Positions 1-64,000 of a DNA stretch of 64,000 bases are shown here, piece by piece (position 1 is the stretch's first letter; each line of letters starts with the position of its first letter). The stretch spans positions 189,137 to 253,136 of the forward strand of contig DASTXE010000004.1 in NCBI GenBank assembly GCA_035765535.1. Reading direction: 5' to 3'. This stretch comes from Rickettsiales bacterium (lineage in GTDB: Bacteria; Pseudomonadota; Alphaproteobacteria; Rickettsiales; JABCZZ01). A program made the position numbers and the translations under genes. The notes below the pieces were generated by a model. It saw only the letters and a list, made by a program, of their open reading frames with translations, ran no database searches and was not told where the DNA came from.

Positions 1-62
1 GACAATTTCAACGCAAAAGGATATAAGAACACGCCCATACAGGCCAAGAAGAGGTTTCCCGC

Positions 63-989
63 ATGCAAAATGACATCGCCATTTCCGTCAAGGGCTTGAA
101 CAAAATATACGATAACGGATTCCGCGCGCTCGACAATATCGACCTCGAGATCAAGCGCGGCGAAATTTTTGCCCTGCTCGGCCCCAACGGCGCAGGCAAA
201 ACGACGCTGATCAACGCGATCTGCGGCATCGTGCGCGTAAGCGGCGGCACGGTTGCCGTGGCGGGTTTCGATAATGCAGCACAGTACCGCGCAGCGCGTC
301 AGGCAATCGGCCTCGTACCGCAGGAACTCACGACGGACGCGTTTGAAACCGTCTGGAACACGGTCACCTTCAGCCGCGGCCTGTTCGGCAAACCGAAAAA
401 CCCTGCCTATATCGAAACCACCCTCAAAAGCCTGTCGCTGTGGGATAAGAAGGACGAGCAGATCCGTCGCCTGTCCGGCGGCATGAAACGCCGCGTGATG
501 ATCGCCAAGGCGCTCTCGCATGAACCTGAAATCCTGTTTCTCGACGAACCCACCGCGGGCGTGGACGTAGACCTTCGCAAGTCCATGTGGGCACAGGTGC
601 GCGCACTGCGCGAAACCGGCGTGACCGTGATCCTGACCACGCATTATATCGAGGAAGCGCAGGAAATGGCCGACCGCATCGGCGTCATCAATAAAGGCAA
701 ACTCATCCTGACAGAATCCAAGGCAACGCTTCTGCACAAGATGGGCAAGCGCATGATGAGTTTCACATTGCAGGAGAAGCTCTCTGCCATTCCCGCTGAA
801 CTCGCTTCCTACCCGCTTTCCCTCAGCAAAGATGGCGAAACGCTCACATTGACCTATAATGCACAGGATCATAGCGATATCTCCGACTTTCTTGACCGGC
901 TGCGCCATAGCAACATCCGACCGACCGATATCCAGAGCCGCCAGAGCAGCCTGGAAGAGATCTTCATCCAACTCGTGGAGGCAAAATGA
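63..989 (+). CDS. ABC-2-type transporter, ATP-binding subunit
   Basis: 308-aa ORF with Walker [13 protein letters not shown] signature LSGGMKRR and Walker B ILFLDEPT. Its stop overlaps the next start (ATGA at 986-989). Confidence 0.9.
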
Positions 990-1747
990 ATTTGAGCGGC
1001 ATATCTGCAATCTATAAGTTCGAAATGTCGCGCACATTGCGCACCATCGGCCAGAGCATTGCTTCGCCTGTCATTTCGACGGTACTGTATTTCATCGTGT
1101 TCGGCTCAGCCATCGGCTCGCGCATCCAGGCAGTGGACGGGGTGGCATACGGCGCGTTCATCGTACCCGGCCTCATCATGCTGACCGTGCTCGGCCAGAG
1201 CGTTTCCAACGCATCCTTCGGCATTTACTTCCCGCGCTTCACCGGCACGATTTATGAGATTCTCTCCGCCCCGCTTTCCGTCTTCGAGATCGTGATTGGA
1301 TATGTCGGCGCAGCCGCAAGCAAATCCGTCCTCATCGGCTCCATTGTGCTCGCCACGGCAGGGTTATTTGTGCCGCTGCACATCATGCACCCGTTCTGGG
1401 TTATCTTCTTCCTCGTCATGACGAGTGTCACTTTCAGCCTGCTCGGCTTCATCATCGGCATCTGGGCAGACGGATTCGAGAAACTGCAGCTTATCCCGCT
1501 GCTGGTCATCACACCGCTGACCTTCCTTGGCGGCAGTTTCTATTCCATTAACATGCTACCGCCCTTCTGGCACAGCATCTCGCTACTCAACCCCGTGGTC
1601 TACCTGATCAGCGGCTTCCGCTGGAGTTTCTACGAGCACAGCGATGTCAGTGTGACCGTCAGCATCGCCATGATTGCAACGTTTACTATTGCAGCATTGA
1701 GCGTAATCGCCTGGATCTTCAAGACAGGATATCGCCTAAGAAAATAG
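986..1747 (+). CDS. ABC-2 family transporter permease
   Basis: 253-aa strongly hydrophobic multi-helix ORF, translationally coupled to the upstream ATPase. Length and layout are typical of ABC-2 (YadH-like) permeases. Confidence 0.85.
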
Positions 1748-1789
1748 ATATTACAACAGGATAGAGCCGATAAATATTCTTAGCATAGA

Positions 1790-1809
1790 ATTAACCTTTA
1801 AAGGTTAAT
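1790..1809. promoter_or_regulatory. 20-bp perfect palindrome ATTAACCTTTAAAGGTTAAT (candidate operator or hairpin)
   Basis: Checked base by base: the reverse complement is identical. It lies 43 nt after the permease stop and 41 nt before the ATG of the 992-aa ORF, with no T-tract after it. Confidence 0.5.
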
Positions 1810-1850
1810 ATGGAGTGTCATTATTTTGCACTCCACGGGGAATATCCTGA

Positions 1851-4829
1851 ATGGATATTAATAAATTCGGAGAAAATGTTAACCAGGCCGCACAACGCCT
1901 GGCCGAAACGCTTGTTCCCGAATTATCCTATCCGTATGAGGAATATTTCAATTCAGACCATTTTGCGCAGACTATTAGTTCTTCTCCCCCTTATGCGCTT
2001 CGCATCATAGCACAATCCACAAACGCGCTTGCAGATTTTGAGCCGGAACCGGGGAAGGAACGACGCCAAACCCGTAAAGATATCCAGACGGCACTGAATT
2101 ACGCACACTCTTATTACAGGAATTATGCCAGCATAGGACAGGCAGCAAGAATGCTGCTTTATGTTGACGGAACGCTGCAGAATGCGGTTATCCCTGAACT
2201 TCCTTCCTCGATGCATGATTTTCTGCTGGAAGTGGCGAATGGAGGAGGCAATCCACAACGAGGAGAAAATATTTCCGCTTTGATGGAACGCTATCACGAA
2301 GCCGCTGCGGCCGCGCAATTGATCGCAAGCCGGAATCTTGAAGAATTGAGTAAGATTGCAGGCATACATCATGAAACCACTAGCTCAAGCAGCATCACCG
2401 AAGCTTATCTGGCAGACCCGTCACAGTACCTGCTCGCCGAATATGTAGATACACGCAATATTGCCGGTTTCAGATTGGCAAGGCAGCGGCTGGCAGACAA
2501 CGGCACGCTCGCTGCCGATGAAGAGCTGAATGCCGCCTTCAATACACTGAATCGGTTTATCGACGATATAATAACCCCTAACGTCAGCCTCTATCGCAAT
2601 CAGACATTTGATGAAAGAATTAGCGACGAACAACGCAATATTGAAGAAGTTGAAGCTGCTGAAGCCCTGGAAACACTGAACATCGCAGGCTGCCAGGGAC
2701 TGCGCGCGGCGGTCGTGAAATCCATAAAAGAAAGTAGCATGGCAGGCAATGTTACCCACCGCCAATTAGTGGACTATCTCATTGCATTAAGCGACTACCA
2801 GACAGAAGATCCGCAGACACAAAACCAGCTTAAAACCGTCAACACATGGATTGTCCGAAGTTTTATTCATGGCGACAAGTATTCGATAGGTTTCGGTGTT
2901 GTAGATATAGAAGACAGGCTTCAGGAGGGGTCGCTTAGCCCGAACGCCGAGGAATCATTAAAACAACTTATTCACGATCTCGGTGCACATAGCATTTACA
3001 TTAATAGCCAGCACGAGACCGGGCGCAGCATCCCTGAACCAAGGCGCACCGTAATTTACTGCCGTGCATGCAAAGCTTTAGAATCATTGCAGACTGTGGT
3101 TGGCCTGCAGGGGCTGGACAGGATGATGGGAGAAATGGAGAGAGCACAGAATGAAGCTCCCCCAGCAATGCATAATGATTTTGAACGCTGGTATCTGGAG
3201 CCTCCACAGGGACGGGAAGCACTCTGGCGCGCAGGCCATTATAAAGCTGTATTGCAGCATATCGTCGATACGACGGACCCGCAAGCCGAAGCCGCACGCC
3301 GCGTCATCGATTATATCAACACCTATTTCGGCCAGAGCGCTTCTCCTGCTGAGAATACCGTTGCCTACCTGGATTATTATTTTGAAGCTGCAGATCTGAA
3401 GACCCAGCTTCAGGGGACAGCCCGCGCGCTCATGCCCCTGTGGCATGAGGTCATAGCCCGTGGCGTGCAGGAGGAATTCATGCTGGCGCAGGAAGATCCT
3501 AATGCCGCCGCCCAGCTGATGAAGCAGGGGGATGGAGAAATATGGGATTACCTCTATACCCTCTATGAAATCAGAAATATTCGTGAACCTGGCATTCTTG
3601 CTCAAATCAGCGCTGCCCTGGTGATGGACGAAGAACCCACCCCGCCTCACACTATTGCCAATATTATTGCCCGGGAAAACAACCCTGATATAAATTGCAT
3701 TCCTGATATTATTGCCCGGATCGAAGAAGATCCTAAAACTGTATTGTGGGATACGGCGAAATGGCTGCATGATGCAAATCGCCAATTGCCCTATGCAAGA
3801 AACCTTACCAAACCTCGCCTGAAAAGCATCAAAGAATATACAGGAAGAATGTTCGCCTTATACCAGGGCGGCAATGTCTTTGGCCTGGAAAAGGAAATGG
3901 AAGAGGCACTCGGAGCCATGCGGGAATTCGATATGAACAACCGTCTGCTTGAGACACTCTGCGCGGATTTTCCCAGAACAAAAGTGATGGGAGCAGGAGA
4001 TTCCAATTCCTCCGACCCTATCTGCCCTAACTATGCCTGGCTCGTGCTGCGGCTTGAACAGGAAATAGAGGATGGCGGACCGAAAGCAGAAGCGGCGCAA
4101 AAAGCGCTGCCGTTCCTCCAGAAAGCAATCGTGCACGGGGATATCGATCCGGTGGTGGACGAAGAGAAGGAAACACTCCACCACCTGATGCAAACAGCCG
4201 CCAGTATAGGCGATACAGGCAATCCGGAAATTTCCGACAGAGCGAAATTATTGCAGCATCTCAGTTCCGGATACGATGCCGCTTATCTCATGGCTATTGT
4301 TAACGATCACCTTGCTGAAGCGAAAGACGGCACAACCTCACTGGATGCAGGACAGGTTGATAGATTGAGAGTATTCAAACAAGAACTGGCCGCTATGGTA
4401 AGCGACCATGATTATCAGCAGGAATTCGATAAAAATAAATTACTAGCCGATGCGCGTGTCGCTTTTCAGCATATCCGGGCCGCCGAGGAAAATATACCCG
4501 AACTGCGCAATATCCAGACCAGGGATGGGGAATCCGCGCCGCTGAAAAACTTTTTCGATATGACGCATGGGAGCTTTGACACAACAGTGCCACATATTCA
4601 GGAGCAGTTTTTTATTGCGATAGAAGACGCACTCGCAAGCGGACGTGAAATGCCGCCTGGTATGCAACGCTCGCTGGAAGCCATGCGAGACTATATGCAA
4701 GCTGAGTTCGACAAAAATGATGCTTTCTTTGAAGAGCATAACTACGAAACTTCACATGCCGCCACCATCGAAGCGATTCGCGCCCAGCAAAGGGGGCCGG
4801 ATGATGGCAGGCCCTCAGCAGGAAGATAA
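1851..4829 (+). CDS. large hypothetical protein (992 aa), no recognisable domain
   Basis: Uninterrupted 2.98-kb ORF. The protein is acidic and helix-rich, with no signal peptide or TM segment and no motif I recognise. It looks AT-richer than neighbouring housekeeping genes. Confidence 0.6.
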   Translation: MDINKFGENVNQAAQRLAETLVPELSYPYEEYFNSDHFAQTISSSPPYALRIIAQSTNALADFEPEPGKERRQTRKDIQTALNYAHSYYRNYASIGQAARMLLYVDGTLQNAVIPELPSSMHDFLLEVANGGGNPQRGENISALMERYHEAAAAAQLIASRNLEELSKIAGIHHETTSSSSITEAYLADPSQYLLAEYVDTRNIAGFRLARQRLADNGTLAADEELNAAFNTLNRFIDDIITPNVSLYRNQTFDERISDEQRNIEEVEAAEALETLNIAGCQGLRAAVVKSIKESSMAGNVTHRQLVDYLIALSDYQTEDPQTQNQLKTVNTWIVRSFIHGDKYSIGFGVVDIEDRLQEGSLSPNAEESLKQLIHDLGAHSIYINSQHETGRSIPEPRRTVIYCRACKALESLQTVVGLQGLDRMMGEMERAQNEAPPAMHNDFERWYLEPPQGREALWRAGHYKAVLQHIVDTTDPQAEAARRVIDYINTYFGQSASPAENTVAYLDYYFEAADLKTQLQGTARALMPLWHEVIARGVQEEFMLAQEDPNAAAQLMKQGDGEIWDYLYTLYEIRNIREPGILAQISAALVMDEEPTPPHTIANIIARENNPDINCIPDIIARIEEDPKTVLWDTAKWLHDANRQLPYARNLTKPRLKSIKEYTGRMFALYQGGNVFGLEKEMEEALGAMREFDMNNRLLETLCADFPRTKVMGAGDSNSSDPICPNYAWLVLRLEQEIEDGGPKAEAAQKALPFLQKAIVHGDIDPVVDEEKETLHHLMQTAASIGDTGNPEISDRAKLLQHLSSGYDAAYLMAIVNDHLAEAKDGTTSLDAGQVDRLRVFKQELAAMVSDHDYQQEFDKNKLLADARVAFQHIRAAEENIPELRNIQTRDGESAPLKNFFDMTHGSFDTTVPHIQEQFFIAIEDALASGREMPPGMQRSLEAMRDYMQAEFDKNDAFFEEHNYETSHAATIEAIRAQQRGPDDGRPSAGR

Positions 4830-4834
4830 ATCTC

Positions 4835-5815
4835 CTACAGCCAACCCTTCTTGCGGAAAAACAAATAAGGCAGGAACGCGGAAAGAATCATGAAAACGAC
4901 CGCCATTGGGTAGCCGAATTCCCAGTGCAGTTCCGGCATGGCGGAAAAGTTCATGCCGTAAATGCTCGCCACTAACGTAGGCGGCAGGAACACGACGGAC
5001 ACGACGGAGAAAATCTTGATAATCGTGTTCTGCTGAATGTTAACCATGCCGAGTGTGGCATCGAGCAGGAAGCTCACCTTGTTGGAAAGAAACCCTGCAT
5101 GGTCGCTAAGCGCCGGCACATCATGACGCAGCGTTTCCATCTTTGCATGTTCCAGCGAACCCACATCGTAATACGTGGAAGAAGCAATGAAGCTTGCCAG
5201 GCGGGATACGCTGATGAGGCTCTCACGCACTTTGGAAATCAGATCGCCGTTCATGCCGATCATGCGCAGGAGTTCGGCGAAATCCGGTTCACTGCCGGAG
5301 GTAGACATTTTCTGCGGATCAGGGCGGAAGACGCTGCTGCCTATAGCGTCAATCTGATGGCCTATGGACTCCAGCACATCCGCGATACGGTTGACGATTG
5401 CTTCCATCAATCCTGCAAATACCATGCTTCCACGGCACTGCGGATAGCCGCCCTTCTGTATCCTTTCCCCGAACGCCTTGAAGAAAGAGGGAGTGCTATA
5501 ACGCACCGTCACCAGACACTGGTCAACCAGCACGAAGGTGACAGCGTGAATCTCCGGCATATTCGTATCGGCCCCGCTGATAATGCTTGCCGTGGCATAA
5601 AGCGCGCCGTTCTCATGATAGAAGCGGTTGGAAAGCTCGATCTCGTGCATTTCCGCGCGCGTGGGAATATCGATTTTCAGCAGCCCCTCCACCCACAATT
5701 CCTCCTCTTCCGAAGGATTGAGCAGATCGATCCACACCAGCGCCACCTCTTCCTTCAGCGCATCGCGGGGAATAATGCACAGCCTGTCTTGTTCAGCGCG
5801 GTAAAGTGTCAGCAT
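4835..5815 (-). CDS. corA: CorA-family magnesium/cobalt transporter
   Basis: 326 aa with two C-terminal TM helices and the diagnostic YGMNF motif (IYGMNFSAMPEL). Confidence 0.9.
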   Translation of the reverse strand: MLTLYRAEQDRLCIIPRDALKEEVALVWIDLLNPSEEEELWVEGLLKIDIPTRAEMHEIELSNRFYHENGALYATASIISGADTNMPEIHAVTFVLVDQCLVTVRYSTPSFFKAFGERIQKGGYPQCRGSMVFAGLMEAIVNRIADVLESIGHQIDAIGSSVFRPDPQKMSTSGSEPDFAELLRMIGMNGDLISKVRESLISVSRLASFIASSTYYDVGSLEHAKMETLRHDVPALSDHAGFLSNKVSFLLDATLGMVNIQQNTIIKIFSVVSVVFLPPTLVASIYGMNFSAMPELHWEFGYPMAVVFMILSAFLPYLFFRKKGWL

Positions 5816-6017
5816 AAGTCAAGAAGCCATCATGAAAAGAACGCTATTGCCATTCCTAACAGATCACCCGGCAATTGGCCAGTTAAAGGAAGGGAAAGAA
5901 ACAAATGCCAATATGACAGATATTCCAACGCGACTACTGACATACTTCAGAAACAGGGCTTTGCAATAACAAAGAAATATTGTAAAAGCCTTCTAATAGC
6001 ACCTATTAGTTGATGCG

Positions 6018-7994
6018 ATGCCTTTATTTAAACATTTTGCACCAAGACTTGTTTCCATAGCAGTAATGCTAATCGGCGCTTATTCCCCAAAAGCAACCGC
6101 AGATAATATCTCATTAACCAGTATCGGCACACTAGGCGGTACAAATTCTTTAGCGTATGGCATTTCTGGTGATGGCAATACAATAGTGGGCTACAGCTAT
6201 ACAGCTGGCGCACATGAGCATGCTTTTTACTGGACCCAGCCAACTGGCATAATTGATTTGGGCACTTTAGGTGGATTAAATTCAGTTGCAGAAGCCGTTT
6301 CAGGTGATGGGAGTGTTATCATTGGGAGGGCAGAAACGGCAGGTATTTCTACGTTTGCCTTTCGCTGGACGCAGGCGACAGGCATGGTGAGCTTGGGCAC
6401 ACTCGGTGGAGACCATTCCTATGCACATGGGGTCTCAGAGGATGGCAGTGTTGTAGTTGGGGAAGCAGACCTTCCAAGTAATTCAGGAAGAGATGCTTTC
6501 CGCTGGACGCAAGGTACAGGCATGGTAGATCTTGGAACCTTAGGCGGAGCTACATCTGTTGCTTCCGGAGTCTCAGCTAATGGAAACATCATAGCAGGCA
6601 CCAGCCTAATATCAGGTAATGGCGCATCTAATGCATTCCGATGGACACAGAGCACAGGTATGGTCAGCCTGGGAACACTTGGCGGGGCAGGTTCCTTTGC
6701 ATCCGGCATATCCGCAGATGGCAGTACAATAGTCGGCACTAGTTATGTTTCTGGCAACTCTGTTGGACATGCTTTTCGCTGGACCCAAAGCACGGGAATG
6801 GAAGATATAGGATCCCTTAACATGCAAAGTTCTTCAGCTAACGCAGTGTCGGCTAACGGAACGGTTATCGTTGGACATTCTTATGTCGATAATGGTGCAA
6901 CTCCTCCACATGCTGTTCGCTGGACACAGAGCACAGGTATGCAGGATATCAATACATTGCTTTCAAATGCCGGCATTACTCCCCCGACACTTCTGGAAAA
7001 TGCGGTTGGAATCTCTGCAAACGGCAATTACATCGCAGTATCTGATGTTAATAATAATGCATATCTCATGGTTTATGCGTTGGGATCTACAGGGATAACC
7101 ACCGCTGAAGCCCAACAACAAGCGACACAGCAGCTGTCAAAGACGATGGAGTCCGGGCAAATCGGCGGGCATAGTATCGCTAATAATTTGCTGGGCATGA
7201 CACAGCCGATTAATAATACGCAATACGTTTACAATGGCGCCATGTTTGGCAGCGCGCTCGGCTATGCAGGCGGACAATGCAGCCATAATGACATAACTAT
7301 TCTAGGGGGGATCGCTTATGGCTCTCAGGAATATCAGAACGTTTCACAAAATGCTGCAACAACGCTAGCGCTCGGAATTCGCAAAGCATTCGAGCTGCCA
7401 GAAAAACCTGCCGTGAAACCCTATGCAGAACTTGGAAGTTGGGTAACGCCAGATGCAGGAATATCCATAAATCGTGATTATATGAATGGCACTGACACCG
7501 CTACAGGCAATGGTGATACCACCGCCACACAATGGGCAGGGTATGGCAAACTCGGCATAGCATGGAATATAAACAACGCTGATCAGTTAAATAGCTGGGG
7601 CAAACTTAGCCGAGAATATGTGCGTTTTGATGGCTACGATGAATCCGCAGTAAGCAGCAATCCTTTCCCCGCTTCCGTAGCGGGCGGCACCAGCCGTATG
7701 GATGTCGCAGAAATCGGCTTGTCATGGACTCACCAGATGGACAAACGTTTCTCTGTAACGACCGCGGCAGCATTCGCGCATTCTTTTGACGTACAGCCGG
7801 ATCTTAATGTGACAGTAGCCCCCTTTGGAAGCACGCGCGCTTCCGGACAAGATTATACATGGGGGGAGTTTGTGCTGCAGCTTGAAACGAAATTAACCGA
7901 TGATGTCTCGTTGAATCTGGCTGCAATCGGTACAGGCGGCGGTGGTATCGAAACTGCCGTACACGGACTTGCAGGCTTTAGCTATCATTTCTAA
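6018..7994 (+). CDS. HAF-repeat autotransporter-like outer-membrane protein
   Basis: 658 aa with an N-terminal signal peptide. Six to seven ~45-aa repeats carry the core AF-[RY]-W-T-Q-x-T-G-M-x-[DS]-L-G-T-L-G-G (HAF-type extracellular repeat). The C-terminal ~270 aa look like a beta-barrel and end in ...GFSYHF. Confidence 0.8.
   Translation: MPLFKHFAPRLVSIAVMLIGAYSPKATADNISLTSIGTLGGTNSLAYGISGDGNTIVGYSYTAGAHEHAFYWTQPTGIIDLGTLGGLNSVAEAVSGDGSVIIGRAETAGISTFAFRWTQATGMVSLGTLGGDHSYAHGVSEDGSVVVGEADLPSNSGRDAFRWTQGTGMVDLGTLGGATSVASGVSANGNIIAGTSLISGNGASNAFRWTQSTGMVSLGTLGGAGSFASGISADGSTIVGTSYVSGNSVGHAFRWTQSTGMEDIGSLNMQSSSANAVSANGTVIVGHSYVDNGATPPHAVRWTQSTGMQDINTLLSNAGITPPTLLENAVGISANGNYIAVSDVNNNAYLMVYALGSTGITTAEAQQQATQQLSKTMESGQIGGHSIANNLLGMTQPINNTQYVYNGAMFGSALGYAGGQCSHNDITILGGIAYGSQEYQNVSQNAATTLALGIRKAFELPEKPAVKPYAELGSWVTPDAGISINRDYMNGTDTATGNGDTTATQWAGYGKLGIAWNINNADQLNSWGKLSREYVRFDGYDESAVSSNPFPASVAGGTSRMDVAEIGLSWTHQMDKRFSVTTAAAFAHSFDVQPDLNVTVAPFGSTRASGQDYTWGEFVLQLETKLTDDVSLNLAAIGTGGGGIETAVHGLAGFSYHF
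6114..6950 (+). repeat. in-frame tandem HAF-type coding repeats (6-7 units of ~132-138 nt)
   Basis: Repeated peptides: EHAFYWTQPTGIIDLGTLGG, TFAFRWTQATGMVSLGTLGG, RDAFRWTQGTGMVDLGTLGG, SNAFRWTQSTGMVSLGTLGG, GHAFRWTQSTGMEDIGSL and PHAVRWTQSTGMQDINTL. Confidence 0.85.
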
Positions 7995-8018
7995 GGATGT
8001 CATAGCCCAAAAATGCGA

Positions 8019-8915
8019 TCAATGAGTCCCTGATTTACGCAAATGTCCTGAGCCTTCCTGCTCCATGAGATTATCAAAATAGCTGGAAAGCGTGGTGGTG
8101 CCCCGCTGGGGATCACGCGGAACGTCATACTGCTTCTCAAGCGTAATCTCGGTCATCTTTGCATATGACCGCGCAGCCTCAGCGGAAAACCCCAGCGTTT
8201 TATAAGCTTCTTGCCATTTGGCGCGCGGAATTACGTCAACCTCTACTTTCACCCCGAAATGCCGGGACGCTTCATCCGCAACATCCTGAACCGTGTAGGG
8301 TTGAGGGCCTGATAAATCATAAATGCGAAAATCATCGAATGAACTGCTTAATTGATCCGCATTAAATTTCCCAAGATCCACAGGCGCAACCATCTCAAGC
8401 TGAAAATCCTTAGGATAGAAAGACGGTATCTTGCGAGTCTTCTGCGCATTCAGGAACAGCGCATCCCAGTTGGACATATAATAGGCCGCACGGGTTATCC
8501 GGCATGGCCCACCCCGTTGACGTAGTCGCTCTTCCATTTCGTAAAGAACACCGAGATCGCCGATTCCAACGCCTTTCTGCGCGCCTTGCGCTGACTCAGC
8601 GACAACCTGCCTGACACCCGAACTTTTAAGCGCGGATGTGAGTGAATGAACCGTATCCAGTTCAAGTGCAACGGAGTCTTGGGCGACGTCACCCGGCGGA
8701 TTCAACATAAAAACGGATTCGCCCAGACGGAATATTTCTGTCAAACGGGCCGTATGGGAAATATCGCATACCGCAACATCCGCTCCTAACGACTCCAGCA
8801 GGGATTTATGCTGAACGGAATGCGTAAGCGCAGTCACCTGCTCTCCTTTGGCAAGCAGCGCCTTTACAACGTTTAATCCTACATGCCCCGTTGCGCCTGT
8901 GATAATATGTCGCAT
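8019..8915 (-). CDS. NmrA-like / atypical SDR NAD(P)-binding protein
   Basis: 298 aa with the N-terminal Rossmann motif ITGATGHVG. Size and layout fit the NmrA family. Confidence 0.7.
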   Translation of the reverse strand: MRHIITGATGHVGLNVVKALLAKGEQVTALTHSVQHKSLLESLGADVAVCDISHTARLTEIFRLGESVFMLNPPGDVAQDSVALELDTVHSLTSALKSSGVRQVVAESAQGAQKGVGIGDLGVLYEMEERLRQRGGPCRITRAAYYMSNWDALFLNAQKTRKIPSFYPKDFQLEMVAPVDLGKFNADQLSSSFDDFRIYDLSGPQPYTVQDVADEASRHFGVKVEVDVIPRAKWQEAYKTLGFSAEAARSYAKMTEITLEKQYDVPRDPQRGTTTLSSYFDNLMEQEGSGHLRKSGTH

Positions 8916-8979
8916 ATCAAGTCCTCCCGTGAATTCAGAATAACAGGAAAAGCCTAGATACTTTCAGATCAGGAAAATA

Positions 8980-9043
8980 GGGGGAAAATGGGAAAGCTTC
9001 TAAAGAGAGCGTAGAATTGCCGCACATTCCGTCCCGAAATCGG
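8980..9043. repeat. direct repeat DR-C, copy 1
   Basis: gggggaaaatgggaaagcttctaaagagagcgtagaattgccgcacattccgtcccgaaatcgg. By hand alignment it matches copy 2 at 56 of 64 columns. Confidence 0.85.
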
Positions 9044-9084
9044 CAGTTGCCATCAGAGAGCATGCCATAATTAGGCATGCAGGA

Positions 9085-16728: not shown

Positions 16729-17663
16729 CATCCCCCGCCATCGCCATCAAAGACCTCCGCAAGACTTATAAAGACGGCAAAACCAACCAGCATAAAGAAG
16801 CCTTGAAAGGCATCACGCTCGAGATTCCGCGCGGTGCATTCTTCGGCCTGCTTGGCCCTAACGGCGCAGGCAAATCCACGCTCATCAACATCATGGCCGG
16901 GCTCACGAATAAGACCAGCGGCACGGTGGAAATCTGCGGGCACGACATCGTAAAAAATATGCGTGCCGCGCGCAGCTCCATCGGCGTAGTACCGCAGGAG
17001 CTGGTGCTGGACACTTTCTTCACCGTACGCCAGGCGCTGGAAATCACCGCGGGCTATTACGACGTTCCGGCTGCACAGCGCCGCACATCCGAAATCATCG
17101 AAGCGATGGGCCTGAGCGATAAAGCCGATATGCATCCGCGCAGGCTTTCCGGCGGCATGCGCCGCAGGCTGCTTATCGCCAAAGCGCTCGTGCATAGCCC
17201 GCAAGTGCTCGTGCTGGATGAACCGACTGCAGGCGTGGACGTGGAACTGCGCACGCAGCTCTGGGAGTATGTCAGGCAGCTTAACAAGCAGGGCACGACG
17301 ATCCTGCTCACCACGCACTATCTCGAAGAAGCCGAAGAGCTGTGCGACCAGATCGCCATCATCAATCACGGCGAAGTCATCGCCTGCGACCGCAAGCAGA
17401 AACTCATGAGCCAGTTTGACAGCAAACAGCTCACGCTGAAACTGACCACACCGCTCACAGCCATACCGGATGTGTTTGCGGATCTGAACGCGGCACTCAG
17501 TGAGGAAGGTGATCTCACGCTGCAATACCGCCCGAGCGAAGCCAATATCGAGGATATTCTGGGCCGCGTGCGCGCGTCCGGCTTAAGCATCCGCGACCTC
17601 GCCACGACCGAAGCCGACCTGCAGGATGTGTTCCAGCATCTGACACGCAAAAAGGTGGCCTAA
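16725..17663 (+). CDS. ABC-2-type ATP-binding protein (paralogue of 63-989) with no adjacent permease
   Basis: Start set at the ATG at 16725, which overlaps the ampG stop. Motifs: Walker A GPNGAGKST, signature LSGGMRRR, Walker B VLVLDEPT. Confidence 0.88.
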   Translation: MTSPAIAIKDLRKTYKDGKTNQHKEALKGITLEIPRGAFFGLLGPNGAGKSTLINIMAGLTNKTSGTVEICGHDIVKNMRAARSSIGVVPQELVLDTFFTVRQALEITAGYYDVPAAQRRTSEIIEAMGLSDKADMHPRRLSGGMRRRLLIAKALVHSPQVLVLDEPTAGVDVELRTQLWEYVRQLNKQGTTILLTTHYLEEAEELCDQIAIINHGEVIACDRKQKLMSQFDSKQLTLKLTTPLTAIPDVFADLNAALSEEGDLTLQYRPSEANIEDILGRVRASGLSIRDLATTEADLQDVFQHLTRKKVA

Positions 17664-17664
17664 A

Positions 17665-18846
17665 TTGACGGAGGTTCGTTGGCAGGAACGCGTCAGCATA
17701 AAACCACGCCATATGTTAATTCTCGATTCCGGCCAAGGCGAGATGACGGAAATCGCGCTGCATCGTGCGTTTACCGAGCGTGGACACACAGTAACCTATG
17801 CACACTGGGACAGCGGCAGATTATCCCTTGTTCGGGAAAGAGGGGTTACCTATCTCACACAAGATGCGTACGAAACCAAAGTACACGATTATTCCGCCTC
17901 ATTATCCGGGATCTCAGATACCGCCAGACAATCCAAAGCCGCCTTACTATTGAAGGTGGAAGCTGAAATAGATAACCCAACAGAAGATTTCACCGTAACG
18001 CGGCGCGGGGACGGGCTTTATGTCAGGTATCCGTCTTTTAAGATAGATGTCCGCGACATTGATGGCTTTATGCATGTCGCATCAGGCCATGAAAACGGCG
18101 CCACCATTAATCAGGTACTGGACTTTCGGGAAAAGCTGGAAGGGGCCGGTATCATCCCTCTCAATAAGGCTGCTGATTCACGTGTTGCAGAAAGCAAATT
18201 GCAAACACAGGAATTGTTTGAAGCTAATGGCATTCCCACGCCCAAAAGCCTTTGCTTTCGTCAGGAAGGTAAAGTGTTTCCGAAAGAACCGTACAGAAAA
18301 CAGCTGGAAGGAATGGGAGCACATGAATGGGTGGTGAAAGCCGAATACGCCTCTCATGGGGAAGGAAATTTTTATACCTCTTCCGTCGATGAAGCATTGG
18401 AGCATATGCAACGCCTGATGGCGGAAGGCAACAACGTCGTGGTACAGGAAAAAATACCGGGCAGAACCGGAGACTCGAAATCACCCAACTTCCGTCTTGC
18501 CGTGATAAAGGGAGAAAAAGAAGGGGATGAGAAAGTGATAGGCGGATACTACACTGTTTTTCCTGAAGGCAGTCAGTATATTCCTACGCATGAAATGGAC
18601 TTCTCGCAGGCGCAATACGATCTTGCCATACGCATTGCACGACTGTCCAAGTTGGATCATGTAGCGGTAGATATGGGCGGCCGGGGAGAAACCATGGAAG
18701 AAATTAAGGCAAATCCCGTAGCATTTGAAATGAACCCTGCGGGAGCCTTATGGGTACATCAATTTCATGGACAAAATTCCATGTTGAAAACGATTAAGCA
18801 CTTTGAACAGAAGATTGAGAAGCAAAGAATACACGCGCTGTCATAA
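17665..18846 (+). CDS. ATP-grasp fold protein (RimK-like), function unknown
   Basis: 393 aa with a TTG start 1 nt after the ABC stop. ATP-grasp-like spacing: GIPTPKS ... EWVVKAEYASHGEGNF ... VVVQEKIPG ... FRLAVIKG ... AFEMNPAG. Confidence 0.5.
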   Translation: MTEVRWQERVSIKPRHMLILDSGQGEMTEIALHRAFTERGHTVTYAHWDSGRLSLVRERGVTYLTQDAYETKVHDYSASLSGISDTARQSKAALLLKVEAEIDNPTEDFTVTRRGDGLYVRYPSFKIDVRDIDGFMHVASGHENGATINQVLDFREKLEGAGIIPLNKAADSRVAESKLQTQELFEANGIPTPKSLCFRQEGKVFPKEPYRKQLEGMGAHEWVVKAEYASHGEGNFYTSSVDEALEHMQRLMAEGNNVVVQEKIPGRTGDSKSPNFRLAVIKGEKEGDEKVIGGYYTVFPEGSQYIPTHEMDFSQAQYDLAIRIARLSKLDHVAVDMGGRGETMEEIKANPVAFEMNPAGALWVHQFHGQNSMLKTIKHFEQKIEKQRIHALS

Positions 18847-18852
18847 TAAATT

Positions 18853-19749
18853 TCACCGCCCCGCCTGCCGATACTGAGACCGGGAAAGCCTGGCTGCCCA
18901 TTGCTGCCGCTCTATAATCCCCAACCGCTCCGCCACGTCTGGCGGCATACGGCAGACACCCTGCCCTATCAGGCCTTTGGCACCGCGCGGCGGCTCCATG
19001 ATATCACCCGCAGGCACGATCGTCACTTTCTGATCGCCCAGCGCAATTACCCGGGCACTGCTGATCACACGGTCCCGCCATTTCTTCCATCTGCCATATT
19101 CCACTTCGCCTTTGCGAGCCATTGCCTCTAATCCATCGCGCCGGTATTCATCCACCAATGCAGAAAAACTATAGATATTTTCCTGCTGGTCCGGTGAATT
19201 AATATATCCGTCAATATAACAGCAGGCCTTGTGTTCCTTATCATTCTCGAATGCAAGCAAATCTATCTTCTCGACAAGTTTCAGAAGTTCTGGGGCTTCC
19301 TCTTCGGGATGCAGCGTATCCCATGTAATTCTGGCACCCGACTTATACCGGTCGAACACAACACTGAAATCGGCATTATCCTCATGCTCGCGCAGTAATG
19401 CCGTAAGATTGGAATGCGCCGTATCATGATGGTCGAATATCCGTACTTTGTGGCCCTGCTCTAATAACTCCCCTATGATGGCCGTATCGTTAGGCACATA
19501 GTCGATAAAATAGATTTCCTTGCTACCCTGTACGCTTTCAAGCGTCCGCTCAATAACCTGCCTATCGTTCCCCTTCTCCGTTCCAAAACGCTCATAACCG
19601 CCCGGACGATAGATAAAATTATTGGCAGGATTATGGTCAATCCCCTGGCAATGCACTTCGGAATTGGGAAACGCTTCCTGCACGGCCCACGCGCTGGCTG
19701 CCCCATCAATGCAAGGGTAATGGCAAAATACGATTTTAGAGGCAAGCAT
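18853..19749 (-). CDS. DHH-superfamily phosphoesterase-like protein
   Basis: 298 aa. CHYPCIDGAASAW resembles DHH motifs I/II and IFDHHDT resembles the DHH motif III. Confidence 0.45.
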   Translation of the reverse strand: MLASKIVFCHYPCIDGAASAWAVQEAFPNSEVHCQGIDHNPANNFIYRPGGYERFGTEKGNDRQVIERTLESVQGSKEIYFIDYVPNDTAIIGELLEQGHKVRIFDHHDTAHSNLTALLREHEDNADFSVVFDRYKSGARITWDTLHPEEEAPELLKLVEKIDLLAFENDKEHKACCYIDGYINSPDQQENIYSFSALVDEYRRDGLEAMARKGEVEYGRWKKWRDRVISSARVIALGDQKVTIVPAGDIMEPPRGAKGLIGQGVCRMPPDVAERLGIIERQQWAARLSRSQYRQAGR

Positions 19750-19779
19750 AAGCTACTTCAGCACGCATAGCAGACTCTA

Positions 19780-21399
19780 TTACATGCCGGAGTAAACCGG
19801 ACCGCCACCGCCCTCAGGCGGAGTCCAGACGATATTGCGCTCAGGGTCCTTGATATCGCAGGTCTTGCAATGCACGCAATTCTGCGCGTTGATCTGCAGG
19901 CGCGTTTTATCCCCTTCCGTCACGATCTCATAGACACCTGCCGGGCAATAACGCTGCGCAGGCTCGGCATAGACCGGAAGATTAACCCCCACCGGAATAC
20001 TCGCATCTTTCAGCCACAGATGCACAGGCTGGTTTTCTTCATGATTCGTGTTGGAAAGATAGACGGATGACATACGATCGAACGTCAGCACGCCATCCGG
20101 TTTAGGGTAATGAATGGGCTTGCACTGCGCAGCAGGTTTAAGCGCGGAATAATCCGGCTTATGGTGCAATGTCCACGGTGCTTTCCCGCCCAGCAGATAC
20201 GTATCGAGCGCCGAATAGAGCAGCCCGCGCAACAGTCCTTTATGGAAGGAAGGACGGATATTGCGCACCTTGTAGAGCTCCTCGAACACCCAGGAAGCCT
20301 TCAGCTTCGCTTCATAGTCCGCGAGCGGCGCATTCACCGCCAGATGCGCAAACACCGCTTCCGCCGCGCACATGGCCGATTTCATGGCTGTATGCGTTCC
20401 CTTGACTTTCGGCACATTCATAAAGCCCGCCGCACAGCCAATCAGTGCACCGCCCGGAAATGCAAGCCCCGGTACGGATTGGTAACCGCCCTCGTTCAGC
20501 GCACGTGCACCGTAAGCGATGCGTTTGCCGCCTTCCAGCAGGCGTTCCACGAACGGATGCGTTTTGAAACGCTGGAACTCCTGGAACGGATCGAGATATG
20601 GATTACTGTAATCAAGCCCTGTCACCAGCCCGATAGCAATGCGGTTCCCGGCAGCATGATAGATAAACGATCCGCCATATGTATCGTGCGATAACGGCCA
20701 GCCCACTGTATGAATTACTTTGCCCGCTCTATGTTTGGCAGGATCGATTTCCCATAATTCCTTGATGCCGATCGCATAAGTCTGCGGGTCGCAATCTTTA
20801 CGCAATGCAAATTGCTTCATAATACGCTCTGACAGCGAACCGCGGCATCCTTCCGCAAGCAACGTCACACGCCCGCGTATTTCCATGGCTGGCTGGTAAG
20901 ACGGTTTATGGCTGCCATCTTTCGCCACACCGAATTCACCTGTCAGCACCCCCGCCAGCGCACCTTTTTCGATCAGCAGATCCGCTGCCGTGAAACCGGG
21001 GAAAATCTGGACGCCAAGCGCTTCCGCCTCTTTGCCAAGCCAGCGGCAGAAATCACTGAGACTTACAACATAATTGCCCTTGTTATGCATTTGCGGCGGG
21101 GTTGGCATGCGCCATGCATGATCTTCCGTAAGAAAGCGGAATTCATCTTTGGTAACAGGGGTGGAAAGCGGATGATCGCGGTTTTTCCAGTCGGGCATTA
21201 ATTCATCGAGCGCTCTCGTTTCAAGCACCGCCCCGGCAAGAATATGCGCCCCCACTTCAGCGCCCTTTTCCAGTACGCAGACCGAAATATCTCTCCCCCC
21301 ATGGGCGGCCAGTTGGCGCAATTTGATCGCAGCGGAAAGCCCGGCAGGTCCCGCGCCGACAATAACTACATCGAATTCCATCCGTTCACGTGCCGTCAT
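19780..21399 (-). CDS. electron-transfer flavoprotein:ubiquinone oxidoreductase (ETF-QO)
   Basis: 539 aa with FAD motif VVIVGAGPAGLSAA, a C-terminal 4Fe-4S motif CVHCKTCDIKDP and the ending EGGGGPVYSGM. Confidence 0.92.
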   Translation of the reverse strand: MTARERMEFDVVIVGAGPAGLSAAIKLRQLAAHGGRDISVCVLEKGAEVGAHILAGAVLETRALDELMPDWKNRDHPLSTPVTKDEFRFLTEDHAWRMPTPPQMHNKGNYVVSLSDFCRWLGKEAEALGVQIFPGFTAADLLIEKGALAGVLTGEFGVAKDGSHKPSYQPAMEIRGRVTLLAEGCRGSLSERIMKQFALRKDCDPQTYAIGIKELWEIDPAKHRAGKVIHTVGWPLSHDTYGGSFIYHAAGNRIAIGLVTGLDYSNPYLDPFQEFQRFKTHPFVERLLEGGKRIAYGARALNEGGYQSVPGLAFPGGALIGCAAGFMNVPKVKGTHTAMKSAMCAAEAVFAHLAVNAPLADYEAKLKASWVFEELYKVRNIRPSFHKGLLRGLLYSALDTYLLGGKAPWTLHHKPDYSALKPAAQCKPIHYPKPDGVLTFDRMSSVYLSNTNHEENQPVHLWLKDASIPVGVNLPVYAEPAQRYCPAGVYEIVTEGDKTRLQINAQNCVHCKTCDIKDPERNIVWTPPEGGGGPVYSGM

Positions 21400-21629
21400 T
21401 TTCGCGCCCCCCCTTGTTATTGCCCACTGTTTGATCCTATATTATACGGTAGAGTTTTCAATCTATAGGTGCATGAAAAAGAAAGAAAAAAGGAAAAAAA
21501 GCACCGGAGTAACGAATTATCAAGCTTTGGTTAGTAGTTTGTTAATCATTGAATGGCATAATCAGTCTTAAGACGAATAAAGCCTTAATAAATTAAAAAA
21601 GACTGTAATCGCCAGAGGAGAATAGACCG

Positions 21630-23975
21630 ATGCTGTCCAAGAATCTTGAATCAACGCTGCATAACGCCATCAACGTGGCCAAGGGATACAGGCATGAATA
21701 TGCCACCCTGGAACACTTGCTGTTTGCGCTGACCGAAGATCAGGATGCCCTCTCCGTAATGCGCGGTTGCGGGATCAATATCACGGATCTGCGCAAATCG
21801 CTGACCGATTTCCTGGAAAACGACCTGACCTCGCTGATCGTTGAGGATCTGGATGAAGCACAGCCGACCGCTGGCTTCCAACGTGTGGTTCATCGTGCAG
21901 CCATTCATGTACAGTCCGCTGGCAAGAGTGAAGTAACCGGCGCCAACGTGCTGGTGGCTATTTTCTCCGAACGCGAATCCCATGCAGTATATTTCCTGCA
22001 GGAGCATGACATCAACCGCCTCGACGTGGTGAATTATATCTCGCACGGCATCGTCAAATACGGCGACTTTCAGCGCACCGGCGTGCCTTCCGTCAGCCAT
22101 AAGCATTTGAGCGAAGAAGAACAGGAAGAGCATATTGCAAGCGCTTCCATCGGTGGCAAGGAAAAGGAAACCGCAGGCGACGCGATCAGCCAGTACTGTG
22201 TGAACCTGAACAAGAAAGCCGCTTCCGGCAAAATCGACATTCTGGTCGGCCGCGAAGAGGAAATCGAACGCACGATCCAGGTGCTCTGCCGCCGCACGAA
22301 GAACAACCCGCTTTACGTCGGTGAAGCAGGCGTGGGCAAAACCGCCATCGCCGAAGGCCTCGCACTGCGCATCGTCCGCAACGAAGTGCCGGATGTACTG
22401 AAAAACGCCGTCATCTTTGCACTCGATATGGGCAACCTGCTCGCAGGCACCCGTTACCGCGGCGATTTTGAAGAACGCATGAAAGGCGTAATCAAGGAAA
22501 TCGAAAAACTGCCGGGCGCAATCCTGTTCATCGACGAAATGCATGGCATCGTCGGCGCGGGCTCCACCAGCGGCGGCGCGCTCGATGCGTGCAACCTGCT
22601 GAAACCGGCTCTGGCCCGCAGCGCCTTCCGCTGCATCGGCTCCACGACGCATAAGGAATACCGCAACTATATCGAAAAAGACCGCGCCCTCGCTCGTCGC
22701 TTCCAGAAGATCGACGTGGCAGAACCGACCGTCGACAATACGATCAAGATTCTGCGCGGCCTGAAACCGTACTACGAAGCGCATCACCATGTGCGTTACA
22801 CCGGAAGCGCCATCAAGGCGGCTGTGGAACTGTCGCATCGCTATATCCACGACCGCAAGCTGCCGGACAAAGCTATCGACGTGCTTGACGAAGCAGGCGC
22901 AGCCCAGATGCTGCTGCCGGAAGCCAAGCGCCGCAAGACCATCACGGCCCGCGAAGTCGAAGAAATCGTCGCCAAGGTGGCACGCATGCCCGCCAAGTCC
23001 ATCAGCCTGGACGATGCCGAAATGCTGCGCACGCTGGAGAAGAAACTAAAACTCACCGTATTCGGCCAGGACAAGGCGATCGAAGCCCTCTCCAGCGCTA
23101 TCAAAATGGCCCGTGCGGGACTGCGCGAAGAAGGCAAGCCTATCGGTAACTACCTCTTCACCGGCCCGACCGGTGTGGGCAAGACCGAAGTGGCCCAGCA
23201 GCTCGCTGTCGCCATGGGCATGGAGCTGATCCGCTTCGATATGTCCGAATATATGGAAAAACATGCTGTCTCCCGTTTGATCGGCGCTCCTCCGGGCTAT
23301 GTCGGTTACGAACAGGGCGGCCTGTTGACCGATGCAATCGACAAGACGCCTTACGCTGTCGTGCTGCTCGACGAAATCGAAAAAGCACATCAGGATATCT
23401 ATAACCTGCTGCTGCAGGTCATGGATTACGGCAAACTGACGGATAATAACGGCAAGACTGTGGACTTCCGCAACGTAGTGCTCATCATGACGAGCAACGC
23501 AGGCGCATTCGACATGAGCAAACCCGCCATGGGCTTTGGCCGCGAAGAACGCGAAGGCGAAGACAAGGAAGCGATCAACCGCATGTTCATGCCGGAATTC
23601 CGCAACCGTCTGGACGCAATCATCGGCTTCGACCACCTGACGCCGGAAGTGATCCAGAATGTCGTCAACAAGTTCATCTTCAGGCTGGAATCGCAGCTTG
23701 CAGACCGCAACGTAACCATCGTGCTCTCCGACGCAGCCCGCGCATGGCTTGCCGAAAAAGGTTACGACAAGCAGAACGGCGCAAGACCTCTTGGCCGCCT
23801 GATTGCGGAAAAGATCAAGAAGCCGATGGCGGACGAAGTGCTGTTCGGCAAGCTTGCCAAAGGCGGCGAAGCCCGCATCGACGTCGACGAGAGTGGCGAG
23901 TTGACATTTGAATATAAGAAAGCGACCGGTGCCGCATCCCGCGATGCAGCTCAGGACGAAGACGAACTGGTCTGA
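21630..23975 (+). CDS. clpA: ATP-dependent Clp protease ATP-binding subunit ClpA
   Basis: 781 aa with a Clp N-domain and two AAA modules ([18 protein letters not shown]). Confidence 0.95.
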
Positions 23976-24003
23976 TCCGCTTTCAATGAGTTCCTTTTTG
24001 GGG

Positions 24004-24032
24004 AAAGGCCTTGCTCACGCAGGGCCTTTTTT
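24004..24032 (+). terminator. rho-independent terminator of clpA
   Basis: aaaggccttgc-tcac-gcagggccttt forms an 11-bp stem (one G-T) with a 4-nt loop. It runs into a T tract (tttttt) 29 nt after the clpA stop. Confidence 0.8.
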
Positions 24033-24171
24033 CTTACACAACAAGCTGAATTGTAATGATATTTTCACAAATTTTCTTGTGCATATTTGTGCCTTAATGA
24101 TACAATAGAAATGCTAGCCCAAATCTTTTGGATCACCCCTAACAATCCTTAAGAGATGGCTGCGCCACGCT

Positions 24172-24573
24172 ATGCAAGTTGCGTGGAGTTTCACCAGTTC
24201 AATGTGTGGACCGCAAGGTCCGGGCAGAAAGTTGGTACAGTTGAACCCCTCGTTCGACGAACATCCTCTCAGCGCGTTATTCTGCTATGAGGATGGACCG
24301 GAGCATCTCATGAAGCTCCTGGATTCTCCGGAAGCAACGGAGTCAATGGAACTGGCATGCCGCGCCTACCTCAGGCGTGACATCACCAGCACCCGCGAGC
24401 ACTTAGTATCAGCGCACGGATGCGTTGGTATGGCTGTCACGGATGACCTGCTCTCGATCCTTCGCCCTCTTCTGGACGAGTTCGCTGATGACCACGACAT
24501 GGACCACGACGATCCAGTCACCAGCGTTACCAACTCGTTCGCAGAGGACGCGAGGAACAGTTCCGTTCTCTGA
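24172..24573 (+). CDS. hypothetical small acidic protein
   Basis: 133-aa ORF with no motif. It is the only sizeable ORF between the clpA terminator and the AraC-family gene. Confidence 0.3.
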   Translation: MQVAWSFTSSMCGPQGPGRKLVQLNPSFDEHPLSALFCYEDGPEHLMKLLDSPEATESMELACRAYLRRDITSTREHLVSAHGCVGMAVTDDLLSILRPLLDEFADDHDMDHDDPVTSVTNSFAEDARNSSVL

Positions 24574-24739
24574 TGCGGAAGGAACCATAGCGACCGCATG
24601 AATTAAGGCGGCCGTGCACCAAGCCGGAGCTGCTACTGACTTCCCTCGGGAAGCGCAGGGCAGCTTCGGTACCGCAATACATAAAGCTATTTCATCTCGC
24701 GCATGCTATAGTGATCTTCATACGATATGAATCATCCTT

Positions 24740-25510
24740 ATGCAGATCGAACGATTCTCCCCCAGTGCCAGACTTGCCCCTTTCGTAAAAGCTTTTATCC
24801 ATGTGCAAAGTCTAAATGGCATGGAAAACCGCATCCTGCCCGATACTTCGCTCATCCTGGCCTTCCGGCTCAAAGGCGCCGTACATCACCTGCATCAAAA
24901 TTCCGCTGAACTTATCCCTGCAAGCGTCGTCAGCGGCTTGCGCTCAGCCGCGCGCCTGATAGGCTACGCACCGGGAAGCAACATGCTGCTTGTGATGTTT
25001 CGCGAAGGCGGCGCGGCAGCTTTCTTTAAGGAACCATTGCACCGCTTCTTTGCATCTTCGATAGCACTGCAGGATATTTCAGGTATCCCGGCAGGCGAAA
25101 TGGAAGCAAGACTCGCGGAAGCCAAAACCGCCCGTAGTGCTGTTGCCATCATTGAACATTTCCTGTTCACTCTCCTGAAAGAAAATACGCCCGATAAACT
25201 CGTTCATGAAGCCATGCGCCGCATTCGGGAAGCAGGCGGCATCATTCGCATCCGCGACCTCGCAGCCTCTCTCAATATCAGCCTTGATCCATTCGAGAAA
25301 CGTTTTCGCCAAACCGTCGGAAGTTCTCCCAAGCAATTTGCCGAAACCGTCCGCCTGCGAAAGCTGATCGAAAATCGCACGGAAGCCCAGACCTTGACCG
25401 AAATAGCCTATGAGGCGGGTTATTTTGACCAGTCCCACTTCACCCGGCGCTTTAAAACCTTTACGGGCCAAACGCCCACAGAATTTTTCCAGTCCCCACC
25501 GCATTGGTAG
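24740..25510 (+). CDS. AraC-family transcriptional regulator
   Basis: 256 aa. The C-terminal double HTH (IRDLAASLNISLDPFEKRFRQTVG ... EIAYEAGYFDQSHFTRRFKTFTGQTP) is typical of AraC/XylS. Confidence 0.85.
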   Translation: MQIERFSPSARLAPFVKAFIHVQSLNGMENRILPDTSLILAFRLKGAVHHLHQNSAELIPASVVSGLRSAARLIGYAPGSNMLLVMFREGGAAAFFKEPLHRFFASSIALQDISGIPAGEMEARLAEAKTARSAVAIIEHFLFTLLKENTPDKLVHEAMRRIREAGGIIRIRDLAASLNISLDPFEKRFRQTVGSSPKQFAETVRLRKLIENRTEAQTLTEIAYEAGYFDQSHFTRRFKTFTGQTPTEFFQSPPHW

Positions 25511-25613
25511 TATATCCGTCATCACGAGCCGTCAAAATCAATGATTTTATACAATCGCACAAAGCGAGCCACGCCTAATTTGTAAGTACCACCATCTTTA
25601 AAGGAACTTACTT

Positions 25614-26012
25614 ATGACGACGAAAAATATCGCCACCGCACTGCAATTCTGGGACTTCATCAATACAAGGCAGTTTGATAGACTCGAAGCCCTGCTCTCC
25701 CGTTCCCTGATCAGCGAAAAGGATAAAACCTATGAAACGATCCTGAACGATTTGCGCATGTTCAGCGGAGGATTCGCCGATCTGCATTTTCGCATCGACC
25801 ACACTTTCTGCGAAGGACAGGAAGTCGCCGTGCGCTGGACCATGACCGGCACGCACACTGCTCCTTTCGGCCCCTACAAACAAGCCACCGGCAATAAGGT
25901 CGACCATCAAGGCATCTCACTATTCAAAGTAGAAAACGGCAAAATCACCGAATTCTGGCCCGGCTCCGACCGTCTGCGTGTCTCACAGCAGCTCGGCGGC
26001 GTTCCGCAGTGA
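25614..26012 (+). CDS. SnoaL-like (ester cyclase / NTF2-fold) protein
   Basis: 132 aa. The pattern ...RWTMTGTHTAPFGPYKQATGNKVDHQGISLFKVENGKITEFW is typical of predicted ester cyclases. Confidence 0.7.
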   Translation: MTTKNIATALQFWDFINTRQFDRLEALLSRSLISEKDKTYETILNDLRMFSGGFADLHFRIDHTFCEGQEVAVRWTMTGTHTAPFGPYKQATGNKVDHQGISLFKVENGKITEFWPGSDRLRVSQQLGGVPQ

Positions 26013-26023
26013 CAAGCAGACTT

Positions 26024-26140
26024 AAAACTTTCAGAGCGTTGCGAAAACGCCGGAACATGAGAACCGGAGCGGAGCGTACATCAGTACGTGAGCACCGGAA
26101 GCGCTATGTTCCGGTGTTTGCAGCACGCTATCAAAGTTTT
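26024..26140. repeat. palindromic element B, copy 1 (~117 nt imperfect palindrome)
   Basis: The arms are complementary at 28 of 35 positions (hand count). The core gaaccggagcggagcgtacatcagtacgtgagcaccggaag is shared with 54150-54275. Confidence 0.8.
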
Positions 26141-26141
26141 A

Positions 26142-27014
26142 CTAAGGCCATTTCACTTCGGGGGGAAGCGACATCAAAATCGCCTCCGTATTACCGCCCG
26201 TCATAATGCCAAAGCGCGTGCCGCGATCATACAGCAGATTGAACTCCACATAACGCCCGCGACGCACGAGTTGGTGCTCGCGCTGCTCCTTCGTCCACAC
26301 CTTGTTCATATGGCGGTATACGAGCTGCGGATAGATGCTATGGAACGCTTCACCGACACTGCGCGTGAAAGCGAAATCTTTTTCGAATTTACCCGTGTTC
26401 AGATAATCATAGAAAATACCGCCGACACCGCGCGGTTCACCCCGGTGCTTGAGAAAGAAATATTCATCGCACCATTTCTTATACTTTTCGTAGTAATCCG
26501 GCGAAGCCGCATCGCACGCAGCCTTAAATGCCGCGTGGAAATCATGTGTATCCTGCTCGTCCGGGAACATGGGGGTCAGGTCAGCCCCGCCGCCGAACCA
26601 GAAGGAAGATGCTCCTAAGCATCCTTCTCTCTCGCTCACCACAATCATACGCGTATTCATATGTACCGCAGGCACAAGCGGCGACTGCTGATGCGCCACG
26701 AGTGAAATGCCGCTCGCCCAGAAATACGGCTTCTCGGATGCCCCGGGAACTTCCTTGCGCATGGTTTCGGAAAATTCGCCATGCACGGTGGAGATATTCA
26801 CGCCGACCTTCTCGAACACGCGCCCGCGCATGATGGACATTTCCCCGCCACCACCGCCTTCACGCTGCCATGGCGTGCGCTCGAACTTGCCAGCAACACG
26901 ATCGCTATACGGTCCACTCAGTTCCCCCTCAATCGCTTCGAACGTACCGCATATCCGGTCGCGCAATGCGCGGAACCATGCGGTAGCCTGTTCTTGCTGA
27001 GAGCGAATATCCAT
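26142..27014 (-). CDS. hemF: oxygen-dependent coproporphyrinogen III oxidase
   Basis: 290 aa. The HemF-type sequence includes [10 protein letters not shown] and [15 protein letters not shown]. Confidence 0.92.
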
Positions 27015-27016
27015 GC

Positions 27017-28555
27017 TTAGTGCCTGAAGTGCCTGACACCCGTCAGTACCATCGCCATACCGTAGCCGTCTGCCGCTTTGATCACTTCATTGTCACGGAT
27101 GGAACCGCCCGGATGGATCATTGCCACGATACCGGCCTTCGCAGCATTATGGACGTTATCGTCGAACGGGAAAAATGCGTCCGAAGCAAGCACGGCACCC
27201 TTGGTGGAGAGTTTAGCTTCCTCCGCTTTCCAGCATGCGATGCGCACGCTGTCTACACGGCTCATTTGGCCCGCGCCGATACCGACTGTCGCCATATCCT
27301 TGGCAATCACGATGGCATTGGATTTCACATGCTTCGCCACGGTGAAAGCGAAGATCATATCACGCAGTTCCGCTTCGGTGGGTTTACGAGCACTCGCGAG
27401 CTTCACGCTCTGCTCGGTTACTTTCGCATTGTCGAATTCCTGGAACAGGAAGCCGCCCGAGACCTGCTTCACCATGAAATTACCGGGCTTCTCGGGCATG
27501 CCGCCGGTCAGCAGCAGGCGCAGGTTCTTCTTGCTCTCTAGCATTTTGATCGCTTCCGGTTCCGCATCCGGCGCGATGATCACTTCCGCGAACAGATTGC
27601 CAATCGCCTGCACCGTTGCCACGTCCAGCACGCGATTAGCTGCAATGATGCCGCCATACGCGCTCACCGGATCGCAGGCCAATGCCTTCTTATACGCTTC
27701 CTCGATGCTTGCGCCCACTGCCACGCCGCAAGGATTCGCGTGCTTGATGATAGCAATGGCCGGTTCGCTGAATTCGCTGACCAGCCCGAATGCCGCATCT
27801 GTGTCGTTGATGTTATTGTAGCTGAGTTCCTTGCCGCCGATCTGACGCGCCGTGGAAACCCCCAGAGGCGCATGGTCATACGTATAGAACGCTGCTTCCT
27901 GATGAGGATTTTCACCGTAACGCAGCACCTGCTTAAGCTTCCCTGCATTCATATATTCGGGGAAAGCATGCAGCGTCTTGGCAAACCAGATGCTGATAGC
28001 CGAATCATACGCCGCTGTGCGCGAAAATGCTTTGGCCGCAAGCTTCTTGCGCGTCTCGAGCGTCACCGCACCACTTTCCTCAATCTCACGGCTTACCGCA
28101 GCATAATCGGCCGGATCGATGATGACGGTCACGCTTTCATGATTCTTGGCCGCAGAACGGATCATCGCCGGACCGCCAATATCGATATTCTCGACGCAAG
28201 TATCGTAATCCGCGCCTTTGGCAACGGTTTCCTCGAATGGATAGAGATTGATGATGACCAGATCGATCGGCTCAATGTTATGCGCAAGCATCGCCGCTTC
28301 ATGCTCGTCAACCCCGCGCCTGCCGAGCAACCCGCCATGGATTTTGGGATGCAGTGTCTTCACGCGCCCGTCGAGCATTTCCGGGAAATCCGTATGTTCG
28401 GAAACTTCCTTCACCGGAATCCCTGCCAGGTTCAGCGCCTTAGCCGTGCCGCCAGTGGAAAGGATCTCGATATTGCGGGACTGCAGAAATTTGGCAAACT
28501 CGATGATACCGGTCTTATCGGAAACGGAAATCAGGGCGCGGGTGATTTTGGACAT
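27017..28555 (-). CDS. purH: bifunctional AICAR transformylase / IMP cyclohydrolase
   Basis: 512 aa with N-terminus [11 protein letters not shown] (MGS-like domain) and the C-terminal ending ...LTGVRHFRH. Confidence 0.95.
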
Positions 28556-28632
28556 AGCACTTTCAATAGGTTGGTTACTTATCCGCCCTAATTACGCCGG
28601 AAATGGCATTTTTGCAACGATGTTTTCAAGAT

Positions 28633-29169
28633 TTAGCGGCTCTGCGCATGCACATTGCGGGTAGCGCTGCCTGCTGCGCTGGGGGAAGTGCCCGTGCCGG
28701 TCTGCTCTAAACCGACATTCTCAAACTCAATCCGCTGGGCATTAGGCACATTGTCCGCAACATTACCGTATTTGGCTGTACTACGGTCAAAATTTGCAGC
28801 AATCGCCTCGAATTTAGCCTTTTCATCCGGTGACAGCGAACTACCCAGATCCGGTGCTTTATGGCTCTGACCGGCTTCCATACCGTGCTGTTTCTGTCTT
28901 TCCGTCTGCGGTTTTTCAATCTTCTGACCGGGTGTGGCCTTGGGAGAAACCTGATCCTTAAGTGCCGTACCAAAATTACGGATACCGCTTCCCATCTGGC
29001 TGGCAGTTTCCTTGGCAGCATTGCCTACCGCACCGAGCAACTGGCCAAAACGCTCGCCTATAGCCTCGATAGCCGCATTACAGGCAGCATCAAAACGCTC
29101 GCGCACGGCCTCCGCAAAAGGCCGTAATGCCTCGTCAATCTTTTGTACAGTGCTTTGGCCGGAGTCCAT
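28633..29169 (-). CDS. hypothetical protein
   Basis: 178-aa ORF with a helical N-half and a low-complexity C-half. No motif recognised. Confidence 0.4.
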   Translation of the reverse strand: MDSGQSTVQKIDEALRPFAEAVRERFDAACNAAIEAIGERFGQLLGAVGNAAKETASQMGSGIRNFGTALKDQVSPKATPGQKIEKPQTERQKQHGMEAGQSHKAPDLGSSLSPDEKAKFEAIAANFDRSTAKYGNVADNVPNAQRIEFENVGLEQTGTGTSPSAAGSATRNVHAQSR

Positions 29170-29245
29170 AATAACCCATTATTAGAATTACTAATTCTAC
29201 CATGCCCGCATGAATATATACATGAATTATTTATGACAGAATGGC

Positions 29246-30067
29246 TTACTTCTGGCATTTTGCGCAGAAGAATGTGCTTCTGCCGGACTGGCGAAGAATA
29301 GAAACAGGGGTTTTACAAACCACGCAGGGTTCGCCTTTGCGCCCATAAACGCTGAAATGATGCTGGAAATATCCCGCATCACCGGAAGAGCGCACATAAT
29401 CCCGCAAAGTAGAACCACCGGATTCTATGGCTTCTTCAAGCACCTGCCGGATACTGGTCAATAGCAGCCCAGCTTCTTTCTTCGTAACCGTATGCGCCGG
29501 TCGTTCCGGATGGATATGCGAACGGAACAATGCCTCACAGGCATAGATATTCCCCACCCCGACAATTTTGCGTTGATCCATGATGACTGATTTTATGGGC
29601 GCTTTGGAGCCCTGCAATATTTCGTAAAACTCCTTATCCAGCACCGGATCGAATGGCTCCGGTCCGAGTCCCGCAAATAATTTATGGCTCTCAAGCGTCT
29701 TTTCCGTCGCAAGCTCCATGAGCCCGAAACGCCTTGCATCGTTGAAAACCATGAGTTTAAACGGCTTGAACATCACCAGCACATGGTCATGCTTGCGCAG
29801 CGGCTCTGGCATGCGGTCATAGAGAATGAGATTACCGCTCATCCCCAGATGAACGATCAGCACTTCTCCGCCCTGCAGATGGATAAGCACATATTTCGCG
29901 CGGCGATCAATCTTCAACACCTTCTTACCGGTAATCGCCTTCTCCAGCCTGTCCGGCAGCTTTGTGCGCAAATCCCGCCGCCGCACATCAACATGTGTGA
30001 TTGTGCTGCCGGTAATATGCGCCGCCAATCCGCGGCACACTGTTTCCACTTCAGGCAATTCAGGCAT
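29246..30067 (-). CDS. mutM: formamidopyrimidine-DNA glycosylase
   Basis: 273 aa with N-terminal MPELPEVE and a C-terminal zinc finger CVVCKTPV...FFCAKCQ. Confidence 0.93.
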   Translation of the reverse strand: MPELPEVETVCRGLAAHITGSTITHVDVRRRDLRTKLPDRLEKAITGKKVLKIDRRAKYVLIHLQGGEVLIVHLGMSGNLILYDRMPEPLRKHDHVLVMFKPFKLMVFNDARRFGLMELATEKTLESHKLFAGLGPEPFDPVLDKEFYEILQGSKAPIKSVIMDQRKIVGVGNIYACEALFRSHIHPERPAHTVTKKEAGLLLTSIRQVLEEAIESGGSTLRDYVRSSGDAGYFQHHFSVYGRKGEPCVVCKTPVSILRQSGRSTFFCAKCQK

Positions 30068-30082
30068 ATTCTTTCTTAAACA

Positions 30083-30442
30083 TTATTTGATATAGGTACC
30101 GCTCACGCAAACACGTACAAATCCGGTGCTTTCTTCAACACCGCTGACACTAACCATATCCCCGGGCTTGGCACCCGGAATCGCAATAGCCTCGCGGTCA
30201 CAATCCGATTCCCCCGATGTGAGATGGACGGTGATAGTTTGACCATCTGTTTGCACTTTAAATATTCCGTCTCCATCACGCGCCATAGCAGCAAGGTCTG
30301 CAGAAATCAGCCTGCCTGAATATTGCACTAGCTTGCCGCCTGCAAATGCCTGCTGCTGCACCAGTAGCAACGATAATGACAATGCCAGAAGAAAGAAATA
30401 ATTCGGATACCAAAACACCTTACAACCTATCCGTAAGGTCAA
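30083..30442 (-). CDS. small secreted hypothetical protein
   Basis: 119 aa with a TTG start and a signal-peptide-like FFLLALSLSLLLVQQQAFA. It overlaps the 3' end of the GspE-like gene by 23 nt; the exact start is uncertain. Confidence 0.4.
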   Translation of the reverse strand: MTLRIGCKVFWYPNYFFLLALSLSLLLVQQQAFAGGKLVQYSGRLISADLAAMARDGDGIFKVQTDGQTITVHLTSGESDCDREAIAIPGAKPGDMVSVSGVEESTGFVRVCVSGTYIK

Positions 30443-32207
30443 TCGTGCTGATCAACTCCTGCAGGTCGATCTGGCCTGCCAGCACCTTGTCGATCCCGTC
30501 CAGAGCCATGGGGATAAAGCCGTTATCCATCGCATAATCCTGTATCTGGTTACGCGTCGCACGGGTCGAAATCAGCTCGTCCATGCCTTCGTCGATACGC
30601 AGGATTTCCGTAATCGCAACACGGCCTTTATACCCCTTGCGCTTACATTTGTCGCAGCCGACCGGATCATACACCGTCGGCGGATTTTCAGGATCGAAAT
30701 CCATGATATTGCATTCTTCGCGCGTGGCAAGGCGCGGCCTGCGGCAATGCACACACAGCTTGCGTGCAAGGCGCTGGGCAAGCGAGCAGATCAGCGAACC
30801 TGCCAGCAGATGCGGCGGCACACCGATATCGCTCAGACGTGGGATCGCGCCGATAGCATCGTTCGTATGCAGCGTGGTGTAAACCTGGTGACCCGTCAAC
30901 GCCGCGCGCACGGCCATGATGGCCGTTTCCTCGTCGCGCACTTCGCCCACGAAGATGATGTCCGGGTCCTGGCGCATCAGCGATTTAATGCCGTGCAGGA
31001 AGTCGAGCGACCCTTCGCGGATGCTGCTCTGGCGGATGAGCGGCAGCTGGTATTCCACCGGATCTTCCAGCGTCATGATATTGACATCGATGGAGTTGAT
31101 GTAACTGAGCACCGAATAAAGCGTCGTCGTTTTACCGCTGCCCGTCGGACCGGTCACGATAATGATGCCTTCCGGACGCTTGAGCATCTTCTTCAGCAGC
31201 TTGATGTTGTGGTCGCTGAACCCGAGATTTTCCAGCGGCACGAGCGAGTTCGCCTTGTCGAGCAGACGCATCACGATGTTTTCCCCGTGCACGGTCGGCT
31301 GCGTCGCCACACGGAAATCCACATCGCGACCCATAACATTATAGGAAATACGACCGTCCTGAGGATTACGCGTTTCGGCGATGTTCATGCCCGCCATGAT
31401 CTTGATGCGCACGACCATCGCGTTCCAGTAATCGCGGTGCAGGCTTCGGATCTGGGTCATCTGTCCGTCGATACGGTAACGCAAACGCAGGAATGCACCT
31501 TCCGGCTCGAAATGGATGTCGGACGCGTTATTCTTAATCGCGTCGATCAGCAGCGAATTCACCAGACGCACCGTCGGGTTGACATAGCCTTCCTGCCTGC
31601 CGTCCAGCTGGCGCGTATTTTCGCGGATGCCGGTTTCGATTTCGCGTAAGATACCGTCGATCGACATTTCATATTCGTAATACTGGTCGATCAGTTCCAG
31701 GATTTCCGTTTCCGTACAGAATACCGGAACGATCTTCGTTCCCTTGGGGAAGTTGCGGCGCACCTGGTCGATCGCGAGAATGTTGTACACATCCGCCATC
31801 GCAAGGTTGACTTCCCCATTCTCGAACGACACCGGAATAATTTTATGGCGCAGCGCCAGTTCCTTGGGGATCTGCTTGATAACGCTCGAATCGAGCATCG
31901 TCGATTTCGGATCGAATTTCTGCGCGCCGGCAGACTCTGCCAGCACTTCGCCGAGCGCGGATTCCGTCACGAATCCCATTTCGATCAGGATACCGCCCAG
32001 CAGCTTCTTGGAAGTCTTCTGCTCCAGCAGCGCGATCTGCAATTGGTCCTTGGAAATCAGGCCGAGTTCGATCAGCTTATCGCCCAGGCGCATCGGCTTC
32101 TTGGCCGCACCCGATTCCTGCGCGGACGACGCACCGGCACCCCCAACTGGGGGTTGTGCCATCGGATTCGAGGCATCGCCTGGCAGATTCGGATCCTGGT
32201 TACTCAT
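30420..32207 (-). CDS. GspE/PilB-family secretion ATPase (type II secretion / type IV pilus assembly)
   Basis: 595 aa with a GSPII_E N-terminal-type domain (LGDKLIELGLISKDQLQIALLEQ), Walker A GPTGSGKTTT and a tetracysteine motif CVHCRRP...CDKCKRKGYKGR. Confidence 0.9.
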   Translation of the reverse strand: MSNQDPNLPGDASNPMAQPPVGGAGASSAQESGAAKKPMRLGDKLIELGLISKDQLQIALLEQKTSKKLLGGILIEMGFVTESALGEVLAESAGAQKFDPKSTMLDSSVIKQIPKELALRHKIIPVSFENGEVNLAMADVYNILAIDQVRRNFPKGTKIVPVFCTETEILELIDQYYEYEMSIDGILREIETGIRENTRQLDGRQEGYVNPTVRLVNSLLIDAIKNNASDIHFEPEGAFLRLRYRIDGQMTQIRSLHRDYWNAMVVRIKIMAGMNIAETRNPQDGRISYNVMGRDVDFRVATQPTVHGENIVMRLLDKANSLVPLENLGFSDHNIKLLKKMLKRPEGIIIVTGPTGSGKTTTLYSVLSYINSIDVNIMTLEDPVEYQLPLIRQSSIREGSLDFLHGIKSLMRQDPDIIFVGEVRDEETAIMAVRAALTGHQVYTTLHTNDAIGAIPRLSDIGVPPHLLAGSLICSLAQRLARKLCVHCRRPRLATREECNIMDFDPENPPTVYDPVGCDKCKRKGYKGRVAITEILRIDEGMDELISTRATRNQIQDYAMDNGFIPMALDGIDKVLAGQIDLQELISTIDLTDRL

Positions 32208-32274
32208 TTAAGCCTGAATATTACTAATTACTGTTCCAACGCGTTCTAAAAAACTACACGCGGCAGAACCTGCA

Positions 32275-35200
32275 CTATCCCACCAAGTCAAGCTGGCCGC
32301 GGGTTAGGCGGTCTATCCAGGCTGCGGTCAGCTTTTCATGCAGAGAGTTCTGCCTCAGGCGTTCATTAAGGAACGGAAACGACACATTGTCAAGTGCCTG
32401 ATCCTGATTAAAGCAGGAATATATGTAGCTTGTTGCACCGGTTACAGGATCGACATGTTGCTGGATACATTGCGCGCAGATCTCTTTCATCATGCATTGC
32501 ATCGGTGAGTTGATGCTGCCGATAGCGACATGTCCCGGTTTGAGATACGGTTTCAATATGCCGCGGCGCGCCGCACCCACTGCCGCCATCATGCGGTCCG
32601 AACCGATAGCGATGATATGATCGACAGCTTGCGTTTTGATGGCCGTTTCGCCGAGCCTGCCTTCCGCATAGGCCGCTATTGCCTGCACGATATTGCCGTA
32701 GAACACCTTGTCGTTCGGCCTGTCCGGCGTGAAATCCGCCTGCTCGTCACATGCCCAGACAATCACGTCGGACGCTTTCTCGATTTCTTCAATCTTGTAA
32801 CGGTCGGTGGATTTGCGGTATCCGGCGAAGTAAAGCACCTTGCAGCCATTCTCACGCGCTGCACGGCCGATGGAGAACAGCACCGCGTTACCCAATCCGC
32901 CGCCCACCAGCATGACGGTTTCGTTTTTCGGAATCTCCGTCGGCGCGCCCGTCGGCCCCATCAGCACGACCGGTTCACCCTTTTTGAGATACGCACAGAG
33001 ATTGGAAGAACCGCCCATTTCCAGCACAATAGCGGAAAGTAGCCCCTGCCCTTTATCCACCCATGCTCCCGTGAGCGCCAGCCCTTCCATTAGCAATGTG
33101 GTATCATATGAAGGTGTGTGGGTGCGCGGAGGAGCACTTTGCGACGACCCCGCAGGGGAATCCGAACGGAGTTCGGATGGGGGCAGCGTGCCCCCCTTAA
33201 CTTTTAGCGCATTCATTTCAAAATTTTGCAACCGGTAGAACTGCCCCGGCTCGAATTGCTTCGCAGCCTGTGGCGCCTTCACGATCACTTCCACTATATT
33301 ATGCGTCAAGCGCACCACATCATGCACCGTCGCACGCAACTGCAGGTTCATGAAGGCAAGGAAAGCTGCATCGGAATGCGGCTCCGCCACTTTTCCCCTT
33401 CTTTTCAATATTCTCGAAACGACCGGATATCCCTGCTTCGCGCTGCCCATCGCCTTCACGACATTGCCTGCGAAAGAAGGATGCAAATCACCAAAGAAAC
33501 TGAGCGCCCTGCCATCCGCTTCCACTGCCATCAGCACCTGCGGTGTTTCAGGTTTGGCAACACGTTCCGGCAAAACCGGCTTGCCTTCATCATCCACTGC
33601 CTGAAAATACTTGCCATGCAAGGTAAGTTTCTCCGGCACTTCACGTTGCAACACGGTATTCGGACTTGTCCCTGCTGCCATCAAGACAGTCCTTGCAGGA
33701 ATCGTTAGGGTGCCATCTTGACTCTTAAATTTCACAGCCGCCGCATGGCCATATTTATCGACTTCCACACCCACCGGCTCAAGATTCTCAACGATACCGA
33801 TGCTTTCTTCCAACGCTTTTTCCACTTCTTCGTGGTTCAGGCGGTAAGACGGCGCATCGATCAAACGCTTGCGATATACCATCTTCACGCCGCCCCAGCT
33901 CTCCAGCAGCCCGGCGACATTGGGATTCGGTTTCTTGCGTTCTTCACGGATGGCCTTCGCATGGGCAATGAACTCTTCGGCAATCTCCGTATCTTCCGCA
34001 CCCCAGCCAAGCCTTGCGCCCTGCTCACCGCGGTCTTTCACGAGCACTTCGTAGCGAGACAGGAATTTCTCCACCTGTATAGGATAATAAGCGAGCGATT
34101 CCGTCGCTGTATCAATCGCCGTCAACCCTCCGCCAATCACCACGATCGGCAGGCGTACCTGCAAATTCGCAATGGAATCCATCTTTGCCGCGCCCGAAAG
34201 CTGCAGCGCCATCAGGAAATCCGAAGCCGTGCGCACACCGCGCGCCAGACCGTTCGGCATATCGATCACGGTCGGCCTGCCCGCACCCATGCACAGTGCA
34301 ATATGGTCAAACCCAAGTTCCCATGCGGAATCGATCGTAATCGTACCGCCAAAACGCACACCGCCGATCAATGCGAACGATGCACGCCGCTCCAGCAACA
34401 GACGGATTACTTTCAAGAAATTCTTATCCCAGCGTACCGTGATGCCATATTCCGCCACGCCACCAAAGCCGTACAATGTACGTTCATCGAGGCGCTCGAA
34501 TAATTCTCTGATATCGCGCACCGGCGCAAAAGCCACACGTTCGCCTGTCTGTGTGACGCCAGAAATTTCCGGCGGCAACGGCTCGATCTTGAGCCCGTCA
34601 ATCCCAACAACCGTATGCCCGTCATTGAGCAAATGATGCGCAAGTGTATAGCCAGCAGGCCCCATGCCCGCCACCAGCACCTTGGAACCGGTTTCAGGCC
34701 TCGGCAACGGACGCTCCAGATTCAGCGGGTTCCAGCGCGTGAGCAGCGAGTAAATCTCAAACCCGTAAGGCAGCTCCAGCACATCCATCAGCGTGCGCGT
34801 TTCGGACTGCGGAATATTGACCGGCTCCTGCTTCTGGTAGATACAGGCTTTCATGCAGTCATTGCAGATGCGGTGCCCCGTGCCCGCGCACATCGGATTG
34901 TCGATCACGACTGTTGCCAACGCGCCGAGCGGAATACCTTCGCTTTTCAGGAAGTTCATCTCGGAAATCTTCTCTTCCAACGGACAGCCGGCGAGCGTAA
35001 TCTCCAGAGAGTTTTTCTTAAAGGAAGTCGTATTGGTTTCCTTATTCGTCTCTTTCATTCCTTTGGAACAGGAATCCTTGCCCTGGTTATGGCACCAGAT
35101 GCAGTAATTGGCTTCGTCTAAGCCCTTGGCCAATGTGACACCGTCATCCGTCAGCGCGAATCCTTCGCGCGCACGGCGATGGTGTGGATCGAGCTTGATG

Positions 35201-35886
35201 ACCGTGACGCCGTCCACCACTTCCGTCTCATACGCCACAAGATTAAGCGGATCGAGCTTGCGCGGCGTCTTAAACAGAATACCTGCCTTATGCTTCTCTT
35301 GCCCTTGCGGCGTGAGTAGGGCCCAGGCGGCGTATTCGGTTGCAATACGGATCGCATCTGCATGCTGTTCCGCTTTATCCAACCACGCCATAACGTTACG
35401 TGAGAACGTCAGCTCAAACACCGTCTCCACCATATGGCCTTCAGGGTGCACCGTATGAGAATCCGAAGGCAGGTCAAATGCTGGCAGGGCGTCCTGCTTC
35501 TTAAACAAGCTTTCAAGCTGCGCACGTAAAGCAGCACCATCTAATTTTGCAGCCTCATCCGGCTTAACGGATTTTGCAGCCTTGCGCTGTACGAACAGGC
35601 GTTTGCAGCTGTAAAGCGGCGCGAGCGTAAAATGCCGCTCCTTGAGCGCAGTCACTTCCGAGCGGATGCCGAACAGTTCTGCAATAAACTCTTCCAGATG
35701 CGGCGCAAGATCGATGATTAATTGGGACTCTTCCTTCAGCACAGGCTTAACGGCACGCGCCGATACCAGCCGATTATGCAGCGCCACATCTCGCTGTTTC
35801 AGCTCTTCGATAAATTTTGTATCCAGTGTTACCAGTCCAGCACGCGTATATAGCTGATCGAAAGTCGCCTCAAATCCGAGTTTCAT
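32275..35886 (-). CDS. 1203-aa fusion oxidoreductase: unknown N-domain + GltD/NfnB-like Fe-S/FAD-NAD(P) module + PyrK/NfnA-like ferredoxin-reductase module
   Basis: Cys clusters [18 protein letters not shown] and [16 protein letters not shown] are followed by [14 protein letters not shown] and [13 protein letters not shown] dinucleotide folds. The C-terminus has FEPGQFYRL ... [10 protein letters not shown] and a Cys-rich tail [12 protein letters not shown]. The start overlaps the cysNC stop (ATGA). Confidence 0.75.
33124..33196. repeat. palindromic element A, copy 2 (inside the oxidoreductase gene, antisense to it)
   Basis: gcgcggaggagcactttgcgacgaccccgcaggggaatccgaacggagttcggatgggggcagcgtgcccccc. 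Same + strand orientation as copy 1. Confidence 0.8.
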
Positions 35887-37835
35887 ATCCCACCTGAAAT
35901 CACGTCGCGCAGGTCTTTTACCGGCTCGACAAACTGTTTCTGCACATATTCCATGAGCATTGTAACGCTTTCTTCCACGGAAAGCTGTGCTGTGTCAATA
36001 ATCAGTTCGGGATTTTCCGGTTCTTCATAGGGAGCGGAGACACCTGTGAATTCAGGAATCTCGCCTGTCAGCGCCTTTCGGTAGAGTCCTTTAGGGTCGC
36101 GCGCAATGCAGGTATTGATATCCGTCTTCACGTAAACCATGTTGAAATAATCACCCCCGGCAGCACGCGCGCGGCGGCGGTCATCGCGATAAGGCGAGAT
36201 AAAGGACGCGATCACAATCATGCCAGCTTGCGCAAACAAGGTAGCCACCTCGCCGATGCGGCGGATATTTTCAGTGCGGTCTTTCGCCGAAAACCCAAGA
36301 TCTTTATTGAGCCCGCTGCGCACATTATCCCCGTCCAGCACATAAGTCTGGTAGCCCTTGGCAAACAGGCGTTGCTGCAATTCCTGCGCAATCGTGGACT
36401 TGCCGGAGCCCGAAAGGCCCGTAAACCATAAGATGCCGCCCTGATGGCCGTTGGCGAGCGACCGTTGCACAGGCGTAATGCGGGAATCCACCGCCGTGAT
36501 ATTCTGCGACTTCACGCGCTCTGCACTTACGCGCTGGTCGTGGAACCCTTCCAGGTCGATGATACCGCCGCCGCAAACGTCATAATCCTCTAGGATCACG
36601 AAACGCCCAAGCTTCGGATTATGCTCGAATGCGTCCAGCGCCACCACACCGCGCGTATGGAACACGACTTCCGCGACCGCACCGCGTTCGACCGATGCCT
36701 GCTGCGCACGGCCGAGATTGTTGGTGTCCACCACCTGCTCGATCTCACGCACTTCCGCCGTAACTTCAGTGGTAGCGATCTTGAGTTTATAGCGCTTACC
36801 CTGCGTGAGCGGCTTATGGCCGAGCCAGAACAGCTTTGCCCGGAACATATTGGTAATGAAAGGCGCATGCTTCGTGTGGCTTGCCACTGCGCCGCGTTCC
36901 ACGAATATCTGTTCGCTGAGCGTAATGCCGACCGACTGGCCTGCTGTCGCAGAAATCGGCAGGATAGAGCTACCCCATTCCTCAATGCTCGCCACTTTCA
37001 CCGTGCGATTGACGGGAGAAAATACGAGTTCATCCCCTACTTTCAGCGAACCGCTTTCAATGCGCCCAACAATAATGCGACGCTCATCGAATTTATACAC
37101 ATCCTGCACAGGGAAACGCAGCGGCAGCTGGTTCAGCGGCAACGTCGCGGAAAAACCGTCCAGCGCTTCCAGAACGGAAGGGCCTTTATACCACCCCATC
37201 TGCGGGGAACGCGCTGCGATATTATCCCCTTCACGCGCCGAAACAGGGATTACAAATGCCGGTGTTACACCGATTTCCTTAAGATATGTGCGGTATTCAT
37301 CCTCGATTTTACGGAATGCCTGCTCGTCATACCCGACCATATCCATTTTGTTGACGAGCACCGCAATCTGGCGCACGCCCAGCAGGTGCAACAGGTAGCC
37401 GTGGCGCTTGGATTGCTCCTTTACACCTTCCTTTGCGTCGATGATCAGCAGCGCCGCTTCGCTTTGAGCTGCACCAGAAATCATGTTCTTCAGGAACTCT
37501 TTATGCCCCGGCGCATCGATCACAACGTAATTGCGCGCCTGTGTCTTGAACCATATCTGGGTCGTATCGATCGTGATGCCCTGGTCGCGCTCAGCCTGCA
37601 GCGCATCCATCAGGAACGACCACTCAAAAGGCATGCCGCGCTTTTTGCAGGATTGCTGGATCTGTTCGAACTTACCATCCGGCAGCGAACCGGTATCATG
37701 CAGGAGCCGCCCGACAAACGTGGATTTGCCATGATCGACATGCCCCACAATCACAATCTTCAAAGCGGAATCGGTGGCAGCCTGCTGCACCTGAACAGCA
37801 AATTCCGGCTCTTTACGTGCAAGATTGTAACTCAT
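35883..37835 (-). CDS. cysNC: bifunctional sulfate adenylyltransferase subunit 1 / adenylylsulfate kinase (CysN-CysC fusion)
   Basis: 650 aa with GTPase motifs [14 protein letters not shown] and NKMD, plus the C-terminal APS-kinase P-loop GLSGSGKST. Confidence 0.92.
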
Positions 37836-38066
37836 GCGCAGACAGCAACCCCTTAAGTTAATAACATTTTATTGTGTGGAATATACATTATTCCCATAAT
37901 TTATGGGGAATTTATAAAAAGGTCAATAAATATTCTATGTGAAATTAAATATTCTTCACATTTTCAGTGTAATTAAGAGGCAATCACAATTAGGAGATCC
38001 AATACGAATCCCATAATAAACTACTGCTATAAAAGATAATAAACGGATCAGCAGCGAGAGATATCG

Positions 38067-38912
38067 CTACATATACCCGGCTTCGCGCAGGCGCTCGAAG
38101 CTCGATTCATCTTCATCGGCGCCCATCGGGCGGCCGGAACGCTCCGGTACTTTGGTCGTGCGTAATTCTTCAATGATCTCATCGATCGTAGCGGCCGTGC
38201 TTTCGACCGGGAAAGTAATTCCCTTTTCACCCAGCGAACGGAAGCGCATCATCTTGCCGCCGAAATCCTTGCCGAAGCAATCATGCCACGGGCGTGCATA
38301 GTAAAGCGGAACGATGGGGATATTTTCGCGCTTGATATACTGCCAGATATCCAGCTCCGTCCAGTGCAGCAGCGGGTGGATACGTAAAGATGTGCCCGGA
38401 GCGAAATCCGTCTTGAACTGGTCCCAGAATTCCGGCGGCTGGTCTTTCACATCCCAGTTACCTTCCTGCCCGCGCGGGCTGAAATAGCGCTCCTTGGCGC
38501 GTGTGCCTTCTTCATCGCGGCGGATACCCGCGATGATGCCTGTAAACCCATTCTTCTCAATGACTTCCTTAAGGCCGAGCGTCTTGCGTGACGCCACACG
38601 AGCCGCATGCGGCAAAGTCGCATCTGTCTGTTCGATCGGCGGGCATTCATGCGAGATCAGATTGACGTCCCATTCCTTCACATAACGGTCACGAAATGCA
38701 TAGACTTCGTCCATTTCCAGCCCGGTATCGCAATGGATAAGCGGAAACGGCACGCGCCCAAAAAATGCCTTGCGCGCAAGATGGACCATCACGTTGCTGT
38801 CCTTGCCGAAGGACCACAGCATGGCGATTTTGTCTATTTTGTTGAATGCTTCACGGAAAATATAGATCGACTGGGATTCCAGGGTCGAAAGATGATCGGG
38901 CGTGTTTTCCAT
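38067..38912 (-). CDS. cysD: sulfate adenylyltransferase subunit 2
   Basis: 281 aa with the PP-loop-like SFGKDS. CysD-type sequence continues through ...RFRSLGE. Confidence 0.9.
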   Translation of the reverse strand: MENTPDHLSTLESQSIYIFREAFNKIDKIAMLWSFGKDSNVMVHLARKAFFGRVPFPLIHCDTGLEMDEVYAFRDRYVKEWDVNLISHECPPIEQTDATLPHAARVASRKTLGLKEVIEKNGFTGIIAGIRRDEEGTRAKERYFSPRGQEGNWDVKDQPPEFWDQFKTDFAPGTSLRIHPLLHWTELDIWQYIKRENIPIVPLYYARPWHDCFGKDFGGKMMRFRSLGEKGITFPVESTAATIDEIIEELRTTKVPERSGRPMGADEDESSFERLREAGYM

Positions 38913-38999
38913 GGGAGTGCCTCAAATTGTCAGGTTTCGGCTGCCAGGCTCACAAGGTACGCTGACACCCGATCCCTGACAACAGAAAGCCGTATGCGT

Positions 39000-39392
39000 T
39001 TAGTCTTCTACGTCGATATTGTCGCCTTCAAACGACAGTCCCGACTTGCCCTGTACGGCAACGGTAAGATGCTCTTCAGCGTCATCTTCCACTGCGCCGC
39101 CTTCTTCAGCAAGCATTTCCTGAACTTCTTCGCTGCTCTTGCTCGGGCGGGACATGTATTCGACCACCTGCTTTTTGCGGAAAGACTGGATGATGTCCTC
39201 GCTAACCTGTTCCAGGTCGATTGTCTTATCACCAATTTCGCGCAGTGAAATCACCGCGTCTTTATCGTTATCACGGTCAACGGTCAGCGCCGAACCGGAA
39301 GCAATCTGCTTCGCGCGATGCGCGGCAATCACCACGAGTTCAAAACGGTTGGGAACGTGCATGATGCAATCTTCTACGGTAACGCGTGCCAT
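39000..39392 (-). CDS. rpoZ: DNA-directed RNA polymerase subunit omega
   Basis: 130 aa with N-terminus [30 protein letters not shown]. Confidence 0.92.
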
Positions 39393-39459
39393 TGAATACT
39401 CCTAAAAAACCTAGTGTCCGGGGGCGGGATTATAGGCATTGCTTAAAAATTTGCAACCT

Positions 39460-40701
39460 TTAATCTGCCGAAACCACTGTGGCCCGCAGTTTAGGATAGA
39501 TAACCGCCGTCACCGCAACAACAATCAGTGTCCCTATGCCTCCAAGCACAATGGAAGGGGTAAGCCCCAGGAAATGTGCCGCCAAGCCGGATTCAAACGC
39601 ACCTATCTCATTGGAAGATATGATGAACATTGTGCTGACAGCGGAAACCCGCCCGCGCATGCCCTCAGGTGTCAGCCACTGCACCAGCGTATGGCGGATC
39701 AGCATGCTCACACTATCGAACGCGCCGCTAGCTGCCAGACAGAGCATCGATACCCAGAACCACTGACTGAAGCCAAATACGATAATCGAAACTCCAAATC
39801 CGGCGACAGCTGCAAGCAATAATGCACCGCGCATGACTTTCAGCGGCTTGACGGCGAACCACAGCGTCACCGCCACCGCCCCCATTGCAGGAGCGGCGCG
39901 CAAAAGTCCCAGCCCTTGCGAGCCCACATGCAACACCTGATCCGCCACTGCAGGCAGCATGGAAACCGCCCCGCCGAACAGCACCGCAAACATATCCAGC
40001 GCCATCACGCATAACAGCAGGTGGTTGGTTATCAGGAAACGTGCTCCTTCGCGTATGCTGACAAAACTGGGCTCACGCTTTTCCTGCCCTCGGAACTCGC
40101 GATGCTCCTGACTGATGCCGAATAAAATAACCAGCTCCACGCACATGAGCGAAACGGGCATGAGCCATGCGACAGGAGGCCCATAGCCGCCATAAATGAT
40201 CCCGGCAATCGCAGGGCCGGCGATGATCCCCGTCTGGAATGCACTGGTAAGCCAGGCGGACGCGGAAGGTATCTGCTGGCGCGGTACGATCCTGGGCTGC
40301 AATGCGAAGCTGGACGGACTCAGGAAACTGCGTGCAATACCGGAAAAGAATACGCCCGCGAATATGCAGACAACACGGACATCATCCGGCAGGGCAATCA
40401 TTCCGCTTGCTACCAGATAGAGAAAACACATATTGCAGACCAGCGCGGCGATACAGGCCAGAAATATGCGATAGGGACGGCTGATATCCACGATATGCCC
40501 GGCAATCAGCGAACAGCTGATCGCAGGCACAGCCTCTGCCAGGCCGACAAGGCCGAGCTTGAACGTGCTATGCGTCAGTGAGTAAATCTGCCAGCCGACA
40601 ATTACGGCCTGCGCCTGCAGCGCCATGGTGCCGAACAGGCGCGTCGCGCACAGAATCCTGAAATCGCGGTTTTTAAGTACTTCGAATGAATAGGAGGCCA
40701 T
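39460..40701 (-). CDS. MFS transporter
   Basis: 413 aa with ~12 hydrophobic helices and an MFS_3-like N-terminus (LKNRDFRILCATRLFGTMALQAQ). Confidence 0.8.
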   Translation of the reverse strand: MASYSFEVLKNRDFRILCATRLFGTMALQAQAVIVGWQIYSLTHSTFKLGLVGLAEAVPAISCSLIAGHIVDISRPYRIFLACIAALVCNMCFLYLVASGMIALPDDVRVVCIFAGVFFSGIARSFLSPSSFALQPRIVPRQQIPSASAWLTSAFQTGIIAGPAIAGIIYGGYGPPVAWLMPVSLMCVELVILFGISQEHREFRGQEKREPSFVSIREGARFLITNHLLLCVMALDMFAVLFGGAVSMLPAVADQVLHVGSQGLGLLRAAPAMGAVAVTLWFAVKPLKVMRGALLLAAVAGFGVSIIVFGFSQWFWVSMLCLAASGAFDSVSMLIRHTLVQWLTPEGMRGRVSAVSTMFIISSNEIGAFESGLAAHFLGLTPSIVLGGIGTLIVVAVTAVIYPKLRATVVSAD

Positions 40702-40845
40702 AGGATGTGCATAGTCGGGTTAGGCGGACTTTGCAACTACAGAGCAATATCGGCATTGGCATAATAACCGTTAAGATTTTTTGCTTGCACCGGATTAGTA
40801 CATCCATAATCATACAGAAATAACATTGCATCTAAAGAATATTTA

Positions 40846-41172
40846 ATGTCAGAGCCCCCCCTTGATCCCGCTGATGCAGGCCAAATGCTTTATGATCTGG
40901 CGCTCGCTATTTATACAGACGAGAGAAACTATAATCCCCTGTATACCCGCGAAAGCCGTCTCGCTATGCTGGCAGACCTGATAGAAATAACGCCATATTC
41001 AGAATTGCAACGCACCCGAAGAGCCATTCCGCTCTATGATACGGTAAAAAACACTCTCGAATATCTGGGACAGGAAACAGAAGATCCTCAAGAGTTACAA
41101 ACACTGGCATCGCTGCACGCTCTCTTGGGGGCGAAACGCATCGGCTCCAGCAATCCGACGCGAAGCCGCTAA
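40846..41172 (+). CDS. hypothetical protein
   Basis: 108-aa ORF with no motif. Confidence 0.3.
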   Translation: MSEPPLDPADAGQMLYDLALAIYTDERNYNPLYTRESRLAMLADLIEITPYSELQRTRRAIPLYDTVKNTLEYLGQETEDPQELQTLASLHALLGAKRIGSSNPTRSR

Positions 41173-41269
41173 ACCCGCAGAATTTCGCCGCACTGCACAA
41201 TGTTTTTTGCTTGCGAAAAGACCCTATCCTTTATAGGTCTAAAAGGGTAAGTAGCATCATCATAAGCAC

Positions 41270-42427
41270 ATGTCGATTTTCCTAAGCACCATTGCCTTCA
41301 TCCTCGCACTGGTACATTATTATTGCTACGACCGCCTGTGTTTTTATTTCGACCTGAACGGCGCCGCGCGCATAGTAGCAGCCGGCATCGCAACGCTCCT
41401 GTGGTTCTTCAGCTTCACTTCGCTGCCGCTGATGTGGGCGTTGCCGTTGAAACAGGAAAAGCGCGTAGCATGGATCGTGTTTCCATGGCTGGGGATATTA
41501 TTACTGTTGTTCACGACACTGCTCGCAGGCGACGTGCTCACGGGCACACTCTTTTTGTCGGTGGGATGGCGGGAGCCTCCGGATGCATGGCAGGCCACCA
41601 AAGAGATGACCGGCGTTGCCATCGTAGCTGTTGCGGGAACATTGTCGCTCATCGCTTTATACAAGGGATTGCGCCCCGTTCCGGTAAAGCGCGTCGATGT
41701 GACGCTGCGTCGTCTTCCGGAGGCATTCGATGGTTTTCATATCGTCCAGTTAACCGACCTGCATATCGGCCCGATGATCGGCGGCCGCTGGCTTGCGCGT
41801 GTTGTGGAACAGACCAACGCCCTCAAGCCTGATCTCATCGCTATCACCGGCGACCTGGTGGACGGCAGCGTGGACGATCTCGCCGAAGCTGCAAGTGCGC
41901 TCAAAGATCTGCGTGCGAAACACGGCGTTTATTTTGTCACCGGCAATCATGAACATTATTCCGGCGCCGCCGCATGGACGGCGTATCTGCAATCGCTCGG
42001 CATCCGCGTGCTGACGAATGAGCGTGTTACGCTTACTAAAAATAGCGCGGCACTCGATCTTGCAGGAGTTGAGGATTTTGACAGTCACCGCTTCCCCGGT
42101 CACGGCCCGGATCTGGGCACTGCGCTGGAAGGACGCGACCCCGAAACTCCGGTCGTCCTGCTTGCGCATCAGCCCGCCGCCGTGGCAGAAGCCGCAGAAA
42201 TGGGCGTAGACTTGCAGCTTGCCGGTCATACGCATGGGGGCCAGATCCGTCCGTTCGATCTTGCCGTCAAATTACGCCAGCCTTATGTGAAAGGTCTGCA
42301 CCATATTACAGGCAGTAATACGAAAATCTATATCAGTAGCGGCACGGGCTATTGGGGCCCGCCGATGCGGCTTGGCACCACATCTGAAATCACTTCGCTG
42401 CGCCTGCTCAAAGAAGTGCAGAACTAG
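41270..42427 (+). CDS. membrane-anchored metallophosphoesterase (YkuE-like)
   Basis: 385 aa with N-terminal TM helices, then DLHIGP, GDLVDG, GNHE and GHTHGGQ. Confidence 0.85.
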   Translation: MSIFLSTIAFILALVHYYCYDRLCFYFDLNGAARIVAAGIATLLWFFSFTSLPLMWALPLKQEKRVAWIVFPWLGILLLLFTTLLAGDVLTGTLFLSVGWREPPDAWQATKEMTGVAIVAVAGTLSLIALYKGLRPVPVKRVDVTLRRLPEAFDGFHIVQLTDLHIGPMIGGRWLARVVEQTNALKPDLIAITGDLVDGSVDDLAEAASALKDLRAKHGVYFVTGNHEHYSGAAAWTAYLQSLGIRVLTNERVTLTKNSAALDLAGVEDFDSHRFPGHGPDLGTALEGRDPETPVVLLAHQPAAVAEAAEMGVDLQLAGHTHGGQIRPFDLAVKLRQPYVKGLHHITGSNTKIYISSGTGYWGPPMRLGTTSEITSLRLLKEVQN

Positions 42428-43296
42428 AACCTGACGGAAATCCCCGTATACGGATTCAGATCCGGTGAAGCCCTGTTAAGGCCGATATACATCCCGATAT
42501 CCAGCTGCAGATTTGGTGTTACGAGCCACTGCAGCGAAGGGTCAAGCGTATATTGATTGGGGATATCATGCTCACCGGAATGGTCTGCATAAAACTCCAG
42601 CGCGGCAATGACTTCTTTAGTAAAGACCGGACGGTTCAGATTGACTGCGAAATTATAATCACCGTGGCTGTTGCTGTCGCTCCTATTCGCAAATACACCG
42701 AACCCCGGCTCCAGCGTAACCGACCAGGTTTCATCCAATGTCAGGGTATACGGGATATTCAGCGTATATTCTGCCACGCCATTGCCAATCCCACTGGCCG
42801 CTGTGGGCAACTTGACGAACGGCAGCACGGCAAGCGCCTGCTTGCCTCCGTCATTGCCGAACAGATTGATCTTACTGCCCAGCCATATATCGCCGAACCC
42901 TCGTGAAGTCTGCGTCGTATTCGCTGCAAGATCCTTATCATGCACGATGTTCAATGGCATAAACAATGCTTCCACATCCACATCGTGGCTGACACCCGCC
43001 TTGACAAGCGGCGCCATGAAACTGGTGGCATGGATAAAATGACCGTCTGTCCTGTAGCGGTCATACGTATGGTTGATAAAATCCGCTTCGATCTGAAAAT
43101 GCCCCGCATCCACTGTGTTGGAACTATGGGTTTTGCCAGGGCGGTCGGTGCTGAAATCACGCATCTGGTCGTCAGGCACCGGGTTAAGCAGCCAGTAGGA
43201 TGAAGTGCTGGAATCAGCCCAGCCGCTAGCGCAGAAGCCGCTCAGCAATAATGCGGCCACTCCGCCCTTCAGAATATCCCTGCTTGCTCGCCGCAT
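42424..43296 (-). CDS. outer-membrane beta-barrel protein (MetA-pathway/transporter-like OMP)
   Basis: Start set at the internal ATG that gives the signal peptide MRRASRDILKGGVAALLLSGFCASGWA. Beta-strand-rich, with a C-terminal ...GISVRF. Confidence 0.65.
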   Translation of the reverse strand: MRRASRDILKGGVAALLLSGFCASGWADSSTSSYWLLNPVPDDQMRDFSTDRPGKTHSSNTVDAGHFQIEADFINHTYDRYRTDGHFIHATSFMAPLVKAGVSHDVDVEALFMPLNIVHDKDLAANTTQTSRGFGDIWLGSKINLFGNDGGKQALAVLPFVKLPTAASGIGNGVAEYTLNIPYTLTLDETWSVTLEPGFGVFANRSDSNSHGDYNFAVNLNRPVFTKEVIAALEFYADHSGEHDIPNQYTLDPSLQWLVTPNLQLDIGMYIGLNRASPDLNPYTGISVRF

Positions 43297-43365
43297 ATAA
43301 GCCCCCTCATGTGACGGCGGCAAAATACTATAGCAGCAGGCAGGTGACAAGATTTAAGAGACTGT

Positions 43366-44208
43366 TCAAAAGCCGTCGGCATTGAACATCAGCATGCAGG
43401 TGATGCCAGGCACTGTAACCGTGTATTTTGCTGTGCTGACAACAGTAGTCGTCGTGCATGAATTGCCGTAAGCTCCGCCGGTTGGCGTTGTCGTGACCGT
43501 TCCGGTAGCAGGTAGCCCATTATCGAGCTTGCTGTCGATCCTCTGCGCATCCAATGCGGAAAGCGCGGGATAGAATGCAAGCCCCATCCAGTTGCTGTTC
43601 GTGCCGGAGTCCTGTGCGCCGTAAAAGAAGGTATGTGCGCAATGCCCGTTTGCGAAATATTCATTGCCGAGACTGCCTGTCAGGCAATGATAGAAAATCG
43701 AAAACCCGGCATTGGCACGTACTTTGGAGACAGGGATATTTAAACCTACCACTTCATAAGAACCACCGGTAGGAGCAGTGATCGGCGTATAAGTCCCCTC
43801 GATCAATCCGGCATTGGCCAGTTGCTGCCAGGCCATCACCCCCTCCGTGCACAGAAACGACCAGTAATCAGCGCCGCCGCAAATATATCCGTTACCATCA
43901 CCATTGCAGGTGAGCGGGCTGCTTGCACTGCCGCTTCCCTGACAACTGGCGACATAATTATCCGCCGCACTGCCTGCTGCAGCTCCCCAATACTGGGTTG
44001 CATTGCTCATATCGCCGGGTAATGCATTATACTTAGTGCGAAATGTGTTGAACGCCACAGAGTATTTAGTTTTCTGCGTGATGATAGTATTGAGTTCCGC
44101 CGTGCGGATAAGATCGCTTCCCGCCAATATACCGCCCACCACCAGGCCGATGATCACCAGCACGATCGACAGTTCAATTAGCGTAAATCCGGCATGTTTG
44201 TGGCTCAT
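43366..44208 (-). CDS. prepilin-type (type IV pilin / pseudopilin-like) protein, 280 aa
   Basis: Class III signal MSHKHAG/FTLIELSIVLVIIGLVVGGIL. It shares TFRxKYxxLPGD, GDGNG and IDSKxDxGxP with the paralogue at 46728-47627. Confidence 0.8.
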   Translation of the reverse strand: MSHKHAGFTLIELSIVLVIIGLVVGGILAGSDLIRTAELNTIITQKTKYSVAFNTFRTKYNALPGDMSNATQYWGAAAGSAADNYVASCQGSGSASSPLTCNGDGNGYICGGADYWSFLCTEGVMAWQQLANAGLIEGTYTPITAPTGGSYEVVGLNIPVSKVRANAGFSIFYHCLTGSLGNEYFANGHCAHTFFYGAQDSGTNSNWMGLAFYPALSALDAQRIDSKLDNGLPATGTVTTTPTGGAYGNSCTTTTVVSTAKYTVTVPGITCMLMFNADGF

Positions 44209-44280
44209 CTCCCTATGATACCGACTTTAGATGCCGTTAAGCAACCGCTATCGCCACAGCAGCCACAACCCGCTGTAACA

Positions 44281-44724
44281 TTAAGATAAAGCGAGAAGAT
44301 CCTGCCGCAATTTATCCGCCTCGCCTTGCGGCAGCAGATTCTCCATCTCTGCATGGGTGCGCTGCCACACGGGAAAAGCCTGGGCAAGAAGCTCGCTGCC
44401 TGCCGGAGTCAGGCTCAGCAGTTTGCTGCGCTTGTCGTTCGGATCCGGAGCAATATGCACAAGCCCTCTGCGTTCAAGCGGCTTAAGCGCGGCAGTTAGC
44501 GTCGTGCGGTCCATCGCCAGCACATACGCAACGTCTTTCATTGCAGGGGGGGCAGGTCTGTTCAATGACATCAATAATGAAAACTGTCCGCTCGTGAGCC
44601 CCAGCGGACGCAAAACATCGTCAAATGTCCTTGCCAGTTTACGCGCTGCACGCTGCATATGCAGGCATAAACAATGGTCTCTGACCAGAAGCGTTATTGC
44701 GAACGGAACATTTTTATTTGACAT
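44281..44724 (-). CDS. MarR-family transcriptional regulator
   Basis: 147 aa with a winged-HTH region GLTSGQFSLLMSL...MKDVAYVLAMDRTTLTAALKPLERRGLV. Confidence 0.85.
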   Translation of the reverse strand: MSNKNVPFAITLLVRDHCLCLHMQRAARKLARTFDDVLRPLGLTSGQFSLLMSLNRPAPPAMKDVAYVLAMDRTTLTAALKPLERRGLVHIAPDPNDKRSKLLSLTPAGSELLAQAFPVWQRTHAEMENLLPQGEADKLRQDLLALS

Positions 44725-44810
44725 ATTCTAATTATGTTGATATCAACGCAATTGTCAAGCACACATTAACGACCACCCCCAATAAATCAGAATAAATACG
44801 GAGCAAGCTT

Positions 44811-45305
44811 ATGAAGCCCAAAAACACCGTCTGCCTGTGGTTCGATCACGACGCGCACGAAGCAGCTAAATTCTACGCCGCTACTTTTCCGGACAGCAAA
44901 GTAACGGCAACTCACAAAGCCCCCGGCGACTATCCGAACGGCAAGGAAGGAAATATACTGACGGTCGAGTTTACGGTTTTGGGTATTCCCTGCCTCGGCA
45001 TTAACGGTGGCCCCATGTTCAGGCACAGCGAAGCATTCTCCTTCCAGATTGCAACGGACAATCAGGAAGAGACAGATCGCTACTGGGATGCTATCATCCG
45101 CAATGGCGGAGAAGAAAGCGAGTGCGGCTGGTGCAAAGACCGCTGGGGCCTCTCCTGGCAAATCACTCCGCGAGCACTGACCGATGCGATTGCTGCCGGC
45201 GGCGATGAAGCAAAGCGCGCCTTTGCAGCAATGATGACAATGAAGAAGATTGATATCGCCACTATTGAGGCAGCACGGTACGGCAAAAACCGAGCGGCAC
45301 GTTAA
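44811..45305 (+). CDS. VOC-superfamily protein (PhnB / 3-demethylubiquinone-9 3-methyltransferase-domain type)
   Basis: 164 aa with CLWFDHDAHEAAKFYAATFPDS ... CGWCKDRWGLSWQI. Confidence 0.75.
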   Translation: MKPKNTVCLWFDHDAHEAAKFYAATFPDSKVTATHKAPGDYPNGKEGNILTVEFTVLGIPCLGINGGPMFRHSEAFSFQIATDNQEETDRYWDAIIRNGGEESECGWCKDRWGLSWQITPRALTDAIAAGGDEAKRAFAAMMTMKKIDIATIEAARYGKNRAAR

Positions 45306-45331
45306 CCTCTTTTTATCGGAAGGAAAATCAT

Positions 45332-46111
45332 ATGACCAACTTGCACGGAGCCTTTGTCTGGTACGACATCATGACCAGCGACGCTGAAGCCGCCAGGGTT
45401 TTCTACAGCCAAGTCATCGGCTGGAAAATGGAGCCCTCCCAAAAGACGGATCTGGATTACACCATCCTCTTTAACGGCAAGGACCGTATAGGCGGCCTCA
45501 TGCCGTTGCCGGAAGAACTGAAGACAAAAAACGTGCCGCCGCACTGGCAGGGCTATATCGCCGTTGACGATGTGGACGCTTACGTAAAACGTATCAAGGA
45601 AGCCGGCGGCTCCGTTTGCAAGGAACCGTGGGATATTCCGAACCTGGGCCGCTTTGCCGCCGTTGCCGACCCGCATGGCGCAACATTCATCATCACGCAC
45701 GGCACTGGTGACGAGACTCCGGTCTGCGTGCCGTCTGCTCCAGCAACCCCGGGCTATGTCGGCTGGAACGAGCTGCATGCAGGCGAAGGCGCTGCCGCAT
45801 TCGCGTTCTACGAAAAACTGTTCGGCTGGACGAAGGAGCGTGCGCTCGATATGGATGAGATGGGTGTGTACCAGACCTTCAAGACCAATGGAGTGCAGGG
45901 TGGCGGCATGATGACCAAGCAGCCGCAATGCCCCCGTCCCTTCTGGCTGTTCTATTTCAATGTTGACGGCATCGATGACGCCATTGCCCGCGCGGAAAAG
46001 AATGGCGGCAAACTGCTCATGGGCCCGCATCAGGTGCCGACCGGCCAGTGGGTAGCACAATTTTTCGATCCGCAGGGCGCCATGTTCGCCATGCTTTCCG
46101 ACAAACGCTAA
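45332..46111 (+). CDS. two-domain glyoxalase/VOC-family protein
   Basis: 259 aa. [24 protein letters not shown] and, in the second half, [21 protein letters not shown]. Preferred over the 298-aa antisense ORF. Confidence 0.7.
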
Positions 46112-46142
46112 TATTTTACTTAACCAAGAAAGAGAGGATTTT

Positions 46143-46616
46143 ATGAATAAGATATCACCATTCCTGTGGTTCGACACACAGGCAGAAGAAGCGGCCAAAT
46201 TCTATACGTCGGTCTTCAAGAATGCCAAAATCACCAAAACCACCTATTATCCGAAATCGATCCAGCCGGAGACAAACTATACACCCGGCAAGGTGATGAC
46301 TGTCTGCTTTGAAATCAACGGCCAGGAATTTGTAGCGCTCAATGGCGGCCCGAATTTCTCTTTCACGCCCGCCATCTCGCTCGTCGTCTATTGCGATACG
46401 CAGGCCGAACTGGATCAGCTCTGGGAAAAACTCTCCGAAGGCGGCGACCAGTCCGCACAGCAATGCGGCTGGCTCAAAGATAAATACGGTCTCTCATGGC
46501 AGCTGGTGCCGAGCGGCCTGTTTGAACTGCTGAGCGATCCAAAGCGTGCAGAACGCGTCATGCCGGAAGTCATGCAGATGAAGAAACTCGACATCGAAAA
46601 ACTGAAAGCTGCGTAA
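46143..46616 (+). CDS. VOC-superfamily protein (PhnB-type), paralogue of 44811-45305
   Basis: 157 aa with [22 protein letters not shown] ... [14 protein letters not shown]. Confidence 0.75.
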
Positions 46617-46727
46617 AGTTACTTGTCGCCCGGCCGGAATACGACATCATCCGGCCGGGCCAATTACTTATATCCTTCCGAAGTCCGCTTGCAGAATCAC
46701 TCCTCCAGAGTTATGTTCTGCATTGCC

Positions 46728-47627
46728 ATGCAAGATCATGAATCCGGCTTCACGCTGATAGAACTCAGTATCGTACTTGTTATTATCGGCCTCATTGTTG
46801 GTGGCATACTGACAGGCCGCGACCTTATCGATATTGTGTTCCAGCGCGCGCAAATTTCACAGATAGAAAAATATAATACGGCAGTGCATACGTTCCGGAA
46901 TAAGTACGGCTATCTCCCGGGAGACATTCCGGGCACACCGGCAGCGCAATTCGGTTTTCAGCCGCGAGGCTCACTGGCCGGAGAGGGTGATGGCAACGGC
47001 ATCATAGAAGGTAACGGGGCCAACATGGTAGGGCAGAATAAAGGTGCAGATACCGGTGACGGCGAGCCCGCTCTCTTCTGGGTGGATCTGACCAATGCGA
47101 ACCTGATCGATCAGGCCATTACGGTCATCAATGGCTATCCCAGCGCCAACACTCCCTACGCATCTCCCGGCATAACTTCCACTACAAGCCCAACGATAAG
47201 TCAGTTTCTTCCCATTGCAAAATTAGGCAATAATAACTTTGTCTATATCTTCTCTGCAAACGGCACGAATTATTTCGGCGTTTCATCCGTTACCAACATA
47301 ACCTACGATGTCGCTTCCACTGCCAACCCCGGCATCACCGTTCAGCAGGCATATAATATTGACAGCAAGATCGATGACGGTATGCCGCAATTGGGAGGTA
47401 TTACAGCCTGCTACGTGAACTCTAATGTCACTGCAGGATTAACCTCCTGGGCGGCAGGTGGAAATGTATCGGGCGCGGGCAGCCCTAACTGCGCATCCGG
47501 CACGGGCGCTGTCAGTTATGCCGCCACGAACTGCTACGATAACAACGGTGTTGCAGGCAATAGAAAATATTCGCTGACGCAAAATGCAACGGTGCAGAAT
47601 TGCGCTTTATCTTTCAAGTTTCGGTAA
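46728..47627 (+). CDS. prepilin-type (type IV pilin / pseudopilin-like) protein, ~299 aa
   Basis: Start set at the ATG that gives MQDHESG/FTLIELSIVLVIIGLIVGGIL. The GH16 gene follows 20 nt downstream. Confidence 0.8.
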   Translation: MQDHESGFTLIELSIVLVIIGLIVGGILTGRDLIDIVFQRAQISQIEKYNTAVHTFRNKYGYLPGDIPGTPAAQFGFQPRGSLAGEGDGNGIIEGNGANMVGQNKGADTGDGEPALFWVDLTNANLIDQAITVINGYPSANTPYASPGITSTTSPTISQFLPIAKLGNNNFVYIFSANGTNYFGVSSVTNITYDVASTANPGITVQQAYNIDSKIDDGMPQLGGITACYVNSNVTAGLTSWAAGGNVSGAGSPNCASGTGAVSYAATNCYDNNGVAGNRKYSLTQNATVQNCALSFKFR

Positions 47628-47646
47628 CCCACCTTGGAGACGATCA

Positions 47647-48444
47647 ATGAAAAATAACCTGCTTCTTGTCCTGATGCTTGCATTGCTCCCCACGCTGGCA
47701 AACGCCACCCCGCCTGCTAATTACAAGCTTGTCTGGCAGGATGAATTTACGGAAAAAAACCTGGATGCCTCAAAGTGGAAGCCCGAAACCTATAAACGCG
47801 ATGCCGCACGCCTGAGCGCTAACGCTGCAACCATCGGCAATGACGGCCTGCGCATCACGACTTACACGCAAGACGGTGTTCATCATACTGGCTTCCTGAC
47901 CAGCAAAGGACTTTTTTCCACGACTTACGGCTATTTCGAATCCATGATCCGCTTTCACGGAGCAAGCGGACAGCATTGCGCTTTCTGGCTGCAATCCCCG
48001 CAGATGGGAAAAATTATCGGCAATCCGGCGGAGGGCGGCGTGGAAACCGATATTATCGAACATCGCCTCACAGATGGCCACGACAAGGATATCAGCAACC
48101 TCGCCGCATTCAACCTGCACTGGGATGGCTACGGCGCATATCACAAACATGCAGGCTCACAATGGCTGGCACCTTCGTCCTTAAACAATAGCTGGCATAC
48201 ATATGCCGTCCTGTGGACTCCCGCCGAATATATTTTCTATGTCGATGATGTCGAGCGCTGGCGCACGAATATCGCTGTCTCACATACGCCGCAAGAGTTG
48301 CGCCTGACCTGTGAAGTGAAAGGCCCGCATTCCTGGTCCGGAACCATTCCTGAAGGCGGATACGGTTCAGAGCAAACCAGCCCTTATGGCATGGATGTGC
48401 GCTGGGTCAGGATATGGCAGAAAGAGAATTCATTCTCCCATTAG
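47647..48444 (+). CDS. secreted glycoside hydrolase family 16 (beta-glucanase-like)
   Basis: Start at the ATG preceded by GGAG. Signal peptide MKNNLLLVLMLALLPTLANA; catalytic E-x-D-x-x-E motif in GGVETDIIEH. Confidence 0.8.
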   Translation: MKNNLLLVLMLALLPTLANATPPANYKLVWQDEFTEKNLDASKWKPETYKRDAARLSANAATIGNDGLRITTYTQDGVHHTGFLTSKGLFSTTYGYFESMIRFHGASGQHCAFWLQSPQMGKIIGNPAEGGVETDIIEHRLTDGHDKDISNLAAFNLHWDGYGAYHKHAGSQWLAPSSLNNSWHTYAVLWTPAEYIFYVDDVERWRTNIAVSHTPQELRLTCEVKGPHSWSGTIPEGGYGSEQTSPYGMDVRWVRIWQKENSFSH

Positions 48445-48995
48445 GACTTGATGCAGCAGGAAGTTCTCTGCCCGGTACCTCGGTTCCACGGCATTTTCGC
48501 CATGACCATGGCCAGCCCGCAGAATCCGCTCAGCCCCGCGAAAGTAAGTCCCGCTCCGAAGAACCCAGTCAGCAGCACGAACAGAGGATTCACGAAATAT
48601 GTAAGCAGACTGCCCAACAATACGCAAAGCCCGATGGTAAGCTGCACCTGACGATCCAATGGCAGGAAGAATTTTCCGGAGCGCTTCACCTCAAATCCTG
48701 CCTGCTCCCAGGCGGAGAGTCCGCCTTCCAGATGGTAAATCTCCAGCGCCGGATCTTCCGCCAGTAATTTCTCGCATGCGCTTGCGCCACGTTTGCCCGA
48801 GCGGCAATGCACCACAAGCTTCTTTCCGCTGGCGATGGGAAGCCTCTGTTTGCAGATCGTTGCGAGCGGCACGAGCGCCGCGCCTTCAATACATTCGGCC
48901 TCATACTCTCCCGGCTCGCGCACATCAACCACCACGGCTTCGCCGCTTTCCAGCCAGCGCTTCAATGTTGCAGCATCGATTGACATAATAGGCAT
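48441..48995 (-). CDS. membrane-anchored rhodanese (YgaP-like sulfurtransferase)
   Basis: 184 aa. The rhodanese active-site loop is HCRSGKRG, and the C-terminal part has two TM helices (DUF2892-like). Confidence 0.8.
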   Translation of the reverse strand: MPIMSIDAATLKRWLESGEAVVVDVREPGEYEAECIEGAALVPLATICKQRLPIASGKKLVVHCRSGKRGASACEKLLAEDPALEIYHLEGGLSAWEQAGFEVKRSGKFFLPLDRQVQLTIGLCVLLGSLLTYFVNPLFVLLTGFFGAGLTFAGLSGFCGLAMVMAKMPWNRGTGQRTSCCIKS

Positions 48996-49037
48996 AACGT
49001 CTCCTATAATTTAGATAATGCTAATATCATGGCACCC

Positions 49038-49361
49038 CTACCGGCAATAGATCAGATATAATGTCGACAGGATCGCCTCCACTTCCGGGTTGCAGATCCG
49101 GTAAAAAACCATCTGTCCCTGCTTATCGGCTTCCACCAGCCCCTGATCGCGCATCCTGGCCAAATGCTGCGAAAGCGCAGATTGCGACAATCCTATGATT
49201 TCCACCAACTGGCCGACCGATTTCTCTCCTTTCACCAGATGGCACAGGATCATCAGGCGCTTCGCATTAGCCAAAAGCTTGAGCATCGCCTCCGCTTTCG
49301 CGGCATTGCGCTGCATCGCCTCCATGCCGACCGGTTTCTTCTGCTTCTTTCCCTGTTTCAT
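49038..49361 (-). CDS. ArsR/SmtB-family transcriptional regulator
   Basis: 107 aa with LANAKRLMILCHLVKGEKSVGQLVEIIGLSQSALSQHLARMRDQGLV. Confidence 0.88.
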   Translation of the reverse strand: MKQGKKQKKPVGMEAMQRNAAKAEAMLKLLANAKRLMILCHLVKGEKSVGQLVEIIGLSQSALSQHLARMRDQGLVEADKQGQMVFYRICNPEVEAILSTLYLIYCR

Positions 49362-49425
49362 ATTGACATTATATATTAGTATTTGCTAATATGTCAATGA
49401 CAATCATCTCGCGAAGGAGAAAGTT

Positions 49426-49782
49426 ATGAGCAAATCTTATCCTGAAATCACCAAACGTATCAGCAGCAACATGAAGGTGCTGCGCAAGGATATCGAGAAT
49501 ACCATGCAGGGCTTTTCTGCCATGGCACAGGCCGCCACGCGCGACGGCGCACTGGACAAGAAAACCAAGGAACTGATCGCGCTCGCCATTGGCGTTTCCA
49601 CGCGCTGCGACGGCTGCATCGGCTTTCATACCGAAGCTTTGGTCAAACTCGGCACCACGCGCGAAGAGTTTGAAGAAGTGCTCGGTATGGCGATCTATAT
49701 GGGCGGCGGCCCTTCGCTGATGTACGCAGCCGATGCCATGCTCGCCTACGAACAGTTCAAGGAACAGCAGCCAGCCTCCTAG
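49426..49782 (+). CDS. carboxymuconolactone decarboxylase (AhpD-like) family protein
   Basis: 118 aa with the CxxC motif in STRCDGCIGFH. Confidence 0.8.
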   Translation: MSKSYPEITKRISSNMKVLRKDIENTMQGFSAMAQAATRDGALDKKTKELIALAIGVSTRCDGCIGFHTEALVKLGTTREEFEEVLGMAIYMGGGPSLMYAADAMLAYEQFKEQQPAS

Positions 49783-49864
49783 CCCATCGCCCCTTCAGTT
49801 TTGGATATTGCGGAAGCGCCAAATAAGCTTTAGGTTGTATAAAGCAACTGCTTAAGGGGGATTT

Positions 49865-52800
49865 ATGCGCCGTACACTCTCAGCCGCGCTTTTGGCACTG
49901 GCATGCTGCCTGCCGCATAGCGGGTTGGCTCAGACTTTTACGGACGCGCAGGTGCCTGCCCCTCTCCGCCCCTGGATCTCCTGGTCGAAATACGGTATCG
50001 ATAACAACACCTGCCCTTTTTATTACAGCGATGTGAGCCGTAAAATCTGCGCCTGGCAGACAAAGCTTGATCTCGACCTGAATGCAGGCGGCGGTTCATT
50101 CACCTATAACGTCACGATCTACGATACGCCGGATCAGAAACCGCAATGGCTGGTATTACCCGGCAATGCGGCAGCCTGGCCACAGGATGTGCAGTTAGAT
50201 GGGAAACAGGCTGTCGTGCTGACCGCCGATGGCGCTTCACCCGCAATATTGCTGAATCAGGGGCATTATGAAATCACCGGCCGCTTTCACTGGGAAAGCA
50301 TGCCCGAAAGCCTGAAGATTCCCGAAACCGTCGCGTTGGTACAATTGAGCGTAGAAGGTCATGAAATCGCCACGCCGGATATTCGCAACGGCTATGCGCT
50401 GATTGCCGCAGGGGAAAAGCCCGCCAAGGCCGTACAGGAAAATCATCTCGAAGCAAAACTATTCCGTAAACTCACGGACGGAATTCCTGCGATGCTCGAG
50501 ACGGACATAGAACTGCAGGTCTCCGGCAAACAACGGGAGGAAGAACTGGGCAAGATACTCCCCGCAAATTTTATCCCGACGAATGTGGAAAGCAATCTGC
50601 CGGTAAGGCTGGAACAGGATGGAACCCTGCGTGCTCGTCTGAACCCCGGCACATGGTATATCAACATCGCCGCCCGCGCACAGAATGCGGTCACCTCCAT
50701 AGATCTGCCGCCGCAAAACGGTATCCTGCCGCAACAGGAAATCTGGTCGTTTCAGGAAAATAACCGGTTGCGCCTAGTGGATGTCAAAGGCGTGACGCTG
50801 ATCGACCCGTCCCAAACGGATCTGCCGCCGCAATGGTCGAACCTGCCCGCCTATCTCATGACACGCACAAGCCATCTCACCCTTGCGGAAAAGAAACGCG
50901 GCGTCTCGGAAGATACTCCTGACCGGTTAAGCCTCTCGCGTGATATCTGGCTCGATTTCAACGGACAGGGATATACATTTCGCGACAGCATCAACGGCGA
51001 AATCCGCAAAAGCTCACGTCTGGAAGTGGAAAACGGCGTCACGCTCGGCGATGCGACCATTAACGGCAAACAGCAATACATCACCACGCTGGACGGCAAA
51101 GGCAATTCCGGTCTGGAAGTACGCGAGGGTTACATTAACATGCAGGCCGGGGGGCGCATTGCTCCGGCAAGGACGGATCTGCCGGCAACAGGCTGGAAGA
51201 ACAGTTTCGACAATGTAAGCGAACGCCTTTATTTACCACCGGGCTGGACGCTGTTTGATTACAGTGGCGCTGACAAAGCCTATCCCACCTGGATAGGCCG
51301 CTGGTCCTTGCTGGATATTTTCCTCGTCATGATCGCCACGGTCTCCGTCTACAAACTATTCGGCTTCCGGCGCGCCCTGCTTGCAGGCACGAGCTTCGTG
51401 CTGATGCAGCATGAACTGCCCGGTTTCATTCCGCTGATACTGGCCGTGCTCGCGGCCACAGCGATTCTGCGTCACATTCCTCAAGGCAGGTTCCATCTGC
51501 TAGTCAGCTGGAGTCAGGCACTGGTTTACCTTTCTATCATATGCCTCGTGCTGCCCTTTGCCGTACAACATTTGCGCGAAGCCATCTACCCGCAGCTTCA
51601 CACTGCCCCGGCAAGCTACAACGGGGGCTATGCAATGCAGAATGAAACTGCGCCTATGAGTGGAATAGCAGAAGCAAATAAGCCTGTTGTGCCGCAGGAA
51701 ACAGAGATGCTTGATGCCGCTGCCGTTGCACCTGTTGCTCCGCCACCCGCGCCGATGCTGGCCGCACCGAAACAGCTTTCCATATCCGGTGGCGTTAATG
51801 GTCAGTTAAAGACACGGCGCCATAATGCCTTTGCCAAAATGGAAGCCGGTGCCGGATTGGGTTCATCAGGATACGGCACGCAACCGCAGAACTATGAAAC
51901 CTATGCTCCGGACACCAAAGTCCAGACCGGGTTCGGCGAAACGACATGGCGCAATAACGCTGTCACTCTGACGTGGAACGGCAATGTGGATCCTTCCACG
52001 CACGTTTCGCTGCTTCTGATCTCAGCCAAGCAGAACCTGCTGATCGCGTTTGTGCGCGTGATTGCAACGCTGGCGTTTATAGCCCTGCTCTGCCCGCTCG
52101 CAAAACTCTGCAATCTGCGTGGAACGGCTGCCAGCACAGCTGCGCTCATGCTTGCCTGCGGCTTGAGCTTCATGGCGCCTGATACGGCACGGGCGGATAC
52201 CGCACACACATCCGCATCAGACACAGCCTTTCCGCCCTCAGAACTGCTGGAAGAAATGAAGAAGCGGTTCACGGAGTCGCTCAACACGCCACCCGCCTGC
52301 GCGCCGAATTGCGCAACCATTGCGCATACGCAGATCACGGTCACAAACGATCTGCTGACCATCTTCCAGGAAGTGCACGCGCAGGAAAATATCGCCCTGC
52401 CGCTGCCTGGCGGAACACGCAACTGGCGTCCCTCTGCTGTGATGGTGGATGACAAACCGGCAAAAAGCCTGACCGAAAGCAACGGCTATCTTTTCGTGAA
52501 CCTCACTCGCGGCGTCTATCAGGTAAAGCTGGTCGGCGCGCTTCCGCACGGGCAGGATTCGATAGGCATCAGCCTGCCGGTCGCACCGCATTATACTTCT
52601 GCCGAAGCGCAAGGGTGGAATGTGCAGGGCATACATGAAAATGGGGCGGCGGATAATTCTATCCAGCTCACCCGTACGGAAAAACAGGTCACGGACAATG
52701 CTGCCGCACCGGAAAAATCTTTCCAGCGCACGAGCATCACGCCTTTCTTCCAGCTGGAGCGTCGCCTTGTGCTCGGCACGCAGTGGCAGGTGCTGACAAC

Positions 52801-54079
52801 AATCCGCCGCCTCACGCCGGATGACGAGCCCGCCGCGGTGGAGATTCCCCTGCTGCCGGGTGAAACCGTCACCACTGCAACACTGAAGGTGAAAGACGAA
52901 CTGGCCTTTGCAAGCTTTGACCCTAGTGTGGCACAGGTAAGCTGGCAATCCGTTATCAAGCCATCCTCCGCCATCGCACTTACAGCCGCTAAAGACAAGC
53001 CCTGGGCAGAGCTCTGGCAGTTGAGCACCAGCAATCTGTGGCATGTGAAACTGGAAGGCATTCCACGCGTCTACCTGCAGAATGCAAATGCAAACGGTCT
53101 GTGGCAGTGGCAACCCTGGCCCGGCGAGACACTAAACATCGCTGTTACTCGCCCTGTCGGCGTGGAAGGTGATACGAGCACGATCGACAGTACGACACTG
53201 GATGTCACACCGGAACAGCGTTCGCAGGAAAGCTCACTGGCGATCAGCATGCGCAGCAGCCTCGGCGGACAGCAGGAAGTGACACTGCCTGCACACGCGG
53301 TGCTGCTGGAAGTCCGTAAGAATTATCAGATACTGCCGCTGCAACTCAAAGACGGCGTGCTAACGCTGCCGCTTGCGCCGGGAGAGAACCGGTTCACCAT
53401 TCGCTGGAAAGAGGAAGGCAACCTGCCCGTCCACCTGAAAACACCGGAAGTGAAACTCGGCAAATCCCGCTCGGTCAATGCCACCATCAATATGCAGATG
53501 CCGCAGGAACGCTGGATATTATTCGCCTCCGGTCCGCTTATGGGCCCGGCGGTTTTGTTCTGGAGCTGGCTGCCGGTGATCGTCATTCTCGCGCTGGGAC
53601 TTGGCAGGATACCGTTCACGCCACTGCGCACGCGCCACTGGTTCCTGCTTCTGCTAGGGCTGAGCCAGGCCGCCATCAGTTCGGATATTCTGATTATTGC
53701 ATGGCTGCTGGCGCTGGGCGGGCGCGCGTATCTTGGCGACAGGACAGACCTGCGCAGCTGGCAGTTCAACCTGATCCAGATCGGCCTACTGGTGCTGACA
53801 TGTATCGGCATTCATGAACTGTTCATCAATATCTGCTCGGGCCTCCTTGGCACACCGGATATGCGCATCACCGGAAACGGCTCTTACGGCAGTAGCCTGC
53901 ATTGGTATCAGGATATCACCGGTGCACAATTGCCGCGTGCCTGCGTGATTTCCGTATCGCTGTGGGTATACCGCGTGCTGATGCTGGTCTGGTCGCTGTG
54001 GCTCGCTTTCGCACTGATCCGCTGGCTGCGCTGGGGCTGGGGTAACTTCACCCAGGGCGGCTACTGGCGTAAAGCTTAA
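49865..54079 (+). CDS. 1404-aa multi-pass membrane protein of unknown function, two-module (internally duplicated) architecture
   Basis: Signal peptide ...LPHSGLA/QT, then a ~450-aa ectodomain and a TM cluster (aa ~480-570). A Pro/Ala linker follows, then a second signal-like segment (aa ~755-778), a second ~440-aa ectodomain and a C-terminal TM cluster (aa ~1215-1390). Confidence 0.7.
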   Translation: MRRTLSAALLALACCLPHSGLAQTFTDAQVPAPLRPWISWSKYGIDNNTCPFYYSDVSRKICAWQTKLDLDLNAGGGSFTYNVTIYDTPDQKPQWLVLPGNAAAWPQDVQLDGKQAVVLTADGASPAILLNQGHYEITGRFHWESMPESLKIPETVALVQLSVEGHEIATPDIRNGYALIAAGEKPAKAVQENHLEAKLFRKLTDGIPAMLETDIELQVSGKQREEELGKILPANFIPTNVESNLPVRLEQDGTLRARLNPGTWYINIAARAQNAVTSIDLPPQNGILPQQEIWSFQENNRLRLVDVKGVTLIDPSQTDLPPQWSNLPAYLMTRTSHLTLAEKKRGVSEDTPDRLSLSRDIWLDFNGQGYTFRDSINGEIRKSSRLEVENGVTLGDATINGKQQYITTLDGKGNSGLEVREGYINMQAGGRIAPARTDLPATGWKNSFDNVSERLYLPPGWTLFDYSGADKAYPTWIGRWSLLDIFLVMIATVSVYKLFGFRRALLAGTSFVLMQHELPGFIPLILAVLAATAILRHIPQGRFHLLVSWSQALVYLSIICLVLPFAVQHLREAIYPQLHTAPASYNGGYAMQNETAPMSGIAEANKPVVPQETEMLDAAAVAPVAPPPAPMLAAPKQLSISGGVNGQLKTRRHNAFAKMEAGAGLGSSGYGTQPQNYETYAPDTKVQTGFGETTWRNNAVTLTWNGNVDPSTHVSLLLISAKQNLLIAFVRVIATLAFIALLCPLAKLCNLRGTAASTAALMLACGLSFMAPDTARADTAHTSASDTAFPPSELLEEMKKRFTESLNTPPACAPNCATIAHTQITVTNDLLTIFQEVHAQENIALPLPGGTRNWRPSAVMVDDKPAKSLTESNGYLFVNLTRGVYQVKLVGALPHGQDSIGISLPVAPHYTSAEAQGWNVQGIHENGAADNSIQLTRTEKQVTDNAAAPEKSFQRTSITPFFQLERRLVLGTQWQVLTTIRRLTPDDEPAAVEIPLLPGETVTTATLKVKDELAFASFDPSVAQVSWQSVIKPSSAIALTAAKDKPWAELWQLSTSNLWHVKLEGIPRVYLQNANANGLWQWQPWPGETLNIAVTRPVGVEGDTSTIDSTTLDVTPEQRSQESSLAISMRSSLGGQQEVTLPAHAVLLEVRKNYQILPLQLKDGVLTLPLAPGENRFTIRWKEEGNLPVHLKTPEVKLGKSRSVNATINMQMPQERWILFASGPLMGPAVLFWSWLPVIVILALGLGRIPFTPLRTRHWFLLLLGLSQAAISSDILIIAWLLALGGRAYLGDRTDLRSWQFNLIQIGLLVLTCIGIHELFINICSGLLGTPDMRITGNGSYGSSLHWYQDITGAQLPRACVISVSLWVYRVLMLVWSLWLAFALIRWLRWGWGNFTQGGYWRKA

Positions 54080-54149
54080 CGCTTTTTATCAGTTTTTGAT
54101 TTGACGGGACGCGTGCCATCATTGCACAGTAGCGGGTTAGAGGTTGTTT

Positions 54150-54275
54150 CAAAAGTCGCTAGGCCGTCTGCGAGAATGGTAATTTTCCTGGAACCGCAGC
54201 GCAGCGTACATAAAAGTACGTGAGCAGCGGAAGACAGGAAAATCACCATTTGCAGCAAGGCATAGCAGACTTTTG
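54150..54275. repeat. palindromic element B, copy 2 (~126 nt)
   Basis: Core gaaccgcagcgcagcgtacataaaagtacgtgagcagcggaag, flanked by self-complementary arms (tgcgagaatggtaattttcctg / caggaaaatcaccatttgcagca). Confidence 0.8.
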
Positions 54276-54312
54276 GAATAACTTCTTAGCAAATTGTCAA
54301 ATGAGGTCAGCC

Positions 54313-54597
54313 ATGTCCGCCGCCTGCCCATCCTGCAATACGATTATCCCCTGGTATCAGCAACGTCCGCACCTGGCGTGCCCACTATGCGGTTCCGCCC
54401 TGTCGTCCAACATTCAGACACTCCTGCTGGTCTCTGTCATGGCGTGGGTTCTGGCAAACGTTCCGCTGCTGTTTCTGGATGACAATACACCGCTCGGCTT
54501 CTGGATGACGCTTCTGTCCTCCATTGTGCTGGGAGCAGGCATATTTTACGTGATCATCGAAAGATACAACCGGCTTTTGCTGAGGGGAACGGTTTAG
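54313..54597 (+). CDS. small zinc-ribbon membrane protein
   Basis: CPSC-x17-CPLC ribbon followed by two hydrophobic helices. The start is either ATG 54301 or ATG 54313. Confidence 0.5.
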   Translation: MSAACPSCNTIIPWYQQRPHLACPLCGSALSSNIQTLLLVSVMAWVLANVPLLFLDDNTPLGFWMTLLSSIVLGAGIFYVIIERYNRLLLRGTV

Positions 54598-54691
54598 ACC
54601 GATTCCTGCGGGAATATCGTATGTAAAGACTGGACAACTTAACGCGATTAATTAATAAATTTCAGCCTGCAACCTCAGGCAAGGCAATTCA

Positions 54692-56299
54692 TTGAATAAT
54701 CCGGAACAGTCCCACACATTGTCCTCACCGCTCACCAGCAATAGCCTGCGTGCCTCAGGTATATTCTATTTATTAGCCGACGTCATCAGCATGACATCCG
54801 GCTTTCGTCGCCACGACAAAGCCCAGATAGGTACGGGGCTCGCATTCGGCACAGGCGATGCGCTACTCATAGCATTTGGCGGCAAAAATGAACGCCGCCA
54901 GCTCGATGCCTATATAAAGGAATTAAAAGCACATCTGGAGACCAAAGGCATTGCTATCCCGCGCGAGAGCACAATGGGCGTTGAAGACATGGCAAAGCCC
55001 GAAGGCCTGCTCGAGAATATCTATGATTTCCTGCAAAACCATTTTAATGCCGTTAAGATTACACTGGAAGTTATCGGAGGCATCAGCGCTTTTAAAGCAG
55101 GACTCAATCAGAAAAATCCGAGGAAACAAGCCGCAGCAGCCGTTCTTATAGCGGGCTGGACCGCAGCAGAGCTCGTCCGGGAAAAAGAGATCGATCATGA
55201 AGAATACCGGCAAGCCGGTCCTCTCAAGAAGTTTTTCATGCATATACAGGAAAAACCCCTGCGTCTTGCAGGATGGTCCGGCAATATTGCTAACGTTCTA
55301 GGTCTTGTGGGAACCTTCGAAGAACGAAGCAAGTATCGCAAAGGCCTCGAAGGAGGAACGCCTCATTACCGATGGGACTTGGTGAGCAAAGCTGTCACAT
55401 TCATAGCCAATTCCCTTTATTCCATCTCTACGAAGCCTGACGTAACGACGGAAAATGACGCACTGGCAAATGAAATATATAGCTTCGCAACGCATATTGT
55501 GCGGCAACAGCCTGAAACCATTCGCAAAGGGGTTATAGAACAGGTTGCGGAATTTATAGAAAAAGAAGGCCTTATAAAAGATACAAGGGAACAGGCAATC
55601 ATACGTATTAATCAGGCGCTGGAAAATACGAAGAATGTCTCGCAGCTTTCAGATAAGAAACCGATTCCCGACATCCCGTTACAGGGAAAGCGCTTCTATC
55701 TTTCCGGCCTTGCCGAAGAAGATTACGAAAGCCTGCTGCAAATCGCACAGACGGAGGATTTTCATTTTGCGCCGCTAAATGCCCGCAAGGATGCCAGCGG
55801 CCACAAAATGCCCCTGCAGGATAGCGCACAGCAAATAGGAAGCGTCGATCAATATATGCGCGAGGCCTTTGAACAAGATAATTACATCTTCGCCATACGC
55901 AATGAACAGGGTGAACTGGTGGGCGCAGTCGAACTTCTGGGCCTGAGACAGGAAGGAGAAAAGCATGAGGCAGAAATTGGCATCTTCATAGACAAGCATT
56001 ACCAGCATGATGTGCCTGTAAAGGACGCACTGACAAAGGCGCTGGAATGGGCGCATGACGAATTAAGGTTGAATGCGTTGCGCGCGATGGTGGACCCGGA
56101 AAACAAAGCCAGAAATATTCTGCTGCAGAGGTTCGTCAGGAATCCGGGGCCTGTTGACTCTATTCCTGCAGCACAATCTCCCTACACAGATATAAATGGA
56201 ACGCCAAGGCAGCGTAACTTATACAATATTGGCTCGGATGAACTGGAAGCTATATTATATCCGGATAAGGCCCCGCAAAAACTTAAGGCAGTACTCTAG
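54692..56299 (+). CDS. 535-aa protein: unknown N-terminal ~340 aa + C-terminal GNAT (RimJ/RimL-like) acetyltransferase fold
   Basis: TTG start. The C-terminus YIFAIRNEQGELVGAVELLGL...HEAEIGIFIDKHYQ...LEWAHDELRLNALRAMVDPENKARNILLQRF follows the Acetyltransf_3 pattern. Confidence 0.6.
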   Translation: MNNPEQSHTLSSPLTSNSLRASGIFYLLADVISMTSGFRRHDKAQIGTGLAFGTGDALLIAFGGKNERRQLDAYIKELKAHLETKGIAIPRESTMGVEDMAKPEGLLENIYDFLQNHFNAVKITLEVIGGISAFKAGLNQKNPRKQAAAAVLIAGWTAAELVREKEIDHEEYRQAGPLKKFFMHIQEKPLRLAGWSGNIANVLGLVGTFEERSKYRKGLEGGTPHYRWDLVSKAVTFIANSLYSISTKPDVTTENDALANEIYSFATHIVRQQPETIRKGVIEQVAEFIEKEGLIKDTREQAIIRINQALENTKNVSQLSDKKPIPDIPLQGKRFYLSGLAEEDYESLLQIAQTEDFHFAPLNARKDASGHKMPLQDSAQQIGSVDQYMREAFEQDNYIFAIRNEQGELVGAVELLGLRQEGEKHEAEIGIFIDKHYQHDVPVKDALTKALEWAHDELRLNALRAMVDPENKARNILLQRFVRNPGPVDSIPAAQSPYTDINGTPRQRNLYNIGSDELEAILYPDKAPQKLKAVL

Positions 56300-56435
56300 T
56301 TTCTGCTTGCAGGATAGGCCCAGGAAAGTCTTATGGAAAACTGACTACTGAAATCAATCCAAGAGAAATCATCTGCCAGAACAACATATTCTAACCATAG
56401 ACGAAATAAAGCAGCTTCCTGATCATCTGCATAAC

Positions 56436-58103
56436 ATGCCGGAAGAAGCACTCGATCGCTTATCGTTTGCAAACGCCCCCCAAATCCCTACGCCTGAATT
56501 ATTGACGATCGTCGATAATTTATGCCGTGGCAGTATCACCCATCCGGAGAACAGCGCCAAATGGCAAAAAGTAATTGACCGCATTAATGAAACGCTCGGC
56601 CCCGAGAAGTCGATTACCGTTTTAACACCGGATGCGATCGGGCATTTGCCCGCCAGAGAGAATCTGCGCTTTTCCGATCTGGGAAGAATATGCGTGGAAG
56701 CAGCCAGTGAATTGTCGCCGGAAGCTATGCATAAACTGATGTTAGGGATTCATGGCAGGGTTTCCGATGCTGGAGAGACAAACGAAGCGCTGGCTTGGGG
56801 AAATCTGCTCAATATGATCAGCTCTGTTATAGACCGCCACTGGGCACCGGAGAAACATTCAGCTCTGATAGAATTGGAACGAGTAAATTCTCCCTCCCAA
56901 AGCAGCGCGTGGTTACAGCGCGCCAATACAGGGCTTATCTACTGCGAAAATAAGAAAGAAATTATTGATTTTATTACATCCCTCTCCCCCCAGGAACGCC
57001 AGAGGATGGAAGGAACCCGCGACACGCGGATCATAGGACTGGATAAGGGCCATACTGTAACATTTCCTCTAATTGGCAAAGCCGGAGTAGTGGAAAGATT
57101 AGAAAAGAACTGGAATAAGGTTCACCCACGCGACCAGAATCTGCCGGATACACAGCTTCTTTACGAGGGTATCTACAAACTGGTCAAAGCGGCCAAGGAA
57201 AAGGCGGATAAAGAACACAAGCCTTTGCGTATTATTATCGGAGAAACTCATCTGGACAGGACAGCCCTGCTGCCCATGGCAATGCTGACCCTTGCATGTA
57301 AACGGGCAGGTATTCATACCGTCGGCGTTGAATTGTTTCCCCGCCTGCCAGATACAGAGGAGCAGGCAGGCAAACAGTCTTCCCCCTTACAGCAGACCAA
57401 TCCGCCTGAAGTCCCTACCCAACGGACAGACAGCGAGAAAGATTGGCCGCAGAGCCGGCTGGATCATGCAACTATATTGGATTTTGAAACTACGCTGGAA
57501 AATATCAGGCAATGCGGCGAGAAATATCTATCCGAAAAAGACGATGCGCATTCTTTCTGCCCCGGCGCGGCACGCAAGAATTTTGAATTTATCATGCAGC
57601 TGGCATATCGTGAGAATATGCAATCCCTGCCTAACGACCCGCTGGGCCAGCTGGCCTATAGAGCCGAGACAACCAAAGAGGAAATGACGACTACCCGTGA
57701 AGGGGCGATGAAGACATGGATAACAGATACAAAAGGCAGTTATGCAGCCATGTATGGCAGCTATCATCTGGGAAACCTGCTGCAACAGGGAGTGTATAAC
57801 GATCCGGATGCCGTATATTTACCCCTCAATCTTTCACAAAGCATCGACATCGCACGCGAGTCTTTTGAAAGCGGTACCCAGGAAGGCATAGCCCAGCCAA
57901 ATTTCCTGTTTGCGGCAGACCTGCAACGAGGCGGGTTAGAGAAAATACAATTCGGACAAATCAATCATCTTGTGGTGGAAGGTTATTGCCGCACAGCAGA
58001 AATTGCCCTGAACGCTGCAATTGCAGCGGACCGTGCTTTCGAACGAAAGGAATTCTGCCGGAAAATGGGTATTCCGACAATGAGTGAGGGCAGAAGCCGG
58101 TGA
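56436..58103 (+). CDS. 555-aa hypothetical protein with possible ChaN/Tiki/EreA-superfamily core
   Basis: LRIIIGETHLDRTALLPMAMLTLACKRAGIHTVGVELF (GExH ... E) and AAMYGSYHLGN (GxxH) recall the two-histidine signature of that superfamily. Nothing else recognised. Confidence 0.55.
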   Translation: MPEEALDRLSFANAPQIPTPELLTIVDNLCRGSITHPENSAKWQKVIDRINETLGPEKSITVLTPDAIGHLPARENLRFSDLGRICVEAASELSPEAMHKLMLGIHGRVSDAGETNEALAWGNLLNMISSVIDRHWAPEKHSALIELERVNSPSQSSAWLQRANTGLIYCENKKEIIDFITSLSPQERQRMEGTRDTRIIGLDKGHTVTFPLIGKAGVVERLEKNWNKVHPRDQNLPDTQLLYEGIYKLVKAAKEKADKEHKPLRIIIGETHLDRTALLPMAMLTLACKRAGIHTVGVELFPRLPDTEEQAGKQSSPLQQTNPPEVPTQRTDSEKDWPQSRLDHATILDFETTLENIRQCGEKYLSEKDDAHSFCPGAARKNFEFIMQLAYRENMQSLPNDPLGQLAYRAETTKEEMTTTREGAMKTWITDTKGSYAAMYGSYHLGNLLQQGVYNDPDAVYLPLNLSQSIDIARESFESGTQEGIAQPNFLFAADLQRGGLEKIQFGQINHLVVEGYCRTAEIALNAAIAADRAFERKEFCRKMGIPTMSEGRSR

Positions 58104-58160
58104 TTATATAGCGTATAACTGATACGTGAGCTTCGAGCACAAAAGCAACGCAATGGGGGG
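58091..58160. repeat. palindromic element B, partial/degenerate copy 3
   Basis: agcgtataactgatacgtgagc matches the B core agcgtaca..gtacgtgagc. The inner hairpin is kept by a C-G to T-A swap. Confidence 0.5.
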
Positions 58161-58189
58161 TAATCGTAGCAGAAGTTTGATAAGGAGAA

Positions 58190-58263
58190 TGGAGCGGGTG
58201 ATGGGAATCGAACCCACGTATTCAGCTTGGAAGGCTGATGTTCTACCATTGAACTACACCCGC
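58190..58263 (-). tRNA. tRNA-Gly (anticodon TCC)
   Basis: Hand-folded. Acceptor GCGGGTG/CACCCGC; D stem GTTC/GAAC; anticodon stem TCAGC/GCTGA with loop CTTCCAA; T arm GTGGG-TTCGATT-CCCAT; encoded CCA. Confidence 0.92.
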
Positions 58264-58314
58264 GCGGGGGAAATAGGGTTATAAGTACCGGGCAGGGAAA
58301 TTGCAAGGTTTACT

Positions 58315-59187
58315 TTAGCGCCTGCGCTCAATCCGTTCACCAAGCGCCAGTTTTATCAGGTGGTTAAGCTCCGCTCCGTAGATAAAAATGATATTGCTGA
58401 CATAGAAAAACAGCAGCGCCGCAATAATGCCGCCGAGCGATCCGTAAATCAGGTTCACCTGCCGGAACTGCGAGATATAGAGCGACAGCAGCCGCGCGGA
58501 AAGCAACCACAGAAACGTCACCACAAAAGCGCCGGGCACTACGGATTGCAGGCTCTGCTTAATATTGGGCAGGAAATAATACGCGGCCGCCACCACCAGG
58601 AAAATCGCAAGCAGCGATGCATGCGTGAGCTGGTCACCGAGTGCGGTATCCATCTGTATATGCTTGGCCAGAAACGGCAGTTTCTCCCACGCAAGCGGTA
58701 CGCCCACCAACACCAGCATGAACACCACCAGCACGAAAGACAGGATCAGCGTCTGCGCAATGGAAAGCAGCCGCCGCCATATGTAAGCAGGCGGTGAAGT
58801 GACATCGTAAGCCCGGTTCAACACCGTGCGGTAGCCTTCCAGCTCGGAGGAAGACGTCCAGATTGCTCCCACGATCGAAATGGTCAGAAGCCCTTGGGGC
58901 GGGCCGGAAATAATCTCGGCAATGCGGGGTTTAAGCGCCTGCACCATATCGTGCGGCAAATAGCTGAAAAACAGCCGGATAAACTCATTCCCCGCCTGCC
59001 CTTCCCCAAAAAAGCCCGCAAGCGCCACAATGAACACCAGGAACGGGAACAGCGCCAGCAGCCCCAGAAACGCCAGATATCCGGCATGTTCGATGCCGTC
59101 ATGGCGCACGGTATTGACTGCGGCCTTACCCAGCAAACCCAACAATGTTTTTGCTGACAGTATGGGGGTTCCTTGATATTTTTGCAT
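58315..59187 (-). CDS. YihY/BrkB-family inner-membrane protein (formerly RNase BN-like)
   Basis: 290 aa with six hydrophobic helices and a YihY-like N-terminus (VRHDGIEHAGYLAFLGLLALFPFLVF). Confidence 0.8.
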   Translation of the reverse strand: MQKYQGTPILSAKTLLGLLGKAAVNTVRHDGIEHAGYLAFLGLLALFPFLVFIVALAGFFGEGQAGNEFIRLFFSYLPHDMVQALKPRIAEIISGPPQGLLTISIVGAIWTSSSELEGYRTVLNRAYDVTSPPAYIWRRLLSIAQTLILSFVLVVFMLVLVGVPLAWEKLPFLAKHIQMDTALGDQLTHASLLAIFLVVAAAYYFLPNIKQSLQSVVPGAFVVTFLWLLSARLLSLYISQFRQVNLIYGSLGGIIAALLFFYVSNIIFIYGAELNHLIKLALGERIERRR

Positions 59188-59209
59188 ACGCCCCTATATA
59201 TAAGTCGTT

Positions 59210-59602
59210 ATGTACACAAAAACCACAAAAGATATCAAGGTAACGGTCTCTCCGCACTACCTCGACAACCAATCGGAACCCGATGAGGATCTGTATGTAT
59301 GGGCTTACACCATCCATCTGGAAAATCACGGGAAAGACACCGTCAAACTGCTGAACCGCTACTGGCGCATCACCGATAGTTTCGGCCGTGTGCAGGAAGT
59401 GCGCGGTGCGGGCGTGGTCGGCGAAAATCCCGTGCTTGCGCCGGGTGAAGCTTTCGAGTATACCAGCGGCGTACCGCTGAAAACCCCCTCCGGCATCATG
59501 ATGGGCACCTACGAAATGGCATTGGAAAACGGCGAGAAAATCGAGATCGACGTTCCCGCCTTTTCACTCGACAGCCCGTTCGTCATGGGTAAACCGAATT
59601 AG
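59210..59602 (+). CDS. apaG: ApaG protein
   Basis: 130 aa with [29 protein letters not shown]...[27 protein letters not shown]. Confidence 0.9.
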
Positions 59603-59622
59603 AGATCATAAAAGGATTGGTA

Positions 59623-60114
59623 ATGGCAAAGAAGAAGTCTCCGCCTGTTGCGATTATTATGGGCAGCCAGTCCGACTGGGAAACCATGATCCACGCTTCG
59701 GAAAAATTGGACGAACTGGGCGTGGACCATGCCTGCCATATCATCTCCGCACACCGCACGCCAGACAGGCTTTACAGCTTCGCCAAATCCGCCAAAGATG
59801 AAGGCATTAAAGTAATCATCGCCGGTGCTGGCGGTGCGGCGCATCTGCCGGGCATGGCTGCTTCCATGACGCCGCTGCCCGTGCTGGGCGTGCCGGTGGA
59901 AAGCAAAACCCTCAAAGGCATGGATAGCCTTCTCTCCATCGCTCAGATGCCTGCAGGCATACCGGTCGGCACGCTGGCCATCGGCAAGGCAGGCGCGGTC
60001 AACGCAGCCTTGATGGCGGTGGCTATTCTTGCCCTTTCCGACGAAGGGCTCGCGAAGAAGCTCGCCGCTTTCCGCGACAAGCAAACCAAATCCGTCAAGC
60101 AGGCCCCGCAATGA
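59623..60114 (+). CDS. purE: N5-carboxyaminoimidazole ribonucleotide mutase
   Basis: Start set at the ATG preceded by [19 protein letters not shown] ... SAHRTPDRL ... [10 protein letters not shown]. Confidence 0.93.
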
Positions 60115-61181
60115 TCCGCCCCGGCGCAACCATAGGCATTATCGGCGGCGGCCAGCTCGGCCGCATGACAGCCATGGCGGCGGCGGAACTGGGTTATCTC
60201 GCGCATATCTACACGCCGGAAACGGACTCTCCCGCCTCACAGGTTGCCCACAAAACCACCGTGGCCGCCTATGACGACCAGGAAGCCCTGCGGGTCTTCG
60301 CAAGCGATGTGGATGTGGTGACATTCGAGTTCGAAAACGTGCCGCATGAATGCCTGGAATTACTGGAACAGCAAAAGCCGGTCTTCCCGAATGCGAATGT
60401 GCTGAAAGTCGGGCGTAACCGCATACGCGAGAAAAGTTTCATCAATGCGCTTGGCATTGGAACGGCCAAATTCCGCACCGTCACCTCGCTTGAGGAACTG
60501 AAGCAGGTCGCAACAGAAATCGGTTTTCCGTCTATCCTGAAAACGGCGGAACTGGGTTATGACGGCAAGGGACAGGTTACGATAAAAGATGAAGGAATGC
60601 TGGAAAGCGCGTGGAAGGCACTTCATACGCATGAGGCCATTCTGGAAGGTTTTGTCGACTTCCGCATGGAAATATCCGTGATCGTAGCGCGCGGGGAAGA
60701 TGGTGAAACCAGCGTCTATACGCCAGTGCAGAACAATCATAAAAACCACATTCTCAGCCAGACCATCGCTCCCGCCCCGCTGGAAAAGGAATTACTGGAT
60801 AAGGCAGAGGAAATCGCCCTCGCCATCACCAATGCGCTCGATGTGCGCGGACTTCTGGCCGTGGAAATGTTCGTCACGAAAACCGGAGAAGTGCTGGTGA
60901 ATGAAATTGCTCCGCGCCCGCACAATTCCGGCCACTGGACAATGGACGCCTGCGCGACCAGCCAGTTCGAGCAGCTCGTGCGCGCCGTATGCGGCCTGCC
61001 GCTGGGCAGCACGCAGCCTCTTTGCGCAGCAGAGATGCTTAACCTGATCGGCGACGATGTACTCGGAATCGAAAAATACCTCGCCAACAAATACGCGAAG
61101 CTTCACCTGTACGGCAAAAAAGAAAGCCGCCCCGGCCGCAAAATGGGCCATGTCAACATACTACATCTGACCAGAGAATAA
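60111..61181 (+). CDS. purK: N5-carboxyaminoimidazole ribonucleotide synthase
   Basis: 356 aa with ATGA overlap onto pur[13 protein letters not shown], an ATP-grasp core and [14 protein letters not shown]. Confidence 0.93.
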
Positions 61182-61237
61182 GTTTAGAACGCCTCCGCGT
61201 ATCCTCTCGCTAGGGTGATAAGCATTATTTATGGCAT

Positions 61238-61305
61238 GGAGGAGCGTAGCGACGACCTCTTTAGAGGGGTAGCGTAAGCGAAGGGGCGATCTATGCTCGC
61301 CCCTT
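61238..61305. repeat. palindromic element A, divergent copy 3, including a 9-bp GC hairpin between convergent purK and amtB
   Basis: ggaggagcgtagcgacgacc matches the head of copies 1 and 2. The tail hairpin aaggggcga-tctatgc-tcgcccctt corresponds to their gggggcg...cgccccc hairpin. Confidence 0.55.
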
Positions 61306-61316
61306 ATAATAAACCA

Positions 61317-62654
61317 CTACCCATAGATCATTTCGCCGTGCTGGCTCTGGTCGAGCCCGATACGCTGATCCGTATCGGACATCGCAAGCCCCATGACGGC
61401 TTTCACGATGCGCAACAGAATATAGCTCACAATCGCGCAATAGCCGATAGTGATGCCGACGGAAAGGCACTGGGCCAGCACCTGCTTCATATTGCCTTCC
61501 AGCGCGCCTTTGACGCCGCCAATGGCTTCCACGGCAAAGACCCCGGTCAGGATCGCACCGATGATACCGCCCACGCAATGCACGGCGAACACATCCAGCG
61601 TATCGTCGAATCCAAGCTTATATTTGATCTGCGTGCAGGAATAGCAGCATACCCCGGCAATCACACCAATCCAAAGCGCACCGCCTACATCCACAAACCC
61701 GCAGGCTGGTGTAATCGCCACAAGCCCGGCAACCGCGCCGGAAATAATGCCGAGCACGGTCGGCTTCTTGAAATGCAGCCATTCCACCACCATCCAGCCG
61801 ATGGCCGCAGCCGCGGTCGCCACATGCGTCACCAGCATCGCCATGCCTGCGCGATCGCCGGAAGTCACGGCAGAGCCGGCATTGAAGCCGAACCAGCCGA
61901 CCCACAGCATCGCCGCGCCCACAAGGCTCCAGCCGATATTATAAGGTGGCGTATTGCGGCGGCGGTTCTTGAAGTCGTATCCTTTGCCGAGCACAATGGC
62001 AGCCATCAGACCTGCGATACCGGCATTAATATGCACAACCGTGCCGCCCGCATAATCCAGTGTCGCTCCAAGGCCTAGAAGCCCCTGATAGCCGTCGATT
62101 CCCACGCCCCCAAGCCAGCCATGATCGCCCCAGACCCAGTGCGCAATCGGGATATAGACGAACGTGAACCACAGCACGATGAACAACAGCATCGATGCGA
62201 ATTTGATGCGCGTCGCCACCGCGCCCAGAATCAGCGCGCAGGTAATGGCGGCAAAGGTAAGCTGGAACATGATATAGACCGACTCAGGAATTGTGCCCGC
62301 CAGCCCGGAAACAGATTTCAGCGTGAGCCCATGCAGCAGCAGGCGGCTGTCACCTCCCAGAAACGCCGTTTTTCCCGCCGTGAATGCAAAGCTGTAACCG
62401 TAAGCCACCCACAGCACGCTCACCACACAACAGATGATAAAGCTCTGCGCCAGAACGCCCAGCACGTTTTCCTTGCTGACCATGCCGCCGTAAAACAAGG
62501 CTAGGCCAGGAATCAGCATCATCAGCACGAACGCCGTGGAAACAAGCATCCATGCCGTATCACCGGCATCGATTTTGACAGGAGCCGCATCGGCAAAACC
62601 GATTTGCGGCAGCAGACACGCGGCAAGGCACAGCAGGAATGACAGTTTTTTCAT
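61317..62654 (-). CDS. amtB: ammonium transporter (Amt family)
   Basis: Start set at the ATG that gives signal peptide MKKLSFLLCLAACLLPQIGFA. DYAGGTVVHINAGIAGL and 11 TM helices. Confidence 0.92.
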   Translation of the reverse strand: MKKLSFLLCLAACLLPQIGFADAAPVKIDAGDTAWMLVSTAFVLMMLIPGLALFYGGMVSKENVLGVLAQSFIICCVVSVLWVAYGYSFAFTAGKTAFLGGDSRLLLHGLTLKSVSGLAGTIPESVYIMFQLTFAAITCALILGAVATRIKFASMLLFIVLWFTFVYIPIAHWVWGDHGWLGGVGIDGYQGLLGLGATLDYAGGTVVHINAGIAGLMAAIVLGKGYDFKNRRRNTPPYNIGWSLVGAAMLWVGWFGFNAGSAVTSGDRAGMAMLVTHVATAAAAIGWMVVEWLHFKKPTVLGIISGAVAGLVAITPACGFVDVGGALWIGVIAGVCCYSCTQIKYKLGFDDTLDVFAVHCVGGIIGAILTGVFAVEAIGGVKGALEGNMKQVLAQCLSVGITIGYCAIVSYILLRIVKAVMGLAMSDTDQRIGLDQSQHGEMIYG

Positions 62655-62808
62655 ACAATACAGAAGAGTGGTTGGAATGGGCTTATTTAACACAAAGAAG
62701 GGGATGCTGTCACGGCAATTTATGGTAGTGCAGCGCACCTGGTTAACCATTGCGTAACTTTTACATGATAACGTATTGCAAAATCAATCTATAGCAAGGC
62801 CATCGACC

Positions 62809-63234
62809 ATGAGCTTTACCGGCAAAGCCGCTGAAAATCGTATTCGCAATAATCTGCGCTCAAGTTTTGTTGAAGAACCTGCAAGATCCGTCTTTGAAGC
62901 CGTCTTTAGCGGAGTAACACCGCAGGAGATTATCATCAGGGCTGAAAAGCTATACCAAGATGCTTTTTCTCTCGCAAGGAAAGGAGCGCCGGATGAAAAA
63001 CATATAACATACTGGCCAGCAGATGTATTGGAACCTCCAATCAGAGCGTTCCTTGACACTTTGGATCAGCTCGAGAATATCGCTGATAAGAACGATCTGG
63101 CCACATTCTGCCGTGCCGTCAAAGAACTATACCCCCCTGATGACGATAATCGAAGGGAAGAAGGCCGCGTTTTCAGCGAGGCATCTACTGAATTGAGGAA
63201 AGAAAAAGAACAGGGGAACACAAGATCTCGCTAA
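62809..63234 (+). CDS. hypothetical protein
   Basis: ~141-aa ORF from the first ATG. No motif recognised. Confidence 0.35.
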   Translation: MSFTGKAAENRIRNNLRSSFVEEPARSVFEAVFSGVTPQEIIIRAEKLYQDAFSLARKGAPDEKHITYWPADVLEPPIRAFLDTLDQLENIADKNDLATFCRAVKELYPPDDDNRREEGRVFSEASTELRKEKEQGNTRSR

Positions 63235-63747
63235 ACTGTCACAAAAACTTCACAATCCCCGGATTGTCGCAATTTTATATATCCTTTAAAATAGGAAGGT
63301 TAGGCTGTTGTTAACGTCATGCGTGTCTTTGCAAGAAGTTCACAAACCGTTAGCACGGCATAAGTAGGAAGACCTACCCGAGGGGGAAAAGGTTGTCCAT
63401 GCTCGACGGGCCGTTCGAGGGATTCATCCAGCAGCTCAACACGGATGATGTTCCGCCGACGGCGAGGGAGATTGAGTGCCTTCGTGTCGCCTACCGGATC
63501 TTCACTCCGGCAATCAGCATCCGAAACGCGGAATCAATCGCCGCAATCGGGCGCTACAGGAGTGAAACCTCGAACTACTCGCACACGGAACGGGCCGCAG
63601 GCATCCGTCTTCTGGTGCTGTTCCTGACCCTGCGGGCGCTCGCTGTCTGAGTGACCTGCCCCTTCTGACGCGCTGGCTCTCATAGCAACGCGCCCCGGCG
63701 GCCCTCCCCTTGTCTCTTCGGAGCGGGGGAGGTGTCCGTCATATTTT

Positions 63748-64000
63748 CTACTTCTTCTTTCCTGCTGGCTTCTTTGGCTTCTCCGCAGCTTTCTGCAGCT
63801 TGTCGATCTCATCGCGCAGGTGAGCCGCTTCTTCAAATTCCAGATTCGCCGCCGCCGCCAACATCTGCGTGCGCAGCCGCTCGATATGCGCCGCCAGATC
63901 CTTGCCGGAGAATTCAGGGATGGAATGATCCCTGTTGATATCCACCGTATAATGATCCTGCTCGTAAACGCTCTGCATCACGTCATGGATCGTTTTCTTC
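63748..64000 (-). CDS. uvrB: excinuclease ABC subunit B, C-terminal end (gene continues beyond the window)
   Basis: The frame is open to the window edge. ...TIHDVMQSVYEQDHYTVD... is followed by the UVR domain AAANLEFEEAAHLRDEIDKL. Confidence 0.85.
   Translation of the reverse strand, partial: KKTIHDVMQSVYEQDHYTVDINRDHSIPEFSGKDLAAHIERLRTQMLAAAANLEFEEAAHLRDEIDKLQKAAEKPKKPAGKKK

Follow-up and report, generated by a model that had tools for sequence, protein, structure and literature searches.

The Rickettsia palindromic elements RPE-1 to RPE-10 (Ogata et al. 2000/2002; reviewed in PMC10969869) are among the closest described counterparts of the repeat analysed here. A second group, the CGTC-tagged REPs or Ssn-related motifs, includes RPE-4, RPE-6 and the Neisseria dRS3/NTS repeats (Di Nocera 2013, PMC3733652; Chenal 2025, PMC11893778). 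In-frame insertions in several reading frames have been described for RPEs and REPs (PMC10969869, PMC3733652), and Ssn nucleases cut single-stranded DNA near CGTC-type hairpin repeats (PMC11893778).

The DNA analysed, a 64-kb window from an uncultured alphaproteobacterial lineage, has a G+C content of about 52% and carries three copies (A, B and C; Table 1) of a multi-hairpin repeat of ~75-85 nt. Copy B lies inside the gene for an oxidoreductase. We consider it fairly likely that this copy is a small, non-autonomous, selfish repeat of the REP/RPE type that spread in the genome of its lineage and landed in a permissive loop, with the encoded peptide a passenger and the hairpins kept for propagation.

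Table 1. Positions of the host gene, the element copies and their parts in the window.
Feature	Position	Strand	Details
Host gene, 1203-aa RP005-family oxidoreductase	32275..35886	-	NF005128; intact, full-length
Element copy B	33116..33196	+	covariance-model match 33118-33205, 90.6 bits, E 1e-22
5' module of copy B, GGAGGAGCACTTTGCGACGACC	33128..33149	+	variant of family 20-mer GGAGGAGCGNAGCGACGACC; contains mini-hairpin H0
Hairpin H0, GCA CTT TGC	33134-33142	+	covaries: GC/GC, GCA/TGC, GTG/CAC
Hairpin H1, CCCC GCA GGGG	33148..33158	+	94% of cells paired; two T-G wobbles in other copies
Hairpin H2, ATCCGAAC GGA GTTCGGAT	33160..33178	+	8-bp stem, GGA triloop
Hairpin H3, GGGGGCA GCG TGCCCCC	33179..33195	+	98% of cells paired; both-side changes in 4 pairs
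Element copy A	16037-16109	+	covariance model 80.4 bits; in-frame, sense, in ampG-like MFS ORF 15388-16728 (+)
Copy A, exact 20-mer	16037-16056		
Copy A, 6-nt in-frame duplication, GGGGAT	16086-16091		
Element copy C, diverged, intergenic	61228-61313	+	covariance model 37.4 bits, E 2e-8
Copy C, exact 20-mer	61238-61257		
Copy C, H3-like hairpin	61283-61303		

In-frame copies and a tolerant protein loop

The host protein combines an RP005_N domain, a glutamate-synthase-beta-like Pyr_redox_2 domain and a C-terminal NfnA/PyrK-like FAD/NAD module, and has a structural match to 5jca_S (TM-score 0.86, normalised to the target). An earlier note on this DNA had placed a repeat copy at 33124-33196, translated from the minus strand between FYRLQNFE and the next 13-residue stretch. 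Both statements are borne out by the sequence itself, within the oxidoreductase ORF. The note had also proposed that two genes read one and the same repeated element in opposite senses, on the plus strand in the ampG-like gene and on the minus strand in the oxidoreductase gene, and this agrees with the sequence and with the nhmmer and covariance-model matches. The small hairpins H0 and H1 and the third, intergenic copy were absent from that note's listing. Orthologue DNA and protein were used to set the boundaries of copy B, and the insert measures 72 nt (33125-33196) or 81 nt (33116-33196) according to the alignment chosen for the native loop. The likeness of copies A and B is well outside what chance would give (nhmmer E = 8.8e-33 and 4.7e-31), and the 40-nt core pattern of the element has a chance expectation of 0 matches. 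Chance similarity or a shared protein domain as the source of the likeness is ruled out by these E-values and the different reading frames.

Nine full copies from six sources, together with shorter relatives, make up the family. Four of the nine lie inside ORFs, in differing frames and orientations: in AmpG (RRSEATT...), on the reverse strand in the RP005-like oxidoreductase (GGTLPPS...), in the coproporphyrinogen oxidase HemF of locus L122 (EERSDD...GGSVLP) and in the hypothetical protein P0121. The AmpG, oxidoreductase and HemF genes are each intact around their inserts, and the in-frame inserts occupy three frames and hosts. The remaining copies are intergenic, in both orientations relative to their neighbours, and are often clustered or head-to-head, as REPs are; L117b and L117d form one head-to-head pair, and the window copies are singletons. 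Most copies have an A/T-rich 3' flank (TTAA, ATAA). Copy A falls in the central TM6-TM7 loop of its ampG-like host (TIGR00901 match), a variable loop; homologues lack the insert, and a single substitution in its H1 (CCAC vs CCCC) breaks one pair. Copy C sits between convergent purK-like and amt-like ORFs and is without H2.

The family is rare in public data. A scan of JGI metagenomes with a strict pattern of 24 specified bases matched one locus, and a search of 5.8 billion proteins, in which the query was the six frames concatenated and the window's own proteins were not recovered, returned one further protein with an element peptide. At the locus of a relative (L124; 70% identity by BLASTP) there is no clear element copy, the best match scoring 15.9 bits.

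Orthologue comparison and structural modelling, both proposed in the earlier note, locate copy B in a surface loop. The nearest orthologues come from MAGs labelled Alphaproteobacteria or Rickettsiales bacterium and have at most 78% identity; the closest, 75-78% identical, all lack the insert, and the peptide is present in no orthologue. In an AlphaFold2 model, strands 78-81 and 112-115 flank the insert, which is modelled as coil (pLDDT 55-63). This part of the NfnA/PyrK-like FAD barrel is a hypervariable loop, in which lineages have from 0 to about 35 additional residues; in NfnA about 7 residues occupy the insert position. In P0098, from another lineage, the same loop holds an unrelated palindromic repeat, a second copy of which lies inside an amidase gene. 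The RP005/NfnA-like barrel loop is a recurrent landing pad for unrelated repeats. Its identification matters for annotation, since peptides of this kind are not domains, and the loop is a naturally validated insertion-tolerant site of use for protein engineering.

The peptide encoded by copy B, read from the minus strand, is rich in Gly, Pro and Ser and has 24-27 residues (24 letters, then THT). Scanned against NCBIfam, the two host proteins and the two inserted peptides matched no repeat-element family, and the peptides had no match at E <= 1. The earlier note had made much of the element being stop-free in a frame of both strands; this is true but carries little weight as an argument, given that 86% of random 72-mers from the window likewise have an open frame per strand. 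Both coding copies lack stops in all six frames, a property shared by 1.3% of random window 72-mers and by 6.8% of shuffles. One could suppose that selection favours the peptide for a function it adds to the enzyme, for instance as a newly gained interaction loop, as its frame is intact in a gene that is otherwise well conserved. This is very improbable: other copies of this DNA are translated in three further frames or senses, orthologues do without the peptide, its modelled coil is of low confidence, and the search of billions of proteins recovered it just once more.

Read instead as a selfish repeat, the element, built of a conserved 5' module with three short G+C-rich hairpins behind it, would have spread within the genome of its lineage. 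The landing site of copy B would be the loop connecting two beta-strands in the FAD-binding barrel of the NfnA/PyrK-like C-terminal module, and the insertion would have survived because its length is a multiple of three, its G+C-rich core is stop-free in any frame and its site is a permissive surface loop. The added residues would then be a passenger with no function of their own. This reading would extend a known phenomenon beyond Rickettsia, to palindromic repeats in permissive loops of essential proteins of free-living or uncultured Alphaproteobacteria, where the repeats are translated in whichever frame they land.

Hairpin covariation among the copies

Evidence that the hairpins are conserved came initially from a comparison of copies A and B, for which the earlier note had counted three compensatory pairs. 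The count is exact and can be read directly from both sequences. From copy A to copy B, the H2 stem changes from ATCCCGAC/GTCGGGAT to ATCCGAAC/GTTCGGAT (C-G to G-C and G-C to A-T) and the H3 stem from GGGGGCG/CGCCCCC to GGGGGCA/TGCCCCC (G-C to A-T). The H3 of copy B is the family majority, and that of copy A is a variant also present in L117d. Covariation extends to the larger copy set on which the note had proposed to examine it: 14 of 22 stem pairs are changed on both sides, a figure matched by 0 of 500 shuffles, and 89.7% of cells are paired across the nine full copies, as against 78% in shuffled and 43-53% in slid alignments, with the proviso that only nine copies were available and that pairs were counted in an alignment fitted to the structure. 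In H2, seven of the eight pairs have changes on both sides, and the stem sequence differs in almost every copy with complementarity kept.

The note had gone further and argued that the secondary structure is maintained even within coding DNA. This claim is not supported, because A and B are paralogous copies whose divergence may predate insertion. No orthologous element copy at the same site was found in databases, and the paired differences between A and B presumably arose in source copies before insertion. A related proposal is that the structure itself is selected at this locus, as an RNA or DNA structure needed by the host or the mRNA for stability, translation pausing or local regulation. 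The strong stem covariation is consistent with this, as is the better folding of both strands than of shuffles (z about -2.3), and the excess of G-T over A-C pairs on the plus strand (8 to 2) hints that one strand folds. However, the element lies in sense orientation in ampG, in antisense orientation in the oxidoreductase gene and in both orientations between genes, has no Rfam match and has no U-tract after H3. Moreover, covariation among paralogues is silent on maintenance after insertion, and orthologues function without the insert. We therefore consider selection at the locus improbable.

A mechanical origin of the paired changes has a somewhat better, if still low, likelihood. Quasipalindrome-templated mutation occurs in bacteria. 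Intrastrand template switching in quasi-palindromes copies mutations from one arm to the other, and no function is needed for paired changes to appear. The H2 stems differ at most positions between copies and stand beside nearly identical flanking sequence, a pattern that fits elevated, arm-symmetric mutation. Template switching leaves unexplained, however, the strong conservation between copies of the loops (GGA, GCG) and of the unpaired 5' module, and in some stems G-T wobbles or mismatches have escaped "correction".

If copy B is a selfish repeat, compensatory change would conserve the hairpins because the element's own propagation depends on them, and it is probably for this propagation that they are kept. 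The distribution of the element alone suggests that it is mobile. By analogy with the REP-RAYT and CGTC-repeat-Ssn systems, the mobilising or processing enzyme would most likely recognise single-stranded-DNA hairpins, and the element would act at the level of single-stranded DNA. No transposase or nuclease partner of the element was identified. Clean hairpin covariation in DNA that appears to be mobile, rather than in a conventional RNA gene, calls for caution in covariation-based RNA discovery.

The 20-mer at the head of the element

Exact copies of the element's 5' 20-mer, which has the form GGAGGAGCG-N-AGCGACGACC, are found in unrelated repeat families of many phyla. The 20-mer heads multi-copy repeat families in Alphaproteobacteria, Myxococcota, Actinomycetota, Cyanobacteria, Bacteroidota, Patescibacteria and Halobacteria, and the genome-contig matches listed for it are mostly from high-G+C genomes. 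Viral contigs contain it in 29 stretches, compared with 1 stretch for a control sequence, and it has at least 12 distinct phage contexts, with one occurrence in each. Judged from translations, its phage neighbours include terminase-, ThyX- and sigma-like proteins and hypothetical proteins; no constant neighbour gene was found in phages.

RNAfold pairs G1-C19, G4-C16, G7-C13 and C8-G12 of the 20-mer, with 2x2 G-A/A-G internal loops, and the predicted fold would fit a compact hairpin with a GNA triloop. Covariation of the proposed pairs was considered and rejected. Freeing 8-12, 4-16 or 5-15 adds only 1-5 matches per alternative seen, and therefore the exact 20-mer sequence is what recurs. Several of the extra matches, judged by eye, are runs of near-identical, coding-looking sequence. 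The idea that the 20-mer is generally the loop of a covarying closing stem was likewise abandoned: 84% of 106 unique instances have no extension, compared with 76% in shuffled pairings.

The distribution of the 20-mer suggests recognition by widespread machinery, which might be a single-stranded-DNA nuclease, a priming- or promoter-type hairpin reader, or a horizontally mobile enzyme. A tentative proposal, which we regard as quite possible, is that the 5' module is an undescribed sequence-specific motif found across domains of life, perhaps a G-C/tandem G-A/A-G hairpin with a GNA triloop, that is read by such machinery, and that the element in the window is one lineage's composite built on it. 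If the 20-mer is a real cross-domain motif, it offers a new handle on the recognition and spread of small hairpin repeats.

The same observations could be taken to mean that the repeat is a host-exploited DNA site around the cross-domain 20-mer, an extruded hairpin that serves protein binding, priming, promoter activity or a nuclease, with the genic copies incidental. While exact recurrence in unrelated families and in phages, far above the control, and the RNAfold pairing are in keeping with such a site, no function, partner or constant neighbour gene of the 20-mer was found, and copy B carries a modified version, with GCACTTTGC where the family has GCGNAGC. The chance that the repeat is such a site appears small.

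Comparison with known repeat systems

Like the RPEs, the present element is a short, dispersed, hairpin-forming repeat of an alphaproteobacterium that lies between genes or in-frame in unrelated housekeeping genes. Both add a peptide at tolerated surface positions, and neither has a known transposase. The two differ in that the NCBIfam scan of the peptides gave no sequence relationship, the host is not Rickettsia, the element is ~75-85 nt long rather than ~100-150 nt, and it has four local hairpins behind a conserved unpaired module where an RPE has one long palindrome.

Parallels with the CGTC REPs are that both are mainly alphaproteobacterial and that CGTC repeats, too, have documented intragenic in-frame copies in several frames. 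The H2 stem is in part reminiscent of CGTC REPs, whose stems have 8-9 bp and begin with A-T and T-A pairs and whose loops have 4-5 nt: in copies A and B it has 8 bp, reads ATCC.../...GGAT and encloses the loop GGA, or CGGAG with the closing pair open, and in other copies it starts GA/GT. A difference is that no CGTC, TGTC or CCTC tag lies directly 5' of the H2 stem, as it does, with a CCA-like tail, in those repeats; H2 is flanked by GGGGA and GGGG on the plus strand and by CCCC and TCC on the minus strand. The only CGTC in the element is the reverse complement of a GACG in the 5' module, 15 nt away from H2. Membership of the CGTC/SRM group was tried and rejected: the degenerate SRM pattern from the literature, HGTCWYN(0-2)YYVSBRHN(0-5)WNVSBRGN(0-2)RNCYNB, matches no copy, and the window, with one match elsewhere against a shuffled mean of 0.46, is not enriched for it. 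A crude regular-expression search of six-frame translations of the window and nine related loci gave no gene for a GIY-YIG Ssn nuclease. Canonical CGTC repeats adjoin the element copies in L117.

With the GTAG REPs and REPINs, the element shares G+C-rich hairpins and locations between convergent genes. REPINs are inverted doublets, and one head-to-head pair of the element (L117b/L117d) was seen. Hairpin covariation is expected from enzyme recognition in both, and GTAG REPs and REPINs are mobilised by RAYT transposases. The window copies, however, lack a GTAG tag, their upstream sequences being ATGGATACGC, GTGGGTGCGC and TTTATGGCAT; GTAG occurs only in L096 and L117c, and CCGTAGG lies upstream of some related copies only. 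The copies are mostly singletons, and each element, unlike a GTAG REP, has several hairpins.

MITEs such as the Coxiella QMITE, ERIC and Nezha resemble the element in being small, non-autonomous, structured and able to fuse with ORFs, but the present element is G+C-rich rather than A+T-rich. It has no terminal inverted repeats, its ends being ..GGAGGAGC and ..GCCCCCC, and no target-site duplication is visible when the filled site is compared with orthologue DNA. In Rfam 15 only tRNAs reach the gathering score, with permissive scans of the element giving chance-level matches only, and neither plasmid BLAST nor looking up the sequence strings in the literature gave anything relevant. Lying outside Rfam, the NCBIfam models and the Ssn-related CGTC-repeat motif, the element is, judged by its sequence, a new family of a known kind.

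Copies of the element and their reading frames

The repeats in an ampG-like gene (copy A) and in the gene for a 1203-aa oxidoreductase (copy B) were paired by a repeat finder at 88% identity over 42 nt. A profile built from the two scores each at E ~1e-31 to 1e-33, in support of the earlier note's proposal that one element is carried in opposite coding senses by the ampG-like (+) and oxidoreductase (-) genes. In the latter, the minus-strand peptide is flanked upstream by FYRLQNFE within the ORF. Profile and covariance-model searches with filters off found exactly three copies in the window, the third (copy C) lying between convergent purK-like and amt-like ORFs. All three are on the + strand, and GC skew is negative in nearly every 4-kb bin of the window. 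Single-stranded-DNA transposition is biased by replication strand; the shared placement is not significant with n=3. At least five further copies were found in the Alphaproteobacteria MAG UR_AS_metabat.55 (loci L117, L096 and L027), and one each in a JGI metagenome contig (L122) and a Logan contig (L123). Another alphaproteobacterial MAG holds shorter relatives.

Coordinates of the element, its host genes and related repeats (window positions unless a locus is named)
Feature	Position	Strand	Details
Copy A, sequence	16037-16109	+	reads DTRRSEATTTQGNPDGVGMGMGAARPPY
Copy A, covariance-model match	16027-16118		80.4 bits
Host ORF of copy A, AmpG-family MFS transporter	15388-16728	+	TIGR00901, E 4e-149
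Copy B, sequence	33124-33196	+	reads ...GCGCGGAGGAGCACTTTGCGACGACCCCGCAGGGGAATCCGAACGGAGTTCGGATGGGGGCAGCGTGCCCCCC
Copy B, covariance-model match	33118-33205		90.6 bits
Host ORF of copy B	32275-35886	-	1203 codons
Copy C, diverged, intergenic	61228-61313		37.4 bits
20-mer of the 5' module, GGAGGAGCG-N-AGCGACGACC	16037-16056, 61238-61257		exact
20-mer, variant	33128-33149
Copy in coproporphyrinogen III oxidase gene	L122 6873-6958, within ORF 6443-7420		in-frame, third reading frame
P0098 palindromic repeat copies	L126 12719-12817 and 16403-16478
Canonical CGTC/Ssn-related hairpin repeat TGTCATTCCCGCGCAGGCGGGAATCCAT	L117 1490-1517	+
Canonical CGTC/Ssn-related hairpin repeat CGTCATCCCGGCGAAGGCCGGGATCCAT	L117 1551-1578	-

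Four of the nine full copies lie inside ORFs, spanning three different frames or senses. The L122 copy encodes ...GTPEERSDDLAGGRARSVSGGSVLPTIKHW... (EERSDD...GGSVLP), and a hypothetical ORF of 165 aa encloses the L123 copy, whose sense is that of copy B. Since the same DNA is read in three frames or senses across ORFs, the peptide is a by-product of the DNA. The element is indeed stop-free in a frame of both strands, as had been claimed, but this is not very special, since 86% of 72-mers drawn at random from the window leave one frame or more open per strand. Copies A and B have all six frames open, largely a consequence of a G+C content of 70-74%; the same is true of 1.3% of 72-mers taken at random from the window and of 6.8% of shuffles matched in composition. 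In the intergenic copy C, four frames contain stops.

Other repeats were seen in the window. Four to five tandem coding repeats at 6218-6949, with a period of 135-141 nt (..GCTTTYCGCTGGAC..GGCAC.CT.GG.GG..), look like a repeat-domain protein; a second set, with a period of ~249 nt, occupies 9252-10050; and a 59-nt sequence occurs twice, 2.8 kb apart, at 8980-9038 and 11823-11881 (86% identity).

Covariation in the hairpins

The alignment divides the element into five parts: a 5' module, three hairpins (H1, H2 and H3) and an A/T-rich 3' flank. The 5' module is conserved as the 20-mer and contains a mini-hairpin, GC GNA GC, which in copy B and two other copies is swapped for GCA CTT TGC, GTG CTT CAC or similar. 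H1 is CCCC GCA GGGG; H2 has a 5-8 bp stem with a C-G closing pair and a GGA triloop; and H3 is GGGGGCA GCG TGCCCCC. In copy A, a 6-nt tandem duplication (GGGGAT GGGGAT, 16086-16091) stands between H2 and H3; it preserves the ampG frame and encodes GMGMG. Five of the nine full copies carry, at the base of H2, GANTC sites (GAATC, GAGTC), the CcrM methylation motif of Alphaproteobacteria (in the window, 33157-33163, 16064-16070 and 16076-16081); these sites may be inherited by descent, without meaning.

The three compensatory pairs reported between copies A and B hold exactly. In the 8-bp stem, ATCCCGAC/GTCGGGAT becomes ATCCGAAC/GTTCGGAT with both sides of two pairs altered, and in the 7-bp stem GGGGGCG/CGCCCCC becomes GGGGGCA/TGCCCCC with one pair altered. 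Covariation beyond chance was borne out on the larger set of nine full copies, which are related sequences in an alignment fitted to the structure: standard pairs fill 89.7% of cells, a value that drops to 78.1% on shuffling the 3' partners and to 43-53% on sliding them by 1-3 columns. Both sides change in 14 of 22 pairs (7.3 +/- 1.5 expected), and none of 500 shuffles reached the observed number of cells paired, of pairs or cells changed on both sides, or the covariation score. H2 stands out: its stem occurs as ATCCCGAC, ATCCGAAC, ATTTACGC, AATTTTGC, GTCCACGT or TCGGC, each with a matching 3' arm, while loop and flanks are nearly constant. On this evidence the hairpins are real. G-T pairs outnumber A-C pairs on the + strand (8 versus 2), which points weakly to the strand as written as the folding one.

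The earlier note had also argued that the structure is maintained within coding DNA. While the hairpins covary, maintenance in place was not borne out, as the databases hold no orthologous filled sites. The simplest account is that copies A and B took over their paired differences from different source copies; copy B has the majority form of H3, and copy A a minority form also present in one of the L117 copies (L117d). Template switching within quasi-palindromes, a purely mechanical process by which one arm's change is transferred to the opposite arm, would also yield paired differences, and we consider it unlikely. The best explanation on our analysis is selection acting on the element itself, which would keep the stems. 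A mobilising or processing enzyme would read the hairpins, probably in single-stranded DNA. REP-RAYT offers a precedent for an enzyme reading hairpin repeats; a second is the recent finding that single-stranded DNA is cleaved by Ssn GIY-YIG nucleases at hairpin repeats of the CGTC type (PMC11893778). Because the triloops are conserved and the copies show no preferred orientation with respect to transcription, a DNA-level role fits better than an RNA role.

The loops of the host proteins

The oxidoreductase is an RP005-family protein, in which RP005_N is followed by Pyr_redox_2 and a C-terminal FAD/NAD module, and its closest database relatives are 75% (BLASTP) or 78% (multiple alignment) identical. 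The inserted peptide is absent from all 36 orthologues aligned. At the site, the nearest orthologues have NALK(V/L)x plus 7-9 residues and then TTLAMEGL, the shortest having only ~3 residues. Comparison with orthologue DNA places the insert at 33125-33196 (72 nt) or 33116-33196 (81 nt), both multiples of three. Modelled with AlphaFold2 (mean pLDDT 84, pTM 0.82), the last 387 residues adopt the NfnA/PyrK fold (5jca_S, E 2e-21, target-normalised TM-score 0.86). This model supports a loop position for the insert in the PyrK-like domain, showing it as coil (block pLDDT 55-63) between strands 78-81 and 112-115. From the PGQF strand to the next there are ~7 residues in solved NfnA (4ylf_A) versus 48 in the window protein.

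This site is hypervariable, with unrelated extra segments of 10-35 residues in ~12 lineages (window protein residues ~897-928). The one such insert examined as DNA, in the orthologue P0098, is a palindromic repeat distinct from the element, GAGTGTAGAGTG...CACTCCACACTC (minimum free energy -44.5 kcal/mol), with a second copy within an amidase gene 3.6 kb away. With copy B and the P0098 repeat in the same loop, this loop of the RP005 family appears to be one where palindromic repeats land recurrently. Two orthologues, P0062 (1368 aa) and P0070 (1318 aa), have Pfam PF04480 and PF18741 as extra domains (the endonuclease-like DUF559 and REase_MTES_1575), which suggests that a nuclease gene was fused to or inserted in the oxidoreductase in some lineages.

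Copy A lies in the central loop joining the two six-helix halves of the AmpG-like protein. Most listed homologues match in two separate stretches that flank query residues 208-245, and most of the 21 aligned have a short loop.

The 5' module and kinship with known repeats

Wider instances of the 20-mer were collected as loci L002-L121 and L127-L155. Scanning the genome collection for the 5' module gave much noise, yet the exact 20-mer heads unrelated multi-copy repeats with genome-specific flanks. It occurs at no fewer than 14 loci in a Polyangiaceae MAG whose contigs break at it, at no fewer than 18 in one Catenuloplanes genome, in other actinomycetes (Actinoplanes and Gordonia), and in Halorarius in tandem copies with a 76-nt period. 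Among the matches listed, such repeats are also present in three other Myxococcota MAGs, Cyanobium/Synechococcus, Bacteroidota, Patescibacteria and others. One Myxococcales family mirrors the part order of the window element: module, CCNCGCGGG hairpin, variable hairpin, GCG(T)-loop hairpin. In viral contigs, the 20-mer was found in 29 stretches, one each, with at least 12 flank families and, in those fetched, 36-66% G+C, versus one match for a reversed-sequence control of the same composition. BLAST aligned 19 nt of it at intergenic positions that carry no annotated feature, in a Pseudomonas jumbo phage (with T as the twentieth base) and in a marine Autographiviridae genome.

Only the triloop N varies (A 51, C 26, G 22, T 7, among the matches listed). 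Freeing either of two proposed pairs, or one proposed G-A position, added 1-5 matches per alternative combination seen, several of which look like coding sequence; with so few extra matches, it is the exact 20-mer sequence that recurs. RNAfold pairs G1-C19, G4-C16, G7-C13 and C8-G12, with 2x2 G-A/A-G internal loops; on that fold the 20-mer would be a hairpin held together by tandem G-A pairs, with a GNA triloop at its tip. There was no support for a general stem closing around the 20-mer. No constant neighbouring gene, annotation or Rfam family was found for it, and a literature search gave no paper printing the sequence. The recurrent landing loop and a 20-mer common to the domains of life add somewhat to the interest of the element.

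No NCBIfam family model matches the inserted peptides and no Rfam family matches the element, at whose ends neither terminal inverted repeats nor a target duplication was found. H2 resembles the CGTC-REP stem (8 bp, starting A-T, T-A), but the element lacks the CGTC tag adjoining the stem of CGTC-type repeats. Membership in their Ssn-related motif (SRM) was rejected, as the published pattern matches none of the copies. The two canonical CGTC/Ssn-related repeats of L117 share an intergenic cluster with two element copies, so different hairpin-repeat families pile up at the same spots.

The element behaves as a dispersed hairpin repeat: one genome carries intergenic, clustered copies, and another carries copies set in-frame into permissive loops encoded by housekeeping genes. 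Rickettsia palindromic elements (RPEs) and intragenic REPs behave in the same way, and both are documented as translated in several frames (PMC10969869; PMC3733652). This behaviour, together with failed membership in the families tested, leads us to file the element as a new family among such repeats: we read it as a selfish hairpin repeat of the RPE/REP type that has entered a permissive loop in-frame, its family being new and its behaviour known.

Follow-up and report, generated by a model that had tools for sequence, protein, structure and literature searches.

A cysNC-linked Fe-S flavoprotein of the RP005/PRK06567 family as a candidate general electron donor in a Rickettsiales bacterium

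The sulfate-activation genes cysD and cysNC of a Rickettsiales bacterium (GCA_035765535.1) are followed by a gene for a 1203-aa Fe-S flavoprotein (P0001; hereafter the fusion), which we propose acts as a general electron donor similar in role to ferredoxin-NADP reductase (FNR), with the sulfite reductase CysI as one client here, and which would stand in for the missing CysJ or FNR. Judged from sequence and gene context, we put the probability of this reading at roughly 0.55. The fusion is a member of the already catalogued PRK06567/RP005 family and is therefore not new as such. Within the window, the whole 64,000-nt stretch of DNA that was analysed, the gene order on the minus strand is cysD, cysNC and the fusion ORF, and the locus comprises the following features:

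38067..38912, minus strand: cysD, sulfate adenylyltransferase small subunit, 281 aa (NF003587, 347 bits, cut-off 195)
35883..37835, minus strand: cysNC, sulfate adenylyltransferase large subunit fused to APS kinase, 650 aa (Pfam GTP_EFTU and APS_kinase)
35883..35886, minus strand: ATGA overlap, the fusion start codon lying within the cysNC stop codon (direct sequence reading)
32275..35886, minus strand: the RP005/PRK06567-family Fe-S flavoprotein, 1203 aa (NF005128, PF27156, PF07992)
30420..32207, minus strand: MshE/GspE-type ATPase with a c-di-GMP-binding motif, downstream neighbour of the fusion (TIGR02533, 504 bits; NF053729, 62 bits)

The first-pass annotation had placed the start of the 1203-aa ORF inside the cysNC stop codon, and this was confirmed: the fusion ATG at 35886-35884 overlaps the cysNC TGA at 35885-35883 (junction sequence AGGTGGGATATGAAA). 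A Shine-Dalgarno-like AGGTGG at 35890-35895, 3 nt 5' of the ATG, is a likely ribosome-binding site, and we consider the start codon correct because homologue alignments begin at residue 1-3. At five related loci the two genes likewise overlap in this way or stand 0-3 nt apart. The cysD product is 75-83% identical to CysD of related operons, while CysNC scores 355 bits against TIGR02034 CysN (cut-off 336), 245 bits against TIGR00455 (cut-off 139) and 616 bits against NF004035, the last being under its cut-off of 715. At five related loci mshE is likewise found downstream of the fusion or of the FNR that replaces it (see below); its position is syntenic, and a functional relation to the fusion is probably to be discounted.

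Precomputed annotation places an RP005_N domain (PF27156) followed by a pyridine-nucleotide oxidoreductase module (PF07992) in the fusion and its homologues, of which more than 8000, at ~60% identity, are found in Alpha- and Betaproteobacteria and Acidobacteria. The family, which has been reported from almost all Rickettsiales genomes (PMC3641634), has the three-part architecture and the N-terminal domain in common with the fusion. Against NF005128 the fusion scores 771.7 bits, under the equivalog cut-off of 1072, and matches profile positions 137-838 of 1031; it represents a related subfamily rather than the curated equivalog. It is 32-45% identical to the small-genome members of the family and ~60-75% identical to those of a large free-living clade, and it lies in a cys operon, a feature absent from classical Rickettsiales.

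The chain consists of four parts, the last a short Cys4 tail, and carries one in-frame repeat copy:

35182..35886, minus strand: RP005_N domain, aa 1 to ~235 (PF27156, precomputed annotation; the nearest Atlas clusters carry RP005_N)
34807..35124, minus strand: Fe-S region, aa ~255-360, with two Cys clusters (Cys conservation; resembles the N-terminal regions of GltD, YgfK and NfnB)
33397..34689, minus strand: GltD/NfnB-like FAD and NAD(P)H module, aa ~400-830 (Pfam Pyr_redox_2, E 1.4e-10)
32512..33354, minus strand: PyrK/NfnA-like module of ferredoxin-reductase fold, aa ~845-1125 (PDB matches)
32413..32496, minus strand: C-terminal Cys4 motif C1131-x5-C1137-x2-C1140...C1158 of the PyrK [2Fe-2S] type (conservation)
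33118..33196, no strand: in-frame copy of a dispersed ~72-nt repeat inside the fusion (blastn against the genome)

The three parts recognised initially hold, and the Fe-S cysteines of the GltD/NfnB-like and PyrK/NfnA-like parts are conserved. The N-terminal part is indeed a separate domain, but at ~235 aa it is shorter than the ~260 aa given at first and, rather than being unknown, is already named. An AlphaFold2 model built on alignment A1 (mean pLDDT 81, with values above 90 across most of residues 1-200) predicts a helical bundle over residues 1-200 and a beta hairpin at 219-232; a Foldseek search of the PDB returned no match to this domain, and the best VIA-align Z of 6.0 over 64 residues is at background level for helical models. 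In the Fe-S region the two clusters read C262-x2-C265-x7-C273...C301-P and C333...C341-x2-C344-x3-C348, and PF14691 Fer4_20 is annotated here in some homologues. The GltD/NfnB-like module has GxGxxG motifs at 407 and 585, both invariant, and matches the NfnI large subunit (5jca_L), NfnII (5vj7) and GltD (7mfm) in the PDB. The PyrK/NfnA-like module matches NfnA (4ylf_A, E 4e-10), 5jca_S and PyrK (1ep3_B), the first two over fusion residues 934-1050. Among 117 homologues, cysteines 1131, 1137, 1140 and 1158 are invariant and all Fe-S cysteines are 94-100% conserved. The repeat, of which 55-72 nt copies at 88-98% identity occur on contigs C2, C3 and C4, lengthens a variable loop of the PyrK-like module (aa ~897-921) by ~24 residues; this insert is absent from the closest homologues, and some others have unrelated inserts at the same loop.

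As the first-pass annotation had stated, the window contains no cysH, cysI or cysJ. Searching the whole genome, which is 100% complete, recovered cysI and cysH, both encoding standard types, clustered with a sirC-like gene on contig 1, but no cysJ, as judged by the lack of any TIGR01931 match. The genome search likewise found no NAD_binding_1/FNR-type protein, no DUF2849 and no clear flavodoxin candidate, while a Pfam search found no flavodoxin domain in the fusion itself; one small [2Fe-2S] ferredoxin is encoded. That Alphaproteobacteria may have cysI but lack cysJ has been recognised as a gap (bioRxiv 10.1101/072470).

Within the order, seven relatives have the genes cysI-sirC-cysH-cysD-cysNC-fusion in a single operon, and this arrangement is ancestral there. 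More widely, at least eight separate lineages of Alpha- and Betaproteobacteria and Acidobacteria show the fusion in linkage with sulfite reductase or cys clusters, with distinct gene orders and three reductase types. These include cysI-sirC-cysH-fusion (L013), cysH-cysD-cysNC-fusion (two genomes), a 740-aa sulfite reductase type followed by sirC and the fusion (G282, G128), a 754-aa type followed by cysH, cysD, cysN and the fusion (one genome), cysI directly adjoining the fusion (G157), and independent fusion-cys linkages at a Nitrosomonas and a Bryobacteraceae locus. The operon slot of the fusion is taken in two of the order's families by a plain Fpr-type FNR: two genomes have cysI-sirC-cysH-cysD-cysNC-FNR (273 aa), and in a third cysNC is followed by DUF2238, a stand-alone RP005_N protein (187 aa), an FNR (271 aa) and then mshE. 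FNR at the fusion slot in these three genomes represents in-situ non-orthologous displacement.

The most serious alternative, which we nonetheless regard as unlikely, is that the fusion is a housekeeping oxidoreductase with no tie to sulfur, its place after cysNC being synteny inherited within one order and the ATGA overlap a product of compact packing. Such an enzyme would fit the family's presence in almost every Rickettsiales genome, the absence of a siroheme reductase from 40 of 76 carriers in the class sample (see below) and the scarcity of cys neighbours for most members: no cys gene lies within 8 kb at about 70 of 80 related loci (about 85%). It would also fit genome G361, of the same family and 100% complete, which keeps the fusion although neither a sulfite reductase nor CysNC was found in it, genome G174, in which cysD..cysNC..fusion is kept without cysH and without sulfite reductase, and the downstream mshE, which is equally syntenic and clearly unrelated. 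Against this stand the recurrence of the linkage across varied gene orders, reductase types and phyla, the absence from the genome of every other known CysI donor searched for, and the refilling of the slot by FNR in two families, for which neutral synteny hardly accounts.

A class sample of 301 genomes includes 76 that carry the fusion. Fusion and Fpr-type FNR (46 genomes) occur together in only 2, and in the order sample a full-length fusion is present in 59 genomes, an FNR in 8 and both in none, although the statistics of both samples ignore phylogenetic relatedness. In contrast, there is no phyletic association between fusion and sulfite reductase in the class sample (both 36, fusion alone 40, reductase alone 119; odds ratio 0.8), 40 of the 76 carriers having no NIR_SIR (sulfite/nitrite reductase) protein at all, and many carriers entirely lack sulfate-activation genes. 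Three further observations count against the proposed role, namely a genome of the same genus in which the fusion is distant from the cys genes, two genomes that encode the fusion together with a CysJ adjoining CysI, and eight CysI genomes with neither fusion nor CysJ. As 79 of 155 sulfite-reductase genomes lack fusion, Fpr-type FNR and CysJ, other donors must exist. The expected tie to cys genes was therefore seen as recurrent operon linkage but not as phyletic association, and because the family is widespread without cys linkage, including in carriers without a siroheme reductase, the fusion is not dedicated to sulfur assimilation. The earlier suggestion that it supplies electrons for reductive sulfur assimilation thus retains the operon linkage, the lack of CysJ and the FNR slot swap in its favour, but not an exclusive role; the family's breadth and the presence of cysH and cysI elsewhere in the genome weigh against that suggestion, whereas the missing CysJ does not.

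Comparison with characterized enzymes bears on a second alternative, that the fusion is a true Nfn-type transhydrogenase in which bifurcation would couple NADPH, NAD+ and ferredoxin, serving mainly to balance nucleotide pools or supply low-potential ferredoxin, with no direct partnership to sulfite reductase. NfnAB, NfnI and NfnII (4ylf, 5jca, 5vj7) are the best relatives of both modules by sequence; like the fusion, they combine a GltD-like part, which has FAD, NAD(P)H and a pair of Fe-S cluster motifs, with a PyrK-like part that has FAD and a [2Fe-2S] motif. Accordingly, the fusion has predicted NfnB-type ligands for two [4Fe-4S] clusters with two dinucleotide-binding motifs, and a putative NfnA/PyrK-type FAD module with [2Fe-2S] ligands. 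The invariance of both Rossmann motifs in the GltD/NfnB-like part, the second, FNR-type nucleotide-binding module after them and the RnfB-like polyferredoxin gene that follows the fusion gene in Betaproteobacteria would also suit a bifurcating enzyme. However, the matches to solved Nfn subunits are remote (E 1e-14 to 1e-9) and under all curated cut-offs, NfnAB is a two-subunit heterodimer whereas the fusion is one chain with the order reversed, the B-like part preceding the A-like part, and RP005_N is additional. The hosts, aerobic-type Proteobacteria and Acidobacteria, also differ. NfnA binds its [2Fe-2S] cluster through Asp and three Cys, whereas the fusion motif has four Cys and is PyrK-like. 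A transhydrogenase would leave unexplained the adjacency to sulfite reductase genes without cysDN (L013, G282, G128, G157), and we consider this reading doubtful.

The role that we propose is that of CysJ, an NADPH-driven donor to the CysI haemoprotein that is encoded with cys genes, yet the two proteins share no homology outside the FNR-like fold, and the fusion has Fe-S clusters in place of a flavodoxin/FMN domain. Fpr-type ferredoxin-NADP+ reductase (FAD_binding_6 and NAD_binding_1) takes the same slot after cysNC and has a near-exclusive distribution relative to the fusion, but it is a ~270-aa protein with one FAD and no Fe-S, and sequence similarity between the two was not detectable. AsrB, a PyrK-like module, feeds the siroheme subunit of the anaerobic sulfite reductase AsrABC. 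Similarly, DsrL, an NfnB/GltD-like NAD(P)H:acceptor oxidoreductase resembling the fusion, serves the siroheme sulfite reductase DsrAB as NAD(P)H partner (PMC7596348). The DsrL and AsrB systems are dissimilatory or anaerobic and consist of separate proteins, whereas the fusion has both module types in one chain and is linked to assimilatory CysI-type enzymes.

A non-canonical sulfur pathway, either a SudAB-like polysulfide/sulfide dehydrogenase or a PAPS/APS-linked step, had also been raised initially, and we now think it very improbable. The hints of it are a weak match of the PyrK/NfnA-like module to NF004862 (sulfide/dihydroorotate dehydrogenase-like; 64.5 bits, under cut-off) and the gene content of G174, while the genome has standard CysH and CysI, many carriers lack sulfate-activation genes altogether and neither Foldseek nor VIA-align revealed a recognisable substrate-binding domain. 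Moreover, Pyrococcus SudAB is the enzyme now deposited as 5jca, whose title is NfnI ferredoxin:NADP oxidoreductase. Scarcely credible is the literal database name, which makes the protein a glutamate synthase small subunit joined to a ubiquinone-pathway hydroxylase and draws only on names carried over from models such as NF005128 and NF009415; '2-polyprenylphenol hydroxylase' is a legacy name of the FNR-like fold. GltD identity is effectively refuted by scores far under cut-off (40.2 bits against TIGR01317, cut-off 447.7; 28.7 bits against TIGR01318, cut-off 483) and by the presence on contig 6 of another gene, GltD-like and 484 aa long, that scores 411 bits, and Ehrlichia has the family but no GOGAT (PMC4251998).

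Taken together, we favour a general NAD(P)H-driven donor that would fill the role usual for CysJ or ferredoxin-NADP reductase. Electrons from NAD(P)H would be taken up at one or both flavin/nucleotide sites, with or without flavin-based bifurcation, and would reach acceptor proteins one by one via the [2Fe-2S] centre and the two [4Fe-4S] centres. Through translational coupling to cysNC the fusion would be made along with the sulfate-activating enzymes, and it may supply the six electrons needed by CysI sulfite reductase, either directly or via the cell's small ferredoxin. It may also serve other ferredoxin-dependent housekeeping enzymes, which would explain why relatives without sulfate assimilation keep the fusion.

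The 1203-aa oxidoreductase gene that follows cysNC, a member of the RP005/PRK06567 family of Fe-S flavoproteins referred to here as the fusion, lies in the following gene order.

Features around and within the fusion gene in the window
39000-39392, minus strand, rpoZ, at the upstream end of a run of four consecutive genes
38067-38912, minus strand, cysD
35883-37835, minus strand, cysNC
32275-35886, minus strand, fusion ORF, 1203 aa
33118-33196, within the fusion gene, copy of a dispersed ~72-nt repeat, inserted in frame and containing a GC-rich hairpin (GGGGGCAGCGTGCCCCC)
30420-32207, minus strand, MshE/GspE-type ATPase with an N-terminal c-di-GMP-binding motif (NF053729)

The ATPase gene is followed by fpg, purH and hemF. 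The TGA of cysNC and the ATG of the fusion share the ATGA at 35883-35886, AGGTGG is found 3 nt upstream of the fusion ATG, and the alignments of homologues begin at residue 1-3 of the protein; the start inside the cysNC stop codon described in the first-pass annotation is therefore real. A promoter and terminator scan gave no signal exceeding shuffled expectation. Two further minus-strand ORFs, of 119 aa between mshE and fpg (30083-30442) and of 178 aa between fpg and purH (28633-29169), had no match in NCBIfam or Pfam.

The assembly that contains the window (2.6 Mb, 6 contigs) is 100% complete, and cysI (576 aa), a sirC-like siroheme gene and cysH are adjacent on its contig 1. Of the cysH, cysI and cysJ genes, which the first-pass annotation had noted as absent from the window, the first two are thus encoded elsewhere and cysJ was found nowhere in the six contigs. 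As searches of the genome for an NAD_binding_1/FNR-type protein (FNR, ferredoxin-NADP reductase), DUF2849 or a clear flavodoxin were also negative, the canonical sulfate-assimilation pathway exists in this genome except for its NADPH-linked electron donor. One small [2Fe-2S] ferredoxin (112 aa) and a separate GltD-like protein (484 aa) are encoded. Missing CysJ has been documented in Alphaproteobacteria, where DUF2849 was proposed (bioRxiv 10.1101/072470). Among the genomes checked, DUF2849 is missing from that of the window and from comparison genomes G137, G289 and G282, with only G060 having one, and it was rejected as the electron donor. To our knowledge, no redox cofactor has been assigned to DUF2849.

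In a local copy of Pfam, Pyr_redox_2 was the sole domain matched by the fusion, while comparison with NCBIfam gave 771.7 bits for NF005128/PRK06567, below its 1072-bit cut-off, and weak matches to GltD, NfnB-like, YgfK and PyrK-like models. Sequence searches of the PDB matched residues ~298-653 to NfnI-L, NfnII and GltD and residues ~934-1050 to NfnA and PyrK, with E values of 1e-14 to 1e-9 across both regions. Across 117 full-length homologues, cysteines 262, 265, 273 and 301, cysteines 333, 341, 344 and 348, and cysteines 1131, 1137, 1140 and 1158 are 94-100% conserved, and both GxGxxG motifs (407 and 585) are invariant. Residues 1 to ~235 correspond to Pfam PF27156 'RP005_N', for which an AlphaFold2 model (mean pLDDT 81) predicts a helical domain at 1-200 and a beta hairpin at 219-232. 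Foldseek found no PDB match to this model at E 0.001 or better, and the best hit of a wide VIA-align search, a sigma-factor helix bundle with a Z of 6.0 over 64 residues, is background for helical models; the missing match to the predicted structure does not prove a new fold. The repeat copy within the gene lengthens a variable loop of the PyrK-like module by ~24 residues, and further copies lie near 42649 on contig 2, near 142555 on contig 3, and near 59240, 101667 and 205184 on contig 4. As the same loop holds unrelated inserts in other family members, the insert is probably tolerated.

Cys genes lie within 8 kb of the fusion in approximately 10 of the best 80 related loci. An intact cysI-sirC-cysH-cysD-cysNC-fusion operon is present at four of these loci (L006, L008, L009 and L010) and in genomes G137, G375 and G394 of the same order, and from this the arrangement in the window is, judged by gene order, a split remnant of that operon. 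Independent arrangements elsewhere comprise cysI-sirC-cysH-fusion (L013), cysH-cysD-cysNC-fusion (G060 and G180), cysI adjoining the fusion (G157), a 740-aa type of sulfite reductase followed by sirC and the fusion (G282 and G128), a 754-aa type followed by cysH, cysD, cysN and the fusion (G245), a Nitrosomonas cluster (L083), and a divergent cluster in Bryobacteraceae (L079). The occurrence of three sulfite reductase subtypes in many gene orders argues for function, rather than inherited synteny, behind the recurrent linkage. The sulfite-reductase-like proteins that adjoin sirC and the fusion in G282, G128 and G245 (L089, L090 and L091; 740-770 aa) share only 22-24% identity with the CysI of this genome and belong to a long, little-studied subtype. 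Small accessory genes interrupt the cys operon of relatives at L087 (6287-6868 and 9969-10397), L007 and L010, with a zeta-toxin-like P-loop kinase gene inserted between cysNC and the fusion and a 23S rRNA intervening-sequence-protein/bAvd-like gene between cysH and cysD.

In G306 and G342, from another family of the order, an FNR gene takes the final position, giving cysI-sirC-cysH-cysD-cysNC-FNR; it encodes a 273-aa reductase of the Fpr type (FAD_binding_6 plus NAD_binding_1). In G289, three genes stand in the fusion's place between cysNC and mshE, encoding DUF2238, a stand-alone RP005_N (187 aa) and an Fpr-type FNR of 271 aa (L086, contig C2, 2645-4656). This RP005_N shares 34% identity with residues 1-208 of the fusion and stops at the domain boundary, while the FNR, the only FNR-type gene in G289, has no sequence similarity to the fusion; the window's genome and G137 have zero such genes. 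Among the 101 genomes sampled from the order, a clear stand-alone RP005_N was found in G289 only, and it may either work as an adaptor or be the remnant of a truncation. The fusion is present in 76 and an Fpr-type FNR in 46 of the 301 genomes of the class sample, with both in only 2 (odds ratio 0.11, naive p 1.5e-4), and in the order sample the counts are 59 for the full-length fusion, 8 for FNR and 0 for both (naive p 6e-4); these tests ignore relatedness and describe a trend, not a probability. Two unpublished genomes, G240 and G040, were counted in the class tallies only, and the specific claims are independent of both. Sulfite reductase genes also have an Fpr-type FNR gene as neighbour in G150/G297, G093 and G228. 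An MshE/GspE-type ATPase gene comes after the fusion, or after its FNR substitute, in several genera from two families, and in G289, G375 and G394 the ancestral cys operon is flanked on its opposite side by a prepilin peptidase.

The proposal of the first-pass annotation that the fusion feeds sulfur assimilation is supported in part: it gains from the linkage of the fusion to cys and reductase genes, the missing CysJ, and the FNR found in its slot; a dedicated role is opposed by the 40 of 76 carriers that are reductase-free and by G361, a 100% complete genome of the window's own family in which the fusion is kept and both sulfite reductase and CysNC are absent. Across the class sample, 36 genomes have the fusion and a siroheme reductase, 40 the fusion only and 119 the reductase only, such that their presence is unrelated. 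Many reductase-free carriers are near-complete genomes, and their orthologues share 55-65% identity with the protein of the window. Of 25 strict CysI genomes, 7-8 encode the fusion but not CysJ, another 7 encode CysJ alone, 2 encode both, and 8 encode neither of them; the fusion, Fpr-type FNR and CysJ are all absent from 79 of 155 reductase-bearing genomes. With no association with the sulfite/nitrite reductase family NIR_SIR and weak complementarity to CysJ, a dedicated replacement of CysJ was rejected as its sole role.

Elsewhere in the window's family, cysNC still adjoins the fusion in G381; in G328, which belongs to the genus of the window's organism, the fusion lies next to rpoZ and mshE and a different cys cluster is found elsewhere. 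There is no cysD-cysNC beside the G328 fusion (L126, contig C8), and the other cluster (contig C6, 41205-44295) combines a sulfite reductase gene with that of a CysN of 405 aa and only 34% identity; comparison suggests that the G328 cys pathway was replaced by transfer. The 99% complete G174 keeps cysD and cysNC together with the fusion and two ORFs of 72 and 262 aa that lack annotation (L099, contig C2, 623-10447) but has neither cysH nor a siroheme/sulfite reductase, and sulfation may be the only use of PAPS in its organism. No conserved neighbour of the fusion recurred in 20 genomes picked as sulfite-reductase-free, a set that includes G180, where a reductase gene does occur at a distance of 27 kb; CtaA, Pgk and others were sporadic.

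The family has more than 8000 full-length homologues, with 60-75% identity across Alphaproteobacteria, Betaproteobacteria (including Gallionella, Nitrosomonas and Nitrotoga) and Acidobacteria (Bryobacterales). 'Chimeric GltD-UbiB proteins' (PRK06567) were noted in nearly every Rickettsiales genome (PMC3641634), and Ehrlichia lacks GOGAT yet has a family member (PMC4251998). We found no functional study of any RP005/PRK06567 member in the literature; the family is catalogued but appears uncharacterised, and a role equivalent to FNR or CysJ would be new as far as we searched. In Betaproteobacteria, the order arginyl/leucyl-tRNA protein transferase (bpt/ate), class-2 pyrD, fusion, RnfB-like polyferredoxin was seen at 3-5 loci only; at L020 (5872-12409), the polyferredoxin gene lies 48 nt downstream of the fusion and other rnf genes are absent.

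The simplest account of all observations would be that the fusion is an electron donor equivalent to FNR or CysJ with CysI as one client, to which we assign a probability of roughly 0.55. The RP005-family protein would transfer electrons from NAD(P)H as an enzyme complete in itself, equivalent in function to ferredoxin-NADP reductase. The high electron demand of sulfite reduction would have led to its recruitment, in this order, as the final gene of the operon for sulfate assimilation. It would also serve other clients, and would thus persist where the pathway has been lost. Electrons would reach CysI either directly or via the small ferredoxin. A precedent is DsrL, an NfnB-like protein that partners a siroheme sulfite reductase (PMC7596348). 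More speculatively, the NAD(P)H-linked reductase long missing from many Alphaproteobacteria, Rickettsiales among them, might be the RP005 family, a single-chain Nfn-like enzyme replacing both FNR and CysJ in which the helical, previously unclassified RP005_N domain is a docking or adaptor element for clients such as sulfite reductase, the latter hinted at by the stand-alone RP005_N surviving beside FNR in G289. Many Alphaproteobacteria have CysI without CysJ, which raises the question of how their sulfite reduction is supplied with electrons; our results join this problem to that of the Rickettsiales 'GltD-UbiB chimera' (PMC3641634). If the fusion is indeed an electron donor equivalent to FNR or CysJ, a gap would be closed in the metabolic pathways reconstructed for thousands of genomes and MAGs, and the assignment would place an Nfn-type architecture at work in aerobic organisms.
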